Origin: Vicinamibacterales bacterium
Lineage (GTDB): Bacteria; Acidobacteriota; Vicinamibacteria; Vicinamibacterales; CAVVIG01
Assembly: GCA_035537875.1 (NCBI GenBank)
Contig: DATLLJ010000002.1
Location: forward strand, 104,283 to 168,282
Length of the DNA: 64,000 bases
Direction of reading: 5' to 3'
Numbering within the stretch: the first letter of the stretch is position 1; every line of letters begins with the position of its first letter. The notes beneath the pieces are model-generated. The model saw only the letters and a program-made list of their open reading frames with translations, made no database searches and was not told where the DNA came from. Position numbers and translations under genes: made by a program. This document shows, one piece after another, positions 1-64,000 of the stretch.

Positions 1-474
1 TTCCTCGTGGCGCGCGGCGGCGGTGAAGTACCAGACCATCGCGCTGAGGATCAGGAGTCTCGCCACATTCATCGACATGACGGCGACCGAGGCGATCGCG
101 AGCAGATAGCTCGAGTAAAAGGGGTTTCTGATGTACGCATACGGTCCGGCTGTCCACATCGTGGCCGGCACGTCATCGCTGAAAATGTACGAGAAGTATT
201 GGCCACGAATCGAGCGCCGCGCCCACTCGAAGAGGGCGAGCGCGCAGGTCAGCCCGACCAATCCCGTGACGACCAGAGGTGAGCGCAGCGGGCCAGAGCG
301 ACCCCCGAAAAGGACCGCCAGGAACGACAGCGAGATCCCCTGCGATCGGAACGAAGGCGGCTTCCGGTCGACGATCGCGAACGTTCGGCTGGCGCCGACC
401 ACCATCCAGACGAAGACGCCCAGGGCGAGGCCGACGACGAAGGTGCGTGGATCGATGAGGCCATCCTCCCGCAG
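1..474 (-). CDS. ICMT/PEMT-family membrane methyltransferase (isoprenylcysteine carboxyl methyltransferase-like); 3' end runs off the left edge
   Basis: Absent from the ORF track because it has no stop inside the window. My own minus-strand translation is open from 519 to 1 and reads ...FVVGLALGVFVWMVVGASRTFAIVDRKP...LVVTGLVGLTCALALFEWARRSIRGQYFSY...TAGPYAYIRNPFYSSYLLAIASVAVM.... It shows hydrophobic helices and a GPYxxxRNPxY motif typical of ICMT/PEMT enzymes. The start is uncertain (ATG at 405 or CTG at 474). Confidence 0.6.
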   Translation of the reverse strand, partial: MREDGLIDPRTFVVGLALGVFVWMVVGASRTFAIVDRKPPSFRSQGISLSFLAVLFGGRSGPLRSPLVVTGLVGLTCALALFEWARRSIRGQYFSYIFSDDVPATMWTAGPYAYIRNPFYSSYLLAIASVAVMSMNVARLLILSAMVWYFTAAARHEE

Positions 475-526
475 CCTGGTCGGGGCGTCAAGCGTGGGAT
501 AATTATCCCGGAGCCCGGTTCATCTG

Positions 527-1273
527 ATGAAACGCACGGCGCGGCTGCTGCTCGTCCTGGGACTCGCCACTGCGACAACGGTCTCGGCATTCCAGGGATT
601 TCGCGGCGAGCCCTATCCCACCGACGTCGACTACGACGGCCGCTTCACCTTTCTGCGCCTGCGCTGGAAAGTCGGGTCGTTGCGATCAGGGAGCATGACC
701 AGCGCCTGGAATCACGATTATCCGCGGGCCGAGCAGCATCTCGCGCAGATCCTCAAGGAAGTGACGCTGCTCGACGCGCGGACGGACGGCGCCCGCGTTC
801 TGCACCTTGACGATCCCGAGCTGTTCAGGTATCCGATCGCCTACATGTGGGAACCTGGGTTCTGGACCATGACCGACGTGGAAGCCGTGCGGTTCCGCGA
901 GTATTTGCAGAAGGGCGGCTTCGCCATCTTCGATGACTTCGACACGGTCCACTGGACCAATTACGAAACACAGATGCGGCGCATCCTTCCAGAAGCCCAG
1001 TTCGTCGAGCTGGACGAGTCGAGCCCGGTGTTCGATTCGTTCTTTCGGATGGAGACGATCTACTTTCCATCTCCGGGCATGAGCATCAGGCCGACCTATT
1101 ACGGCATCTACGAGGACAACGATCCCACCAAACGATTGATGGTGATCGCCAACTACAATGCCGACGTGGCCGAGTACTGGGAGTGGTCTGCCGAAGGGTT
1201 CTTACCGGTCGACACGTCGAACGAGGCGTACAAGCTGGGAGTGAACTACATGATGTACGGCATGACGCACTAG
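527..1273 (+). CDS. DUF4159 domain-containing secreted protein
   Basis: 248-aa ORF with signal peptide MKRTARLLLVLGLATATTVSA. The motifs WNHDYPRAEQHL and FDDFD...W are typical of DUF4159. Confidence 0.75.
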   Translation: MKRTARLLLVLGLATATTVSAFQGFRGEPYPTDVDYDGRFTFLRLRWKVGSLRSGSMTSAWNHDYPRAEQHLAQILKEVTLLDARTDGARVLHLDDPELFRYPIAYMWEPGFWTMTDVEAVRFREYLQKGGFAIFDDFDTVHWTNYETQMRRILPEAQFVELDESSPVFDSFFRMETIYFPSPGMSIRPTYYGIYEDNDPTKRLMVIANYNADVAEYWEWSAEGFLPVDTSNEAYKLGVNYMMYGMTH

Positions 1274-1281
1274 ATCGATCG

Positions 1282-1339
1282 GCCACGAAATCACGAGAAC
1301 GAAGAGCATTCGCTTGTTTCTCTTTCGTGATTCCGTGGC
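1282..1339. terminator. Long imperfect hairpin between convergent genes (probable bidirectional terminator)
   Basis: GCCACGaAATCACGAGAA...TTCTCTTTCGTGATTcCGTGGC. The arms are complementary apart from small mismatches, and the hairpin lies 9 nt after the DUF4159 stop codon. Confidence 0.5.
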
Positions 1340-1478
1340 TTCGTGGCGGCCCGGTATGAGAGCGCTGCAAACGCTGGGGCTCCGCGCCGCGCGGCTCGTC
1401 GGCCACGCCCTCGTACTGAACCGTCCTCTCGTCTGCCTCCAGCGTCCCGCATGAACTCCAGCAGCGCGGCGGGCGTCA

Positions 1479-2003
1479 TCACCGGCCGGGTGAAAGCTTC
1501 TTCAGCACCTGAATCTGACCGGCGTGGTACAGGTCGTGCGCCGCAACACCGGACAGCAGCGAGACGTTGCTGACCTTGCTGCCCGGTGGGGTCTGTCTCA
1601 GACCCTTGGGCGACAGCCCTTTCACGGCTTCGCGCAGCAGACCGTGCATCTGGTCGAGCAGAAGCCGATCCGACCGCCAGGCCGCTTCGTTCGTCCCGTG
1701 TGGCATCGGCCGCGGAAACCAGTTCGACCCTTTGATCGGAAAGGATCCGCGCGTGCGACCGGTGAGACGACGCCATGCCGCGTACTTCCAGTAGGCGGCG
1801 TGAACGGTGAGTTCCCAGATGTTGTGGCGACCCGGGGCCGGTCGCCACGCCGCCTGCTTCGCGCTCACGCGCCGGATCGAGCCGCGCAGGTTCGTGCCAT
1901 GCCACGACACGTGGTCGTAAGCCTGATCGAGAATCGCCAGGAGGAGGGCCGTCTCGCCGGACGGCGCGGACGCCGACCCAGCCGCCACGGTCGCGCCGCT
2001 CAC
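1479..2003 (-). CDS. DinB family protein
   Basis: ORF 1479..2054. Family features include WHGTNL..., HAAYWKY and a C-terminal HDLYHAGQI. The likely start is GTG at 2003, forming a GTGA overlap with the upstream stop at 2000-2002. Confidence 0.75.
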   Translation of the reverse strand: MSGATVAAGSASAPSGETALLLAILDQAYDHVSWHGTNLRGSIRRVSAKQAAWRPAPGRHNIWELTVHAAYWKYAAWRRLTGRTRGSFPIKGSNWFPRPMPHGTNEAAWRSDRLLLDQMHGLLREAVKGLSPKGLRQTPPGSKVSNVSLLSGVAAHDLYHAGQIQVLKKLSPGR

Positions 2004-2404
2004 GCGGGCAGCTCCTGAGGCTCTGACGTGAGCGTCCGCCACACGATTTTCCACCCGTCCCCGGTTCGGGCGAACACCAGGATGTCGAAGCCCTTCTCAC
2101 TGTAGGTCGTGCCCTCAATCTCGTACACGATACCGAACGGGCAGACCGCGACGGCTGTATCGTCGATCACATCGACGCGGGGCGTACCTGGCGAGAACTG
2201 CGTGGTGTTGGCGACCTCCGAGTACTGACGGAACGAGGCCACGTAAGCGGCGCGGCCCATTACCCGGGCATCCTGCCCCGGTGGCGCCATCACGACGTGG
2301 TCGGCGACGTACTGGCCGATCGCGTCGTAATTTCCCCCACGCCACGCGTCGTTGATCGCCGCCACGATCCGCCGGATTTCACGAACATCTTCCATACGCC
2401 GCAA
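2000..2404 (-). CDS. SnoaL-like / NTF2-fold (DUF4440-like) protein
   Basis: 134 aa. The segment IRRIVAAINDAWRGGNYDAIGQYVADHVVM...GWKIVW is typical of the NTF2-like SnoaL/DUF4440 fold. Confidence 0.7.
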   Translation of the reverse strand: MRRMEDVREIRRIVAAINDAWRGGNYDAIGQYVADHVVMAPPGQDARVMGRAAYVASFRQYSEVANTTQFSPGTPRVDVIDDTAVAVCPFGIVYEIEGTTYSEKGFDILVFARTGDGWKIVWRTLTSEPQELPA

Positions 2405-2426
2405 CCACGGTGGACAGCTCTGAATG

Positions 2427-2466
2427 CGACGAGGGCGGCCCGCACCGAAGAGAGCCGCCCTCGTTG
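2427..2466 (-). terminator. Stem-loop downstream of the 2487 gene
   Basis: ACGAGGGCGGC (2429-2439) pairs perfectly with GCCGCCCTCGT (2454-2464) around a 14-nt loop. It lies 20 nt downstream of the stop at 2487. Confidence 0.55.
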
Positions 2467-2486
2467 TCGATAGGGATGCCGTGAGA

Positions 2487-3113
2487 CTACTTGGCCAACG
2501 CGAGCCCGTCGACCATGACCTCGAGGCGGTGGTTCACGCGGAAACCATAGAGCCCATCGGTCTTGGCCGTCGCGCCGCTCTTCGGGGTGGAATGCACCAC
2601 GGTGCCGTTGACGACGTAGTCAACCTTGTCGGCCTGCACCCGCACTTCGAGCGCGTTGACGGAACTGCCATTGGCCCCGGGCTTCCGCACGGCGGCGTTG
2701 ACGTTCCGGGCGACGTCGTTCGTCGTGGCGTCACCCGCCCGCTGTTTGATGAGATAGCTCCCATCCTGTGCCACCAGGAAATAGATGTAGGTCTGCTGCG
2801 GCCCGTCCAGACTGCTGCCGCCGAACACGAGGCCGTAATAGTTCGTGTGGTCGCTCGGTTTGACGAGCGTGAAGTTCCCTTTCAGCGTGTAGTTTCCCGC
2901 TGCGTTGTTGGCCGGGTTCCAGTACACGGCGGCCTGCGGGTTGATGGCGTGGAACCCGGAGCCCATGGCCATGAACTGAACATTGCCCGCCGCATCAGGA
3001 TCTGACGCGGTGGTGCTCCGATCGATGCGCAGCTTCCAGCCTTTTGTGGTCTGCGCAGCCAGCGGAACCGTGATGAGCAGAGCGATTGCAGCGAAATATG
3101 CGAAACGTTTCAT
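2487..3113 (-). CDS. Secreted ConA/LamG-like jelly-roll protein (DUF1080-like)
   Basis: ORF 2487..3191. The plausible start is MKRFAYFAAIALLITVPLAAQ at 3113 (signal peptide). The body is beta-rich (YGLVFGG...YIYFLV..DGSY...VNGTVVH...GLYGFRVNH). The family assignment is tentative. Confidence 0.55.
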   Translation of the reverse strand: MKRFAYFAAIALLITVPLAAQTTKGWKLRIDRSTTASDPDAAGNVQFMAMGSGFHAINPQAAVYWNPANNAAGNYTLKGNFTLVKPSDHTNYYGLVFGGSSLDGPQQTYIYFLVAQDGSYLIKQRAGDATTNDVARNVNAAVRKPGANGSSVNALEVRVQADKVDYVVNGTVVHSTPKSGATAKTDGLYGFRVNHRLEVMVDGLALAK

Positions 3114-3187
3114 ATCCAAGCTCCTCGGTAACAGATCCATTCGATGATACCCCGTGCCACAAAAGGGGTCGTACCCCTTTTTTCGGT

Positions 3188-3763
3188 TCATGCGGGTGGT
3201 TCCGCGAGTGCCCGCCAGGCCTGTTCCGCCTGCCAGAGGTGGCGATGCTCATGGCGCGGCAGGATCGTCAGCGCGGCAAAGAGGTTGTACTTCAGCCGCG
3301 CGTTGAACGGCGACGGGATCTTGACCCGATCGATCGGCAGACCGTCCGCATTGTTGACGCGAGCGAGCAACTCACGCTGCAGCCGCTCGAATTGGGCAAC
3401 AAGCTCTGTCGGCGCCTCCTCACCTGAGGGCACGAATGCCGCCGTCGTTCTCGTCCGTATCCGCGCCGGCGGCCCCATCGTCTTCCACAGCAGCCACCCC
3501 GCGAGATCCCGATGGAAGCGGCCAGGTGCCGGGCCACCGCTCGTTCGGGCCCGGGCGAGACCGTCGTCCAGCAGCGGCAGGTAGGCGCGCGAGGTCAGGT
3601 TCAGGTGCGCAATGCATTCTGCGACCGACCACCGTGCCGGATCGGGGCGGCGCGACCAGGCCGGCTCGGGAACGTCAGCGATGAGCCAGCGGAGACGGTC
3701 GCTGGCCGCGTCGAACTCGTCACAGATGGCACGAAGCTGCGGATGGAGAGCGGTATCCCCCAC
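3188..3763 (-). CDS. DinB family protein
   Basis: This is the C-terminal 192 codons of ORF 3188..3994. Family features include WSVAECIAHLNLTSRAYL...LPRHEHRHLWQAEQA. The GTG at 3763 overlaps the upstream TAG by 1 nt (TAGTG). The upstream part of the long ORF overlaps the 3763..4578 gene and is not credible. Confidence 0.7.
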   Translation of the reverse strand: MGDTALHPQLRAICDEFDAASDRLRWLIADVPEPAWSRRPDPARWSVAECIAHLNLTSRAYLPLLDDGLARARTSGGPAPGRFHRDLAGWLLWKTMGPPARIRTRTTAAFVPSGEEAPTELVAQFERLQRELLARVNNADGLPIDRVKIPSPFNARLKYNLFAALTILPRHEHRHLWQAEQAWRALAEPPA

Positions 3764-4578
3764 TACTGAATCTTCACGCGCTTCCCGAACTGCTGGTTCT
3801 CGTTGCAGATGAACTCGATGAGATCCGAGCCGTCCGGCAGCAGCCGCTCGTCGATTCTCACCGTGAACGGACGTGTGTAGGCCTTCGCATCGTTGACCGT
3901 CAACTCGATGTCGATCTGCCCGTAGTTCACCCGCCGGATTCGCTCCGACACCGTGGCCGCATCGGTGATCGGGCTGCCCCTCGCGTCGAGCCACCCGCCG
4001 TCTCGGTAGTTGTTGGTTTCAACGAGCAGGGTGTCGCCATCCCATCGCCCTACTGAATACCCGAACCAGTTCGGCTGCGGATCTCCCATCGGCGGGAGCG
4101 AACGGCCGTCGGTGTAGATGGTGCGGATGCCGTAGTTCGTCTCATAGATGATGTAGACCGCTCGAGGGGTCTGGACGATCTTGAACGGCTGCGGATCCAG
4201 GTGAAGCTGCAGCGTGCTCTCCGGAAGACAGAGACCATCCGGGTTTTCCTTGCTGAACTCCCCGGATCGCTTTCTCTGGAGCTCTCTTGCCCACCCCTGG
4301 AACGGCAGGTCGTCCTTGAAGCCGATGCCCGTGTTGCCGAACCGCGCCAGCGGCGGCCGCCCCGGGTCGCCGGTGGGATCGCCGAGCGCCTCCGCCTGCC
4401 ACACGCCGGACAAATCCGGCCTGCCGTCGGCGGTTCGAGGCGCCGGCGCGGTCAGATTCAGCGTGCCGGCCGGCGTTCGGGGTGCGTTCGCGTAGGGATA
4501 CAGCGGCCACTGAGCGGACAGCGTTGTCGTCAGCGCGGCCGTCGCCGCGACCACCGAGACCGGGAACGAGCGCTTCAT
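3763..4578 (-). CDS. Secreted conserved hypothetical protein
   Basis: 271 aa with signal peptide MKRSFPVSVVAATAALTTTLSAQ. It has ordinary protein-like composition (YSVGRWDGDTLLVETNNY...). I do not recognise a named domain. Confidence 0.7.
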   Translation of the reverse strand: MKRSFPVSVVAATAALTTTLSAQWPLYPYANAPRTPAGTLNLTAPAPRTADGRPDLSGVWQAEALGDPTGDPGRPPLARFGNTGIGFKDDLPFQGWARELQRKRSGEFSKENPDGLCLPESTLQLHLDPQPFKIVQTPRAVYIIYETNYGIRTIYTDGRSLPPMGDPQPNWFGYSVGRWDGDTLLVETNNYRDGGWLDARGSPITDAATVSERIRRVNYGQIDIELTVNDAKAYTRPFTVRIDERLLPDGSDLIEFICNENQQFGKRVKIQ

Positions 4579-4701
4579 GCCGTCCTCCTTGCTCAGGCTG
4601 GCATCCTGTCTAGGCCGGGGCTCCGCCCCGGACCCCGGCTCGGTCGCTTGCGGGGCCCACGCCCCGCTCCCTCGCGTGCGCGCTCTGCGCGCCAGCGGCG
4701 G

Positions 4702-4840
4702 TCAGCCGGCCTTCAGTCGCTGCGCACCATCGATTCTGCCCAGGCCGCGGTCGAACGTCCCAAGCGGAAAGTGTCCCGCCGTCCGAGCGACCTCCACCAT
4801 GAGACAATCGGCGACGTTGGTGTCAACGGCCCGTATGACG
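4702..4840 (-). pseudogene. Internally deleted PIN-domain (VapC-like) toxin remnant
   Basis: My translation of the frame overlapping the antitoxin stop gives ..IRAVDTNVADCLMVEVARTAGHFPLGTFDRGLGRIDGAQRLKAG*. The PIN N-terminal signature (DTNV) is joined directly to a PIN C-terminal signature (A..aG..l.T.D..f.ri.g). About 90 codons of core are missing. Confidence 0.5.
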
Positions 4841-5083
4841 CTTCTTGATGTACCGACGGATGCCGTTTTTCATCTCTTCGGTGGTTCGCCGTCTTGGCGT
4901 CTTCGAGAACAGAACGTGATGAATGTCGTCGGACGAGTATCGACCGGCCTTCCGTACGATGACCCGGTCACCATCCTCATCCCACTCGAGCACCGAGCCC
5001 GGACCAACGCCCAACCGCTGGCGCATCTTCGCGGGAACCGAGACCTGGCCTTGAGCCGTGACCTTCGAATGCGCGAGCGCCAT
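4823..5083 (-). CDS. AbrB/MazE/SpoVT-family antitoxin (VapB-like)
   Basis: 86 aa. The N-terminal segment KVTAQGQVSVPAKMRQRLGVGPGSVLEW is the swapped-hairpin AbrB/SpoVT DNA-binding motif. Confidence 0.75.
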   Translation of the reverse strand: MALAHSKVTAQGQVSVPAKMRQRLGVGPGSVLEWDEDGDRVIVRKAGRYSSDDIHHVLFSKTPRRRTTEEMKNGIRRYIKKRHTGR

Positions 5084-5091
5084 GAATCCAA

Positions 5092-5105
5092 ATTACCACG
5101 GTAAT
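5092..5105. promoter_or_regulatory. Palindrome ATTACCacGGTAAT just upstream of the antitoxin start (possible operator)
   Basis: A perfect 6-2-6 inverted repeat lies 9 nt upstream of the ATG at 5083, inside a locally AT-richer stretch. Confidence 0.3.
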
Positions 5106-5254
5106 GAGCGCGATGGATTCGTGCCTGTCCGACGTCACCCGACCAATCTCACAAATCCCGCCACAAAGACAGGAAATCACGGAAGAAAACCAAACGAATG
5201 CTTCGTGTTTGTGAGATGCCCAGACAACGTGTCCGGCGGCGAGGCGCCCCTGCG

Positions 5255-6637
5255 TTAATTCGCCGATCCGCCCGTCGCCCACATCTGCCTCAGACGCTCA
5301 CGATCGACACGCCTCCCCCGCAGGTACACCTCCGAGATCCGTCGCGTGTTCCGGATGTCGTCGAGCGGGTTGGCGTCGAGGACGACGAAGTCGGCGCTCT
5401 TGCCCGGAGCAACCATCCCGAGATCGTCCTGTCCGAGAATCTCCGCCGACGTCCTGGTCGCCGCCACCAGCACCTTCGCCGGCGGGATGCCCGCCATCAC
5501 CATGTTCTCGAGCTCCGCATGCATCGTCCACCCGATGAACTGATCGCCCTGCTGGCCGCCGCCGTCGGTGCCGACGCCGATCTTCACGCCGGCCTCGCTC
5601 AGCCGCCTGATGCCGCGCGCGAGGCGATCCCAGGTCTCCTGCGCCCGCGCGAGCTGCTCGGGATTCCGGATGGGGAAGCGGCCCTGGAGGCGCTCGATCT
5701 GCTCGGGCCTCACGGTCTCGAGAATGAGCGGATGCACGGGATCGAGCCACGGCGCGTAGACCGCGCGACGGGGACCGCCGAGCGCCGACAGCACCCCCAC
5801 ATTCGGATGCTCTTTGAACAGCGCCACCAGCTCGTCGTCCACGTCGCTGATCATGTGCGCGAAGACGTCGATGCCGGCGCGCAGCAGGTCCTTCGCCACC
5901 TTCAGATCTGTCGCGTGGACGGCGACGCGAAGACCGTTCTTGTGCGCTTCGTCGAAGATCGCCGTGTAGAGATCGGGCGTGAGCGGTTTGATGGCGCCGC
6001 CGCGATCGTCCACCCACGTCTTGACCAGCTTGACCTTCCGCGGCACGAGCTCCTGCACCGAGGCGCGGGCGCCAGCCGCGGTCGTGATCGGAAACGCAGC
6101 CTGACGCATGTTGTCGGGACTGATTTCATCGAGCGGCGAGAGCCCGCGTCCTGCCGTGAGAAATCGCGCGGCGTCGGGGTGCGTGCCCGACATGATCTCG
6201 TCACGAATCTGGAACGGCAGCTCGCCGAAATCGCTCCCCATCGCCTGACTCGCGGCCACGCCGAAGTACGCGAAGCGGTACATGTGATCGAGGATGTTCT
6301 CGCGGGTGTAGTTCATCGCCCCGCTCGTGATGTTCTTCATGTAGCCGATGTGGGAGTGCCCGTCGACGAGCGCAGGAATCACGGTCTTGCCGGTCAGATC
6401 GACGCGCGTCGCGCCAGCCGGAGCCGGCACCTCTCCGCGGCGTCCGACCCGCGTGAAGCCACCGTTCTCCACGAGGAACGCCGAGCTCTCGATTGGCGCA
6501 GCGCCATCGCCGGTGATGAGACGGGCGCCCTCGTAGAGGACCGGTGGAGGAGCCGCCCCTCTCTGGGCTGATGCGGGCGCCAGCGCGGCCGCGGCGAGGA
6601 GCAGGCCACCGACGATCGGAAGTGTCAGCCGGCGCAT
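5255..6637 (-). CDS. Secreted amidohydrolase-family metallohydrolase
   Basis: 460 aa with signal peptide MRRLTLPIVGGLLLAAAALAPASAQ. It has the metal-binding motif ALVDGHSHIG and a C-terminal GVGTDGG...ADFVVLDANPL typical of the amidohydrolase superfamily. Confidence 0.85.
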   Translation of the reverse strand: MRRLTLPIVGGLLLAAAALAPASAQRGAAPPPVLYEGARLITGDGAAPIESSAFLVENGGFTRVGRRGEVPAPAGATRVDLTGKTVIPALVDGHSHIGYMKNITSGAMNYTRENILDHMYRFAYFGVAASQAMGSDFGELPFQIRDEIMSGTHPDAARFLTAGRGLSPLDEISPDNMRQAAFPITTAAGARASVQELVPRKVKLVKTWVDDRGGAIKPLTPDLYTAIFDEAHKNGLRVAVHATDLKVAKDLLRAGIDVFAHMISDVDDELVALFKEHPNVGVLSALGGPRRAVYAPWLDPVHPLILETVRPEQIERLQGRFPIRNPEQLARAQETWDRLARGIRRLSEAGVKIGVGTDGGGQQGDQFIGWTMHAELENMVMAGIPPAKVLVAATRTSAEILGQDDLGMVAPGKSADFVVLDANPLDDIRNTRRISEVYLRGRRVDRERLRQMWATGGSAN

Positions 6638-6793
6638 GAGCCCTCCTGGCGTGCAACACGGAGCGGGACAGGCAGCATCCTAGCACCGAGTCGGAGGTCA
6701 ATCGAGAGTCATCGTCACATTCGAGACGATAACAACGTCAGGGCCGTCTGGCGGTTGCATCAGCAGCTGTTCACAGGGCTGGTGTTTTTCCGA

Positions 6794-7216
6794 CTAGCGG
6801 CGGGTGATCGGCGACAACACCGTGAACCTGCCGCGGCGCGGCAGCCTGTAGATAGCGAAGTGGCGGTCGAAGGTGACGATGCGCGTGAGCCCCTCGCGCT
6901 CGGCGGCGCAGACGAGTGCGGCATCGGCGAAATCCATGGGCACGTCGTGGTACTTCTGCATCAGTTGTTTGATGCGCGCCACGTCGGGTGCATCCAGGGC
7001 GATCAATTTCAGAATGCCATCGGCCACCATGTCGCACAGCGCCTCCGGTCCACGCCAGCCGTCAGCCAGCAGGTGCATCGCTTCAGTCAGCGCGGGCCAC
7101 ACCGTCACGAGCGGCTCACGAATCCTTTTCAACGTCTCGACACAGCGCTCGTGCGCGGCATCGTCGCGGTCGAGGAGCGCGATGAGGGCGCTCGCGTCAA
7201 CGAGGACGTCGCGCAC
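6794..7216 (-). CDS. vapC: PIN-domain ribonuclease toxin VapC
   Basis: 140 aa. It begins MRDVLVDASALIALLDRDD and ends ...FADAALVCAAEREGLTRIVTFDRHF, the canonical PIN acidic residues and layout. It overlaps the upstream antitoxin by 20 nt. Confidence 0.85.
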   Translation of the reverse strand: MRDVLVDASALIALLDRDDAAHERCVETLKRIREPLVTVWPALTEAMHLLADGWRGPEALCDMVADGILKLIALDAPDVARIKQLMQKYHDVPMDFADAALVCAAEREGLTRIVTFDRHFAIYRLPRRGRFTVLSPITRR

Positions 7217-7472
7217 GATGCTTTCGTTGCAGCAGTGCCCGATATTTCGCGTGGGTCTGCTTCGAGTAATTCGCGCCGCCGGTGCTGATGGTGCCGATGA
7301 AGGGTTTCAGGCGGTCGAAGGCGGACTCGCCAGGTGCAGGGACCGCGTCACGGTCTGGCGCGTACTGCGCCACCGCCTCGCGCACGACTGCTGATTTCGA
7401 TCGGCCGGTGGCGGCGGTGAGCTTGCGGATCCTGGCTTCGGTGTCGGGATCCAGGCGCAGGCTGAAAGGCAT
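7197..7472 (-). CDS. vapB: Ribbon-helix-helix (CopG-type) antitoxin VapB
   Basis: 91 aa. The segment FSLRLDPDTEARIRKLTAATGRSKSAVVREAV is an RHH motif, and the gene lies directly upstream of vapC. Confidence 0.8.
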   Translation of the reverse strand: MPFSLRLDPDTEARIRKLTAATGRSKSAVVREAVAQYAPDRDAVPAPGESAFDRLKPFIGTISTGGANYSKQTHAKYRALLQRKHRARRPR

Positions 7473-7478
7473 CGAGAT

Positions 7479-7498
7479 GTCCTACATCATAGTAGGAC
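7479..7498. promoter_or_regulatory. Perfect inverted repeat GTCCTAC-atcata-GTAGGAC upstream of vapB (probable operator)
   Basis: A 7-6-7 palindrome lies 7-26 nt upstream of the vapB ATG (7472). Its proximal half overlaps the AGGA Shine-Dalgarno sequence. Confidence 0.45.
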
Positions 7499-7676
7499 AC
7501 TGACGATTACGCGGTCAAGGTGGCGGCCAATGAGGCCCGCAATCCGCCCCAGCCCCGCTGAACGTCATCACCCTCATGCCCGAGGGTCGCTCTGGATACA
7601 CGCGCCGACCTCTCCCAGCCGGGGCGCGGCCCACCTGTGAGCCGCGTCCGGGGCTGGCGGCCGACGGTGAGTCGAA

Positions 7677-10429
7677 ATGGCTTCTGATAAGATGCCAGCC
7701 GGCCGGAGGTCGTCCTCCACGACGATCGGCAGCCGATTCGCGCATTACGAGATCACGGCTCATCTCGGCTCTGGCGGCATGGGCGACGTCTGTCAGGCCC
7801 TCGACACGAAGCTGGGTCGTCTCGTGGCGATCAAGCTGCTGCCCGAGGCCTTTGCCCTCGATCCCGACCGTGTCGCGCGATTCGACCGCGAAGCGCGCGC
7901 GCTGGCGTCGCTCAATCATCCTCATATCGCGACGATCTACGGGCTGGAGGAATCAGCCGAGCAGCCGCGTGGCCGCAAGTTTCTCGTGATGGAGCTCGTC
8001 GTGGGGCCGACCCTTCACGACATGATCGCGGGCTCCGGGCAGGGCCTTCCCGCCCCAGAGGCGCTGCGCATCGCGCAGAAGATCGCCGAAGCGCTCGAGG
8101 CCGCGCACGAGAAAGGGATCGTGCACCGCGACCTGAAACCCGCGAACATCAGGGTCTCGGCCGATGGTCAGGTGAAGGTCCTCGACTTCGGCCTGGCGAA
8201 GGCGTTCTCCGGCGAGGCTGACGCGAACCTGTCGAACTCGCCGACGCTCAGCCTGGCGGCAACGCAGGCAGGCATCATCCTCGGCACCGCGGCCTACATG
8301 TCCCCCGAGCAGCCGAAGGGCGCGAAGGCGGACCACCGCAGCGACGTGTTCTCGTTCGGATGCGTGCTGTACGAGATGCTCACCGCACGACAGGCCTTCC
8401 AGGGCGAGACCACCTCGGACATCCTCGCGTCGGTGCTCGCCCGGGAGCCCGACTTAACCCGGCTCCCTCCGGATCTGAATTCGAGACTCCACGACCTCCT
8501 GCGTCGTTGTCTGGAGAAGCCACCCAGGCGCCGCTGGCAGGCCGTGGGCGACCTGCGGATGGAGCTCGAGGTCATCGCGCCGGAGCCGTACTGCAAGCCG
8601 GATGTCGCGCGGACCGCCGCGCCCCAGGCGCCCGGGCGGACGGCGCTTGCCTGGGTCTTGCGCGCGGCGACGGCACTGTTGGTCGTCGCCCTCGCGATAC
8701 CAGCGCTTCTCTACTTCCGGCGAGCCGACGCGGGCCGCGACGCCGTCCGGTTTCTCGTCGCCGTGCCGGACATGCCGAACCCGCTGCTGACAACGATCTC
8801 TCCCGACGGCCGGAAGGTGGCATTCGTCGCGGCCGGCGAGGGCGGCGCGCCGCAGTTATTCGTGCGACCGCTCGAGTCGGTCACGGCGGAGCGACTGGCC
8901 GGCACGGAGGGAGCCACGAACCCGTTCTGGTCGCCGGACAGCCGCTTCATTGCGTTTACCGCGGGTGACGTAGGCAGGGGTGGGACGCTCAAGTAAATCG
9001 AAGCGACGGGCGGTGCGCCTCAGACGATCGCGTCGTTGGAATCGTCCATCCCCTCACGCGTGACGAGTTTCGGCGCCGGCACCTGGAACGACGAGGGCGT
9101 GATCGTGTTCTCGAACAGAGGCCGCCTCCATCGGGTGTCGGCCGCCGGGGGCGCGCCCGTGGTGATCAGCGACTTGGACGAGTCGCTTGAAGAGACCGTG
9201 CACAACTGGCCCCATTTCCTGCCCGATGGGCGTCACTACCTGTACCTCGCCTGGAGCAACAGACCTGAACATCGAGCCATCTACGTCGGCGAGCTCGACG
9301 CTCCAGGACGGCAGCGCCTCGCCGCGTCTGAGTCGATGGCCGTCTTCTCGATGCCGGGCTATTTGCTCTTCCAGCGTCAGGGCGCGCTGTTCGCGCAAGC
9401 CTTCGATGCGACGGACTTGACTCTCCAGGGGGAGCCGATTCGCGTCGCGGAAGACGTGGCATTCGATCCGGGGAATGGTCAGGCAGCGTTCGCCGCCTCT
9501 CGGAACGGTGTGCTGACCCATCGCGGCGGCGGCGCATCGGGCACGTCAGTCAGTTCGTGTGGTTCGATCGAACCGGAAAGCGGCTGGGCGAGGCGGGGCG
9601 CCCTGACCTTTACGCCGCAGAGTTCGACTTGTCTCCGGATGGCCGGCAGATCGCTGCCCCCGTGCCCGACCCCACGGCATCGCGCCGCGATATCTGGGTC
9701 ATCGACTGGGTCCGCGACGTGAGGACCCGAGTCACGTCTGCCAGCTCCGCCGGGCGACCAGGCGGTCCGCTGTGGTCGCACGATGGGCTCCGGGTCGCTT
9801 TCAATCGTCAGACGGATCAGTCCGACGTAATGGAAAGAGCCGCGACCGGCGACGAGACGGTCGTTGTCGGTGGACCCGATAACGACATCGCCGAAGAGTG
9901 GTCCAAAGATAGCCGTTACATGGTGCTCTTCCATCGTCCGGTGTCGGAGAGCCAAGTCACGTGGCAGGCGCTTCCTCTCTTCGGCGACCGCAAACCGTTT
10001 TCGATTGACGTGACACCGAGGGTCTCAAACGATGAGCCGGAGTTCTCCTTCGATGGAAGGTGGCTGGCGTATAACTCCGAAGAGTCAGGCACGACGCAGG
10101 TCCACGTGATGTCCTTTCCAGCCGCCGACCAGAAACGTCAGCTCTCCATCGACGGCGGCGCCCAACCGCAGTGGAGGCGGGACGGACGGGAGCTTTACTA
10201 TGTGGACCTCGACGGGAACCTCATGGCCGTCGACATCGCGGCCGATTCCCGAATCGATTCCGGCAGGCCGCGCGCACTGTTCAGGACCGGGCTGAGTGTC
10301 CAAACATTCGCGAGACAGTACGCGGCGACCTCGGACGGCCAGCGGTTCCTCGTCCTGCTGCCCGTCGCCGAGGCGACGCCGACGCCGATTACCGTGGTCG
10401 TCAACTGGATGGCCGCAATCGGACGATAG
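7677..10429 (+). pseudogene. Ser/Thr protein kinase fused to a TolB-like beta-propeller, disrupted by an in-frame TAA and a frameshift
   Basis: Three consecutive ORFs (7677..8996, 9036..9722, 9557..10429) read as one protein. The kinase domain is present (GSGGMGDV...AIK...HRDLKPANI...DFGLAK...YMSPEQ), followed by a TM helix and WD40-like/TolB repeats (PFWSPDSRFIAF, FLPDGRHYLY, LSPDGRQIA, FSFDGRWLAYNSEESG). The TAA at 8994-8996 is in frame with 9036. The frame changes near 9545-9553 (..GVLTHRGGGASGT / SQFVWFDRTGK..). Confidence 0.75.
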
Positions 10430-10515
10430 GAAGATTGGGTCTCAGGCCTCTTGCGGTGAGCATAACGCGCGTCCCTACAGAGTGGACGGGAGCCGGCCCG
10501 TAGTACGATGGCGAG

Positions 10516-10974
10516 GTGAGCGAGATCGTTTATCTTGACATCTGCTGCTTCAAGCGGCCGTTCGATGACGCATCTGTCGAGCGGGTGCACAGAGAGGCCG
10601 AGGCGGTGGCTGCCATTCTGGATGCGGCGCAGGCGGGCGCCGTTCAGCTGGTGCATTCGCCCGCTCACGACTTCGAGAACGAGCGAAACCCCCGTGAAGA
10701 TCGCCGCCTGGCAACGCGTTTGTGGTTGAGCGCGGCGATGAAACGTGTCTCGTCGAGCGCCGCGGTGGCCGCACGGGCTCGCGAGCTTGTTGGCGTCGGT
10801 TTCGCGCCTCTCGCTGCACTGCACCTGGCCTTCGCCGAGCACGCGGCGGCACGCTGGTTCGTCACGACGGACGACCGGCTCCAGAAGCGAGCGGTGACCG
10901 AGCGCCAGAGGTTACGAGTCGAGGTGCTCAGGCCCGATCAGCTTCCACTCGAGACGGGAGGGGACGCCGCATGA
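10516..10974 (+). CDS. PIN-domain protein (toxin-like)
   Basis: 152 aa starting at GTG. The motifs YLDICCFKRPFDD...REAEA...FVTTDDRLQKRA give PIN-like acidic residues at the expected positions. Confidence 0.65.
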   Translation: MSEIVYLDICCFKRPFDDASVERVHREAEAVAAILDAAQAGAVQLVHSPAHDFENERNPREDRRLATRLWLSAAMKRVSSSAAVAARARELVGVGFAPLAALHLAFAEHAAARWFVTTDDRLQKRAVTERQRLRVEVLRPDQLPLETGGDAA

Positions 10975-11192
10975 GCACGCCAGCCCGGATGTCGCTGTAT
11001 CAGATCCGGATGGAAGGATGGAAAGCGCTCACCGAGCGGCTCGGACCAGCGGGCGCGATGCGCTTCATGATGCAGTACGATCCCGGTCATGGGGATTACG
11101 CCAAGGAGCGGTACGCCATCTTCGCTGACCTGACCATCGACGACCTCCTTGGTTTCATTGAGAGAACCAGCACCGGCACCCCCGATCGGTGA
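10971..11192 (+). CDS. Small partner protein of the PIN gene (putative antitoxin)
   Basis: The ATG at 10971 overlaps the PIN stop (ATGA). The 73-aa product is MSTPARMSLYQIRMEGWKALTERLGPAGAMRFMMQYDPGHGDYAKERYAIFADLTIDDLLGFIERTSTGTPDR. The track shows it only as the tail of a longer ORF (10722..11192). Confidence 0.55.
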   Translation: MSTPARMSLYQIRMEGWKALTERLGPAGAMRFMMQYDPGHGDYAKERYAIFADLTIDDLLGFIERTSTGTPDR

Positions 11193-11244
11193 ATCGTCCG
11201 CCATGACCGTTCGCGGCGTTCCCTGGTGACCCCGCTGAAGTCGT

Positions 11245-11536
11245 CTACGCTGGCATTTTCATCTGCTGCAATACCGTGCGACCAAGCAGGCCATACGAAT
11301 TTCCCAGGCGCTCCTGAACCTCGAAATGGTTGCAGCCTTCCAGCACGATGAAGGTCACGGGCGTGCCCGCGGCCTTGAGCACGGCAGCGAATTCCCGGTT
11401 CTGCAGGCATGTGCGTCTGCATCTACTGAGCGAACGCCGGCGCGCCGACAAGGACCGCCGCAGCCGCCGCCACCGGGCCACTGAGCAATGCGCGCCGTGT
11501 GATGCGCCCGTCGCGAATCCCTTCGAGTCGCTTCAA
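11245..11536 (-). pseudogene. Remnant of an exported alpha/beta hydrolase (Tat signal plus C-terminal ~50 aa only)
   Basis: A TTG-initiated frame gives MKRLEGIRDGRITRRALLSGPVAAAAAVLVGAPAFAQ followed by a stop. Immediately downstream, in another frame, is EFAAVLKAAGTPVTFIVLEGCNHFEVQERLGNSYGLLGRTVLQQMKM. This is the typical C-terminus (catalytic-His region) of an esterase/dienelactone-hydrolase-type protein. The catalytic core is absent. Confidence 0.5.
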
Positions 11537-11580
11537 GGCTGCCTCCCTCGATTGATTCGTGTCGCCCCAACGGGCGGCGC

Positions 11581-11964
11581 TCAGCCGCGGGCCGCGCGAG
11601 AGGCCTTCCGCGACTCGAGCTTGCGCCTCCGACGCCTCGTCGGCTGCAGCGCCCCGTGAGACCGCGCTCCGGAGGAACCCAATCCCCGCCATTCCCGGGC
11701 AACTCGATCGGCCAAGAAGACCTTCAGGAGCGATTGATATGGCACGTCCTGCCGGTTGGCGAGTGCCTTGAGATCGGCGAGGAGGCCAGCTGGCAGGCGG
11801 ACCGAGATCGTCTCCGTTGATGGCTTGAGATTCGGAAATCGCACAGGCCGGGCCGACGACCAATCGACGTAGTCCGCGGAATCGTGCGTCTCCCAGAAAC
11901 GGCGTTCTTCCGCCTCACTTCTGAATGTCGGAATTGGCCTGGGCCTGTGCTTCGACTTGGCCAT
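11581..11964 (-). CDS. brnA: BrnA-family antitoxin (CopG-like)
   Basis: 127 aa. The segment FRSEAEERRFWETHDSADYVDWSSARPVRFPNLKPSTETISVRLPAGLLADLKALANRQDVPYQSLLKVFLADRV matches the BrnA pattern. An Arg-rich tail of about 35 aa beyond the usual end is of doubtful significance. Confidence 0.7.
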   Translation of the reverse strand: MAKSKHRPRPIPTFRSEAEERRFWETHDSADYVDWSSARPVRFPNLKPSTETISVRLPAGLLADLKALANRQDVPYQSLLKVFLADRVAREWRGLGSSGARSHGALQPTRRRRRKLESRKASRAARG

Positions 11965-12003
11965 AGATCCTGCGCTCCGCCTTGCTCATCGTATCCCTGA
12001 AGT

Positions 12004-12507
12004 CTATGCGCCACGGGTTCGATAGAAGGCGATCATGTCGAGGCTCTTGGGTGGCGCCGCTCCCAGCTGCCTCAACATCGTCACGATCTGCCCTCGATGG
12101 TAGGACGCGTGGTTGACGACGTGCTGCGCCATCTGCCAGAACGGGGATGCGCCGGCCGTCCCGTTGAGCAGCGTGTACTGCAAGACGCGATCGACGCCGC
12201 TCTCGTCGAGACCAGCCACATACGCCCGCATCTTGCCCTCGTGCTCGACCCAGGCGCGTCGAAGGCTCGCCAGATCAGGAAACAGGTCCGCCGACAGCAA
12301 CGCTGTCGGCGAGTGACCCATCCACCGCGAATGCCACGCCCACTCGGCCGCGTAGATGTGCGCCAGCGTGTCGCGAACCGAACGGAAGCTGCTGCCGAGA
12401 TCGCGCGTGAACTGCTCGGGCGTCAGAGCCTCGACCGCCTCCAGCAACCGGTCTCTTGCCCAGTAGTGGTAGTCGAACAGCAGCTCGAGATCGCGATGGT
12501 CAGGCAT
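12004..12507 (-). CDS. DinB (damage-inducible) family protein
   Basis: 167 aa. Family features are YHYWARDRLLEAV...TLAHIYAAEWAWHSRW...HVVNHASYHRGQI. Confidence 0.85.
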   Translation of the reverse strand: MPDHRDLELLFDYHYWARDRLLEAVEALTPEQFTRDLGSSFRSVRDTLAHIYAAEWAWHSRWMGHSPTALLSADLFPDLASLRRAWVEHEGKMRAYVAGLDESGVDRVLQYTLLNGTAGASPFWQMAQHVVNHASYHRGQIVTMLRQLGAAPPKSLDMIAFYRTRGA

Positions 12508-12510
12508 GGT

Positions 12511-12942
12511 TCATGGCCAGCGCGCCAGCATCTGACGCAGCTCGTCGCGGTGATTGGTTTCGTCGGCAATCAGCGTATCGAACTCCGCGGCCAGGCCCGG
12601 CTCGCCGGCAGCCTCCGCCTGCTTCCGTCGCACCACGTAGCGGTCGATGGTTTCGAGCTCCGCCTTGAGCGCCGCCTGAAGCATCGCCTTGGCTTCTGCC
12701 ACCACTGGCACGGGCGCGGGATTCGACGCGGGGGTGCCGCCGAGGGCCGCAATCTTGTCGGCGAGGATCTGGGCGTGAGTCAGCTCCTCCGGAATCTCGT
12801 TGGCAAAGAACGTTCGGAGCTCTTGACGATAGGGGCCTTGCACCATGCTCGCATAGATGCGGTACATGATGACGGCTTGAAACTCTCCCTTCAGATCTTC
12901 GTTGAGCCCTTCGATCAGCTGTTGCTTCGGGTCGTCGGCCAC
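12511..12942 (-). CDS. Ferritin-like domain protein
   Basis: 143 aa. The motifs LKGEFQAVIMYRIYA...EELTHAQILADKI...ELETIDRY...ADETNHRDEL give the paired E..H di-iron pattern of the ferritin-like superfamily. It lies 4 nt upstream of the DinB gene. Confidence 0.75.
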   Translation of the reverse strand: MADDPKQQLIEGLNEDLKGEFQAVIMYRIYASMVQGPYRQELRTFFANEIPEELTHAQILADKIAALGGTPASNPAPVPVVAEAKAMLQAALKAELETIDRYVVRRKQAEAAGEPGLAAEFDTLIADETNHRDELRQMLARWP

Positions 12943-13258
12943 GGCATCTCCCTTCCCCTGGCTGATTCAAAGGTGGGATGTTAACAGATCAGCAATCGGG
13001 AGAGCGCCGGCGCGCGGAGCGTGAAAACGCGTGCAAGCAATTTCACGCTGACGCCTTCGTGCGCTTGTCGTGAAGCCACCACGGGAATCACGACGCTCGA
13101 ACAGTGTGCAAGCGGGTCAGCCGGGCGCCACATACTGCACAGTTCTTCCCGTTTACACACAGCCCGCGTCCCTTCGCCTCGTTCGAACCACATGCTACTA
13201 TTGAACTCCCCCTTCAATCCGGCACAGCCCGCGCGCGATTGCGCGAGACGCTCGTTCC

Positions 13259-14221
13259 ATGGATAGACCGGGATACGGTATGCGACGCAGGAGATCTGGT
13301 CGAGTTGCCTTTGTGTTGGCGATCGTGGGCATCGCCGGGCTGGCGCTGCGCGTTGAATCGGTGGCACTCGACGCGCAGGAAGTATTCCGCAGCGCGGTCG
13401 ACCTGGTGACGATTCAGGCGTCGGTGCGTGACGAGAAGGGCCGTGTCATCCGCGGGCTGACCTCGGCTGACTTCGAGGTACGCGACAACGGCCAGCTGCA
13501 GCCGGTTCTCGAGCTTCGCGCGGATCTCCAGTCCCCCGTCACGATTGCCATCCTCGTCGATATGAGCGGCAGCATGAAGGTGGGCACGAAGATCGCCATG
13601 GCGCGACAGGTCTTCCAGTCGATGCTCAGGCAGCTCCGGGACAACGTGGATGCCGTGGCGCTGTATGCGTTCGACTCGTCGCTGCACGAGCGCGTCGGGT
13701 TCACCACCGATATGAGCCGTCTGGACGGCGCACTCGCGGACTTCGACCCCTTCGGCTCGACGTCTCTGTACGATGCGGCCGCCGCAACCGCGCGGGAGCT
13801 CGCCGTACGCCCCGCCAGCCATCGGGCGATCGTCATCCTGACAGACGGCGTCGACACCAGCAGCCAGCTTTCAGCGACCGAAGTGTCGGGCCTGGCGAGC
13901 TCCATCGACGTCCCCGTCTATGTCGTCGCCACCGTGCCGGCCTTGGATCACCGGCAGATGCTCGAGACCGCCGAGCGGACGCCGCTCGCGTCCGACGGCG
14001 CCGATCTGCGCGATCTCGCGACCTGGACAGGCGGACAACTCGTTTTCGCTACGACACTTAGCGAGACTGTCTTCGCAGCCTCGAGCATCCTCGACGAGCT
14101 CCGGCAGCAATATGTGCTGGCCATCGAAGCGGCCAACGTCCGCGAATGGCGAAGGCTCGATGTCCGTGTGAAGAACTCCTCGGCAAAGGTCAAGGCCCGA
14201 AGCGGCTATTTTGGCGGGTAG
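13259..14221 (+). CDS. VWA-domain protein (acidobacterial VWFA-related type, TIGR03436-like)
   Basis: 320 aa with an N-terminal TM/signal region. The motifs FRSAVDLVTIQASVRDEKGRVIRGLTSADFEVRDNG, ILVDMSGSM and ILTDGVDTSS match the VWA MIDAS pattern and the TIGR03436 layout as I remember it. Confidence 0.75.
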   Translation: MDRPGYGMRRRRSGRVAFVLAIVGIAGLALRVESVALDAQEVFRSAVDLVTIQASVRDEKGRVIRGLTSADFEVRDNGQLQPVLELRADLQSPVTIAILVDMSGSMKVGTKIAMARQVFQSMLRQLRDNVDAVALYAFDSSLHERVGFTTDMSRLDGALADFDPFGSTSLYDAAAATARELAVRPASHRAIVILTDGVDTSSQLSATEVSGLASSIDVPVYVVATVPALDHRQMLETAERTPLASDGADLRDLATWTGGQLVFATTLSETVFAASSILDELRQQYVLAIEAANVREWRRLDVRVKNSSAKVKARSGYFGG

Positions 14222-14277
14222 GTAACTCCGCTGGATCCGCCTCGGCGCATCAGTTATAAGATCCCAAGAGGGTCATT

Positions 14278-14679
14278 ATGCGGGGGGTTCCCTTTGCCGT
14301 CGGCGCCGCCATCCTGGGTGCGGTTTGCCTCGCCTCGCTGACGCCGGGCACCGTCGTTTACGCGCACCATTCGATCGCCGGCATCTACGACGACAGTCAT
14401 CCGGTCACGGTCGAGGGCGTCGTGACCCGTTTCAGGTTCGTCGACCCGCACCCTTTCCTCGTGATGGAAGTCAAGGACGGCCACGGCAAACCACAGCGGT
14501 GGACGATGGAGATGGACAACCGCTGGGAACTTGCGGAGCTCGGATTCCGGACCGAGACGCTCAAGCCTGGCGATCGGCTCGTGGTGCTCGGAAGCCTCGC
14601 TCGCCGGCAGCCACACAGCCTCTATATCCGGAAGCTCGATCGTCCGGCCGACGGGTTCACTTACCAGCACCACCCGTAA
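14278..14679 (+). CDS. DUF6152-like secreted protein
   Basis: 133 aa. The signal peptide is followed by AHHSIAGIYD...VEGVVTRFRFVDPHPF.... Confidence 0.55.
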   Translation: MRGVPFAVGAAILGAVCLASLTPGTVVYAHHSIAGIYDDSHPVTVEGVVTRFRFVDPHPFLVMEVKDGHGKPQRWTMEMDNRWELAELGFRTETLKPGDRLVVLGSLARRQPHSLYIRKLDRPADGFTYQHHP

Positions 14680-14709
14680 GCACCGCACCCACCTCGCGCG
14701 TTCCGCCTC

Positions 14710-15483
14710 TCAACGCGGCAGCCTGGATTTCCAGTAGTCCCACGAGCGCTCGTAGTCCTGCGGTGAATTCTTCGCCTGATCGGCATCGAGGTACCGGACG
14801 TTCCCAGCGCCGAGCTGCATCGCCTGCCACTGGAGCCTGGCGTTCATGTTGAGATAGTACGACTTGCCCACGACAAGGTGCAGCGATGTGGCGGCAATTG
14901 CTGCCCCGTGTCCCTGCATGAGAACCGCGGAGGCACTCCCGAGGGTCTGCGCCAGAGCGCGACCCAGGTCGTTGCTCCGCACCAGCATGTCTGTTCCACC
15001 AGCCTTTTTGATATCCCATACCGGCACGCCCTCGCCGATGAAGTAACCCATGTGGTACATAGGGCGCATCGGCACTGACACGGCGCCAAACGGAATGACT
15101 TCCGGACAGTGGCAGTGCACGACCGCCATGACGTCGGGCCGCGCGCGATAGATCGCGCCGTGGATGAAGCGCTCAATGTACCCGGCGGCTGCACTCTTGG
15201 TGACCGGCTCACTGTCGAGGTCGTACTCCGTGATGTCAGCGGCCGTCACGAGGCCGGGGGCTCCGGCACGCGCCAGCAGGTAGCGGGTGGCATCAGCCGG
15301 ATTCCTGACGCTCACATGTCCGTACCCGTCCAGGACACCCTCGTTCGCGAGAATGCGGTTCGCCAACACGAGCTCGTCGATGAGAGTCTGGCGGCTCGGC
15401 GCGGGTGGCGCCTGAGCCAGAACTGGCGCGGCAAGGGCGAGCACGGCGGCCGAAAAGAGCCGGGCGGTGGGGAATTTCCTCAT
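14710..15483 (-). CDS. Class II aldolase/adducin-family protein with signal peptide
   Basis: ORF 14710..15492. The preferred start is ATG at 15483 (MRKFPTARLFSAAVLALAAPVLAQA). Family features are GVLDGYGHVSVR...IHGAIYRARPDVMAVVHCH. Confidence 0.8.
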   Translation of the reverse strand: MRKFPTARLFSAAVLALAAPVLAQAPPAPSRQTLIDELVLANRILANEGVLDGYGHVSVRNPADATRYLLARAGAPGLVTAADITEYDLDSEPVTKSAAAGYIERFIHGAIYRARPDVMAVVHCHCPEVIPFGAVSVPMRPMYHMGYFIGEGVPVWDIKKAGGTDMLVRSNDLGRALAQTLGSASAVLMQGHGAAIAATSLHLVVGKSYYLNMNARLQWQAMQLGAGNVRYLDADQAKNSPQDYERSWDYWKSRLPR

Positions 15484-15488
15484 GGCTG

Positions 15489-16082
15489 TCACCTCGATGT
15501 GGGTCGTTCATCGACAATCGAATATTCCATGTAGTTCGAACGCGGAGATTCTGGCTCATCTGCGGGCCTCTCGGCATCTCGAAATCCCAGATTCGAGTAA
15601 AGCGCGATGGCCGGCCTGTTTTCCTGATCCACGTTGAGGCTCACGCGCTCGTACCAATCGCGTCGCGCCCTGGCGATGAGGCCGTTGACCAGCGCCGCGC
15701 CGTACCCGCTGCGGCGACGATCGGGCGCCACGATGATGCGAGCCAGATGCACCCGGCTCGCCCCGCGGGTCACCAGCTGGCCAAACGCGACGAGCTCGTC
15801 GTGGTCGGCCAGTGAAAAGGCGTTCGACTCTGAGAACCCGATCGTGCCGGGCAATGTTGTGCGGTCAAGGGGGAACCGTACGCGCCAGCCCGCCCACAAC
15901 TCGCACTCTCTGGCTGAGGCGATCCAGGAAGCCACGATGTCGAGGTCCGACAGCGTCGCCGGGCGCAGCGTTCCTCGTGAGTCAACCAATGACCACCGCC
16001 TCGAGCCTACGGGATTGGCCCGATCATGCAGCGCCTTGTCACTGTCGCAGCCGTACGCCCGCGAGTCGCGCGACAGCCGCAA
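15489..16082 (-). CDS. GNAT-family N-acetyltransferase
   Basis: The motif ARIIVAPDRRRSGYGAALVNGLIARAR...ALYSNLGFR is the acetyl-CoA binding motif. The longest ORF overlaps the upstream M28 gene by 44 nt. An in-frame TTG at 15989 is an alternative start. Confidence 0.75.
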   Translation of the reverse strand: MRLSRDSRAYGCDSDKALHDRANPVGSRRWSLVDSRGTLRPATLSDLDIVASWIASARECELWAGWRVRFPLDRTTLPGTIGFSESNAFSLADHDELVAFGQLVTRGASRVHLARIIVAPDRRRSGYGAALVNGLIARARRDWYERVSLNVDQENRPAIALYSNLGFRDAERPADEPESPRSNYMEYSIVDERPTSR

Positions 16083-17304
16083 GCGTGGTCTGTGCCGCGT
16101 TCAGCCCGAGGCGAAAGTCGGCGTCCGAGAACGTCGCATACCGATCCGTGGGCTGGTGCCAGTGCGGATCCCATCCCGCGCCGATGTGCATCCCCCGCTC
16201 GTTCTCGCGAAGACTGATTGACGGGACCAGGTTCATGAACGGCGTCGAATCGGTATTCGTCATGTGGTGGCCTACCGCCGCGGGGTAATCGGTGGCAAAC
16301 TTTTCGTTGGCGTCCCGGAAGACGAACGCGAGCGCCCGCGCCTCGTCAGCGAACTTCGATGCCGATTGATACTCGATATTGACGTCGGCCTCGGGGCGCT
16401 GCTCGCGGCTGAACGATCCGTCGGCCCGCGGCATGCCGTGATCCCACAACATCATGTCGTGCTGAATCATGGCGAGCCATTTCGGCTCCGGGTAACGGCC
16501 CGATCCTGGCGGGTCCTCCTGCCCCTGCAGAGGCGCGCGCTGTTCAACGTACGCGATTGAACCCTGGTAGCCGGTTTCCTCGTTGTTCCAGAGGGCGAAT
16601 CGAATCGACCGGTCTACCTCGACGTCTGGACCGCCGAACACCCTGGCGAGCTCCATGACGAGCGCGGTGCCCGAACCGTTGTCGTTGGCCGCCTCTCCCC
16701 ACCCATGACCGTCCATGTGGGCGCCCACGATGAACATTTCGTCGGGTCGGGTCGTACCGAGTTTCGTGCAGTACACCTCCTCGCGCCGGCCTGGAGTACT
16801 CGGCTGCAAATTGAGCGTGCGAAGGGCCGCATCGGGCTGAGCGCCCGGGTCGGTGTTCACGCCGGCGGGACGGGTAATCCCGCGGTAACGCGACCCACCC
16901 TGGCCACGACGGACTTCCCCGCTGGCGATCACCGGCTTCGGTTGAGCCGGGCGAGCCGCTGCCGTTGTCGGCGGTGCCGGCTTGTACATGTAGACGATGC
17001 GCTCGGTCGCGCAGCCGAAGCTCCGAAGCTGACTTTCGATCCAATCGACGGCCGCCGCGTTACGGTCGGTGCCCTCACGCCGATCGCCAAACCTCGTCAG
17101 GCCTTTGATAGCGGCCTTGTACCTGTCCAGATCGAGCCGGGCGACAAGGGTCGCAATCGTGTCGTCGGTCGGCGCAATGATCGGCGAAGGAACCTGCGGT
17201 GGCGATGGAGACTGCGGAGACGGTGCCGGTTCCGGGCGGCCGCAGGCAACGGCCGCCAGCACGACGAGCAGGCCGCATGCCGGCGCGAGCAGCTGCGACC
17301 GCAT
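16039..17304 (-). CDS. M28-family metallopeptidase (lipoprotein)
   Basis: 421 aa with lipobox LVVLAAVACG. The motifs VGAHMDGHGWGEAANDNGSGTALVMELARV...ALWNNEETGYQGS are M28 zinc ligand motifs. Confidence 0.85.
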   Translation of the reverse strand: MRSQLLAPACGLLVVLAAVACGRPEPAPSPQSPSPPQVPSPIIAPTDDTIATLVARLDLDRYKAAIKGLTRFGDRREGTDRNAAAVDWIESQLRSFGCATERIVYMYKPAPPTTAAARPAQPKPVIASGEVRRGQGGSRYRGITRPAGVNTDPGAQPDAALRTLNLQPSTPGRREEVYCTKLGTTRPDEMFIVGAHMDGHGWGEAANDNGSGTALVMELARVFGGPDVEVDRSIRFALWNNEETGYQGSIAYVEQRAPLQGQEDPPGSGRYPEPKWLAMIQHDMMLWDHGMPRADGSFSREQRPEADVNIEYQSASKFADEARALAFVFRDANEKFATDYPAAVGHHMTNTDSTPFMNLVPSISLRENERGMHIGAGWDPHWHQPTDRYATFSDADFRLGLNAAQTTLAAVARLAGVRLRQ

Positions 17305-17305
17305 C

Positions 17306-18202
17306 TCACATCACGCGCGCCTGGCGCATGACACGTTCGCACTTCTGACGGATTTCCGTGGCGACCTCGAAGGGATCGCCGTCGCGGAACTTCGGCAGGA
17401 ACAGCTCGACCGACAGCGGACCGGAGTATTCCTTCTCCGAGAGCTTTCGCAGTATCTGGTTCACGGGTGCGACGCCATCGCCGGGAATCACCCGGGTGGT
17501 CTGATCCAGCACCTCACGCGGCATGTCCGGCACATCCTGGAAGTGGACGTGCCCGATTTCGCCGTCGCGAATCAGATCGAGATCCTCCAGCTTACTTGGG
17601 CCCGACCAGAAGTGATAGAAGTCCAGCAGCGGCCTGACATTCCCCGACGCGCGCGTCAGCGTAAGCATCGTCGGCAGCGCGGCGACGTACGTCGAGGCCC
17701 GCGTCGCTTCGATCAGGGCCGTCATGCCGAACTGCTTGGCGATGTCTCCGACCTCGCGCATCCGATCGGGACCGGACTTGTAGTCTTCCGCCGAGTATCT
17801 CTGTGTCGCGGCCGAAGGCGTGTAGATGCGCGTCAGACCGAGTGTCGCAAACTGCTCGCAGCGACGTTTGAAGCTGTCGAGCAACATGGCGCGATTGTCC
17901 CCAGGTTCCCAGATGCCGAACACGCCGCTGGCACACATGACCGGAGTCAACCCGAGATCGGTCAGAACCTGGCGGGCGGCCTGGAGCGAGTCGGTCTTCA
18001 GGAACCCGTCGAGCAGCGTGTTGGTCAACTCGACGTTCTTGATCCCGGCGCGCGCCCAGCCTTCGAGTGATCCGCGAAAGCCCGCGCCACCCGAGGTGTT
18101 CTGGTGCAGCGCGAGGGTCATCTTTCCGGCGGCAGACACCGAAACGGCGCGCGCTGCGGCGAGCGCCATCGGCGCGAGGAGCATCGCTCTTCTGGACACC
18201 AT
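17306..18202 (-). CDS. Sugar-phosphate isomerase/epimerase (xylose isomerase-like TIM barrel) with RR-type signal
   Basis: This is the C-terminal 299 codons of the 616-codon ORF 17306..19156. The ATG at 18202 gives MVSRRAMLLAPMALAAARAVSVSA. The body has ...GIKNVEL...FGMTALIEA...VHFQDV...GPLSVELF. The upstream 317 codons are Arg/Gly-rich and antisense to the 18263 gene. Confidence 0.7.
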   Translation of the reverse strand: MVSRRAMLLAPMALAAARAVSVSAAGKMTLALHQNTSGGAGFRGSLEGWARAGIKNVELTNTLLDGFLKTDSLQAARQVLTDLGLTPVMCASGVFGIWEPGDNRAMLLDSFKRRCEQFATLGLTRIYTPSAATQRYSAEDYKSGPDRMREVGDIAKQFGMTALIEATRASTYVAALPTMLTLTRASGNVRPLLDFYHFWSGPSKLEDLDLIRDGEIGHVHFQDVPDMPREVLDQTTRVIPGDGVAPVNQILRKLSEKEYSGPLSVELFLPKFRDGDPFEVATEIRQKCERVMRQARVM

Positions 18203-18262
18203 AGCCACCTGCTTTCTTGAAGGCGCTGGTATTCTATAACCCTTTACCAAGGAGGTTTGCCG

Positions 18263-19207
18263 GTGAATCGACTCTCTCTGGTCACTTCGTGCGCGGCCTT
18301 CGTGCTCATCCTGTCGGCCTGCGGTTCTGCGCCGGAGAACACTCCCGCCCCCGAGGCGCCCGCCGCCAGCACGACGCCAACGGCCGCGTCGGGTCGCGTC
18401 ACCGCCGGCTGGACGGTGACCGACGGCGTCGACACGCCCGAAAGCGTGTACGTGGATACCGCCTCCGGGTCGATTTTCGTCTCGATGATTGCCGGCCAGC
18501 CCGGCGACCGCGACGGCAACGGGCGCATCATGAGAATCGGGCCCGACGGCACAGTCGTATCCGCCTCGTGGGTCACCGGTCTCAATGCGCCCAAGGGCCT
18601 GCGAAGCCACAACGGCACACTGTGGACGGCGGATATCGACGAAGTGATCGGCATCGACATCACGAAGGCGACGGTGTCTTCGCGCCTCAAGATCGAGGGC
18701 GCCCAGTTCCTGAACGACGTGGCCGTCGGCGACGATGGGACCGTGTACGTGTCGGACATGCTGGCGAGCAAGATCTACGCGGTGAAGGACGGCAAAGCCA
18801 CCGTGTTCGGCGAGGGTGACGCGATGGAGTACCCGAACGGTCTCCTTGTCGAGGGCAACCGGCTGATTGTGGGCGGCTGGGGGAAGCCCGAGCCCGATTT
18901 CAGTACCAAGGTGCCGGGGCACCTCTTCGCGCTCGACCTGCAGACCAAGGCCAAAACGCTGATTACGCCAAAGCCGCTCGGTAACATCGACGGGGTCGAA
19001 AGCGACGGGCGCGGCGGCTACATCGTCACCGACTTTCCGGCTGGAAAGCTGATGCACGTCACCAGCACGGGCGAAAGCCGGACGCTGAGGGAGTTCATGG
19101 CGGGGACAGCCGATCACGCGTTCGTCCCCGTGGGCAACATCGCGATCATCCCGCACATGATGGAGAACCGCATCGCGGCCTACGACTTGACGGACGCATT
19201 GAAATAG
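18263..19207 (+). CDS. Lipoprotein, six-bladed beta-propeller (SMP-30/gluconolactonase/NHL-like)
   Basis: ORF 18257..19207. The GTG at 18263 lies 7 nt after GGAGG. It has lipobox LILSACGS and repeated ...GTVYVSD / GGYIVTD blade motifs. Confidence 0.6.
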   Translation: MNRLSLVTSCAAFVLILSACGSAPENTPAPEAPAASTTPTAASGRVTAGWTVTDGVDTPESVYVDTASGSIFVSMIAGQPGDRDGNGRIMRIGPDGTVVSASWVTGLNAPKGLRSHNGTLWTADIDEVIGIDITKATVSSRLKIEGAQFLNDVAVGDDGTVYVSDMLASKIYAVKDGKATVFGEGDAMEYPNGLLVEGNRLIVGGWGKPEPDFSTKVPGHLFALDLQTKAKTLITPKPLGNIDGVESDGRGGYIVTDFPAGKLMHVTSTGESRTLREFMAGTADHAFVPVGNIAIIPHMMENRIAAYDLTDALK

Positions 19208-19213
19208 CGGCTG

Positions 19214-19234
19214 GAGGTTAGGGGCCTCTAACCT
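19214..19234. terminator. Hairpin between convergent genes
   Basis: GAGGTTAG-gggcct-CTAACCTC is an 8-bp perfect stem. It lies 7 nt after the stop at 19207 and overlaps the stop of the OsmC gene. Confidence 0.5.
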
Positions 19235-19743
19235 CTAGCCTCCACACTCGCCCTCACAGAAATCGTCGGCGCCTGACGCAGCGTCTGAAGCACGACACAG
19301 TACCGCTCCGTCAGGCGCGTGAGCGTCGCGATCTGTTCTGCCGACGCGTCGGTGTCGAGCTCGAACGTGAGCCGGATCTCGCGAAAACCGACCGGGGCGT
19401 CCTTGGTGACGCCCAGAGTTCCGCGAAAATCGACATCGCCTTCGGCGCGGACGATGCCGCTGCGTACGTCGATGCCTGTAGCGGTCGCGACCGCGCTGAG
19501 CGTCACTCCCGCACAGGCGGCGAGCGCTTCGAGCAGCATATCGCCCGAACAGACGAACGCCCCCGTGCCCCCTGTGGCCGGGTGCAGTCCCGCTTCGACG
19601 AGCGCCTTGCCTGTCTCCACCCGGCACGTGACGCCTTCGCCGATGCGGCCGGCGGCACGAAGCGTCACGACGGCAGACTCGGGGCGGGCCCGGTATTGCT
19701 CCTTGAGGGGCGCCTGGAGAGCGCGAAGATCGTCAGTGTTCAT
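19228..19743 (-). CDS. OsmC/Ohr-family peroxiredoxin-like protein (Cys form)
   Basis: 171 aa. The motifs GDMLLEALAACAGVTL and LTERYCVVLQTL give the two conserved Cys contexts of OsmC. Confidence 0.8.
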   Translation of the reverse strand: MNTDDLRALQAPLKEQYRARPESAVVTLRAAGRIGEGVTCRVETGKALVEAGLHPATGGTGAFVCSGDMLLEALAACAGVTLSAVATATGIDVRSGIVRAEGDVDFRGTLGVTKDAPVGFREIRLTFELDTDASAEQIATLTRLTERYCVVLQTLRQAPTISVRASVEARG

Positions 19744-19773
19744 CAGCCATCACCTGCGGGGCGCAATGGATGC

Positions 19774-20463
19774 TCAGGACACGGCGCCAAAGAACCGGCC
19801 GACCAGGGCCGTGCTGATCATGGCGACCACCCCCCAGAAGGCCACTCGCGTTGCGCCCTTCAGCATCGGGGCGCCTCCGAGGCGCGCGGCGGCGCCACCG
19901 AGCACCGTCAGCAACAGCAGCGAGCTGCCCGCGACGGCGGCGCTGAGCACCCCGAGGGGAACCAGGACAACGAGGAGCAGAGGCAGAGCCGCGCCGAGGG
20001 CGAACGCACCCGCGGACGCCAAGGCCGCCTGCAAAGGACGCGCGCGCGTGATTTCCGACATGCCAAGCTCGTCGCGGGCATGGGCGCCGAGCGCGTCATG
20101 GGCCATGAGCTGATCGGCGACCTGCCCAGCGAGATCGCGGGTCAACCCACGCCCCACGTAGATGTCAGCGAGCTCTTCGCGTTCGAGATCGGGCGTGCTC
20201 GCCAGCTCGCGTCGCTCCCGATCGAGATCGGCTCGCTCCGTATCCGCCTGCGAGCTCACCGAAACATATTCACCCGCCGCCATCGAGAGCGCGCCGGCAA
20301 CCAGGCCAGCCAGCGTCGCCAGCAACACCGGCTCGCGGGCGGCCTGCGCAGCGGCGACGCCGACCACGATGCTGCTCGTGGAGATCAGCCCGTCGTTGGC
20401 GCCGAGTACGGCGGCGCGGAGCCAGCCAACCCGGGTGGCCCGATGAAGTTCTCGATGCCTCAC
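19774..20463 (-). CDS. VIT1/CCC1-family iron/manganese transporter
   Basis: 229 aa. The segment WLRAAVLGANDGLISTSSIVVGVAAA is followed by C-terminal TM helices. Confidence 0.85.
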   Translation of the reverse strand: MRHRELHRATRVGWLRAAVLGANDGLISTSSIVVGVAAAQAAREPVLLATLAGLVAGALSMAAGEYVSVSSQADTERADLDRERRELASTPDLEREELADIYVGRGLTRDLAGQVADQLMAHDALGAHARDELGMSEITRARPLQAALASAGAFALGAALPLLLVVLVPLGVLSAAVAGSSLLLLTVLGGAAARLGGAPMLKGATRVAFWGVVAMISTALVGRFFGAVS

Positions 20464-20466
20464 GAT

Positions 20467-20979
20467 TCAGCGAGCTGCAGGGGCGCTCGGCGGAGCGATC
20501 GTCGCCGGATCCCAATGTTCGTCCGCCTTGCCGTCCTTGATTCGCCACATGTCGAACCAGGTCGTCGTGTACATCTTTTTGCTGTCGCGCGGATCCTGAT
20601 ATTCGCGTACGAACGCGACCACGACGAGATCTCCCTCGGCAGTCACCGAGACGACCTTCGTCTTCCAACTCTTTCTGTCGGGAATCGGCGTCGGTTTGCG
20701 GCTCCCGAAGAACTTCATGACCGGCGCGAGCCCTGAGGCCACGTTCGGATTGTGCTGGATGTACTCGTTGGTGAGGTACTTCGGGGCGTCCTCCCAATGG
20801 TTGGCTTCGAGCAAGTCGCGGACGATGTGGAGCACGACCTGCTTGTTCGCGTGAAGCTTCGGATCCGGGCTCGTAAACAAGGCTTCGGGATCGGCCGAGC
20901 CGGTGACCGGCGCCTGCGCGAACGCGGGGACGCTGGCAAACGCAGTCAGGAGCACGCCGATGAGCCGTAGTGTCTTCAT
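20467..20979 (-). CDS. Secreted SnoaL-like/NTF2-fold protein
   Basis: The ATG at 20979 follows GAGGAGAA and gives MKTLRLIGVLLTAFASVPAFAQ. The body has YLTNEYIQHNP...FDMWRIKDGKADEHWD. The longer ORF (to 21282) is not credible. Confidence 0.7.
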   Translation of the reverse strand: MKTLRLIGVLLTAFASVPAFAQAPVTGSADPEALFTSPDPKLHANKQVVLHIVRDLLEANHWEDAPKYLTNEYIQHNPNVASGLAPVMKFFGSRKPTPIPDRKSWKTKVVSVTAEGDLVVVAFVREYQDPRDSKKMYTTTWFDMWRIKDGKADEHWDPATIAPPSAPAAR

Positions 20980-21509
20980 TGCATTCTCCTCGGTTCCAGT
21001 CTGGCACAACCCGACGCGTCCAGGGCCGCACTCCGTCGTTTGCCTGCCACGGTCCGGAAGCTTCGCAGAACCAGGTTCGAGACAAGACTCCAGTCCACGG
21101 GCTCGTCCGCCCAGAGGCTGACCCACAGTCCGCGGCCGTACGGGGTCTCGAAGAACTGTTTGCGGCGGACGAGACGGAGGACCTCGGTGCGATCGAGCCG
21201 AAAGGCCATTGAGGGCCGGCCGCCCACGCGTTCGAATGCGGCAAATGTCCGCTTGCCCGCTCGGAAGTTGGGATGACCCCACGACGCCTTCTCACTCGTC
21301 TCGGGCAACGCCAGGCACAATGCCCGCAGCCGCTCGAGGACGTGGCCCTTCAGGCTGACGACTCCGCTCGGCTCGGTCGGCAGCCGCCGGCTTTTACCTC
21401 GCGAGCGACGGGTCGCGGTTTGGCCCACTGGTTCCTCTGTGCCTCGCCGGATTCTAGCAGCCCGCGGGATACGCCGGACATTCGGAGATGCAATAGACTC
21501 ACCGGACAC
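20976..21509 (-). CDS. MmcQ/YjbR-family protein
   Basis: The motifs LERLRALCLALPETSEKASWGHPNFRAGKRTFAAF... and ETPYGRGLWVSL match the family. Its stop overlaps the downstream ATG (ATGA). The true start is probably internal and is unresolved. Confidence 0.6.
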   Translation of the reverse strand: MSGESIASPNVRRIPRAARIRRGTEEPVGQTATRRSRGKSRRLPTEPSGVVSLKGHVLERLRALCLALPETSEKASWGHPNFRAGKRTFAAFERVGGRPSMAFRLDRTEVLRLVRRKQFFETPYGRGLWVSLWADEPVDWSLVSNLVLRSFRTVAGKRRSAALDASGCARLEPRRMQ

Positions 21510-21547
21510 GGCTCGACGCGCCTGGGTGCCGCAAGAAGGAGACCTCG

Positions 21548-23245
21548 ATGCGTGTAGGCAACAAGCTCACTCGTCGTCAGCTGGTTCGTGGCAGCGCGGC
21601 GGCTGGCCTGGCGGCCGCGCTGGGGTGCGCCGGACGCTCGACAGGAGGAACGGCGCCGGCGGCCGCGCAGCGCGGCCCGAATGCAGGAGAACAGGCGAGC
21701 GATGACCTCGTGTTGATCAACGGACGCATCCACACGATGGATCGCACCAACACGATCGCTACGCAGGTGGCGATCAGGAACGGCCGCTTCTCGCTGGTGG
21801 GTGGACAGCTCCCCGCCTCCGGCGCGCGGGTCATCGACCTGCAGGGCCGGACGGTGGTGCCGGGCCTCATCGACAACCACAACCACATCGTGCTGATGGG
21901 GAATCGGCCTGGCTACCACACGCCGCTCGAGAACGCTTCATCGATTCGCGACGTCCAGGAAACCGTGGCGGCGCGAGCCACCGGTATTCCACGCGGCAGC
22001 TGGATCACCACGATTGGCGGGTTTCACCGGAACCAGCTGGTTCGCCCGGGAGAGTCGCCTCGGTTTCCCACGCTGTCGGAGCTCGATTCAGCCTCACCCG
22101 ACAATCCCGTGTACATCTCCGAGTCGTTCATGGGACCGTCGACGACCAACAGCGCGGGCAAACGGTTCTTCGACAGCCAGTCGCCGCCGATACCGGTCGG
22201 CGCAGACGGCTCGATTGCCGCGGGAGCGCAGGCCACGGGCCGGGCCACGCTTGCGCTGCGCCAGACGCTGCAGACGTTCGAGCAGCGGAAGCGCGGCGCC
22301 ACGGACGCCCTCGCCTACGGCCTCAGCGTCGGCGTCACGACGCACCTCGACCAGGGTGCCTTCCAGGCGACCAACACGCCGAACGACGGCGCGGCCCACG
22401 AAGACAACTACGCGATGCACCTGCCCTTTCTCGCCCTGCGCGCCGAGGGCAAGCTGCCCGCGCGGCTTCGAATCAATTTCCTTCACCAGGACGCCACGCC
22501 CGACCTGACGACTCTGAGCGAACGGATCGAGAACAGCTTCCCGTTTTTCGGCGACGACATGGTTCGCACGGGAGGCATCGGAGAGTTCATCGCCGGCGGC
22601 GGGGCCAACAGCCCGTTCGTCGAGGCTGCGAGGCGATTGGCTCGTGCCGGCTGGCGCGCCGAGGTGCACTCGCTGAGCAGGACCGACTTCGAACAGGAGA
22701 TTCAGGGTTACGAAGCCGCTCACGCCGACTCGCCGATCACGGATCTGCGCTGGGTGATCGCTCACGTGCCCTTCATCACCGAACCGTGGGTGAACAGGCT
22801 GAAGGCACTGGGCGGCGGGCTCTCGCTGACCAGCTGGCGCTATCTGGCAGGGACTCCGGAACAGAATGGACCGCCCTTCCGGATGATCGTGGACAACGGC
22901 ATTCCTGTCGGCATGAGCTCGGACGGGATGCAGATCGCTCCGATGAACCCGTGGCTGCACATGTACTATGCGACGACCGGATTGAACGCGCAGCAGGTCC
23001 TCATCAACGGCGGTCAGCAGATCTCCAGGCAGGAAGTCCTGAAGTTGTACACGTCGAACAACGGCTGGTTCCTTCGCGAGGAGAACCAGCTCGGGTCCAT
23101 CGAGGCGGGAAAGCTGGCCGACCTCGTGGTCCTGAGCCACGACTACTTCACGGTCCCCGACCAGGATCTCAAACGGATCCGTTCGGTCCTCACCATCGTC
23201 GGCGGACAGATCACCCACGATGCGACTGCGTCATCAATCGGGTAA
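21548..23245 (+). CDS. Exported amidohydrolase (amidohydrolase_3/YtcJ-like)
   Basis: 565 aa with Tat-like signal TRRQLVRGSAAAGLAAALGCAG. Family features are LINGRIHTMD...PGLIDNHNH...GSIEAGKLADLVVL. Confidence 0.85.
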   Translation: MRVGNKLTRRQLVRGSAAAGLAAALGCAGRSTGGTAPAAAQRGPNAGEQASDDLVLINGRIHTMDRTNTIATQVAIRNGRFSLVGGQLPASGARVIDLQGRTVVPGLIDNHNHIVLMGNRPGYHTPLENASSIRDVQETVAARATGIPRGSWITTIGGFHRNQLVRPGESPRFPTLSELDSASPDNPVYISESFMGPSTTNSAGKRFFDSQSPPIPVGADGSIAAGAQATGRATLALRQTLQTFEQRKRGATDALAYGLSVGVTTHLDQGAFQATNTPNDGAAHEDNYAMHLPFLALRAEGKLPARLRINFLHQDATPDLTTLSERIENSFPFFGDDMVRTGGIGEFIAGGGANSPFVEAARRLARAGWRAEVHSLSRTDFEQEIQGYEAAHADSPITDLRWVIAHVPFITEPWVNRLKALGGGLSLTSWRYLAGTPEQNGPPFRMIVDNGIPVGMSSDGMQIAPMNPWLHMYYATTGLNAQQVLINGGQQISRQEVLKLYTSNNGWFLREENQLGSIEAGKLADLVVLSHDYFTVPDQDLKRIRSVLTIVGGQITHDATASSIG

Positions 23246-23347
23246 TTGGATAATCGGGTAATCGGGTAATTGATGGGGGCATTGAGGGTTTCGGCCAATC
23301 ACCCAATCAATTACCCGATTACCCAATTACCCGATTACTCAATTCAT
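23233..23347. repeat. AT-rich inverted repeat built from 8-bp periodic units (long hairpin, probable bidirectional terminator or REP-like element)
   Basis: The left arm is AATCGGGT AATTGGAT AATCGGGT AATCGGGT AATTGATG. The right arm is TTACCCGA TTACCCAA TTACCCGA TTACTCAA. Positions 23256-23274 pair perfectly (19 bp) with 23306-23324, and imperfect pairing continues out to 23233/23347. Both convergent stop codons lie inside the arms. Confidence 0.7.
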
Positions 23348-25050
23348 TGTGCGATGGTCTTCCAATTCCTCGCCAGATAGTCGGCCGTCCGCCATGCGAG
23401 CGCCTGGGCGGTGAGCGTCGGATTGCGGGCGCCGCTCGTGCCCATCACCGACGCACCGAGCACGCCCAGATTGGGCGCCTCATGCGAAAAGCCCCAACGG
23501 TCGACCACGTTGGTGTCGGGGTTGGTGCCCATGCGCGTCCCGCCGTAGGCATGCGTCGTCGGGCCCATCGTGCCGATGCCAGCCTTGATCGTCGCGATGG
23601 CGCCGGACTCCATGAACCACGCCTCCATCTTGTCCTGGATGAAGGCGGCCAGCTTTCTCTCGTTGTCTTTGTGATCCGCCGTGATCCGGCACACCGGGAA
23701 TCCGAGAGGGTCGGTGACGGTCGGATCGAGATCGAGGTAGTTGTCTTCGTACGGCAGCGTGGTCTTCTGGAGGTAGGCGGAATTCGTCCGATCCGCATTC
23801 TCCTTGACGAACGCCTTCCACGCCGAGCCCCACTGGGGCGCTCTTCCGAACGTCGCCATCGTGGCGGCGCCGATGGGGCGTCGATCAGAGTAGACCCACA
23901 GGTTCCCACCACCGATGAAATCGAGTCCGGAGTGATCGAAGTTGTCGTCGGCCCAGTCGTCCACGGCGGTCCCTTGCGCAGGGAGACCGTACCAGTTGTT
24001 CAAATTGCGCGGAAAGAGGGCCGTAACGGCTGCGCCCTGATTGTGACTGAAGTAATGCCGGCCCACCTGCCCGTGGGTGTTCGACAGCCCGTTCGGGTAC
24101 GCCTTGGACTTCGAGAGCAGGAGAAGACGGACGTTCTCGTAGACGTAGCTCGCCAGCAGCACGACCGCAGCAGGTTGAAAGAACTCCTCGCCGTTCTTGA
24201 GATAGTTCACACCACGTACGCGACGGTTGGCGTCCACTTCGATCGTCGTCACCGTGGCCTGATCGACGACCTCGAGGCGTTTGGTTGCTTGCGCTCTGGG
24301 GATTGTCGTGACGGCGGTGGAATTCTTGGCATTGATATGGCACCCGCCGCGGCTGCAGAAGCCGTGATAGGCGCAGGCCGCTCGGTTCTGATACGTGCGC
24401 GAGTTGATCGCCGCCGGCCCTGGAAACGGATGCCATCCAAGCTTGCGTGCCGCCGACGCCATCATTTCGGTGAAACCGGTTCCCCGAAGAGGCGGCATTG
24501 GATACTCGCGACGGCGCGCGCCTTCGAAAATGTTGCCGCGTGGATCGGTCCTACCGCCGAGATTCCCGGCCTTGCCGGACACGCCAAGCTCGATCTCGAC
24601 CTTCTCGTAAAACGGCTCCAGCTCGTCGAGTCCGAACGGCCAGTCCTCAACCGTCGAACCCTTGGGGATGCGTGAAGCGCCGTACCGTTTGGTCGTCTCG
24701 CTGACCACCTTGAAGTCCCAGGGACTAAGGCGCCAACTCTGCGCCCAGTAGTGAAGGCTCGTCCCGCCAACGGCGTTCATCATGGGATGAATCGCCGGTC
24801 TGGGCGAGTACGGCGCCGATGCGTTGGGCCTGTGGGTGGGGACCTCGCGATTGGCCTTCTGCACCGCCTGCGGCCAGCCACGGAAGTTGTTTCGAAGTTC
24901 GTCAGGCGCAAAATCCGATGGGCTCAGCCAGCCGCCGGCCTCGAGGCCGACCACTTCGAGACCAGCCTGCGCGAGCGGAAGCGCCGCGACGCCGCCAACC
25001 GCTCCGAGACCGATGATCACGACGTCCTTGGGCGGCAGATTAGTCGCCAT
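23344..25050 (-). CDS. GMC-family FAD oxidoreductase (large subunit, gluconate 2-dehydrogenase-like)
   Basis: 568 aa. The N-terminal DVVIIGLGAVGGVAALPLAQAGLEVVGLEAGG is an FAD Rossmann motif, and the C-terminal part is GMC-like. Confidence 0.85.
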   Translation of the reverse strand: MATNLPPKDVVIIGLGAVGGVAALPLAQAGLEVVGLEAGGWLSPSDFAPDELRNNFRGWPQAVQKANREVPTHRPNASAPYSPRPAIHPMMNAVGGTSLHYWAQSWRLSPWDFKVVSETTKRYGASRIPKGSTVEDWPFGLDELEPFYEKVEIELGVSGKAGNLGGRTDPRGNIFEGARRREYPMPPLRGTGFTEMMASAARKLGWHPFPGPAAINSRTYQNRAACAYHGFCSRGGCHINAKNSTAVTTIPRAQATKRLEVVDQATVTTIEVDANRRVRGVNYLKNGEEFFQPAAVVLLASYVYENVRLLLLSKSKAYPNGLSNTHGQVGRHYFSHNQGAAVTALFPRNLNNWYGLPAQGTAVDDWADDNFDHSGLDFIGGGNLWVYSDRRPIGAATMATFGRAPQWGSAWKAFVKENADRTNSAYLQKTTLPYEDNYLDLDPTVTDPLGFPVCRITADHKDNERKLAAFIQDKMEAWFMESGAIATIKAGIGTMGPTTHAYGGTRMGTNPDTNVVDRWGFSHEAPNLGVLGASVMGTSGARNPTLTAQALAWRTADYLARNWKTIAQ

Positions 25051-25777
25051 GATGCGGCTCCCCTTTCGCAGCGTTCCCGTCCGAGCGGCTCGCCCTGGCG
25101 GGTCGTCTGTTCGAAAACATCGGCTCGTCGTAAGCCGACTTGCGAGTCGGCGTCAGCCGGGGATCCAGACGCTGATCGCTTTCAGACACCGCGAGACGAA
25201 GACCGGGGTATCCGAGCAGGTCCCATCCGACGAAGTTGGCGTTCCCACCGTAGTAGGGATCGCAGAACGTACCCTGGATCGTATGAGTGCGGACGAGGTT
25301 GAAGAAGGAGGCGGCATTCGGCGTGAAGCCGGTGGCAACGTTGTCCTCCATATCTTTCAAGACGGCGTCCTGATCGCGAGCCGTGAGATCGACAAAGCGC
25401 GACCCCTTCGACGTCCGCGCGTACGCATCGACGGCGCTCAGCCCGTTCCGATACGCCTCACGGGAAGAGGCCAGCGCACCGCCGAGAGCCCGATCGATGT
25501 AACGGGCGGCCCGTGCCTCCGTGGCGCCCGGCCCGTTGTCGTCGGTGGGAATCAGACGCGCCCCGATCGCCTCCACGATCTCCGCCTCTGCGGCCGTGAG
25601 TGTCTCCAGGGCCTCGCGTGGTGCCTGTCCCGCCTGGGGTGAAGCGGCCTGCGCCGGCAGCGCGGGCGAGGGCAGCAGCATGGCCGGCACGGTGGCGGCC
25701 GCGCCGGCGATGCCGACTCGTTTGAGGAGTTCGCGACGGGAAAGCGCTGGCCTCTCGTCTTCCGAGTGATTCGCCAT
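25040..25777 (-). CDS. Gluconate 2-dehydrogenase subunit 3-family protein (Tat-exported small subunit)
   Basis: The ATG at 25777 follows AGGAGG and gives MANHSEDERPALSRRELLKRVGIAGAAATVPAML. The gene overlaps the GMC start by 11 nt. Confidence 0.75.
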   Translation of the reverse strand: MANHSEDERPALSRRELLKRVGIAGAAATVPAMLLPSPALPAQAASPQAGQAPREALETLTAAEAEIVEAIGARLIPTDDNGPGATEARAARYIDRALGGALASSREAYRNGLSAVDAYARTSKGSRFVDLTARDQDAVLKDMEDNVATGFTPNAASFFNLVRTHTIQGTFCDPYYGGNANFVGWDLLGYPGLRLAVSESDQRLDPRLTPTRKSAYDEPMFSNRRPARASRSDGNAAKGEPHHGD

Positions 25778-25898
25778 CAGTGACCTCCTGGTGCTGTTTC
25801 CCGATGCCGACAAGAGGATACTTCGTGTCTTCACGGCCGAACTCGGCTATCCTCGGGCGTCCCGAATGAGGCCACCCTCGGTTCAGGAGGACCAGTCC

Positions 25899-26369
25899 AT
25901 GAAGAGACTCCTCGCCACTATCGTGTTCGTGTGCATGGGAGTATCCGCCCATACGTACGCGCAGACGCCGACAACGGCTCTGGCGGCCGATCCCGGCCTC
26001 AAGCAGAAGATCCTCGCGCTCGAGGCCAGGCGCATTGCGGCCATGGTGAACAAGGACATGGCCACCCTCGACTCGATTCTTGCCGAAGATCTCACGTACA
26101 CCCATTCCGGTGGACGGACCGATACGAAGGCGGCTTTCATGGCGCTGATCGGCGGCCCGGACAACCGGTATCTGGGTGTGGACTACACGAGCACCGAGGT
26201 CATTCCGACGGGGAACGCGGTGATCGTACGTGGGGTGGCCCAGATCCGCCTCGGCGAAGGCCCGCGAGGGCCAGCCACCAGCTACCCGGTTCTGTTTCTC
26301 GACGTCTATGCGCTGCGAAATGGCGTCTGGCAGATGGTGGCGTGGCAGGCCACTCGTCCCGGCGACTAG
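25899..26369 (+). CDS. Secreted DUF4440/NTF2-like protein
   Basis: The ATG at 25899 follows AGGAGG and gives MKRLLATIVFVCMGVSAHTYAQ. The body has LEARRIAAMVNKDMATLDSILAEDLTYTH...NGVWQMVAWQAT. Confidence 0.7.
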   Translation: MKRLLATIVFVCMGVSAHTYAQTPTTALAADPGLKQKILALEARRIAAMVNKDMATLDSILAEDLTYTHSGGRTDTKAAFMALIGGPDNRYLGVDYTSTEVIPTGNAVIVRGVAQIRLGEGPRGPATSYPVLFLDVYALRNGVWQMVAWQATRPGD

Positions 26370-26413
26370 ATTCGAGCGAGAGGGAGACGTTCGCCCCCAC
26401 GCGACGTTCTGAA

Positions 26414-29400
26414 TCAGTTCTGAAGCAGACGGGTCGCGAGACGACCGGAACTGCCCCGCAAGAGCGACTCCCGCACCCGTCGTGAAGCGTCCGATGCGTG
26501 TAATGGCAGGTGAATCTTCGCGGTCATATCGCCGCCCGGTTCGACCGTCATCCACAGGTGGCCGTGACAATCGCTGATGAGCGCCTGAAGCGCGCCGAGG
26601 TCGACTCCGGCTTTGGCCGCTGATTTATCGGGGCTCGGCGTGGTCGGGTTGCCGCGAAGCCCCAGCGGCCCGTCCTGCATCGCCCGCCTGATCTCCTTGA
26701 CCGTGATCAGCGCGTGAGGACCGAGACGGACGTTGGGATGCTTTGCGATGAATTGGCCATCGACGACGATGGTTGCCAGTTCGATCCTCAGTCGGCCACC
26801 GTAGGGCAGGCGCTCCCGGCAGTAACTGGCCAGATTGACGAGGAGTCTTTCGACCCGCTTCGGCTTGACATCCACCTTGAGCAGAGAAGCGGCCCTGGGC
26901 ATTTCGAGCTCGACATCGTCTCCGGCGACGCGCTTCAGAACCGGCTCGAGATCGCGTAAGACCCTGTTCAAATCGACCGGCGGAAGACTGCTGATCTCTT
27001 CGTCCCCGTACACGGCGAGCTGTCGAAGGAAGCTGGCGGCGCGCTTCACCTCATCAAGCACCTGTTGACCTTGCTGCCGCATGGCCGCGTCGGTGTCGAC
27101 AGTCGCCAGCCACTGCTCGACGTCCTGATGGATCTCGTTGAGCAGATTGCCACAGGTGACAGCGACTTCCGACGCCAGCCGTCCGACGGCTTCCATCCGG
27201 TGGGCGTCGCCGAGCCTGTCCTGGAGGGCACGAAGATTCGTCAGATCTTCGGCGACGATCTGGATGAGGTCAGGAGAAGATACGGCTGCCGACAGGCGAA
27301 CGAAGAGGCGGCTTCCATTTCTGTGCTTCCACGTGGTCTCCAGTGATTCCTTCGCGTTCGTGCTCAGGCAGCGCTCGAGCAGATACGACAGGTCCCCCGG
27401 TGATTCGAAGACCGAAGCGGCGAAGCCCGCGCCCCGCAGTTCGTCCGCCTTCCGACAGCCGACCAGGACCTCAAAGGCGCGGTTCGCCTCGATGAGCCCG
27501 CCGTCGCGGGTGCATCGGCAGAGCGGCAGGGGAGAAGTCTCGAACTGCCGACGATTCTCTGTCCGACTGTCATCGAGCCGCTTCTGCAGTTGGGGCACGC
27601 GGTTGGCTTCAGCCTGCAGAACCTCGTGACGGCTTCGAAAGCCATCGAGCTCCTGAATCGTCGCTGTGAGCTTCCCTTTGAGCTGCTCGATTTCCCGGTT
27701 TCGCGTCGCCAGCGTCGTCCGCAAACCGGTCTGAAGCTGGGTCCGCTCGTTCTCTGACGCCTGCAAGGCCGCCGCGTGCCGCGCTGCCTGCTCTTTGAAG
27801 CGAGCGTCACGCTCGCTGACGGAAGCGACCAGCGTCGCCACCGCGACGGCATGCTCGTTCGAGGCCCGATCGAATGCCTGTTGAAGGTCCCTCTGAGCCT
27901 CCAGGTACTGCTGAGCCTCGGCCTTCATGCGTTCTCGAATGGTTTCGACTTCCCCGGTCAACGAATCGCGTTCCAGCGTGAGGCGCTGGAGACGATCGTG
28001 CAGCTCAGCCAGCCGACTCTCCTGGTCACGTCGCTCTCGAGCGATCTCTTCTTCGAGTCGCGACACATGCTCGCGCGCACGCGCGGCGGCGGCTGCGGCC
28101 TCCTCGTGGAGACGCCGTTCGGTCTCAGCTGCGGTGGATCGCGTCTCCGCAACGTTGCGCTCCAACGCTTCGCGCTGTTCGGTTTCCCGAGTAAGCCGCG
28201 CTTCAAGCGCCGAGTACTGCTCTGACGCCGCCGCATGCTCCCGGATGGCGAGCTCGGCGGCTTCCTGGAGTGCGGTCGTCGCCTCGGCCAGCTGCAACTG
28301 GAGCGAATCACGGGTTGCGGCCGTCTCGGCAAGCTGCGATGCAAGCTGCATCTCGCGCTCGCCGGCCGCTTTCAGTTCACCGGTGGCGCGTTCATCCGCT
28401 TCCCTGAGTGCGATCGCCGCCTCGGTCAAGCGCTGCTCGAGGGCCCGGTGAGTTGCGGCCCCATCGGCGAGCTGGGCCGTGAGCTCCGCCTCGCGCATCG
28501 TCAAGCGCTCGACGTCGGCGGTGATCGATTCATGCTTGCGCAGGGTCACCGAGAGAGCCGACGCCAATTCTCGCGCCTGCTCGTCCAGGGCATTTCGTGC
28601 GGTCGCCACCTCGGTCAGCTGCTGATCGAGCGCCTCTCGGGCCGCGGTCGCGTCGGCAAGTCGGGATACGAGGTCCGCTTCACGCGCCTCGGCTGCCTGT
28701 CGCTCGCTGCTGGCGCGTTCGTCTGCTTCTTGGAGCGCGGTCGTCGCCTCCGTGAGCCGCAGATCGAGCGTCTGGCCAGTCGAGGCCGCGTCGGCAAGGT
28801 GGGATGCGAGCTCCGCTTCACGCGCGTCGGCCGCACGCCGTTCGCCCGCGGCGCGCTCGTTCGCTTCTTGGAGCGCGGCCGTCGCCTCCGTCAGCCGCAG
28901 CTCGAGCGTCTGGCGAGTCGAGGCCGACTCGGCAAGGTGGGACGAGAGCTCCGCCTCCCGAAGGGTCAAACGTTCGACGTCGGCCGTGACCGACTCATGG
29001 TTACGGAGAGTTGCCGAGAGAGCCGCCGCCAATTCGCGCGCCTGTTCATCCAGGGAATTTCGTGCGGCCGCTACCTCGGTCAGCTGCTGCTCGAGCGTCT
29101 GCCGGATCTCGGCAGCCTCGGCAAGTTCGGACGAGAGGTCCGCCTGACGCGCAAGAGCTGCCTGTCGTTCCCGCCCGGTGCGCTCGTCCGCTTCCTGGAG
29201 CGCGGCCGTCGCCTCCGTGAGCCGCAGCTCGAACGACTGGCGGGCGTGTATCGCCTCCGACAGCTGCGAGGCGAGTTCCGCCTCCCGCGCCCCGGCGGCC
29301 TGCCGTTCGCGGGTGGCGCGTTCGTTCGCCTCGTGGAGGGCCGTCGTCAACTCCGTCAGTCGCAGCTCGAGCGCCTGCCGGCTCGAGGCCGCGTCGGCAA

Positions 29401-31375
29401 GTTGGGACGAAAGCTCCGCCTCACGCTGCGTCAGGCGCTCGACGTCAGCAGCGGCCGACTCGTGGCTGCTCTGGACCGAGGAGAGGGCCGCCGACAGTTC
29501 GCGCGCCTGCTGCTCAAACGTATCTCGAGCCGCTGCTGCCTCGGTCACACGCTGCTCAAGGACCTGACGGGTGTGAACGGCGTCGGCAAGCTGGGATGCA
29601 AGCTCCGCTTCACGCGCGGCGGCCGCCTCCCGTTCGCTTGTGGCGCGTGCGTGCGCTTCTTCGAGCGCGCTCGTCACATCCATCAGTCGCAGCTCGAGCG
29701 CTTGACGGGCAGCGCCCGCGTCCGCAAGCTGCGAGGCGACGTCCGCCTGTCGCCGCGTTAAACGCTCGACGTCGGCGGTGGCCGACTCGTGGTTGCGCCG
29801 GGCCACGGTGAGGGCCGCCGACAGTTCGCGCGCCTGCTGGTCCAGCGCATGGCGTGCGGTGACCGCCTCGGTCAACTCGGCGTCGAACTGTGCCTGGCGC
29901 TCGGAAAGGGCGGCCGCGGCGCTTGTCATCGCCGACGCATGTCGCTCCTCAAGCTCCCGCAGGGCGATTTCCGTCTGGGCGAGGGTCTGTTCGAGGGCGG
30001 CGCGCGATGCACGCTCCTCACGAACCACCTGGTCGAGCTCCGCCTGTCGCGCGGCGGCCGCCTGCCGTTCGCGGGTTACCCGCTCGTCCGCCTCTGTGAG
30101 CGCCGTCGCCGCTTCCGCCAGCCCCAGTTCGAGCGTCTCGCGAGTGTGGACCGCGTCGGCAAGCTGCGAGGCGAGCTCCGCTTGTCGCGCGGCGGCCGCC
30201 TGCTGTTCGCGGGTTACGCGCTCGTCGGCCTCTGTGAGCGCCGCCGCCGCTTCCGCCAGCCCCAGTTCGAGCGTCTCGCGAGTGTGGACCGCGTCGGCAA
30301 GCTGCGAGGCGAGCTCCGCTTCGCGATGCCTCAGACGCTCGACGTCGGCAATGGCCGTCGCATGGTTCTGCCTGGCCCGGTGCACCTCGATGGCCGCCAC
30401 GCGCAGCTGCTCGTCGATCATGTCCCGCATGGCCGCGGCGCGCGCAATCGCGATGTCGTGCTTCGCCTGACGTTCGGCCAGCTGACTGGCGGCGGCGGTC
30501 AGCGCCGACTGGTGGCGCTGCTCCGCATCCTGAAGTGCGGCCTTGACATCGACGAGCTCCTCCTCGAGGCTGCCGCGCGCCTCGCGCTCCAATTGAACAA
30601 CGCGTTCGAGCTTCGTTTCGCGATCGGCCGCCGCCGACTGTTCGGCTGCCCGGCTCTGTTCACGCTGCCGCAGCAAGGCCTCCACGTCGGCCAGGCGATC
30701 CTGGAGCGCCGACTTACTGCGAACCGCATCGGCCAGCCTCGCGTCCAGTGCCTGCCACTGCGCGAGCCGATCCGCCGCCGGTGAATCCGAGGCTGTCGCC
30801 CGTCTGGCGCGATCGAGCAACGCTTGCACGTCAGCCGGTATAGGTGCGGCGCCGACGCGCGTCGCGCTGGTTCCCGTCGGCCGGAGAGGCTGCGAGGGTT
30901 GCTTTACGTCCAAAGTCTCAACCTTGTGAGTGCGCGCTGGCGCGATCGGCTCCCTGGATGAACGCTCGCGGTCGCCATCGACAGGCGTATGCGCAATCGC
31001 TCGAGTGATGGCCCCCGCAAGAGCGCCGACGTTCTTGGCGGTGTGAACGCCAGCGCCCACGTGGGCCGATTCGAGCTCGAGGCTTGCGCCGTCTGGCGAG
31101 ATGACCACGACCGGGGCAGTGAGCCCAAGGCGCCGAACCTGGGCCAGAAACGCGTTGAAGTTTTCACTGCTGAGCTGGGTTTCCGCGACGACAGCCGCCA
31201 CGTCAGGGTTTTGTTCAATCCGGTGCGTGGCATGGTCGAAGTGAGTGGCCCACAAGACCTTAACCGTTGGCGTTACGCTGTAGAGCGCAGCGGCAACAGC
31301 CTGGGCATCGGTGCGCGCGGTGGCGACATAGAGAATCTTCATGCACTCGGGCGAACTTGTGAGAATTCGCCGCAC
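26414..31375 (-). CDS. Giant coiled-coil signalling-like protein: receiver-like domain, ~1100-aa coiled coil, PAS domain, degenerate histidine-kinase core
   Basis: This is a single 1653-codon ORF; the likely start is MKILYVAT at 31342. Residues 12-130 are CheY-like. Residues ~190-1281 are rich in A/E/R/L/Q, contain almost no Pro or Gly, and include tandem repeats. Residues 1282-1390 are PAS-like. Residues 1391-1415 (HRMEAVGRLASEVAVTCGNLLNEI) are HisKA-like. Residues 1467-1640 are HATPase_c-like (VDLNRVLRDLEPVLKRVAGDDVELE...RLLVNLASYCRERLPYGGRLRIE...). Confidence 0.85.
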   Translation of the reverse strand: MRRILTSSPECMKILYVATARTDAQAVAAALYSVTPTVKVLWATHFDHATHRIEQNPDVAAVVAETQLSSENFNAFLAQVRRLGLTAPVVVISPDGASLELESAHVGAGVHTAKNVGALAGAITRAIAHTPVDGDRERSSREPIAPARTHKVETLDVKQPSQPLRPTGTSATRVGAAPIPADVQALLDRARRATASDSPAADRLAQWQALDARLADAVRSKSALQDRLADVEALLRQREQSRAAEQSAAADRETKLERVVQLEREARGSLEEELVDVKAALQDAEQRHQSALTAAASQLAERQAKHDIAIARAAAMRDMIDEQLRVAAIEVHRARQNHATAIADVERLRHREAELASQLADAVHTRETLELGLAEAAAALTEADERVTREQQAAAARQAELASQLADAVHTRETLELGLAEAATALTEADERVTRERQAAAARQAELDQVVREERASRAALEQTLAQTEIALRELEERHASAMTSAAAALSERQAQFDAELTEAVTARHALDQQARELSAALTVARRNHESATADVERLTRRQADVASQLADAGAARQALELRLMDVTSALEEAHARATSEREAAAAREAELASQLADAVHTRQVLEQRVTEAAAARDTFEQQARELSAALSSVQSSHESAAADVERLTQREAELSSQLADAASSRQALELRLTELTTALHEANERATRERQAAGAREAELASQLSEAIHARQSFELRLTEATAALQEADERTGRERQAALARQADLSSELAEAAEIRQTLEQQLTEVAAARNSLDEQARELAAALSATLRNHESVTADVERLTLREAELSSHLAESASTRQTLELRLTEATAALQEANERAAGERRAADAREAELASHLADAASTGQTLDLRLTEATTALQEADERASSERQAAEAREADLVSRLADATAAREALDQQLTEVATARNALDEQARELASALSVTLRKHESITADVERLTMREAELTAQLADGAATHRALEQRLTEAAIALREADERATGELKAAGEREMQLASQLAETAATRDSLQLQLAEATTALQEAAELAIREHAAASEQYSALEARLTRETEQREALERNVAETRSTAAETERRLHEEAAAAAARAREHVSRLEEEIARERRDQESRLAELHDRLQRLTLERDSLTGEVETIRERMKAEAQQYLEAQRDLQQAFDRASNEHAVAVATLVASVSERDARFKEQAARHAAALQASENERTQLQTGLRTTLATRNREIEQLKGKLTATIQELDGFRSRHEVLQAEANRVPQLQKRLDDSRTENRRQFETSPLPLCRCTRDGGLIEANRAFEVLVGCRKADELRGAGFAASVFESPGDLSYLLERCLSTNAKESLETTWKHRNGSRLFVRLSAAVSSPDLIQIVAEDLTNLRALQDRLGDAHRMEAVGRLASEVAVTCGNLLNEIHQDVEQWLATVDTDAAMRQQGQQVLDEVKRAASFLRQLAVYGDEEISSLPPVDLNRVLRDLEPVLKRVAGDDVELEMPRAASLLKVDVKPKRVERLLVNLASYCRERLPYGGRLRIELATIVVDGQFIAKHPNVRLGPHALITVKEIRRAMQDGPLGLRGNPTTPSPDKSAAKAGVDLGALQALISDCHGHLWMTVEPGGDMTAKIHLPLHASDASRRVRESLLRGSSGRLATRLLQN
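28220..30325 (-). repeat. In-frame tandem repeat array inside the giant gene (138-bp A units, 189-bp B units, 465-bp A-A-B super-repeat)
   Basis: Nine 46-aa A units have the consensus REAELASQLADAxxxRQxLELRLTEATxALQEADERxxRERQAAxA. Three clear 63-aa B units have the consensus RxAxLxSxLAxAxxxRxxLxQQLTEVAxARNxLDEQARELxxALSxTLRxHESxTADVERLTx. The two N-terminal A units (30188-30325 and 30050-30187) differ at only about 4 of 138 nt. Confidence 0.9.
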
Positions 31376-31459
31376 AATGTATCGGCCAGACGCCCGAGTA
31401 GCTGCAATCTTGATCTCGCGGTCACTCCGGCACGAGATGCCGGAGGGGACCTGCGTCCG

Positions 31460-32176
31460 CTAGTTGATGGCCTTGTACAAGCGTTCGTCGAGCGGGCTTC
31501 CGGAAATCGGCTGCAGCTCGTCTCGGTACTGTTTGGTGTGCGCCGCGGCGGCGTGCGCGTCGAGCGCGCTCTGATTCTGCCACGTTTCGATGACCGTGAA
31601 GTGATTGCCGCGCATCGCGTGTTGCAGGACATCGAAGCGCAGGTTCCCGGGCTCCTTGCGGCTTGCCTCGGCCAGGCGGCGAAGCAGCGTCGGGGCGTCA
31701 GCCTTCCCACCCTGAGCGCTCGGGGCAGCGTCGACATGAGCCACGATGTGAACGGCCTGGCCGTCTCCCTGACCGGTCGTCGAACCGACGGTCAGCGTCT
31801 TGTACGGGCGCAGATCGTAGCCGCTCACTCGACCGGGCTGAAGCGCCTCCTGAAACTGCTTTACGTGTGCGGCATCGCGCCGGGCCTCGTACGCGACCTG
31901 ATCCCGCCACGTTTCGACAATCGCGAAATGTCCGGGCCAGCCCACCTGCTCGAACGCGTCCAGTCGCCCGAATCCGGCATCCTTGCTGCTCGCCGTCCGG
32001 TACTGTTTCAGGGCGGCGACCATCGTCGCCCTCGCCGAAGGCGCGATTTCGACATACGCCACGGCGTAGAAAGCACTGTCGCCAGCGACCTGGGCGCGGG
32101 CTGGAACGCCTTGCCCGGCTGCAAGCAGGCTCGCTCCAATGAGGAGGCACATGCGGTGAGGCATCGGAAACTCCAT
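31460..32176 (-). CDS. Tandem ABM (antibiotic biosynthesis monooxygenase-like) domain protein with signal peptide
   Basis: 238 aa with two repeats of the ferredoxin-like ABM pattern (FAIVETWRDQVAYEARRDAAHVKQF and FTVIETWQNQSALDAHAAAAHTKQY). Confidence 0.75.
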   Translation of the reverse strand: MEFPMPHRMCLLIGASLLAAGQGVPARAQVAGDSAFYAVAYVEIAPSARATMVAALKQYRTASSKDAGFGRLDAFEQVGWPGHFAIVETWRDQVAYEARRDAAHVKQFQEALQPGRVSGYDLRPYKTLTVGSTTGQGDGQAVHIVAHVDAAPSAQGGKADAPTLLRRLAEASRKEPGNLRFDVLQHAMRGNHFTVIETWQNQSALDAHAAAAHTKQYRDELQPISGSPLDERLYKAIN

Positions 32177-32195
32177 TCTGAAAGCGTTTCAGTCC

Positions 32196-32681
32196 TTACT
32201 TCCAGGAGGCGATGGCTTTCCCCTGCAGCGAATCGGGTCCGAACTCGAAGAGTTCGATTCTGATGCCACCCGGAGCTGTCGCGTTCGCGACCGCTGAATC
32301 CTGCCGGCCGGCGCGCGGATCCTCCACGGTCACGCCGCGCTGCTTCAGGGTTGCGACCGCATCGTGCAGGTTCTCGACGTGGAGCCCGAAGTGCGTCAGC
32401 CCGGGCGGCCGCGTGGCATTGGACGGCTGCAACTCGACGAACGTATCGCGGCTCACCTGCACGTAGGCCAGCGTGGGCTGTCCTTTCTCGTCGCGTACGG
32501 TGAACGCTTCGCGAAATCCCATCTTCTGAGTGTAGAAGGTGAAAGCCTCGTCGAAATTCTCGACGCTGACGCCGACGTGGTTCAGGTAGTTCATGCCGGC
32601 AAGCCGGCCGCCCTGCGCGAAGCCCGGCGCGACAAGCGCTCCAACGACCATTCCAAGGAGAAACCCGGCTGACGCACGCAT
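32196..32681 (-). CDS. VOC (glyoxalase/bleomycin-resistance/dioxygenase) family protein with signal peptide
   Basis: The ATG at 32681 follows AAGGAGG and gives MRASAGFLLGMVVGALVAPGFAQG. Family features are LNHVGVSVENFDEAFTFYTQKMGF...HFGLHVENL. Confidence 0.75.
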   Translation of the reverse strand: MRASAGFLLGMVVGALVAPGFAQGGRLAGMNYLNHVGVSVENFDEAFTFYTQKMGFREAFTVRDEKGQPTLAYVQVSRDTFVELQPSNATRPPGLTHFGLHVENLHDAVATLKQRGVTVEDPRAGRQDSAVANATAPGGIRIELFEFGPDSLQGKAIASWK

Positions 32682-32691
32682 TGCCGCCTCC

Positions 32692-33144
32692 TTACGCTGC
32701 CACCCGCGTACTTTGACTCGCGACACATTGCCATCGGCCGTCACGGAACACGAACACGTCGACGTACCGGAACGTCACCGCCAGCGGCTTCCCCTTGCTG
32801 GGTCCCAGGAGATGCTGCGACATCCAGACGACCGCCGTGTCTCCGTAGATCTTGACGATGAATTCGTCGAGCGTGGACGAATCGATCTGCTGATCGAAGG
32901 TGGCGGCGCGGGACAGCTCTTCGTCGCGGTCGCCGCGGGTCCCGTCGCCGTAGGTCGCGACGAACTCCTCGGCCAGGATTCCCGCGATGAAAGCCACGTC
33001 CCTGCGGCGAAACGCGGCGTCCCAGTCGTGCTCGAGCTGAATGAGAATCTGCTGATCCGACTTCACTGCCGCGGTCTGGCCGCCGGAAACCGTTGCGACG
33101 CATACGGCGGCGAGCAGAGCGACGAGGACCGAGCACCGGATCAT
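32692..33144 (-). CDS. Secreted DUF4440/NTF2-like protein
   Basis: 150 aa with a signal peptide, then ILIQLEHDWDAAFRRRDVAFIAGILAEEF...FRDGRWQCVASQST. Confidence 0.7.
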   Translation of the reverse strand: MIRCSVLVALLAAVCVATVSGGQTAAVKSDQQILIQLEHDWDAAFRRRDVAFIAGILAEEFVATYGDGTRGDRDEELSRAATFDQQIDSSTLDEFIVKIYGDTAVVWMSQHLLGPSKGKPLAVTFRYVDVFVFRDGRWQCVASQSTRVAA

Positions 33145-33233
33145 CTGTGCCTCTCAATCCGTTTGCGGTTCGAGCGGGATCGCAGCCTTCAATTCCGGCT
33201 CCCGACTACCTGGCGTGGCCATTGTCGCACGCT

Positions 33234-33974
33234 TCATCTGGGCTTCCGGCAGGCGAACACCTCGTACTGCCCCGACGCGGGGGCCAGATGATCCGCCGGA
33301 ACGACTGTGGCCTCGAAACCGGCATCCGACAGCAAGCCGAGCCATTCCATGCGACCGAACAACCCCTCGATGTGACGGTCCCAGACCACGCGGGTCGATC
33401 CGTCCTCGTCACGGAGCAGATACGCGTAATCGACCACGTAAGACGTGTCGTCCGGCTCGGGATCCCACGTCCACTCGAGGTAGCGGAGCGCCCGCTTCCC
33501 GCCGTCCTCCCCGCCATGATCGGTGGAAGCTTGAAAGGACTCTCGCACGTGGTCCGGCGCGAACAAGGCGGCGCCGCCGGGCCTGCAGTGTGCAAACGCC
33601 GTCGCGATGACCCTCCGCAGGTCTACCTCGGTCGTCATATAGCAGATGGCGTCGTGAACGAACACGCCGTCGAACTCACGTCCAAGGCGGACGTCCCGCA
33701 TATCGGCCTGGATATGCTCGCACTCGGGGTTCAGCCGTCGGCTCACGTCGAGCATGCCGACGGACCGATCGACCAGCACCAGATCGAACCGTGCTTTCAA
33801 ATGGAAGGCGTTGTTGCCCCCGCCGCTGCCAAGCTCGAGCACCGAACGGCACTCCCCCCGGCAGGTTTCCAACAAGATCCGCTGATAGAAGGCCGCTTCT
33901 TCGGCGTAATCGGCTGGAGGAGAAAGCAACGGCCACCAATCCGCGAGCTCGTGATAGAGCTTTGGTGCCCCCAC
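33234..33974 (-). CDS. Class I SAM-dependent methyltransferase (TylM1/DesVI-like family)
   Basis: The motifs VLELGSGGGNNAFHL (motif I), NPECEHIQADMRDVRLGREFDGVFVHDAICYM and RPGGAALF match the family. The likely start is GTG at 33974, 4 nt after the deaminase stop. The upstream part of ORF 33234..34304 is antisense junk. Confidence 0.75.
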   Translation of the reverse strand: MGAPKLYHELADWWPLLSPPADYAEEAAFYQRILLETCRGECRSVLELGSGGGNNAFHLKARFDLVLVDRSVGMLDVSRRLNPECEHIQADMRDVRLGREFDGVFVHDAICYMTTEVDLRRVIATAFAHCRPGGAALFAPDHVRESFQASTDHGGEDGGKRALRYLEWTWDPEPDDTSYVVDYAYLLRDEDGSTRVVWDRHIEGLFGRMEWLGLLSDAGFEATVVPADHLAPASGQYEVFACRKPR

Positions 33975-33978
33975 CGCA

Positions 33979-34428
33979 TCATCCGCCGTCTGCGCCGATG
34001 TCCTCGTGCCACAGCTCGGGATGCGAGTTGATGAAACGGGACATGAGATGCATGCAGGCCGGATCCTGAAGCACGCGAATCGTGACGCCGCGCGACTCCA
34101 GTAGCGCCTCTTCACCACGAAAGGTCTGGTTTTCTCCGATGACGATCTTGGGAATGCCGTAAAGGAGAACGGCGCCGCTGCACATCGAACAGGGCGAAAG
34201 CGTGGTGTAGAGAACGGATTCGCGGTACACGGCAGCCGGCTGCCGGCCGGCGCGCTCCAGCGCGTCCATCTCGCCGTGCAGTACGACGCTTCCCTGCTGA
34301 ACACGCCGGTTATGTCCGCGGCCGATGATGTGGCCGCGGTGCACCAGGACCGATCCGATCGGGATGCCGCCCTCGCGTTCGCCGGCTTCGGCTTCCTCGA
34401 TGGCGGCGCGCATGAACTCGTCGATCAT
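33979..34428 (-). CDS. CDA-fold nucleobase deaminase (Fcy1-like cytosine/guanine deaminase)
   Basis: 149 aa. HGEMDALE...PCSMCSGAVLLYGIPKIVIGEN is the zinc-binding H(C)xE...PCxxC signature. Confidence 0.85.
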   Translation of the reverse strand: MIDEFMRAAIEEAEAGEREGGIPIGSVLVHRGHIIGRGHNRRVQQGSVVLHGEMDALERAGRQPAAVYRESVLYTTLSPCSMCSGAVLLYGIPKIVIGENQTFRGEEALLESRGVTIRVLQDPACMHLMSRFINSHPELWHEDIGADGG

Positions 34429-34448
34429 GTCCCGATCACCTCACGCGC

Positions 34449-35138
34449 TCAGGCCGCCAGATACGCCTGGCGCACTTTCTCCGGAAAGCGCTCAATGGCA
34501 TAGCGCAGCATCGTCCTCGGCATGCGCCGCGCGTGCCTCCGAAGAAACGCCTCCTCCGTCGGACGATCGCGCTTCCCCACCTCACGAAGCATCCAGCCGA
34601 CCGCCTTGTGAACGAGGTCGTGGTGATCGTCGAGGAGCATTCGGGCGATTGTCAAGGTGTCGCGGAACTCGCCGCGCCTGATGTAATGGCCCGTCGCAAT
34701 CACGGCAATCCGGCGGCGCCAGACGAGCTTGGACCGTGCAAGCTCCCGCAGCACCCTGCGGTCGCCTTCTTGAAGGTGCGCGCCGACAATCTGCGCCGCA
34801 GAGCAGTCCACGAGATCCCAGTTGTTGATGCGCGCGGTATGTCGGAGATACAGACGGAAGATGGCATTCCGCGTGCGGGTGTCCCCACGGGCGTACTGCC
34901 GCACGAGAATCAGGAGCGCCAGCAGCCGCTCTTCGTGCCATGGCGATCCCAGCAGCGCTGATACCTCTCGTCGGGGCAGCTGCTGATAGTCATGCGCGAG
35001 ACGATGAAGCACCGGGAGCCGGATACCGAGAAAGCGATCTCCGGCGCCGTACTCGCCGGGCGCCGTTTTAAAGAATCGCTGGAGAGCGGCGGCGTGCCGC
35101 ACATCACCCATCGATTTCATCCTGCGGTGGAGGTTCAA
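34449..35138 (-). CDS. DNA alkylation repair protein (AlkD/AlkC-like HEAT-repeat glycosylase family)
   Basis: 229 aa. The motifs LQRFFKTAPGEYGAGDRFLGIRLPVLHRLA...WHEERLLALLILV...INNWDLVD match the family. Confidence 0.8.
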   Translation of the reverse strand: MNLHRRMKSMGDVRHAAALQRFFKTAPGEYGAGDRFLGIRLPVLHRLAHDYQQLPRREVSALLGSPWHEERLLALLILVRQYARGDTRTRNAIFRLYLRHTARINNWDLVDCSAAQIVGAHLQEGDRRVLRELARSKLVWRRRIAVIATGHYIRRGEFRDTLTIARMLLDDHHDLVHKAVGWMLREVGKRDRPTEEAFLRRHARRMPRTMLRYAIERFPEKVRQAYLAA

Positions 35139-35163
35139 CGGCCGCGCCCCGAGTCCTGCGCCC

Positions 35164-36216
35164 TTACCGTGCCTCTTGCGCGCGCTGCTTTTCGAGTCCC
35201 AGCTGCGCGGCCCGCGCGCATCCCTGCATGACCTGGAAGTAGCGCTGGACCCATTCGGCGCCCAGCATGTAGGGATGCGGCCCTTTCCCGCGTCCGGCCA
35301 GCATCCGGTTCTTGTTGACCGCGTTGTCGAACTCCGAATGATTCGAGAGCAGCACGGTCGCGCCCGTGGCCATCGCCTGCGCCGCGATGTGCTTCTGCGA
35401 ATCGATGTACGTCTGGAAGTTCCGGATGCCGGGCTCCGGTGTGTTGTTCACGAAATTGAAGGCCGTGCCGCCCGAGTACACAACGTTCACCGGAACGCCG
35501 TTGTCGCGCACGGTGAACGTGTAGGACAGCGTGCCTGGCGTGTGACCCGGTGTCTCCCAGATGGTCACGCTGGTGTCGCCGAGCGTGATCTTCATGCCAT
35601 CGGTCGCGACGATATCGCGCTTCGGGGCCATCGTCTTGTACCGGTTGGGATACATCTCGACGAGCCGCCAGTCGGGGCCACCCATGACGATTCGCGCACC
35701 GTAGTCTTTCTGCAGCATCTCGGCGCCGCCGATGTGATCGGCATGGGCATGGGAAATGAGGACGTACTTGATATCTCGCGGGTTGAGCCCGAGTCGTTTC
35801 AACCCGCCGACGATGAGCTCCTGGGAGTTGTAGGGGAAAATCGTGTCGAAGACGATGATGCCGTCGCTCGTGGTCAGGGCCCATGACGAGTGCACCTGCC
35901 CGCCGATAAAGTAGAGGTTGTCGAAGACCTTCGCTGAATCCGCGTACCAGGTGTCGCGCGCCGGTGCGGTCGCCGGCTTGACGATGTACTCCGGCGCGTT
36001 GTCGGCCGTGTTCTCGCCGCCGCTCTGGGGCAGCAGGCAGGTCCGGACCAACGTGCCGAGGAACTCGAATCCCGCCGCGTTCTTGGCCGCCTGCACCGAC
36101 TCGCGGATCTGCGCATCGAAATCGGCGCCGGCCGACTTCTGTTGAGCGCCGCCGGTCGCGGCGACGGCAACCGCCACGGCCAGTGCTGTACCGATCGTTA
36201 CAAGAGGCGATGTCAT
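35164..36216 (-). CDS. Secreted MBL-fold metallo-hydrolase (subclass B3 beta-lactamase-like)
   Basis: The ATG at 36216 follows GGAGG, and the product has a signal peptide. It carries ISHAHADHIGG (the HxHxDH motif). Confidence 0.8.
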   Translation of the reverse strand: MTSPLVTIGTALAVAVAVAATGGAQQKSAGADFDAQIRESVQAAKNAAGFEFLGTLVRTCLLPQSGGENTADNAPEYIVKPATAPARDTWYADSAKVFDNLYFIGGQVHSSWALTTSDGIIVFDTIFPYNSQELIVGGLKRLGLNPRDIKYVLISHAHADHIGGAEMLQKDYGARIVMGGPDWRLVEMYPNRYKTMAPKRDIVATDGMKITLGDTSVTIWETPGHTPGTLSYTFTVRDNGVPVNVVYSGGTAFNFVNNTPEPGIRNFQTYIDSQKHIAAQAMATGATVLLSNHSEFDNAVNKNRMLAGRGKGPHPYMLGAEWVQRYFQVMQGCARAAQLGLEKQRAQEAR

Positions 36217-36344
36217 GGAACCTCCAGCGAGGCCACAGCGTAACATCACCGGCTTCGACCTCCGACAGCCAAACGCGGAAAAATGGCGCGCGTCTCAGCC
36301 AGAGGCATGTAGACTTGACGTCGTTCACGCCCAAGGAGGGCCGG

Positions 36345-37148
36345 ATGGCACTGAGAGATGGCTCGGTCGGCGTGGTTTCCCTGGCGTTCGCCGCCACCGC
36401 GATGGTCCTGCTCTCGCAGAACCCGGCGGCGCAGACGCCAGTCGAGCACAGCTCCGAGGCTCGGTTCCAGCTGGACGTTCGTGCTCCCGATGCGGCTATC
36501 GCGAGCTACCTGCCGGCGGGCTTCACGCTCAATGTCGCGACGCAGGGAGCCGCCAAGGACTGCAATCTGCGCGTGGTGTTCATCGACCGCGTGACGATCA
36601 ACGCGCCGGACGGCAAGCCCGCGGGCAGAACCGGCTCGAATCGGCTCGTCTATTTGATTGTCCCTGTCAGAGATCCAAGCGGAACCAACGCGCAACTCGT
36701 CATCGGCGGCCTGACCGAAGACCCGGCCGATGCGCCCGGCCCGTTTGGCGTGTACCTGCCGGCCACGATCCACACAATGCAGCGCTCGACATCGAGTACC
36801 GCCAAGGGCGGCAGCAGCACCATCCTCGATTCACAGGACTGGGTCTTTGCGGCCGCGACGGGGGAGCATCTCGAACTGCACATCAGGTACGAGCGCGGCG
36901 TCGCCAACAAAGCCAACCCGACGGAGACCAAGTTCTATTCCGCCAAGACGCCGGGGTTCTTTCAAATCTCCCGAGACGAACGCGTGCTCGACATCCTGCG
37001 AAACGTCACCACGAATCCTCCCGATCGCGTGAAGGAGTTTTCGTTCAAAGCCTCGGGCGGCAGCTACGCCAAGTTGTTCGACGGGACCGAGAAGCTGTTG
37101 AGCTGGGACAACATCCTCTGGATCAACCGCAACGTTTCCATACCCTAG
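36345..37148 (+). CDS. Secreted hypothetical protein
   Basis: The ATG at 36345 follows AAGGAGGG and gives MALRDGSVGVVSLAFAATAMVLLSQNPAAQ. The 267-aa product has normal composition and no domain I recognise. Confidence 0.65.
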   Translation: MALRDGSVGVVSLAFAATAMVLLSQNPAAQTPVEHSSEARFQLDVRAPDAAIASYLPAGFTLNVATQGAAKDCNLRVVFIDRVTINAPDGKPAGRTGSNRLVYLIVPVRDPSGTNAQLVIGGLTEDPADAPGPFGVYLPATIHTMQRSTSSTAKGGSSTILDSQDWVFAAATGEHLELHIRYERGVANKANPTETKFYSAKTPGFFQISRDERVLDILRNVTTNPPDRVKEFSFKASGGSYAKLFDGTEKLLSWDNILWINRNVSIP

Positions 37149-37159
37149 GCGGAATCTGG

Positions 37160-38296
37160 TCATCGCTCCAGTCCGTACGTCTTGCTGAAGCCGTTCCGGG
37201 CGTTGGTCACCGTGAACGACCCATCCGCCCGTGCCGAAACCTTGATCCAGTAGGCCGGCCCGTTGTGAGCCGGAGGAGGCGGCGTCGCCGGTCCTGCCTG
37301 GGGCGGTGTCATCGCCGCGATCGGCATCGCCGGCTGCGGCTCGTCGATGGGGTTCGCGATGAAAAGTCCGGGGACGGTGAATTCCTGGCCGCTCAGCAGC
37401 GAGAAGTGGAGCTGCCAGAGATCCTCGAGCCCGGGAGCCGAATGGATGATCTTCATCGCATCGGGCTGCCCTCCTTTCCGCGTCCCGTTGTTCATGATGG
37501 CCACGCGCGCACCGAGCGCGTGCACCAGCACCTCCGAATTCGAAACCGGCTGCCCGTGATGTGACACGACGAACAGGTCCACGGTGCCCACGCGATTGTT
37601 CGGGCACATCAGGTCGAATTCCTTGTTCCATGTCAGATCGCCGAGGTGCGCGACCCGGAAGTCGCCGAAGGTGACGATGCTGCCCACGGACTGGGCATTC
37701 TCGGTGCGATCGACGTCCTGAGGCTTGAATCCGGCGCAGTGCGGGTTCGGTCGGCCGGATCCCGAAAGCGGCGTCTTGATCGTTTCGCCAGCCGACGTGA
37801 CGATGCGCCAGTCGAGATCGGCGACATCGACGCGATCGCCCGGTTTCACGATCGTATGTTTCGACTTCCCGTACAGCGCGGGATACGTCTTCTGGAGAAA
37901 CTCGTCGACGGCAGCCCCCGCCTGCACGTTCTGGCCGTGGTCGATGTAATGGCGAATCGGAATGCGCCCCGCCAGTTCGGCCATCGCGCCAAAATGATCG
38001 CCGTGGTAATGGGTCGTGATGAGGTGATCGATCTGTGTGAGACCGGCGTCCTTGACGGCGGCCATGATGCGATCGGCATCCCGGGCCGCGGCGGCGCCAC
38101 CGTTCCCCGTGTCGATGAGCACCGATCCACCTGAGGGTGAGACGAACAGCGTGGCATTGCCACCTTCCACGTCCACGAGGTAGATGCTCATCGTCCGCGG
38201 GTTCTGGGCTCGCGCCGCACCTTGAGCCTGCGCAGGATTCTGAGCGTAGGCCGCGCACACCCCGGCGACCGCCGCCAACGCCTTCGCTACGCGCAT
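37160..38296 (-). CDS. Secreted MBL-fold metallo-hydrolase
   Basis: 378 aa with a signal peptide. It carries LITTHYHGDHFG (HxHxDH variant) and ...VVSHHG. Confidence 0.8.
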   Translation of the reverse strand: MRVAKALAAVAGVCAAYAQNPAQAQGAARAQNPRTMSIYLVDVEGGNATLFVSPSGGSVLIDTGNGGAAAARDADRIMAAVKDAGLTQIDHLITTHYHGDHFGAMAELAGRIPIRHYIDHGQNVQAGAAVDEFLQKTYPALYGKSKHTIVKPGDRVDVADLDWRIVTSAGETIKTPLSGSGRPNPHCAGFKPQDVDRTENAQSVGSIVTFGDFRVAHLGDLTWNKEFDLMCPNNRVGTVDLFVVSHHGQPVSNSEVLVHALGARVAIMNNGTRKGGQPDAMKIIHSAPGLEDLWQLHFSLLSGQEFTVPGLFIANPIDEPQPAMPIAAMTPPQAGPATPPPPAHNGPAYWIKVSARADGSFTVTNARNGFSKTYGLER

Positions 38297-38310
38297 GACA
38301 CGCTCCTTGT

Positions 38311-39834
38311 CTAGAGTGTGAGCAACGATCTCAGATCGCGCAGGTTCGCGACCCCTTCGAGCGCGTTCACCCGCTGGATGATCGCCTCCGTGCGCCGGGC
38401 GCCCAGAACCGGCTCGATGAGCCCCCTGGCCTTCTCGTTGACGGCGTCGGTATTCAACGGGTTCTCTTTGGTTCCGGGAGGGTGGCGCGTGAAGTGGCTC
38501 ACCGTGCGCCCGTCACGGAGCGTCACCTCGACGAGGCCGCTCCGCGGCGCTTCGGGAACCATCAGTGCCCGATCGGCAACGAGCTGCACACGGTCCTTCG
38601 CAGCGCGGATCTGCGGGTCCTCCATCCGCTCGTGCGAATGGCTGTCCGCGAACGACAACGTACCATCCACCAGGGCCACGGCGATGACGTACTGAAGATT
38701 GACGTCGGGCATCGCCCGATTGTCGACGATCGCGGCCCCGTCGGCGGGGAGCTTGACGACAATCCGTTCGACGTTGCCCGGGTTGAGGCCGTGCTCCCGG
38801 CGCAGCGTCAGGAACGCATCGAGAGGAGCCTGAATCGGGTAGCCCACCGAGAAGGTCTTGATGGCCGTCTCGGTGACGAAGAACCGCTCGCCGAGGTCGG
38901 CCACCATCTGTTCGGGATTCGGCTCCGTGGAGAGCGCTTCAATCATGTTGTGCTCGCCGTCGAGCACCTCCTCGACTCCGGTGAAACCCATCTGGACCAT
39001 CATTGCCGCGGTGACGCCGTTTCGGGCGCCCATGCCGGCGAAGTCGAACGCCTTTTCGATGTGCTCGGGATCCCGGGCCCAGCTCCAGATCCCCGACACC
39101 TGCTGCGCGGCATAAGACAGCGCGTATCGCATGCCCGCCTCATCGAGCCGGGCCATCGACGCCGCGGCACCGGCCGCGCCAAATGTCGCGCTCGTTCCTT
39201 CCGCGCTGCGATGCGTAGCCCGGACGTGATCGGGCCCGAGAGCGAGAAGAAAACGGCAGCACAAGTCGTAGCCGAGCGCGACCGCTTTGAGCAGATCCAC
39301 GCCGGATCTCCCCTCTTTCTCGCCGACCGCCAGGGCCGCTGGCACGACGGCACATCCTGGATGGGCCTTCGTGATCGGCTCGAAGTCGTCGGTCTCATCG
39401 GCGTGACCGAACATCGCGTTGGTCAGCGCGGCGTTGACCGCGGACGTCCGGATATCAGTCGTGAACACCGATGCCTCGGGCACGCCCCCCTGGGCGCGCA
39501 CGTAGCGAATTGCCATCTCGCCGGGCTTGAGACGCGCGCCCGACACCATCGCGCCGATGGTATCGAGGACTCGGTGCTTGGTCTCACGTGCGACGTCGGG
39601 CGGGAGTTGACGATCCCGGGCGCTGACCATGTAGCGGGCAACACGGCTGGTAATGTCGGCGGGCACACGTGGCGCCGACCCCGCACCCTCTTGTCGGGAT
39701 CTCAATGCCGAAGCACCGCTGGCGCTCGAGGCCGGCATCGCTGCGGCGGCGATGAGACCGCCTGCTCCCCGGAGCAGCCGCCTCCGCGTCACGACCCGGT
39801 CGTCGTCTTTCGGTGGCGCGGGATTCTGTTTCAT
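38311..39834 (-). CDS. MmgE/PrpD-family protein with Tat signal
   Basis: The ATG at 39834 gives MKQNPAPPKDDDRVVTRRRLLRGAGGLIAAAAMPASSASGA. The body is PrpD-like (HRVLDTIGAMVSGARL...FGHADETDD...). Confidence 0.8.
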   Translation of the reverse strand: MKQNPAPPKDDDRVVTRRRLLRGAGGLIAAAAMPASSASGASALRSRQEGAGSAPRVPADITSRVARYMVSARDRQLPPDVARETKHRVLDTIGAMVSGARLKPGEMAIRYVRAQGGVPEASVFTTDIRTSAVNAALTNAMFGHADETDDFEPITKAHPGCAVVPAALAVGEKEGRSGVDLLKAVALGYDLCCRFLLALGPDHVRATHRSAEGTSATFGAAGAAASMARLDEAGMRYALSYAAQQVSGIWSWARDPEHIEKAFDFAGMGARNGVTAAMMVQMGFTGVEEVLDGEHNMIEALSTEPNPEQMVADLGERFFVTETAIKTFSVGYPIQAPLDAFLTLRREHGLNPGNVERIVVKLPADGAAIVDNRAMPDVNLQYVIAVALVDGTLSFADSHSHERMEDPQIRAAKDRVQLVADRALMVPEAPRSGLVEVTLRDGRTVSHFTRHPPGTKENPLNTDAVNEKARGLIEPVLGARRTEAIIQRVNALEGVANLRDLRSLLTL

Positions 39835-39865
39835 GACTGCGCTCCCGTTCGTGTCCGAAGCTCGG

Positions 39866-40699
39866 TTAAGAGGCGACGAGCTGCTCGGTCCGCTCCCACA
39901 GCTCCCGCCCGAGTGCCTCGTCATCCGCAAGGGGGTTGCACCGGCTCTCCCGGCACTTGTCATAGTAACGCCCGCTGACACCGCGCAGTTCGGGTGCCGT
40001 CGCACAATAGAGCGGCGTGCGCGCTCCCTGCTCGTTGGACAGCATGAAGAGCTTCAGCACCACCTGCAAGGGCTTCGGCAGGGCGCGCCAGACGTTCGAC
40101 GCCACTGCCCCAGGGTGAAGAGCATAGGTCGTAACGGTCGTGCCGGCGAGACGGCGCGCGAGCTCCTTCGCGTGGAGCACGTTCATCAGCTTCGTCATCG
40201 CGTAGTCGGCAAAGCCGCTCCGCTTTGCGACCGTTCGACGGGACAACACGGACCAGTCGACGGCTTTGGGCCGGAGGTGCGCCATGCTGGAGATGTTCAC
40301 GATTCGACCCTCAGCCGACGCTCGCAGCCGCGAAAGCAGCAATTCCGTGAGCAGGAACGGGCCGATGTGATTCGTCGCGTAGGTCAGATCGAATCCATCC
40401 CTGCTGAGGCCATTCGTCCCCGCCACCCCGGCGTTGTTGACGAGCACGTCCAGCGGACGCCCAGTCGCCAGGAACGACTCCGCGGCCCGACGCACGGAGC
40501 TCAGGTCGGAGACGTCAGCGTGAAGAAACATCGCGTCCAGATCAGGGAATCGCGCACGCATGCCCTCCAGCACCGGCATCATGCGCGCTTCCGAACGCGC
40601 CAGCAGGACCAGCCGTGCCCGCCGGGCCGCGAGCGCCTCGGCGAGCGCGCGGCCGATGCCTGAATTCGCGCCGGTTACCAGGAAGGTGCGCCCTTCCAT
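39866..40699 (-). CDS. SDR-family oxidoreductase
   Basis: 277 aa. It has VTGANSGIGRA (TGxxxGxG), NNAG and Y...K catalytic motifs. Confidence 0.85.
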   Translation of the reverse strand: MEGRTFLVTGANSGIGRALAEALAARRARLVLLARSEARMMPVLEGMRARFPDLDAMFLHADVSDLSSVRRAAESFLATGRPLDVLVNNAGVAGTNGLSRDGFDLTYATNHIGPFLLTELLLSRLRASAEGRIVNISSMAHLRPKAVDWSVLSRRTVAKRSGFADYAMTKLMNVLHAKELARRLAGTTVTTYALHPGAVASNVWRALPKPLQVVLKLFMLSNEQGARTPLYCATAPELRGVSGRYYDKCRESRCNPLADDEALGRELWERTEQLVAS

Positions 40700-40709
40700 G
40701 TCGGTCGCA

Positions 40710-41816
40710 TCACGGTTTTGGCGGTGGTGCAGCGAAGGGTCCCACTTCCGGTTTGCCTTGTGTGTTCATCAGCGGCCCGAGCTCCTCGGCCACCCCGCGC
40801 GTGATCGCGGCCGTTTCGCTGCCCGCCTGAAAGCAGGTGAAGTCGGGCCGGTCTCGCCAGGCCAGGGGACCGCACAGCCTCACGCCCGCCTTCACTGCCG
40901 CATCGTGGACGATGTTGATGGCCCGCTCGTAGTCCGGTGTGCCTTGTCTGAAACCTGTGAAGTTGCCGAGGTCCCCGCTCGCGGCGAACAGCGCGCTGAC
41001 GCCGGGGACCTTGGCAATGTCATCGGCGTTCTTCAATCCCTCGAGCGTCTCGATCATCAGGATCAGCACGATGTTGTCGTTGATGGTGTTCCGATATCCC
41101 CCGGGGACGCCGCCCCACATCGTGGCGTCGAAGGCCTGACCGCCGCCGTTGCTGCGGCGTCCGAGCGGCGGGAAGTAAGTCCAGTTACGCGCCTCGATCG
41201 CCTCGGCCACCGTGTCGACCGTGGGCACGACGATGACGAGAGCGCCGGCGTCCACGGCGTGCTGGATCTCGCGTTCCTCGGCAAACGCGACGCGGACGCC
41301 TGGCACCGCCTTCGCGGACGGACAGGTCCGCCACATTCGCGCGGCCGCCTGCCAGTCGCGCTGGTCGTGCTGCATCTCGGTCCAGATGAAGTCGTAGCCG
41401 GCATTCGCCATGGCGCAGTAGGTGGCCGGGTCGGTGGCGCTGAAGAGCGTGCCCCCCGTCACCTTGCCGCCCTGCATCAGCTTGAGCTTGACCGGGTTCC
41501 AGATCTTCGAACCCGGAGGCGGATTGAACGCCGGGCCGTACTTCCACGTGGCCGGGTCGAACGGCCCCTGGTTGACGGCTGCAGGCGGCGCGACTGCCTT
41601 GGAGTTGCTGTCGGTGCCCGCCGGCGCAGCCAGGGGGAACTTCGTCGCTCCGGCATCCGGGTTGCTGGCGTACGGATCGGCGGTCGCCGGCTTCTGCGTC
41701 TCCGGGCCCGGCGCCTGGGCCGCGAGCGTCGCGAACGCAAGAGCCGTGGAGACGACGACTGCGGTGAAAAGATGCCTCACGACCATCCTCCTTGAATCGA
41801 GCGCGGCGCGCATCAC
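40710..41816 (-). CDS. HpcH/HpaI aldolase-family protein with signal peptide and low-complexity N-terminal extension
   Basis: 368 aa with signal MVVRHLFTAVVVSTALAFATLAAQA. A Pro/Ala-rich linker of about 90 aa is followed by AGYDFIWTEMQH...LILMIETLEGL...FAASGDL. Confidence 0.75.
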   Translation of the reverse strand: MMRAALDSRRMVVRHLFTAVVVSTALAFATLAAQAPGPETQKPATADPYASNPDAGATKFPLAAPAGTDSNSKAVAPPAAVNQGPFDPATWKYGPAFNPPPGSKIWNPVKLKLMQGGKVTGGTLFSATDPATYCAMANAGYDFIWTEMQHDQRDWQAAARMWRTCPSAKAVPGVRVAFAEEREIQHAVDAGALVIVVPTVDTVAEAIEARNWTYFPPLGRRSNGGGQAFDATMWGGVPGGYRNTINDNIVLILMIETLEGLKNADDIAKVPGVSALFAASGDLGNFTGFRQGTPDYERAINIVHDAAVKAGVRLCGPLAWRDRPDFTCFQAGSETAAITRGVAEELGPLMNTQGKPEVGPFAAPPPKP

Positions 41817-41866
41817 AGGCGGCGCATCACGATCTCACGGGCCGTCGTCGCGCGCAAGCCGAAGCG

Positions 41867-42409
41867 TCAGGCGCCCCCGAGCCGCTTTTCGAAGCATCGG
41901 AAGACGCCTTTTCTGAACGTCACGCTGCCGGCGTCGTGATAGCCCAGACCCTGATAGAGCCGAAGCGCCCTCGGATTGGCGGTGAACGCATCGAGCCGGA
42001 GGACGTCGCACCCGCCTTCGGTCGCCAGCCGCTCGGCGAACCCCATGAGCTCGCGGGCGAGGCCCCGTCCCTGAAACCAGGGATCGACCATGAGCCGGTG
42101 GACGACCGCGATCCTCGCTCCAGCGATCGTCCAGGGGACATCCGCGTATTCCGGGTTCTGATAGTCGTTGAGGACCAGGCAGCCTACGAGCCGGTCTTCG
42201 TGGAGCCAGGCGAGATGCAAAGTGCGCTCGCGCGCGTCGGCGAGCAGCGTCGCCCGGTCCGGGTAGATGTCGTCCCACTGCTCGATGCCCGCCTGACGCA
42301 TCGCCCGAATGCAATCGGCAACGAGCTGCATGACCGCATTGAGGTCATCCGGTTCCGCCCGCCGGATCGACAGGGTATCAGCGGCCGAAAACCGGCGATC
42401 GCTCTCCAC
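41867..42409 (-). CDS. GNAT-family N-acetyltransferase
   Basis: The segment HRLMVDPWFQGRGLARELMGFAERLA...LRLYQGLGY matches the family. The likely start is GTG at 42409, overlapping the upstream TAG by 1 nt. Confidence 0.75.
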   Translation of the reverse strand: MESDRRFSAADTLSIRRAEPDDLNAVMQLVADCIRAMRQAGIEQWDDIYPDRATLLADARERTLHLAWLHEDRLVGCLVLNDYQNPEYADVPWTIAGARIAVVHRLMVDPWFQGRGLARELMGFAERLATEGGCDVLRLDAFTANPRALRLYQGLGYHDAGSVTFRKGVFRCFEKRLGGA

Positions 42410-43047
42410 TATCGAAGAAGCTTGAAGGCGTGCGCCCACTCCTGGCGCAGAAACCCGGGGATGCACCAGAGGATGCACAGCGGCTCGATCGCACGAGCCG
42501 CTTCGACGCCCCCCATGTCCGCCGTTTCCCAGCCGAATTGATCGAGGATCGTCTTCACGGCCCTCTTGGCGCCGTCGTCGTTACCGCAGATGAACATCGT
42601 CGGCTTGCCGCCCTTGAACTGCGGGTTCACCATCAGCGCGTTGCCGATCGAGTTGAATGCCTTGACGAACCGGGCGCCGGCGAACTCGCGTTGCAGCCGT
42701 TCCATCAGCGATTCGTCAAGGGTGGTGAAGAACTTCAACACGCCGTTCTGCGGAGCAGCGTCGGCGATGGGATTGGTGGTGTCGATGACCGTCTTGCCTT
42801 GCAGCTGACTGGTGCCAGCCGCCCGCAGGGCATCGGCCGCTGCGGTGCCCTTGACGGCCAGCACCACGAGTTCACCGAACCCCGCGGCGTCCGCAACGCC
42901 GCCGACCACACCCGTCGGATTCTTCGCGAGCCAATCCGCGAGCTTGGCGGGCTGCCGCGTACCGAGCATGACCTGATGGCCGTGCGACAGAAAGCCTGCC
43001 GCGAGAGCCTTCGCGACAGCGCCCGAACCAAGAATGCCTATCTTCAT
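42409..43047 (-). CDS. NADPH-dependent F420 reductase-like dinucleotide-binding oxidoreductase
   Basis: The ATG at 43047 gives MKIGILGSGAVAKALAAGFLSHGHQVMLGTR (Rossmann motif). The product has 212 aa. Confidence 0.7.
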   Translation of the reverse strand: MKIGILGSGAVAKALAAGFLSHGHQVMLGTRQPAKLADWLAKNPTGVVGGVADAAGFGELVVLAVKGTAAADALRAAGTSQLQGKTVIDTTNPIADAAPQNGVLKFFTTLDESLMERLQREFAGARFVKAFNSIGNALMVNPQFKGGKPTMFICGNDDGAKRAVKTILDQFGWETADMGGVEAARAIEPLCILWCIPGFLRQEWAHAFKLLR

Positions 43048-43194
43048 GGACAGATCCTGCGTACGCTCGGTCGGAAACGACCGAATGTCGGTTAGGCCAC
43101 GCCCTGCGACTGCTGCTTCATGAATTCCTGGAAGCGCTTCTGCACCTGAGATCGAAGCCCCACACGATGGCACTTGGCGAAACGGAGCGCAAGC

Positions 43195-43818
<624 letters not shown>

Positions 43819-43831
43819 CTGGTCACGTCGA

Positions 43832-44305
43832 TCAACCCGTGATGGTGCAGAGCTCGGTCGTGATGGCAATCGCGGACCGAAGCGAGCGATAGACCGGGCA
43901 TTTTTCCTTGAACACGTCGTGCGCCCGTTCGGCGACGCTGATCTGATCGGGAAATACGCCCGTCAACGTCAGCACGACGTGAACGCGTCGAAGCACCAGA
44001 ACCCCCTCTTCGACCTCGACCTCGCCGTGCGCCACGGCCGTGAGACGTTCGCCCGAAGCGTCGATGTTGCGCGCCTCCAGCGCGCCCCCCAGGGTACCGA
44101 TGAGTCAACCACCGACGGCTGCGATCACGTAATCGATGGTCGTGGCATGTGGCTCCGGCACATCGCCCTTGAAGCCGTAGTGACGGGCAATCGCGCCGTG
44201 GGTGCCGAAGCGCACGGGCTCGGGTTCGGTCGGGAGCTTCGCCAGACGCAGCGGCCCCTTGATGCGGGTCAATGGGATTTCAGCTCTGTAGACCACGTCA
44301 CCCAT
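43832..44305 (-). CDS. OsmC-like protein with an in-frame TGA at the conserved peroxidatic-Cys position (candidate selenoprotein; alternatively a nonsense pseudogene)
   Basis: ORFs 44105..44404 and 43832..44035 share one frame, and no other stop lies between them. The joined product is ...HATTIDYVIAAVGG[TGA]LIGTLGGALEARNIDASGERLTAVAHGEVEVEEGVLVLRRVHVVLTLTG...AERAHDVFKEKCPVYRSLRSAI.... This is the OsmC layout with the second conserved Cys present. The TGA is at 44107-44105. The start is taken as ATG at 44305, 12 nt after the DJ-1 stop. Confidence 0.6.
44069..44085 (-). promoter_or_regulatory. SECIS-like stem-loop downstream of the in-frame TGA
   Basis: The mRNA sense is GCGCGC-UGGAG-GCGCGC, a 6-bp GC stem with a 5-nt G-rich loop. 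The stem starts 19 nt after the UGA, and the loop G residues are 27-30 nt after it. Confidence 0.4.
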
Positions 44306-44319
44306 GTCGATCCAACGCG

Positions 44320-44916
44320 CTAGACGGCGCTCAACGATGCGTGCTCGATGCGCGTCCCGAGCACCGCCAGAAACTGAGCAATCCAGTTCGGGTGCGCCGG
44401 CCACGCGGGTGCAGTTACGAAATTACCGTCCGTCACGGCACCATCGACGTCGATGGCCGCGTACGTGGCTCCGGCCAGTTCCACTTCCGGCGAGCAGGCC
44501 GGATAGGCGCTGATCCGACGGCCCGCGATCACGTTCGCAGCCGCCAGCAGCTGCGCGCCGTGACAAATCGCAGCGATCGGCTTGTTGCTGCGGGCGAACT
44601 GTCTGACGAGATCCAGAACCCTGGCGTTCAGACGGAGATACTCGGGCGCACGACCGCCGGGAATCACGAGGGCGTCGTAGTCCCGCTCGCGGACTTCGTC
44701 GAAGGTGGCATTGAGGGTGAAGTTATGGCCGGGCTTCTCTGAGTACGTCTGATCACCCTCGAAATCGTGCACAGCGGTCCGGACCGTCTGCCCGGCCGAC
44801 TTGCCTGGACAGACAGCCTCAACGGTGTGCCCGACGGCGCGGAGCGCCTGAAAAGGCACCATCACCTCGTAGTCTTCGACGAAATCGCCGACCAGCATCA
44901 GTATCTTCTTCGCCAT
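44320..44916 (-). CDS. DJ-1/PfpI-family protein
   Basis: The ATG at 44916 follows GGAGG and gives [17 protein letters not shown]. It has ...[12 protein letters not shown]...[11 protein letters not shown] (nucleophile-elbow Cys-His). Confidence 0.85.
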
Positions 44917-44971
44917 CCCGACCTCCCCTGGATCATCGTATCGCTGCCTCGTCGCCGTCAACGCCACGGAG

Positions 44972-46201
44972 TCACTTCAGGTGTTCGTAGACTGCCTTCT
45001 CGAATCGCCTCATCACGTCCATGCTGACGGCGTTGTAGAACGGCAGGACCTGCGTGAGAAACACGACGCCGATGCCGTTCTCCGGATCCACCCAGAAATG
45101 GGTGTTGTTGATGCCGGCCCACGTATAGCTTCCCACGCCTCGCTCGTGCATCGGCCGCCCTTCGGTCATCGTAATCTGGAAGCCCAGGCCAAACTTGTCC
45201 TTCCCCGCTCCGAACGGAAAAACGGCTGACGTCCTGGGTATGACGGCGGGCATCTCGTCGACGACGACCGAGCCGATCTGATTGGTGGTCATGAGACGGA
45301 TGGAATCGGGCTTGAGAAGCGTCTGGCCGCGCCAGCTCCCCTCGTTCAGGAACAGCTGCAGAAAGGCCGCGTAGTCCGAGGCGGTCGAGACCAGCCCGCC
45401 ATCGCCCCGCACGGTTGCCGTGTAGGTGGCCGGGTTGGGCGCCTCGACCAGTCCTGTCTCCTCCCGCCGATGCACCGTCACCAGACGAGCCGTTTTCTCC
45501 GCCGGAACGTAGTAAGAGGTATCGACCATGCCGAGCGGCCGGAAGATTCTCTCCTGGTCGAACGCTTCGATGCCCTGACCGCTCAGCTTCTCCACAATCT
45601 CCCCGAGCACCGAAGTGCTGGCCGAGTAAACCCACCGGGTACCGGGATCGGACAGCAGCGGCATCTCGCGGGGATCCTGCTTGGTCTTCTGCTGGATGGC
45701 GAAAACTTCGGGGCTGGTGAACGGATAGCTCAGGCCCGAAGTGTGGGTCAGCAGGTGTCGAATCGTCATCTCACTCTTCGCCGGTCGAGTCGTGTAGGTG
45801 GCGTCGTGCTCGTTGAAGGTCTCGATGACGGGGCGATCCTTGTATGCCGGCAGGTGGGTCGATACCGGATCGTCGAGCTGCAGCTTCCCCTGCTCGTAAA
45901 GCATCATGATTCCCAGTGAGGTCACGGGCTTGGTCATCGAAGCAATACGAAACAGCGTGTCGGTGGACATCGAAACGCCCTGCGCGGCATTCTGCTTGCC
46001 GAAGGCCTTGACGTAGAGCACCTGGTCCTTGTTCGTGACGGCGGCCACGACACCCGGGATTTCCCCCTTGTCCACGGCAGCCTGGAGCGTGCCGTCCATC
46101 GCCGCTACCCCCGCAGCGTCCAGAGCCGGCAACGAGGTCGACGGCGCGGCGCTGCAACCGGTGACGAACAGGATCGCAAGCAGGGCGGACATGAGTCGCA
46201 T
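44972..46201 (-). CDS. Serine hydrolase, beta-lactamase/transpeptidase-like (class C family), lipoprotein
   Basis: Lipobox LFVTGCS is present. [12 protein letters not shown] carries the SxxK motif, and LLTHTSGL is also present. Confidence 0.8.
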
Positions 46202-46233
46202 TTCTATCTCCTTTGTGAGACGACGAGGCACGC

Positions 46234-46701
46234 CTACGGGCCAGGAATCCGGTTGAAGGTGTTGAAGAAGATTTGCTTGTCTTCAGGATCGGCAATGGCC
46301 TGGCCGAGCGCTCTGGCCACGGCGTAATGTTCGCGCTGCAGATCCCGCGCCGCGGCGGCAAAGGCCGCATGAGCGAGGACCGCGTGCGCGAGCGCCAGCT
46401 CCCAGTCCGGCGTCTGCTGGGCGGCAAGGGAATCGTAGCTCTCCGTGGCGTATCGCAGCGCCAACTCGCCGTGACCGAGCGAAGCGTGCACGTGCCCGAG
46501 GAGCATCTTGGCCCGGATCACCTGCAGCTCGGATCCGACCTTCGACCAATGAAACGCGGCCGCGTGGGCGGCATCCAGCATCTCGGCGTCCTGATGCGCG
46601 GTCCTGGCCGCGAGCTCGCTGAGACTCCACGCGGCGTTGTTGCACTGCACCGCGTGCCAGCGGTGTGATCGCGCGACTTCCTCAGCCGACGTCTCAATCA
46701 A
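46234..46701 (-). CDS. Hypothetical all-helical protein
   Basis: 155 aa, Ala/His-rich and helical in appearance. It ends 3 nt before the next gene. I recognise no domain. Confidence 0.55.
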   Translation of the reverse strand: MIETSAEEVARSHRWHAVQCNNAAWSLSELAARTAHQDAEMLDAAHAAAFHWSKVGSELQVIRAKMLLGHVHASLGHGELALRYATESYDSLAAQQTPDWELALAHAVLAHAAFAAAARDLQREHYAVARALGQAIADPEDKQIFFNTFNRIPGP

Positions 46702-46771
46702 CGGTCAGCCCCACGAAACTCCCTTGCGAGCCGTACGATGTTCCCGAGCGTCACGCCCCGATCAGCCGTCC

Positions 46772-47854
46772 TCAGACGTTCAGGTGAAGCAGCTTCATCA
46801 GGTTCAGGCCCAGAATCGCTTCCTTGTCGGCCTCGCTCAGAAACGACGCGTTGAGGACCAGATCGACGGTCACCGGCCAGTTGAACGGCACGTCGGTCCC
46901 GTAGACGACCTGGCCGATACCGACTTCTGCGACCAGATGCCGCAATCCTTCATCGGAAAAAACCATCGTGTCGATCGAAATCTGTGAGCGCAGGTACTCG
47001 CTCGGCTTCTTCCTGTTGGCGCACTTGGCATTGGCCCTGACCGCGCAGGCTGCTTCGGTCCGTCCGAGATAGGACGGCAAGTAGCCGCCGGCGTGCGCCC
47101 CGCAGACGCGCAGTCCGGGAAACTTGTCGAGTGTGCCATCGAAGATCAGACGCGACAGAAAATAGGTCGTCTCCAGCGGGTTGCCTATGATGTTGCCGAG
47201 ATCTCCCCGCCCGCCGAGCGCTCCCGGCTTGACGATGTTTTCGGCGCCGCCTGGATGCATGAACACCAGCGCGCCGAGCTCCGCGGCCTTGGCCCAGAAC
47301 GGGTCGTACTTCGGCAGCGAGAGATCCTCGCCGTTCACGTGCCCGCCGATTGAGACACCGCGCAGACCCAGCCGTTTGACGCCGTCCTCGAGCTGCTCGG
47401 CGGCGAGATCGGGATGCTGCAGCGCGACCGACGCCATCCCGACAAAGCGATCGGGGTGAGCGGCGACCCACGTGGCCAGCCCCTCGTTCTGCGCCCGGAC
47501 TATTTGAGGAGCAAGACCGCGATCGGCGGCGTACCACCAATATCCGTTGATGCTGAGCGCCTGAACATCGACACCCTGCTCATCCATCAGGCGCAAACGC
47601 GCCGGGCCCAGGATGTTGTTGCCCGCGCCGCCTCCCATGCCGGCAAGCGGTGTCCCCTTGACGATCTCCTCCACCGAGATCACGCAGTGCGCGTGCACGT
47701 CGATCACGCGGACCCGCCGGTTCCCGATGGTGACCTGCCGTCGTGCTCCCGGGTCCTGGGCCGCGGCCGCCCTTGCACCCACGCCGCGTCCCGTAACGCA
47801 TGCTGCCGCCGCTCCAACGGCTGCGGTCTTCAGAAAGTCTCTACGACTCGGCAC
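46772..47854 (-). CDS. Tat-exported amidohydrolase (amidohydrolase_2/ACMSD-like)
   Basis: The signal is MPSRRDFLKTAAVGAAAACVTG. Family features are VIDVHAHCV...FMHPG...GTDVPFNWP. Confidence 0.8.
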   Translation of the reverse strand: MPSRRDFLKTAAVGAAAACVTGRGVGARAAAAQDPGARRQVTIGNRRVRVIDVHAHCVISVEEIVKGTPLAGMGGGAGNNILGPARLRLMDEQGVDVQALSINGYWWYAADRGLAPQIVRAQNEGLATWVAAHPDRFVGMASVALQHPDLAAEQLEDGVKRLGLRGVSIGGHVNGEDLSLPKYDPFWAKAAELGALVFMHPGGAENIVKPGALGGRGDLGNIIGNPLETTYFLSRLIFDGTLDKFPGLRVCGAHAGGYLPSYLGRTEAACAVRANAKCANRKKPSEYLRSQISIDTMVFSDEGLRHLVAEVGIGQVVYGTDVPFNWPVTVDLVLNASFLSEADKEAILGLNLMKLLHLNV

Positions 47855-47865
47855 GTCTGTTCTCC

Positions 47866-48999
47866 TTACCTGGCCAGGAGGTTGAACTTCTGGATCCGCC
47901 TGTTTTCAGGCCTGAGCGGCGTGACCTCGGTGACGTACAGGTTCCCTTTGGAGTCCGACGCCATGTGATGAAGCGTGCCGAACTCTCCGGGTGCAGAGCC
48001 CCATCTTCCGAACGCATCGAGCAGTTCCAGCGTGCGGCGGTTGAACACCATGACTTTCGCCTGACTTCGATTGCCGACGTAGAGAAAGCGCTGATCCGGA
48101 TCGGCCGAGAACGCCGTGCTCGCCGCCGTCGTGCCGTTGCCACACTCAGGCGCCCGGCACTCGCGGCCGATGAAGACCTGTGTCACGTACTTGCCATCGA
48201 CCGTGAACACCTGCACTCGCTTGCCGCCGCGGTCGGAAACATAGACCAGCCCGTCGTTCGATACGCGGGCCGCATGCACCGGTTGAACGAACTGCGAAGC
48301 CCCCTGCGCATCCGCGTCGGGCAGAGCGGGGTTGGGAGGCGCGTCGGTGGGGACATTGCCGAATGCCCCCCACATCCGTTTGAACGTGCCGCTGGTCGCG
48401 TCGAACACGATCACGCGGCGGTTGCCGTAGCCGTCGGCCACGAAGAGCTCGTTGGTCTTCGCGTAGACGAAGGCATCCGCGGGTTGATTGAGATTCTGCG
48501 TGTCCGCGTTGCCTTTACTTTGCCCGGCGCGGCCGATTTGCATGACGAACTGCCCGGTCTTGGTGAACTTGAGCACCTGATGGTCGTTGTCGCCATTGCC
48601 GCCGATCCAGACAAATCCCGCGGGATCGACGTACACGCCGTGCTCCGAATTCGGCCACTCGTAACCCCGGCCGGGGCCGCCCCACGCTTGAACGAAATTT
48701 CCGGCCGCGTCGAACTCGAGGAGGGGCGGCGCGGCCCGCGCCTTTTCCTCGGGGCCGAGTGTGCCGGGACGTTGCAGCACCCAGACATGATCCTGGCCGT
48801 CCACGGCGACGCTGGCGACCTGTCCCAGCTGCCAGTTGTTCGGAATCTTCGGCCACCCTGGAACGACTTCGAACGTCGGCGCATCGCTCGTGGCGGGCCG
48901 CCGCGTCTGAGCGCCAATCCTGCCGTTGAACCCGCTGGCGGCTGAAATCACAAGAGTCAACCCCAGCGCTGCGACGACCGATCCTGTCGGTTGATTCAT
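47866..48999 (-). CDS. Secreted NHL-repeat beta-propeller protein (peptidyl-hydroxyglycine lyase-like)
   Basis: 377 aa with repeated blade motifs (VAVDGQDHVWV, GVYVDPAGFVWIG, ELFVADGYGNRRV, GLVYVSDRGGKRVQVF, GNLYVTEV). Confidence 0.65.
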   Translation of the reverse strand: MNQPTGSVVAALGLTLVISAASGFNGRIGAQTRRPATSDAPTFEVVPGWPKIPNNWQLGQVASVAVDGQDHVWVLQRPGTLGPEEKARAAPPLLEFDAAGNFVQAWGGPGRGYEWPNSEHGVYVDPAGFVWIGGNGDNDHQVLKFTKTGQFVMQIGRAGQSKGNADTQNLNQPADAFVYAKTNELFVADGYGNRRVIVFDATSGTFKRMWGAFGNVPTDAPPNPALPDADAQGASQFVQPVHAARVSNDGLVYVSDRGGKRVQVFTVDGKYVTQVFIGRECRAPECGNGTTAASTAFSADPDQRFLYVGNRSQAKVMVFNRRTLELLDAFGRWGSAPGEFGTLHHMASDSKGNLYVTEVTPLRPENRRIQKFNLLAR

Positions 49000-49032
49000 G
49001 ACCCGTTCCTCGTCTGGCTTCCAGTCGCGGCG

Positions 49033-50370
49033 TCACTTCGCCGCGGCTTCGGCATCGACATCCTTCTCCCAGTCGCTGATAAGGCGGCGGAGCTGCGACA
49101 CCAGGTCTGGCCGCGTCGTCGCGAGGTCGTTTCGCTCGCCGATGTCCGCCCGCAGGTTGAAGAGCAGCAGATCGTCGCCATCGAGCAGCAGCTTCCAGTC
49201 GCCCTTTCTGACGGCCCTCTGTTGCCGAATCGGTACGTTGATGCGCCAGAACAGCGTCCGCTCGATCGGTGATGACCGGCCCTCCAGAATCGGAAGCAGG
49301 TTGATTCCTTCGAGTCGCGCATCGGCCGGCACTGGTGTTCCCGTGGCCGCCAGAATCGACATCGTCAAATCCATCGTGATACCGGTCTGCCCGCTGATCT
49401 TCCCAGTCGGCAGCCGCCCGGGCCACTTGAAGATTGCCGGCACGCGAATACCGCCTTCCCAGAGCGTGTCCTTCCGATGAAAGAGCGGCGCATTGCGGGA
49501 CAGCCACTCGCCTCCGTTGTCGTTGGTGAAGATCACCAGCGTGTTCCTGGTCAGACCGAGCGCATCCAGTTTCTGCAGGATCTGCCCGACGCCGGCGTCG
49601 GCCCGCTCGAGCATCGCGACATAATCCTTTCGCGTGGCTGGCACGAGGGCATCCGGTCCCTGGAACGCGGCGTTGTCGGGCGCCCGGGAATAATGGTCGG
49701 GCGGCTGAAAGGGCCAGTGGGCCGCGTTGTAAGCCACTTCCAGGAAGAAGGGGCCGGCCTTCTGCTGGTCGATGAAACCGAGCGCGCGGGCGGTGATGAG
49801 GTCCGTCATGTACCCGTCTTCCTGAACGGGTCTGGTGTTTTCGAACAGGTCCGGCTGGCCGTCTCCTCGCGTGTGGGTGTAGAAGTCGATGAACCCGCTC
49901 AGGAACCCGAAGAAGTAATCGAACCCGTGGGCGTTCGGCCCGAACTCCGGCCTGTAACCCAGATGCCATTTCCCCACGAGTCCGGTCGAATATCCGTTGT
50001 TCTTCAGCAGCTGCGGTAGCGACCGCCCGGTCGTGGCCAGTCCCTGCTCGAGCGCTGGTCCCGCCGACCCCAGCGCACGTTCGAGACGAACGCGCTGCTG
50101 GTAGCGGCCGGTCATCAGCGCCGCTCGCGTCGGCGTGCACAGAGGTGCCGCGTAGAAATCCGTCAGCTTGACGCCATCCTTTGCCAGGCGATCGATGTTC
50201 GGCGTCTTGATGTCGGGCGCACCGTAGCTGCCGATGTCGCCGTAGCCGACATCGTCTGTGACGATCAGCACGACGTTGGGGCGTGAGGGAGTCGGTGGCT
50301 GGGACTGGGCGGCCGAACTGACCACGCCGAAAAGCACGGCAACGATGAAACACGCGGCTGGACGGCGCAC
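49033..50370 (-). CDS. Arylsulfatase-family sulfatase (secreted)
   Basis: The motifs PNVVLIVTDDVGYGD and APLCTPTRAALMTGR (the CxPxR formylglycine motif) are present. Confidence 0.9.
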   Translation of the reverse strand: MRRPAACFIVAVLFGVVSSAAQSQPPTPSRPNVVLIVTDDVGYGDIGSYGAPDIKTPNIDRLAKDGVKLTDFYAAPLCTPTRAALMTGRYQQRVRLERALGSAGPALEQGLATTGRSLPQLLKNNGYSTGLVGKWHLGYRPEFGPNAHGFDYFFGFLSGFIDFYTHTRGDGQPDLFENTRPVQEDGYMTDLITARALGFIDQQKAGPFFLEVAYNAAHWPFQPPDHYSRAPDNAAFQGPDALVPATRKDYVAMLERADAGVGQILQKLDALGLTRNTLVIFTNDNGGEWLSRNAPLFHRKDTLWEGGIRVPAIFKWPGRLPTGKISGQTGITMDLTMSILAATGTPVPADARLEGINLLPILEGRSSPIERTLFWRINVPIRQQRAVRKGDWKLLLDGDDLLLFNLRADIGERNDLATTRPDLVSQLRRLISDWEKDVDAEAAAK

Positions 50371-50452
50371 GAGACCTCCTTGCTGGATCGCCGAAACTTC
50401 GTCGCTGCGGGACTACCCGTGAACGAGGTGGCCCCTTTCCATCAGTCCGGGC

Positions 50453-52012
50453 TCAGCGGCCGGCGTCGGGCGGGGCTTCGGCCGCACACGTGAAGCTGGA
50501 CGCGGCGTCAGTGCTGCCGACCCCGTCGTACTTCGCGACCTGGCCAATCGGGCACAGCGGGCGAGTCCGGTCGATTTTGCCAGCGGTGACACGAGACGCC
50601 ACGATCCGGGCCGGCTTCTGCCCGTTCTCGACCCAGTTCGAGATGGCGGCCATCCCGTCGAACGTATCGGGGCCGGGACCGCCGCCGCAGTGCAAGACCC
50701 CCGGCAGCATGAACAGCGCGATCGATTGATCCGCCCCGCTTCCAACGGCCTTCAACACGTTACGGAAATAGATGACGCTGTTCTCGGCGGGCACCTGCGG
50801 GTCGGACCATCCGTGCCACATGAGCAGCTTGCCGCCGCGATCGAAAAACGGCGTGAGGTTGAACTCGTCCGACGCGAGCAGTCCACCGTCTTTCGTGACC
50901 GCCCGCTCGACATCGGCTGCGATGTTGGACAGCCGGAAGTCCCAACGCGGATCTTTCAGATGGAAGTTCCGCACGCGTGAGAGAGAGTTGACGAGAGGCT
51001 CCGGACCGCCCAGTGTTCCCCACTGCAGTTCCGAACCCGGCCAGAGGTGCGCGTCGAGGAGCACCTTTCCAGATGTCGGATCGGTGAACGGCGATGTGAG
51101 CACCACGGCCGATTCAACCTGCGGCGCCGTCAAACACGAAGGACCGTCGGGGCCCTTGCAGAGAAGCGTCGCGTAATCGAATCTGCACTTCGTCGGGTTC
51201 TCGAGAACGCCGTCCTTGACGCCGTCGTCGAGGTCGCAGACCTTCATCACCGCATCGTGAATCATCGGATACTTGCTGGCGGGAATCCGGCTGGCTGGCG
51301 TGCGGTTGACCGTCAGGTTGATGCCGATGCGCGCTGCGTCGAGGCGAGCCTGATTCCACGATGCCGCGCCCGCGACGATACCCTGGAAGTCGTCGGGATA
51401 TCGCTGAGCGCTCGTCAACCCATGTCTGCCGCCGCCAGAGCAGGCGTTGTAGTACGACCACCGCGGCGGGCTCCCGTAAAAGGCGCGGATCACCGCCTTG
51501 CCCGCCAGCGCGAGCTCGTGCGTCGAGCGATACGCGAAGTCGATCAGCTTCTCGGGATGCCCCGGCATGAAATCCGCGTTGTTGCCGGCGTGACCGGTGT
51601 CGGTACCAGCCGTCGCGTACCCCTCTGCCAACGCGGACGCCATGAGTGCATGAGGAATGGCGCCTGCGAGCCCGCCCTCGCCGACTGCCTGAAACCTTCC
51701 GTTCCAGCGCGACTCCGGAAGCCAGACTTCGATATCGATCTCGGAGTCGTTCGACGGCCTCGCGGTGAGCTGGACCAGGCAGAAGGCGGGCAGTTTCAGG
51801 AACGGCTGACGCTGCGCGACGCGATCGGTCGCCGCCCGGTCGGTCGCAGGGTCGAATGACCCCGTCGGCACCATTCGAGCAGCGGTTACGGACGTCGCTG
51901 GAAGCGAAAGCTGCGTCAGGTTCTCGCAGCGCGTGACGCTTTGCGCCAGTGCGGCGCGAGCGACAATCAGCGCGAGAAGCAGCGTCGCGAACGTCACAGA
52001 GCGCGCATGCAT
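50453..52012 (-). CDS. Tannase/feruloyl esterase-family hydrolase (secreted)
   Basis: The ATG at 52012 gives MHARSVTFATLLLALIVARAALAQS. The motifs YYNACSGGGRHGLTSAQRYPDDFQGIVAGAASWN match the family. Confidence 0.8.
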   Translation of the reverse strand: MHARSVTFATLLLALIVARAALAQSVTRCENLTQLSLPATSVTAARMVPTGSFDPATDRAATDRVAQRQPFLKLPAFCLVQLTARPSNDSEIDIEVWLPESRWNGRFQAVGEGGLAGAIPHALMASALAEGYATAGTDTGHAGNNADFMPGHPEKLIDFAYRSTHELALAGKAVIRAFYGSPPRWSYYNACSGGGRHGLTSAQRYPDDFQGIVAGAASWNQARLDAARIGINLTVNRTPASRIPASKYPMIHDAVMKVCDLDDGVKDGVLENPTKCRFDYATLLCKGPDGPSCLTAPQVESAVVLTSPFTDPTSGKVLLDAHLWPGSELQWGTLGGPEPLVNSLSRVRNFHLKDPRWDFRLSNIAADVERAVTKDGGLLASDEFNLTPFFDRGGKLLMWHGWSDPQVPAENSVIYFRNVLKAVGSGADQSIALFMLPGVLHCGGGPGPDTFDGMAAISNWVENGQKPARIVASRVTAGKIDRTRPLCPIGQVAKYDGVGSTDAASSFTCAAEAPPDAGR

Positions 52013-52047
52013 CGCTCCCCCGGAACCGGTTGGAGTAACTCGACCGA

Positions 52048-52554
52048 CTAGACTGCCGCTGCCGGCGCATCCACGCCAGCCCAGAGGTTCATCGTGGTCA
52101 GCTCTTCGCGTCCGCACGCCTTGAGATAGAGGAAGAGCTGTGTACGATACGCGGCGTAGCCGCAGAGCACGACGTTCACGAGAAACGCACCGCGCGAGCT
52201 GGCATTGCCGAACATCGTGATCTCGTCCCGAAAATCGGCGTCGGCGACGTCGTTCAGGAGCCTCGGAAAGGCGTCGGACTGGGCGGCGATCGCGGCCAGC
52301 GTCTGATCGAAATCCATCTTGTCCACCGCCTGCTTGGCTGTGGTCCAGGCAGCGGGATCGAACGTGCCGATCTTGGCCGCCTCTACGAGCGACGGTCCCA
52401 TGATGGTCAGATACTTGAGGAGCTCAATCGTGCTGCGCTGCTTCGATGTCGGGCGATAGTCCAGCTTCGTGCGGTCGATCTTCCCCGCCAGGTGCAGCAG
52501 GATGCGAACTTCCTTTTGGAACGCGCCAATCAGTTCGGCCTTGGTCAGGACCAT
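52048..52554 (-). CDS. Conserved hypothetical helical protein (possibly DinB-like bundle)
   Basis: The ATG at 52554 follows GAGGAA and gives MVLTKAELIGAFQKEVRILLHLAGKIDRTKLDYRP.... The product has 168 aa. The upstream part of ORF 52048..52968 overlaps the VOC gene in another frame. The family call is weak. Confidence 0.5.
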   Translation of the reverse strand: MVLTKAELIGAFQKEVRILLHLAGKIDRTKLDYRPTSKQRSTIELLKYLTIMGPSLVEAAKIGTFDPAAWTTAKQAVDKMDFDQTLAAIAAQSDAFPRLLNDVADADFRDEITMFGNASSRGAFLVNVVLCGYAAYRTQLFLYLKACGREELTTMNLWAGVDAPAAAV

Positions 52555-52613
52555 GGTTTCCTCGAGAGAAAGAAGGAATTGGGAGCGCAGAATATCATGG
52601 GAGAGATGCCTTC

Positions 52614-53027
52614 CTACTCCCCGTTTGCGATCCCACGGCTGATTCTGAAGACGTGGCCGTCGGGGTGCCGAACGTGCATCTCCCGAACGTTCCACGGCAT
52701 GTCGGTCGGCGGCCAGGTAATCTCGAGACCCTGCTCGAGACAGCGCGTGTGAACGGCGTCCACGTCGTCCACCCAGATCGACATCCAGACGCCCTTCTCC
52801 GCGGCATCGCTCCCTCCGGGTCCAAACGTGCGGGTGAGCGTGCTCTTGCCGCGACCGCCCTGAGCGTTCTCGCACAGGAAGATCTCGCACTCGCCGGAAC
52901 AGACGCCGCCAAAGTCCGGCGGCGTGCCCCACTCCCAGGCCTTTTCCCATCCAAGTCTCTCGAACCACGCGAAGCTTTCCTGAATGTTCGAGACGTTCAG
53001 AATCGGCGTGAGTCGTTTGGCGAGCAT
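52614..53027 (-). CDS. VOC family protein (bleomycin-resistance/glyoxalase-like)
   Basis: 137 aa. The motifs LTPILNVSNIQESFAWFERLGW...IWVDDVDAVHTRCLEQGLEI...PWNVREMHVRHPDGHVFR match the family. Confidence 0.75.
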   Translation of the reverse strand: MLAKRLTPILNVSNIQESFAWFERLGWEKAWEWGTPPDFGGVCSGECEIFLCENAQGGRGKSTLTRTFGPGGSDAAEKGVWMSIWVDDVDAVHTRCLEQGLEITWPPTDMPWNVREMHVRHPDGHVFRISRGIANGE

Positions 53028-53057
53028 GTCCGGCCTCCTATGAAGGATGGGTCGACC

Positions 53058-54029
53058 TCAATGCCGCAGTGCTGCAAGCTCGTTCGCGACGCGAACGAGA
53101 TCGAGGTGGTTGATTCGCTCGACGATTTCGTACCACTGCTGGTTGACGGTGTTCGGATAGATAGCCCCCAGGATGGCGCCGGCAATCGACCCGACGGAGT
53201 CGCTGTCTCCACCGATGTTCGCGGCCAGCAGAATCGCGTCCTCCGCAGAGCGCATCCTGGTCGCGAGTCCCAGCGCCAGCGGCACGATTGTCAGAGGCTG
53301 ATTCGGAAAGAAGCGGGCTGCGACCTCCGCCGGGCGCAGCCGCGCGCGGCCGAGCGCGTCGTACACGGAGCGCATCGCCGGTGCGAACGTCGGGGCCATC
53401 GGTCCAGGCCATCGGCGCTCGGCCTCTTTGGCGGCATGTTCGGCAAATCCGAAGACGTCCGCCGGGGAGGCGCCATCGATGGCTGCCGAGACAGCCGCAG
53501 CCGTAGACGCCGCGCCGGCGATCGCCAGGGATCCTCCGTGAGTCGAGATGGAAGCTTCGCGCGCACCGCTGACGAGCTCGTCGAGACGGTCCGAGCGATA
53601 CAAGATACCAACCGGTGCCACGCGTATGGCGGCGCCGCACCCCTCGTGCTCGGTAGTCGTCCGGGTCGAATCGGCGGCCTGGTGGAAATCCCACAGCGAT
53701 TTGACGCCCGGATGGACGCTCTTTGTACAGCGGAGCATTTCGCTTCCGATGCTCACGTGCGAGACAGTGCCGGTGGTAAGGATGGCTCTCGCAACGGCGA
53801 GCGTTCGTTCGGTATCGTCGGTCGTCTCGCCGATGCGCCACTCGTGCCGCGCGTTCCCTTTGTATCTCGGGACGACCGCGCCAGGCCGGCCTTCGAATCC
53901 TCCGATGCCGTGCGGGTAGTGACGTCGTACCGCTTCGTGAGCGAGCATCTCGGACTGTTTGCCGACGGCATCGCCGACGGCGACGCCCTCGAGGCAGCCG
54001 ATCACGCGACCGACCCGCGCGAGGCTCAT
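53058..54029 (-). CDS. ADP-ribosylglycohydrolase-family protein
   Basis: The ATG at 54029 gives MSLARVGRVIGCLEGVAVGDAVG. It has ...ETTDDTE... and ...ANIGGDSDSVGSIAGAILGA (di-metal ARH motifs). Confidence 0.8.
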   Translation of the reverse strand: MSLARVGRVIGCLEGVAVGDAVGKQSEMLAHEAVRRHYPHGIGGFEGRPGAVVPRYKGNARHEWRIGETTDDTERTLAVARAILTTGTVSHVSIGSEMLRCTKSVHPGVKSLWDFHQAADSTRTTTEHEGCGAAIRVAPVGILYRSDRLDELVSGAREASISTHGGSLAIAGAASTAAAVSAAIDGASPADVFGFAEHAAKEAERRWPGPMAPTFAPAMRSVYDALGRARLRPAEVAARFFPNQPLTIVPLALGLATRMRSAEDAILLAANIGGDSDSVGSIAGAILGAIYPNTVNQQWYEIVERINHLDLVRVANELAALRH

Positions 54030-54225
54030 GGGCGAACGGCGAGGGTTCGAAGCCTTGATGAGCGCGTGCAGGCGCGAGACAGGCCAGACGACATCGGGCA
54101 ACGACTATACGCGACTGCCAGGCCGTTAGGATGGAAATCGAATCGTGGAGCGCGTACGGGCTCTCCGAAGCAGGGAATCGGCGGCCGGCACCAGTGACCG
54201 GCCGCCGAATCTGATCAACTCGGGT

Positions 54226-55074
54226 CTAGTTGAGCGGGCAGCCGGCCCTGTTCCACTTGTCCAACTGCTGCGCATCGGTGAAGGTCAGGATCGCCTCGTA
54301 GCTGATCGGATAGCCGACCTGAGAGTGCAGCGCGTTCAGGATGGCCGCGGCTCGGGCCCGCGAGAGCGCGTCACCGTCATCTTCCGCCGACAACGCCACC
54401 AGCATCGTCTGGCTCCCGTCGCCGCTCCACGGCGTCAGGTCATCTGGAGCAAACCCCACCCATGAGTCGAAGTGTTGCGGCTGCTTCCAGTAACCTGGTG
54501 TGCAGCCACCATCGCCAGGGTAGGACGGTGGCGGCGGAGGCGTCGGAGGCGCCAACGACTCACAGCTCACATCCTGGTTCTGGTGCGCCATCAGCGGGAC
54601 AACGAACCCGGGCTGCCCTTCCTCGCGCGGGTGGATCTTGATGGCGCCGCTTTCAATGCCCTCGACCGTGATCCCGCCGTAGAAGTCTGTCTGGAAACAA
54701 CCTGTGGCGTTGGGAAACGCGAGCGAACCGTACTCGCCAGACCGCAGGGAAACCGTTTGGAGCCCGAGGAGAGTCTGGTCGATCACAGCCGGCGAATCAC
54801 GCCGAAACAGCGCGAAGACATAGCTCACGATGCGGTCGGTGCAGGGTGAGCCGTTGTAGAAGCGCACCGACCGACCGTCCTCGGCCATCCAGATCGACGT
54901 GTTCGCGCTCTCGCTGCAGTTCAGTGCATCTGGCTCGGTCGAGACCGGTTGAGTGCCCACCGGCGCCGGCGCGTCGCCGCCCAGTTCGCGGGCATTCATG
55001 CTCACCGGCTGCGGTGCCGTCAGCTGTGCGTTGCTGCAAGCGGCGCTGGCGAGCAGCGCGAGAACGACGGCCAT
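54226..55074 (-). CDS. Hypothetical lipoprotein with Pro-rich linker and Cys-containing C-terminal domain
   Basis: The ATG at 55074 gives MAVVLALLASAACSN (lipobox); an alternative ATG lies at 55161. The C-terminal part reads ...SLAPPTPPPPPSYPGDGGCTPGYWKQPQHFDSW...AGCPLN. I recognise no family. Confidence 0.6.
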   Translation of the reverse strand: MAVVLALLASAACSNAQLTAPQPVSMNARELGGDAPAPVGTQPVSTEPDALNCSESANTSIWMAEDGRSVRFYNGSPCTDRIVSYVFALFRRDSPAVIDQTLLGLQTVSLRSGEYGSLAFPNATGCFQTDFYGGITVEGIESGAIKIHPREEGQPGFVVPLMAHQNQDVSCESLAPPTPPPPPSYPGDGGCTPGYWKQPQHFDSWVGFAPDDLTPWSGDGSQTMLVALSAEDDGDALSRARAAAILNALHSQVGYPISYEAILTFTDAQQLDKWNRAGCPLN

Positions 55075-55643
55075 TCGACGTGGGACAAGCGTTGTGTCCC
55101 GGCGTTTCAGCGGCCGGTGCCTGTTCGATACGTTGTGAATGCCGGACACAAAATGCGACATGGTGACTTCGCGCTCTTTCGTGCTGCCCGAGTCGATCAT
55201 CCGCAGGTGAATTCGGCAAGTGTTGCGCCACTGATCGCGCTCGCGTCCAACACGTTCATCGTCAACGCTGTAGACGCCGGATCGCGGCGCCGTATTTGAC
55301 AGGGGAGTCCCTCGAGCGCGAAACAAAAGCCCGCTCACGGTCAGAACAATCCAACCAGGGCGCACCACGTTGTTCTTCCCATTGGGCGACTGGACGTGCC
55401 GTTTGTGTCGACGGATGGAACAGAGGTCCGGACGGTCACGAGCCGACGTCGGTCGGACCCCAGAAGCCGCGGATCGAACCAGATCTCTTCAGAGGAACCG
55501 GGCGGAGGCGCGCCGAATGTGCGTCGACGGGCCGATGGCACCGGGCAGCGAATAGGCGAGGGCCACGATGCCGCTGCCAGGCAATGTCTGTTGATCGGCC
55601 AGCGTCAACTTCGCCGCGGCGCCTGGCGGAAGAAGGGTTCGAG

Positions 55644-55661
55644 CAAGAATGTGCATTCTTG
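55644..55661 (-). terminator. Hairpin immediately after the tannase stop
   Basis: CAAGAAT-gtgc-ATTCTTG is a 7-bp stem adjacent to the stop codon at 55662-55664. Confidence 0.45.
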
Positions 55662-57332
55662 TCACGGCGCCGCGGGCGTGACGCATCTGAAACTTGCCGC
55701 GATGTTCACGTCGCCGGAGCCGTTGTACTTGGGCCAGGCGGGATAGACGCACAGCGGCCGGCTGCGATTACTGCCCTTGTTCGCGTCCACGGCGCTCAAG
55801 GTGCCTGGAGCGTTGCCTCTGTCGACCCACACGTCGAGCGCGCCGAGCGCATCGAACTTGGCGTTGAACACGCCGTTGCCGTGGCCGAATCCCGGAATGT
55901 GGTAGAAGCGCACGAACGAATCGAGCGTCGTCTGGCCGAAGCGGGTGACCAGCCGGTTGTAGTAGTCGAGCGTGTTGTACGGTGTGATCGAATCGTCAAT
56001 CGCGCCGACCATCAGGATCAGCTTGCCGCCCTTGCTCATGAATTGAGTCAGGTCGACGCTGTTCGCGTCGAGGATTGTCGAGACCTCGACGATGCGTGCG
56101 GCCCACTGGTTGGGGTCGAACGTCAGCGTGTTCAGCGTCAGGTTTCTGGTGATGATGTATCGAATCGTCGCATCCGAGGGCCTGTACTGGAACGCGTCCC
56201 CCTGGGCAGGAGGAAACGACGGCGTCGGCGAGTTGCCGAGCGTGTTGGCGAGAAACGTCGCGCCGTCCAGAACGGGCCACTTCGGGAACGTCGTCAGCCC
56301 GCCGGCTACGGGAAACGGGAGCGAGAACGGTGAGTTGATCGCATCGACGGCGGCGAGCTGCGCGTCTGACAGGCACGAATCGCCCGAGTCGCTGCCATCG
56401 GCGCAGCGAAGCCTCGCCCTCACGGCGTCGATCGTGAACACCCTGTTGCACCCCGCCACGTCGCCGATGATGCCGTCCTCGAGCGCGTCCAGCCCGTCAC
56501 AGGCCGAATAGACGGCAGCAACCAGCGTGTTGACCTTGTTGGGGTTGATCCACGATTCTTTCGTCCTGTAGAGCGCTTTCGCAAAGTGGTTCGCGGCAAG
56601 ATGCAGCAATGTCACGTTGTATGCCGGATACAACGAGACGACGCCGTCGAAATCGGCGGGGTACTTCTGCGCGGCGATCAGGGCTTCGTGACCTCCTTGA
56701 GAGCCGCCGATGAAGTACGAGTGTCGGGACGCCATACCGTAGCGCAGGCGAGTCAGGTGGACGCCGACGTCGTGCGTCTTCTTCACCTGGAGGTGGCCGA
56801 AATTGGCCAGCGACTCGGCGTTCAGCGCAAACGTGCCGTCAAACCCCGTGCCCTCGTGTCCCGAGTCGCTGCCGAGGGTGACGTAACCCTGCGCCAGCGG
56901 CGTCGGGGCGGTCGGCACCTGGTTGCTCGCGCCGCCGAGGCCGGTCACGACGGATCCGTCGAACCCGCCGCCGCCCATCTGCAGTGAGCGGTTGTTCCAG
57001 GTGGTCGGAAGATTGATCTGAAACCTGATCGGCGGCGCGAGCGGATCGACAGGGTGAATCGACCCGAGCACCTTGCAGAATTCGCCGTTTGCGTTTCCAG
57101 CCTCGGTCGCGGAGACGAGCGACGCCGCCACGACCACCGCGCCGCCCGTCGGGAGCCCGATGGCTTCACGCGGAATCACCGTGTTCTGAAGGGCAGAACA
57201 CAACTCCCGGGGCGACCGTCCGATCCGTCGATCAGCTGTTTGCGCGAGAGCGACATCCGGGGCGCCGGCTCTCCAGAAGAACAGCGTCGCGCCTGCCAAT
57301 GTCGCCATCGCCAGCCGGGTCGCGGATCTCAT
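55662..57332 (-). CDS. Tannase/feruloyl esterase-family hydrolase (secreted), second paralog
   Basis: 556 aa with a signal peptide. The motif YFIGGSQGGHEALIAAQKYPADFDGVVSLYPAYN matches the family. Confidence 0.8.
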   Translation of the reverse strand: MRSATRLAMATLAGATLFFWRAGAPDVALAQTADRRIGRSPRELCSALQNTVIPREAIGLPTGGAVVVAASLVSATEAGNANGEFCKVLGSIHPVDPLAPPIRFQINLPTTWNNRSLQMGGGGFDGSVVTGLGGASNQVPTAPTPLAQGYVTLGSDSGHEGTGFDGTFALNAESLANFGHLQVKKTHDVGVHLTRLRYGMASRHSYFIGGSQGGHEALIAAQKYPADFDGVVSLYPAYNVTLLHLAANHFAKALYRTKESWINPNKVNTLVAAVYSACDGLDALEDGIIGDVAGCNRVFTIDAVRARLRCADGSDSGDSCLSDAQLAAVDAINSPFSLPFPVAGGLTTFPKWPVLDGATFLANTLGNSPTPSFPPAQGDAFQYRPSDATIRYIITRNLTLNTLTFDPNQWAARIVEVSTILDANSVDLTQFMSKGGKLILMVGAIDDSITPYNTLDYYNRLVTRFGQTTLDSFVRFYHIPGFGHGNGVFNAKFDALGALDVWVDRGNAPGTLSAVDANKGSNRSRPLCVYPAWPKYNGSGDVNIAASFRCVTPAAP

Positions 57333-57654
57333 GGAACCACCTCCTCCGGCTCAGCCCAGTCACTGGAGCTTCGGGACGCCTGCAGTGTAAACGATTCGAC
57401 ATGCCGGCCGAAGTGGCGCCCCACTCCTCCGGGGCAACGTCGGCGACATGTTGCGTGAACGTCCACCAGTGACCGGCATGGTCTCGAACCGTGTACTGCC
57501 GCTCGCCAAATGGCATGTCTGCGGGCGGTTGAACGATGTGTGCGCCGCACCGGACCGCCTGCTCAAAGTGCCGATCGACGTTCACGACAGGCGAGCGGAA
57601 GCAGCAGGACGGTTTGTGTGAGCGGTACCAACCCCGCGGCGACGGCGACGACAA
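57232..57654 (-). pseudogene. C-terminal fragment of a VOC/glyoxalase-family gene
   Basis: Only 57415-57588 look homologous: VVNVDRHFEQAVRCGAHIVQPPADMPFGERQYTVRDHAGHWWTFTQHVADVAPEEWGA, which is the second beta-alpha-beta-beta-beta module. There is no room for the N-terminal module before the ltaE stop at 57679. The ORF tail overlaps the tannase start by 100 nt. Confidence 0.5.
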
Positions 57655-57678
57655 CGGCGATGAAAGCGAAGATCTCGA

Positions 57679-58722
57679 TCAGGCGGCGCATCGATCCACG
57701 ATATCCAGCACGACATCGGCTGCGCGCTCGCACTGCTCCCGCGACACATCCAGATGGGTCACCGCTCTGATGGTGCGTGGACCAAATGCAAACACCAGGA
57801 GGCCGCGCTCCCGTGCCCGCGCGACGACGGTTTGCGCGTCTGGACCCTCGGCCGCGATAGAGAAGATAACGATGTTGGTTTGGACAGTCGAGAGGTCGAT
57901 CACGATTCGGCGGCTGGTGGCGATCTTCTCGGCGAACAACCGCGCGTTCGCGTGATCGTCGGCCAGCTTGTTGATGTTGTGTTCCAGAGCATAGAGGCCC
58001 GCGGCCGCGAATAGCCCGACCTGGCGCATGGCGCCGCCGAGCATCCGGCGATATCGAAGACAGCGGCGGATGGTGTCCGCCGCCCCAGCCAGCACCGAGC
58101 CCCCCGGAGCGCCAAGTCCCTTGGAAAGAGCCACTGAAACCAGGTCGAACGGGGCCGCACACTCCGAGGGAGAGCGACCGGACGCCACAGCCGCATTCCA
58201 CAGCCGCGCTCCATCGAGATAGCTGGCGACGCCGTGGTCGGCGGCTGCCTCACAGATTCTGATGGCTTCGGCCTGCGTGAAGACGACTCCACCCGCCCGG
58301 TTATGGGTGTTCTCGATCTCGACCAGCGTCGTAGGCGGATAGACGATGTGCCCGGCCGGCTTGAGGGCGTCGAGAAATTCCTCGCGCGTAAAGATCCCAC
58401 CGGCGCCGATGGCCGTGAACTGAACCCCCGCGTTCGCTCCCGACGCCCCGGTTTCGTGCCACACAGCGTGGCATTCCCGACTGACGATTACGTCGTCTCC
58501 TGGACGAGTCAGCGCGCGCAGAGCGACCTGATTCGCCATCGTGCCGGTCGGGAGCCACAGCGCCGCCTCCTTGCCCAGCATCGAGGCGATTCGCTCTTGC
58601 AGGCGAACGACGGTGGGATCCTCGCCGAACTGGTCGTCGCCGACCGGGGCGGCGGCGATTGCCGCTCGCATCTCCGCCGATGGGCGCGTGACGGTGTCCG
58701 AACGCAGATCAATCACGTCCAT
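57679..58722 (-). CDS. ltaE: Low-specificity L-threonine aldolase (PLP-dependent)
   Basis: The ATG at 58722 gives [38 protein letters not shown]. It has ...PTGTMANQ... and ...ENTHNRAGG.... Confidence 0.85.
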
Positions 58723-58741
58723 GCCCTCTGGCGCCGGCTGC

Positions 58742-59071
58742 TCAGAACATTCGAACCTCTTCCTCCGCGACGAGAAAGACAGGTTTGCCACCGCTCGAGA
58801 TGGAGATCGCGTGAGCGATGGCCTTCTGTGCCGGCGCAGACGCGGCAGCCGCCTGAAGCGCCGCCATGGTCGGAAAATGGAATTCCGCGATCCGGTAGAA
58901 CGGCGCCGGGGCGCCGTCGGCTGTTCCGACGATCTTTGACGCGACGAACTTCCTGATGCCTTTGAAGGTGTCGGCGGTCACCATCGGGACGTGGTCCTGC
59001 GTGTATGCCCGCTCGAACGCGTTCACGTCCGCGGGTGACGGGTATAGAACGATGACTTTAGCTCCGGCCAC
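58742..59071 (-). CDS. EthD-family protein
   Basis: The GTG at 59071 lies 6 nt after GGGAGG. The 109-aa product reads (M)[30 protein letters not shown].... Confidence 0.65.
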
Positions 59072-59092
59072 GATGAACCTCCCTCTACTGGA

Positions 59093-59124
59093 ATTGCAGG
59101 ATTGCAGAATTGCAGGATTGCAGA
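59093..59124. repeat. Four tandem octamers ATTGCAG(G/A), equivalent to two copies of a 16-mer
   Basis: The sequence is ATTGCAGG ATTGCAGA ATTGCAGG ATTGCAGA, followed by TTGAC. It lies 22-53 nt upstream of the EthD start on the coding strand, in an AT-richer spacer. Confidence 0.85.
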
Positions 59125-59195
59125 TTGACTCGTTCAACCTCCTTGTCACCCACCGCCTCGAAGGGGGCACACGCCGATCCTTTGTGCCTCGGCTG

Positions 59196-59735
59196 TCAGG
59201 CGCCATCGTCGAGGTACGGGCGAAGAAACTGTTTGAGCTCGGCAACGCTCTCCACGCGTCGAACCGACTGGGGAAAGTGCCGTATCGCGGACACTGATGC
59301 GTACGCCACGACAGGCTTGCCGTACTGCTGCGCCAACGATACCTCGGTCGCCGTCCCCTCCTCGCCGGGCAGCGCGACGATCGCGGCGCACGAGAGGACG
59401 TTGATGTGGTTGCGCGACAGGTCGTGCATACCGAGCCTGCCGCTATAGGGCAAGTGCGTGTAGATCGCGAGCTCGATGAACTGGTTGGGATAGCCGGCTC
59501 TTGGCGTCATACGATCCGTTTCGCTGGCGCAGGGGATGATACCGATACAGATTCCCCGACGGTCCCGCCGCGCGGTGAATGCGCGGCTGACCGCCGTCAT
59601 CACCCCGCCGCCTCCGCCCGTGAGCAGATTGACGCCGAGCTCTGCCAGGGCTTCACCGACCGGCCCTGCGTAATCCTCGTGCTCTGCGCTGCCGGAGCCC
59701 ATCACGCCCACCGTCCGAGCCGAGAGCGTCGCCAT
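59196..59735 (-). CDS. LOG/TIGR00725-like Rossmann-fold nucleotide-binding protein
   Basis: The ATG at 59735 gives MATLSARTVGVMGSGS. It has ...LLTGGGGGVMTAVS... and ...ALPGEEGTATE, the GGGxGxM and PGGxGTxxE-like LOG motifs. Confidence 0.65.
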   Translation of the reverse strand: MATLSARTVGVMGSGSAEHEDYAGPVGEALAELGVNLLTGGGGGVMTAVSRAFTARRDRRGICIGIIPCASETDRMTPRAGYPNQFIELAIYTHLPYSGRLGMHDLSRNHINVLSCAAIVALPGEEGTATEVSLAQQYGKPVVAYASVSAIRHFPQSVRRVESVAELKQFLRPYLDDGA

Positions 59736-59755
59736 GTCAACCAGTCTCTTCTGGT

Positions 59756-60109
59756 TCAGGCGGCTCGCTCGGGTTCGACGACGACCGCGGTACCGTATGC
59801 GAGGACTTCGGTCACCCCTGCGGTCACTTCGTTCGCGTCGTAGCGTACCCCGATCAGCGCGTTCGCGCCGCGCGCGGCGGCATGATCGAGCATCAAGCCA
59901 AACGCGTCCGACCGCGCTCTCTCGCACAGTTCCGTGTAGATCGTGATGTTGCCGCCGACGAGCGTCTGCAACACCGCACCGATGTTGCCCACGATGCTGC
60001 GCGAGCGGACCACGATGCCCCGCACCACACCCAGAGTCTTCACGGTCCGATAACCGGGCAGATCGAAGGCTGTCGTCACAAGAGACGAATCAACAGTAGA
60101 CACGCACAC
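59756..60109 (-). CDS. YbjQ/UPF0145-family protein
   Basis: 117 aa. The motifs [27 protein letters not shown]...[11 protein letters not shown]...AYGTAVVV match the family. Confidence 0.8.
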
Positions 60110-60188
60110 TCCTTTTCGTGAGAAATGCCTAGCGCCGACGGCGAGGACGCCAGGCCACAGCCTGAGCGGCTTCCGCCGAGTCGATCTT

Positions 60189-60767
60189 TCACTCTAACCC
60201 TCGCGAGGTTTGCCGCCGGCCACCAACCCATCGCGTGGCCAGGTCCTTTGCAGACCGCAGACGATCGGCCAGCTGCGCGGTGTGATGCTGGATGTGTCGA
60301 ATGTTCACGATCTGGTGTTCGAGCTTCGGCATCGTGTACCAGCTGAAACCGCTGGTTGGGCTGGTGAGGTCCAGCGTCTCCACGGCGCGATCGACCATCT
60401 CGTCGCAGATGCTCCAGTACTCGAGCGCTTCGCCTTTCGTATACGGTTTCGGGATGAGGGGAAGGCTGCTGCCCGGGTCCACCGGTCCCGCGATGCCGTC
60501 GGGATGCTGAACGTCGGCCTGGTGTCCCGTCCATGGCTGGAAGGCGGCTTCGTCGGGCATCAGGTAGAGGTGGGCAAAGAAAAGCGTGTGGTAGGCCACC
60601 TGCCAATACGCGTTGCGATGCTCGCCGCTGAACCATACGTCATCTGGGCACTGCTCAATCGCCTCGCGGAGCATCGCGAGGGCCGCATGATACTGGCTCT
60701 TCATCAGGACATGGATGGATGTCAGATCGATATGGTCCGCTGTCCGACCCTCCATGCGAACCTCCAT
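60189..60767 (-). CDS. DinB-superfamily protein
   Basis: 192 aa. Family features are ...[16 protein letters not shown]...HIQHHTAQL. Confidence 0.7.
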
Positions 60768-60791
60768 GACTTCCGGGATCGTCTGAAAATG

Positions 60792-61535
60792 TCAGCAGCC
60801 GCGAGTGTACTTCTTGCGGACCACAAGATGCCCTGTCGGGGTGTACAGGTCACGAAGCGGAATCCGCAGCTCCCGCCACGGCGCGAGCGGAGGCGGATTG
60901 CCGCTTTCACACCACATGTCACCTGCCTGCTCTGGTCGCGCACGGAGCACATCCCGCTCAATACCCAGAATGAACAGATCGCCGAAGGGGCTGGAAACAA
61001 TCTGTTCGGGCTCGAGCAGGTGCAACTGGGGTTCGTCTCCGAGTTCCCTCGAGTCAACCCAGGTTTCTCTGAGTAACGGGACTTCCGGGAGGTGAAACCA
61101 CGTTGCGCGTCGCTCGAGAAATGTCTGGTGGAAGTACGGCCCGTATCCCCAATCTCGGTCGAAGAGATCTGGTTGAAACTCGGCCGCGGCACCACCTGTG
61201 GCAGGGACGAAAAACGATCGTAATCCCCGACCAGGAATCGCCATCAGCAGGAGCGAGCCGGCGGCAGCGGCCTTCTCGGACGGGCCCGACCAGAGCCGGA
61301 CGACGTGGACTTTCGGAGCCAGCTTCTGATCGCGGCACAGGTCCGACTCCACGCTGGTGCCGCTCGGACAGAGGCGTTGAAGCTGGTTTTCGTTTTCCAG
61401 CCACTCCACCAATTCTCGAGTGAACAACCCGAGCCATCCGACCTCGGTTGGCTCCGTGGTCTGCGCGACGGCGACGGGAACGCCGAAGGTCAATGCACCA
61501 GAAATCGTCAGCGCAATCGCTCGGATCATTCGCAT
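60792..61535 (-). CDS. Secreted hypothetical protein
   Basis: 247 aa with signal MRMIRAIALTISGALTFGVPVAVAQ. I recognise no domain. The gene looks somewhat less GC-rich than its neighbours (by eye). Confidence 0.6.
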   Translation of the reverse strand: MRMIRAIALTISGALTFGVPVAVAQTTEPTEVGWLGLFTRELVEWLENENQLQRLCPSGTSVESDLCRDQKLAPKVHVVRLWSGPSEKAAAAGSLLLMAIPGRGLRSFFVPATGGAAAEFQPDLFDRDWGYGPYFHQTFLERRATWFHLPEVPLLRETWVDSRELGDEPQLHLLEPEQIVSSPFGDLFILGIERDVLRARPEQAGDMWCESGNPPPLAPWRELRIPLRDLYTPTGHLVVRKKYTRGC

Positions 61536-61637
61536 TGAACACTATCTGAGGCTTCTTCGCTCTGCCGTCAGCAGCCTCTCCCCATCGTTTCGGACGGACA
61601 GTCTTGCGGCTGTGATCCAGGGCGCCGGTTCGACTTT

Positions 61638-61889
61638 TCAGAACCGGCGCATGATCAGCCACGCCACGATCAACACAAGTGGGGGCACGAGAGGAATCGC
61701 GAGCACACTCAAATCGACCGCCACCGCACCGATGCCGCCACTGCCTGAAGAGAACATCCCGCGCAGCTGGAACAGAACCCACCCGACAGCCAGGAGACAG
61801 CTGACAAGTATCCAGGTCGTGGAAACGAGGAGCACGCTTGCGAACGACCAACTGCGAAGTGCCTGCATCTTGGACCGCTCATCAACCAA
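61638..61889 (-). CDS. Small two-TM membrane protein
   Basis: 83 aa with two hydrophobic helices (FASVLLVSTTWILVSCLLAVGWVLF and LSVLAIPLVPPLVLIVAWLIM). It abuts the SDR stop. Confidence 0.5.
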   Translation of the reverse strand: MVDERSKMQALRSWSFASVLLVSTTWILVSCLLAVGWVLFQLRGMFSSGSGGIGAVAVDLSVLAIPLVPPLVLIVAWLIMRRF

Positions 61890-62753
61890 CTATTGACTCG
61901 TTGGCATCCGGAAGGGCGGCGGCTGCGTCCCATCGGCGTCAGTAAACCCGTACTCGCGCGCAAGCGTGCCGACCTCCACGAGCTGACCCGATCTGTTCAA
62001 CACCTCATTATCCGAGACCAGCGCCACAATCGCCCGTCCAAGGTACGCGGTGGTCTCTTTCGGTCCGCCTGGCCCGTTGATGGCGTCCGCCGCCCCGGCC
62101 CGCCGGAACGCCTCGACGACACGCTCGGTCCGCATGAAGCCAGGCGCCACGGCGAGGGCGGCAACGCCGTGGTCGCGCAGCTCCTGCGCCATCGCCCAGA
62201 CCAGACGCCCGACCGAGTGCTTGGCAAGGTCGTAGAAGAGATTGCGGATGTACGGCAGCGCGTCGAGGTTCGCCGTCGTGCTCACGATCAGACCGCGTCG
62301 CTGGGGCAGCATCAGCGGCACCGCCAGACGACTGGCCGTGATATGCGCTCGGACACCGGCGGTGAACATGCGGTCCCACTGACCGACAGATTGCTCCCAG
62401 AATGGCGCCAAAGGAAGAGGGCGGCAGTCGCTGCTCTCGTAGCCGCCCCACACGTTGTTGACGAGCAGATCGAGGCGCCCGTGATCGGCGCGAACACGCG
62501 CGAAAAGCGATTCGACGTCCGCGTCAACCGTATGGTCGCATCGGACTGCGACGCCGTGACCGCCGCGGTTCGTCACTTCCCTGGCGGACTCGTCGATGGT
62601 CCCCGGCACGTTGTCGGTTGTGGAACCGCCGTCGACGCTTCTACCGGTCACGTACACGGTCGCCCCGGCGGCGCCAAGCTCGAGGGCAATGCCGCGCCCC
62701 GCTCCGCGGCTGGCGCCAGTAACAATAGCAACGACGTCGTTCAAATGGGCCAT
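61890..62753 (-). CDS. SDR-family oxidoreductase
   Basis: 287 aa with VTGASRGAGRGIA and NNVWGG. Confidence 0.8.
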   Translation of the reverse strand: MAHLNDVVAIVTGASRGAGRGIALELGAAGATVYVTGRSVDGGSTTDNVPGTIDESAREVTNRGGHGVAVRCDHTVDADVESLFARVRADHGRLDLLVNNVWGGYESSDCRPLPLAPFWEQSVGQWDRMFTAGVRAHITASRLAVPLMLPQRRGLIVSTTANLDALPYIRNLFYDLAKHSVGRLVWAMAQELRDHGVAALAVAPGFMRTERVVEAFRRAGAADAINGPGGPKETTAYLGRAIVALVSDNEVLNRSGQLVEVGTLAREYGFTDADGTQPPPFRMPTSQ

Positions 62754-63206
62754 CTATCGATTCCCCGCATTCTGGATCGCTCGGATCGTGCGTTCGATAC
62801 GCCGAGCGCGCGTCTCGACCTTTTTCGCCTCGTCTATGGCCTCCATGTGCTCGCGCTGATGCGTGTAACTGAGTGCTCGCCACCGATCCAATGCGCCAGG
62901 CGCTGTCTTGAGGGCCCGAAGAAAATCAGCTGGCAGCGCCACCTCGCGCTTGGCCGTATCGAGCTCGAGACGTACTTCGACGGTTTCGCCGCCTTCCAAC
63001 CCGGCCGCCTCGCGGTTGGTCTTTCTGAGCGGGATGCACGGCGGACCACCCATCGCGGCAATCGTGCTGCGGTACGTGTACCCGTTGAGCGTCACCTTTA
63101 CGGCTGCCCGCACTTTACCGAACACGATCTTCGGATCGAACGTCAGCGGGATGAAGCACATCGACCCGTTTCGAACAACGCTCGTTCTGAAGGTTTTCGA
63201 AATCAT
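62754..63206 (-). CDS. DUF1905 plus YdeI/OmpD-associated family protein
   Basis: 150 aa. It has ...VKVTLNGYTYRSTIAAMGG... and ...LSYTHQREHMEAIDEAKKVETRARRIERTI. Confidence 0.7.
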   Translation of the reverse strand: MISKTFRTSVVRNGSMCFIPLTFDPKIVFGKVRAAVKVTLNGYTYRSTIAAMGGPPCIPLRKTNREAAGLEGGETVEVRLELDTAKREVALPADFLRALKTAPGALDRWRALSYTHQREHMEAIDEAKKVETRARRIERTIRAIQNAGNR

Positions 63207-63252
63207 GAGCCGCTCTCCTCAGCCCGAAGACTCGGTGGATCGTCACCGTTGA

Positions 63253-63327
63253 TCACCCATAGGTCAGCGTGGTATCCCCCGAGCCCTGAGCGAGCAGCGG
63301 GAGCAGACTTCTCAGGCAGGCTTTCAT
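63253..63327 (-). CDS. 24-codon micro-ORF with a strong Shine-Dalgarno sequence
   Basis: AAGGAGG is followed by a 6-nt spacer and then ATG at 63327. The product is MKACLRSLLPLLAQGSGDTTLTYG*. The ORF is too short for the track, and its coding status is unproven. Confidence 0.3.
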   Translation of the reverse strand: MKACLRSLLPLLAQGSGDTTLTYG

Positions 63328-63411
63328 TTGGGCCTCCTTACGGTGGGATCAACCCAGTCCTCGTGCGATGCGGCTCACGATAACCGCTGCCGACATCAGC
63401 CGCAAGCCGTG

Positions 63412-64000
63412 TCACACAGCGCCGGACCAGGCGCCGTGCCGCAGCAGAAAATCGAGGATGAGCGATTGGAACGTCGCGACCTTCTCGGCAAAGAAGGCGC
63501 CGTGATCCGCGTCAGGGACCACGGCCAGTTCGGCTTTGCCGAGCTGACGATACATCTCCGTCGCTTCCTCGACGGGAACGAGCTCGTCGCGGTCCCCGAT
63601 CAGCACCAGGGTTGGAACGACGACCTTGGCAAAGTCTGTCGGCGCGTAGTTGAGCGGCGTTGTCCACATTGGTTTCAGCTGAACCAAGAGCGGCTTCCAG
63701 CCGTCCGGTCCGTAGATCTGCTGGAGCCACGCAGCCCAGTCGGGATGGTTGCGAGCCAGGAGCGCCGTCTCCACTTCCGGCGAGTCTTCGTCGCCGAGCG
63801 CGCTCCGCACGAAGGCGCGGTATGAGTCGCCGAACTTGAAACAGACTCCACCCATGACGATCGATTGAGGGAGCGTCGGGTGACGCATGCCGATCTCCAG
63901 GGCCACCTGTCCGCCGTCGCTGAACCCGACGATGACCGGTTTGCGCAGGTCAAGGGCGAGCAGGAAGGCGACGATGTCATCGGCGAGCTGTCGGTAACTC
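63412..64000 (-). CDS. Alpha/beta hydrolase; 5' end off the right edge
   Basis: My translation upstream of the track ORF (63412..63906) continues in frame to the window edge as ..SYRQLADDIVAFLLALDLRKPVIVGFSDGGQVALEIGMRHP.. (GxSxG nucleophile elbow). The C-terminal part has ...LIGDRDELV and ...PDADHGAFF. Confidence 0.8.
   Translation of the reverse strand, partial: SYRQLADDIVAFLLALDLRKPVIVGFSDGGQVALEIGMRHPTLPQSIVMGGVCFKFGDSYRAFVRSALGDEDSPEVETALLARNHPDWAAWLQQIYGPDGWKPLLVQLKPMWTTPLNYAPTDFAKVVVPTLVLIGDRDELVPVEEATEMYRQLGKAELAVVPDADHGAFFAEKVATFQSLILDFLLRHGAWSGAV

Follow-up and report, generated by a model that had tools for sequence, protein, structure and literature searches.

OsmC/Ohr proteins work through two residues, one peroxidatic and one resolving, and this established mechanism is presumed in all that follows. 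That selenocysteine (Sec) can stand in for the peroxidatic Cys of an OsmC-like protein was already reported in 2005, when OsmC-like selenoproteins were described in the Sargasso Sea screen of Zhang, Fomenko and Gladyshev (PMC1088965); the original prediction was right to trace them to metagenome screens. This Sargasso/GOS type is recognized by a curated NCBIfam model, NF041052 ("OsmC-related (seleno)protein", cut-off 95 bits). Sec peroxiredoxins, like the Prx of Eubacterium acidaminophilum listed in PMC13188914, are likewise peroxide-reducing thiol enzymes with Sec in place of the peroxidatic Cys, but they have a thioredoxin-like fold, unrelated to the OsmC fold of the protein considered here.

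This protein is encoded in a stretch of 64,000 nucleotides from a metagenome-assembled genome (MAG) of a Vicinamibacterales bacterium (Acidobacteriota), called below the window. Comparison with homologs makes it very probable that a single functional gene here encodes an OsmC-fold selenoprotein of 157 residues, its Sec specified by a UGA (Table 1). From the ATG (44305-44303) the frame comprises 157 sense codons, Sec67 included, followed by the terminal TGA (43834-43832); translation confirmed the prediction that a single TGA, within ...IDYVIAAVGG*LIGTLGGALEAR..., is its sole break. The joined protein matches the Pfam OsmC profile PF02566 at 41 bits (gathering threshold 27.5) over profile positions 8-100 of 100, which bears out the proposal that the two halves make one OsmC/Ohr-fold protein. 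The N-terminus, MGDVVY..., agrees with the starts of full-length homologs, and all 13 invariant residues of the family are kept. The second conserved Cys, announced as intact within EKCPVYRSL, is indeed present as Cys136 and is invariant across 35 homologs.

Table 1. Features of the locus, in window coordinates.
Feature	Position	Strand	Basis
OsmC-fold selenoprotein gene (predicted), complete	43832..44305	(-)	Frame reading, PF02566 match, starts of full-length homologs
In-frame UGA, residue 67, predicted to be read as Sec	44105..44107	(-)	Column of the first (peroxidatic) OsmC/Ohr Cys
SECIS-like hairpin in the coding sequence	44069..44085	(-)	RNAalifold, synonymous-site entropy, pair counts, bacterial SECIS criteria
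Cys136 TGC codon, motif CPVYRSL	43898..43900	(-)	Column of the second (resolving) OsmC/Ohr Cys
DJ-1/PfpI-family gene, upstream	44320..44967	(-)	PF01965, 1.8e-45

The window protein and the Sargasso/GOS selenoprotein share PF02566, Sec for the first catalytic Cys and a retained second Cys; each gene has a hairpin just 3' of the UGA, and in BLASTP the UGA position aligns with the U of the published protein. On the other hand the window protein gives no match to the NF041052 HMM at E <= 0.1 and its homologs score at most 16.6 bits, compared with 157.4 bits for the positive control, the published sequence AACY01145085; this lack of a match places it in a distinct subfamily. Several features separate the two types: the identity with AACY01145085 is only 27% over 52 residues; the window motif is U-L-I-G-T, with Thr at +4 and hence no UxxT, where the published sequence reads U-L-L-T; the second Cys lies in CPVYRSL instead of GCFAENL; a conserved stretch of about 55 residues added at the N-terminus (VVYxSxVRIERxxGPLR...HGAIAxHY) sets the window protein apart from the NF041052 type; and the SECIS sequences differ. 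The published type comes from marine plankton, whereas the subfamily of the window is found in soil Acidobacteriota, KSB1, Thermoleophilia and Chloroflexota. The window also contains, as had been noted, a Cys paralog at 19228-19743 (minus strand, OsmC profile 65 bits), which reads LEALAACAGVTL at the Cys site and resembles NF041052 (44.7 bits). A close kinship of the two paralogs was considered and rejected, their BLASTP E-value being 24.

The TGA had been placed at the redox-active first Cys of the OsmC/Ohr helix, and a profile-to-PDB alignment agrees: in Thermus OsmC (1UKK) its column holds the first conserved Cys ("HAGCF"), while CPVYRS corresponds to the second ("GCPVSRA"). For the structure we used, in place of the window protein, its Cys homolog P0024, which is 46% identical to it. 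The AlphaFold model of P0024 (pLDDT 94.7) has its active-site Cys inside helix 56-78, and every one of its 50 best PDB matches is an OsmC/Ohr structure (TM up to 0.87). As judged from this model, the fold is that of OsmC, with one active-site position on the long helix and the other at the helix-helix junction. Compared with the Cys-based proteins (E. coli OsmC 1QWI/1NYE, T. thermophilus OsmC 1UKK, Ohr 1N2F/1ZB9/6EBG), the modelled fold is thus the same and both active-site positions are conserved in the window protein, for a sequence identity of only 8-18%; the window protein differs by the predicted Sec at the peroxidatic site and by an additional beta-hairpin region at the N-terminus. With the model of the OsmC family peroxiredoxins sensu stricto, TIGR03562, the score is 15 bits (E 0.019), under the 85.8-bit cut-off.

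The original prediction proposed to look for orthologs with either Cys or TGA at this column, and both exist. TGA is found in 79 of the 79 closest metagenomic homologs, a count which is not a fully unbiased Sec:Cys ratio since GGALEARxI, one of two patterns used for retrieval, favours Sec forms. TGC or TGT occupies the column in 77 more distant homologs, from a scan of genome contigs whose pattern ended in G[CW] and so retrieved TGC/TGT homologs only; they served as a Cys control set and say nothing of the frequency of Sec. The UGA thus aligns with the conserved catalytic Cys of homologs, as expected of a Sec/Cys pair.

A hairpin of the form GCGCGC-UGGAG-GCGCGC had been seen 19 nt past the TGA, at a spacing proper to bacterial SECIS elements, and this description holds. 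Its 5' arm (44085-44079, GCGCGCU) and 3' arm (44075-44069, GGCGCGC) form six G-C pairs and a closing U-G pair around the loop GGA (44078-44076), or alternatively a 6-bp stem around UGGAG. It begins about 19-22 nt past the UGA, with 25-26 nt from the UGA to the loop, and its codons, GGC GCG CTG GAG GCG CGC, encode the motif G-A-L-E-A-R. Codons +7 to +12 read GGC GCG CTG GAR GCG CGY across the set of 78 distinct Sec forms: the third-position entropy is 0.38 bit in the hairpin codons versus 1.4-1.9 bits at the remaining invariant columns of Ala, Gly or Val, and nucleotide identity among Sec forms is 94% in the hairpin versus 66.5% outside. At least 6 contiguous base pairs of the hairpin can form in 76/78 Sec forms versus 9/76 Cys forms (about 12%, among the GC-rich Cys homologs). 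RNAalifold finds it as the only conserved helix of the Sec set, and no conserved helix in the Cys set.

The inner 7 pairs of the stem are about 99.6% paired across Sec forms, and the changes at the three variable pairs are limited to G-C/G-U, C-G/U-G and U-G/U-A. Pair counts across Sec forms revealed zero double compensatory changes, hence no covariation, because the stem is invariant; structural support comes from conservation and from compatible one-sided changes. In one sequence alone the hairpin is not beyond chance: the minimum free energy (MFE) structure of 44040-44110 (71 nt) forms without it (z-score -1.09), and a shuffled window is expected to contain the motif 0.75 times when up to two mismatches are allowed (it is present once only in the window). 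Its significance comes only through the comparative data. An Rfam scan of the window, in which no family reached threshold, is uninformative.

The bacterial SECIS model, as given in PMC13188914 (Fig. 2 legend), has a loop of 3-9 nt, a stem of 4-16 bp, a spacing of 16-37 nt and an MFE <= -7.5 kcal/mol; the loop pattern given there is N1-G-[G/U]-N-N2, N1 pairing with N2, with a G among the first two positions of the loop. The window hairpin agrees with the model on all four counts (GGA or UGGAG loop, 7-bp stem, 25-26 nt spacing, local MFE -12.8 kcal/mol). Like the bacterial consensus (bSECISearch; E. coli fdhF/fdnG) it lies in the coding region directly 3' of the UGA and has a small G-containing apical loop, with spacing, stem length and stability inside the bSECISearch-type model. 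It departs from this consensus by a very short, all-G/C and perfectly palindromic stem of 6-7 bp, with a GGA triloop or a UGGAR pentaloop, and by being almost invariant across phyla; RNAalifold detected neither a bulged U nor an extended lower stem in hairpins of this type. Being conserved at synonymous sites, tied to the TGA forms and in accord with the bacterial model, the hairpin has the look of a SECIS recoding element.

Could UGA67 be decoded otherwise than as Sec, by a near-cognate tRNA-Trp or by an opal-suppressor tRNA (allo-tRNA, SelC*-tRNA(Cys)), to yield a product with Trp, Cys or Ser? We found neither selA, selB, selD nor tRNA-Sec in the 64-kb window (about 60 ORFs screened for SelA/SelB/SelD domains), no tRNA-Sec in the sequence on either side of some 170 related loci, and no SelA, SelB or SelD domain in the 94 ORFs that neighbour homologs. 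A TCA (Ser) variant also occurs naturally at the column, with the hairpin retained, and tRNA-Sec-like opal suppressors of the allo-tRNA and SelC*-tRNA(Cys) types have been reported by Mukai et al. (PMC5389517) in soil Acidobacteria and in other bacteria. However, the Cys of the distant homologs at this column makes a classic Sec/Cys pair; a hairpin that is specific to TGA forms, nearly invariant and in agreement with SelB-type SECIS elements would be needless for a general suppressor; and TGA is the normal stop for half of the window genes, which argues against efficient general suppression. Decoding by such tRNAs thus appears very improbable. As for Sec itself, Acidobacteria include Sec-decoding members (PMC1794560); a literature search combining Vicinamibacteria and selenium biology found nothing relevant.

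A nonsense mutation from TGC or TGT to TGA, leaving only a 66-residue fragment or no product, is a slightly poorer candidate still. It finds some appearance of support in databases: gene callers and NCBI annotate the homologs as two short ORFs, and one Thermoleophilia TGA copy is additionally frameshifted. Among 118 database protein clusters, 35 are N-terminal fragments that stop right at the residue preceding the column, another 35 are C-terminal fragments that begin just past it, 17 are full-length with "W" at the column, 20 have Cys and one has "G", so that about 87 of the 118 reflect this stop, either as ORFs of half length or through a "W". But the TGA is common to relatives only about 66% identical at the nucleotide level; it is found in named MAG entries of other phyla (KSB1, Thermoleophilia, Chloroflexota); and the cluster of the 66-aa N-terminal fragment counts 63 members at 90% identity or more, and four independent assemblies of this lineage yield an identical fragment. 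Entropy by codon position, in 78 sequences, is 0.55/0.16/1.48 bits upstream of the TGA and 0.73/0.57/1.60 downstream, a pattern which indicates in-frame coding constraint, i.e. purifying selection, on both sides of it. The window copy, for its part, shows no lesion other than the TGA, and the first in-frame start past it (GTG at 44035) would drop 23 conserved residues. A random nonsense mutation, called improbable in the original prediction, is excluded by the TGA in all 79 closest homologs, the four assemblies, the MAGs of other phyla and the downstream constraint; on such comparative grounds the truncated or decayed gene is effectively refuted.

Least probable of all, to the point of being negligible, is a sequencing or assembly error, or a reassigned code with UGA as Trp or Gly, which the "W" and "G" entries could evoke but which the comparisons already refute: the four assemblies agree, the "W" is a TGA at the DNA level in 2/2 cases checked (the gene caller having translated the TGA, and at locus L169 having read through the true terminal TGA too), and the code is not reassigned, since TGA terminates 34 of the 66 likely window genes, including genes with full-length Pfam matches.

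Sec insertion is thus the preferred reading, and it might proceed as follows. When the ribosome meets UGA67, SelB, the elongation factor dedicated to Sec, would bind with its Sec-tRNA(Sec) to the hairpin 22-38 nt downstream, inside the G-A-L-E-A-R codons, and Sec would be inserted in place of termination. In the product, Sec67 on the long active-site helix would replace the peroxidatic Cys, with Cys136 as the resolving residue. By analogy the enzyme would most likely be a thiol- or lipoyl-dependent hydroperoxide reductase, an activity suggested by what is known of the OsmC/Ohr family alone: Sec67 would attack the peroxide and become a selenenic acid, which would form a selenenylsulfide with Cys136, and an external reductant would restore the enzyme.

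The stop of the DJ-1/PfpI-family gene lies 14 nt ahead of the OsmC start and the two genes are probably co-transcribed. Close relatives retain this synteny (same order at loci L164-L166), whereas distant Sec homologs do not share it. The 94 ORFs examined around distant homologs showed no conserved neighbourhood, no family being common to more than 4 of them; operons therefore give no clue to the reductant. A screen of the window for further genes with in-frame TGA returned only antisense artefacts or adjacent same-frame genes, but it was too strict, as it missed the OsmC gene too, and its negative outcome carries little weight.

We give about an even chance to the idea that these proteins form a second, uncatalogued family of OsmC-fold selenoproteins, independent of NF041052, which is plentiful in metagenomes from soil and present in several phyla (Acidobacteriota, KSB1, Thermoleophilia, Chloroflexota). 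Current annotation misses the gene, which appears as a 66-aa "hypothetical protein" and an "OsmC family" fragment of about 67-90 aa, or with the UGA as Trp. The curated selenoprotein model NF041052 misses the subfamily too. Recognition of the subfamily would mend hundreds of database entries.

The SECIS, of 17-19 nt, may be essentially frozen and force the sequence G-G-A-L-E-A-R: an RNA element would here dictate an invariant peptide, a constraint that may relax once Sec reverts to Cys. If true, a near-identical SECIS across phyla would point either to horizontal transfer in which the gene carried its recoding signal along, or to a very narrow recognition by SelB. The frozen SECIS/GALEAR, with the apparent recent Sec-to-Cys and Sec-to-Ser derivatives that keep the hairpin, would offer a compact natural system, and such derivatives could be used to study how a SECIS constrains the protein sequence and in which direction Sec and Cys are exchanged. 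More broadly, the gene would add a member to selenoproteomes that are still poorly known, those of soil Acidobacteriota and neighbouring phyla, and would mark these lineages as selenium users.

Translated from the minus strand, the candidate gene is a frame of 157 sense codons whose sole interruption is a TGA, in the context ...TTIDYVIAAVGG*LIGTLGGALEAR...; mechanical ORF calling splits it in two, with 66 aa on the N-terminal side (99 aa if an upstream GTG is used) and 67 aa from GTG 44035 onward. With a Cys put at the stop, the joined protein scores 41 bits against PF02566 (OsmC; gathering score 27.5) over profile positions 8-100 of 100, which bears out the original prediction that the two halves form one OsmC protein with an intact second Cys (EKCPVYRSL). 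When a profile built from 35 full-length family members is aligned to 1UKK, the OsmC of Thermus thermophilus, the TGA/Cys column pairs with the Cys in HAGCF, so that the TGA does occupy the column of the first conserved Cys, and CPVYRS falls on GCPVSRA; in OsmC/Ohr proteins these two cysteines are the peroxidatic one (TGA column) and the resolving one (CPVYRS). The AlphaFold2 model of P0024, a native Cys member 46% identical to the window protein, has a mean pLDDT of 94.7, and OsmC/Ohr structures account for all of the top 50 PDB matches (TM up to 0.87). In this model the first Cys lies inside a long helix (56-78) and the second where helices 119-135 and 137-142 meet.

The predicted palindrome GCGCGC-UGGAG-GCGCGC is indeed present 19 nt past the TGA. 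In the window sequence alone it is within chance (fold z -1.09; 0.75 matches expected), and such a hairpin tends to arise unaided when A-L-E-A-R is written in the preferred GC-rich codons, about 12% of the Cys forms (homologs with TGC or TGT at the column) carrying it. The comparison of 78 sequences with TGA at the column (Sec forms) is more telling: codons +7 to +12, counted from the TGA, read GGC GCG CTG GAR GCG CGY, with Ala+8 GCG and Leu+9 CTG in 78/78, Ala+11 GCG in 77/78 and Gly+7 GGC in 75/78. Elsewhere in the same sequences, the invariant columns for Ala, Gly and Val have a third-position entropy of 1.4-1.9 bits, and GCG makes up just 37% of background Ala codons; the hairpin reaches 94% nucleotide identity, the rest 66.5%. 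In the Sec set RNAalifold finds a single conserved helix (-11.8 kcal/mol), a 7-bp stem capped by a GGA triloop and spanning +22 to +38 as counted from the U of UGA; in the Cys set it finds no conserved helix; at least 6 contiguous pairs form in 76/78 Sec forms versus 9/76 Cys forms. By pair counting the inner seven pairs are about 99.6% paired and three pairs vary, with changes limited to G-C/G-U, C-G/U-G and U-G/U-A; as no double compensatory change occurs in the helix, covariation in the strict sense is absent. All 78 Sec forms have the peptide GGALEAR, against only 9/76 Cys forms, the remaining Cys forms reading GGALKAR, GGTLKAR, GGALAGR and similar, as a dual constraint on RNA and protein predicts. 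The published bacterial SECIS model asks for a loop of 3-9 nt, a stem of 4-16 bp, a loop N1-G-[G/U]-N-N2 (N1/N2 pairing) 16-37 nt from the UGA and an MFE <= -7.5 kcal/mol (PMC13188914); the window hairpin agrees with all four constraints (loop U-G-G-A-G/A, 25-26 nt from the UGA, -12.8 kcal/mol). That the UGA is read by non-Sec suppression is thus very improbable: tRNA-Sec-like suppressor tRNAs have been reported in Acidobacteria (PMC5389517), but a suppressor acting generally could do without a hairpin that is specific to the TGA forms.

The protein search gave 118 clusters: 35 of N-terminal fragments stopping exactly before the column, 35 of C-terminal fragments beginning 1-8 residues ahead of GGALEAR, 17 full-length with W, 20 full-length with Cys, one each with L, S or G, and 8 other or unclassified. 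W entries correspond to TGA in the DNA of both loci read, L001 and L169. A metagenome scan was seeded on the C-terminal half only ([LFM]GGALEARxI and [DEG]GVLV[LI][RK]R[IV]H), neither pattern containing the column; among its best 80 loci, TGA stands at the column in 79/79 scorable ones. A genome scan, with a pattern biased toward Cys, supplied 77 more distant homologs with TGC/TGT as control set. In the 78 distinct TGA sequences (66.5% nucleotide identity) the entropy at the three codon positions is 0.55/0.16/1.48 bits upstream of the TGA and 0.73/0.57/1.60 downstream; the halves are therefore one reading frame under purifying selection. A pseudogene or a terminated product is extremely unlikely in view of this selection continuing past a TGA present in every scorable locus. 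An artefact or a recoded genome has next to no probability, since 4 assemblies independent of one another contain the identical 66-aa fragment with synteny preserved (the 90% cluster of this fragment counts 63 members), and since 34/66 likely window genes terminate in TGA, many with full-length Pfam matches, which indicates a standard code. Together, the TGA data exclude nonsense mutation, sequencing error and code reassignment.

The gene therefore combines an intact OsmC fold, a UGA conserved in the place of the peroxidatic Cys, a resolving Cys that is likewise conserved, and a hairpin linked to TGA and conforming to the SECIS model; the selenoprotein interpretation is upheld, and we consider it very likely that this is a bona fide selenoprotein gene. 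SelB with Sec-tRNA(Sec) would bind the hairpin, allowing the insertion of Sec67; by analogy with OsmC/Ohr, hydroperoxides would be reduced by way of a selenenic acid and then a Sec67-Cys136 selenenylsulfide on the enzyme, which a thiol or dihydrolipoyl donor would regenerate.

Of the Cys homologs, the closest is L004:3199-3260 in a Pyrinomonadaceae MAG (JBJMGP010000060.1), with TGT at the column and 58% identity; it retains GGALEAR and a perfect 7-bp hairpin, GGCGCGC-UGGAG-GCGCGCC; from its sequence it looks like a recent Sec-to-Cys switch with a fossil SECIS. Two JGI soil loci (L002:5641-5700 and L003:554-613; protein P0017) have TCA (Ser) at the column, one base off TGA, with an intact hairpin (GGUGCGC-UGGAA-GCGCGCC); either derivation from Sec to Ser or a variant without activity may explain them. 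A Thermoleophilia MAG (GCA_040289505.1, PSLH01000111.1; L168:2950-3060) keeps TGA and hairpin, but the N-terminal part, up to about 10 codons before the TGA, lies in another frame, which reflects either an assembly indel or a decaying copy.

The source contig (MAG TPA: Vicinamibacterales bacterium, Acidobacteriota) encodes proteins HVH25226-HVH25269. Gene order around the candidate is kept in close relatives; no neighbour is common to the more distant Sec homologs, any one family accounting for at most 4/94 flanking ORFs. No selA, selB, selD or tRNA-Sec was found within the 64-kb window or in the regions flanking related loci; Sec-decoding species are known among Acidobacteria (PMC1794560). 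Carriers of TGA forms further include MAGs under the labels candidate division KSB1, Thermoleophilia and Chloroflexota, where the gene is annotated as two short ORFs: an NCBI KSB1 MAG has MCH8873500.1 (66 aa, hypothetical) and MCH8873499.1 (90 aa, OsmC family). In 17 public protein entries with W at the Sec column (L169:579-1061; L001:120-611; database proteins P0002-P0016) the gene caller apparently translated TGA as Trp, as the DNA confirms for L001 and L169; in L169 it also translated through the genuine terminal TGA (...FIN*CC*).

Elsewhere in the window, the kinase and PD40 ORFs (7677-10429) look like one kinase/beta-propeller gene in three pieces, which may be among the decayed genes mentioned in the original prediction, or reflect assembly errors. 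With several paralogs of the DinB, SnoaL/DUF4440, amidohydrolase and tannase types, the region is an accessory one rich in stress and detoxification genes.

Features of the candidate locus and of the rest of the window
Feature	Coordinates	Strand	Remark
Candidate selenoprotein gene	ATG 44305 to TGA 43834-43832	minus	157 sense codons
In-frame TGA	44107-44105	minus	
Hairpin	44085-44069	minus	
DJ-1/PfpI gene			upstream neighbour, 14 nt before candidate gene
TMEM175-like channel gene			after candidate gene
F420/NADP oxidoreductase-family gene			after candidate gene
OsmC paralog	19228-19743	minus	Cys-containing
Ser/Thr protein kinase ORF	7677-8996	plus	Pkinase and first PD40 repeat
Two overlapping ORFs after kinase	9036-9722 and 9557-10429	plus	PD40
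1653-aa ORF	26414-31375	minus	coding-like GC3 signature; no Pfam match at E <= 1e-5
PIN-domain toxin-like gene	6794-7216	minus	
CopG-antitoxin-family gene	11581-11964	minus	

The replacement of the catalytic Cys by Sec in an OsmC-like protein is of a kind already catalogued: the family has been listed among prokaryotic selenoproteins since the Sargasso Sea screen, which reported 3 OsmC-like sequences (COG1765, motif UxxT, predicted SECIS; PMC1088965), and still appears in 2022 and 2026 reviews. Belonging to the same Pfam superfamily, the window selenoprotein would function like these. However, the reference sequence AACY01145085 (supplement of PMC1088965) reaches 157 bits with the NCBIfam model NF041052 for OsmC-related (seleno)proteins, whereas the window Sec protein has no match and its homologs stay at or below 16.6 bits (cut-off 95); AACY01145085 and the window protein are 27% identical over 52 residues only, with U opposite U. 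The window protein also differs by its motif U-x-x-G-T, by about 55 additional residues that form a conserved extension at the N-terminus, and by its SECIS sequence; on these comparisons it is outside the curated family. The paralog, confirmed as an OsmC gene, has its Cys in LEALAACAGVTL ... RYCVVLQTL and scores 44.7 bits on NF041052, below the cut-off, with no BLASTP similarity detectable to the Sec protein (E = 24). The genome would thus hold the known Sec family in a Cys version, next to a different subfamily in a Sec version. What is modestly new is this distinct subfamily, widespread in soil and systematically mis-annotated, together with its SECIS, which is frozen to an unusual degree and dictates the peptide GALEAR.
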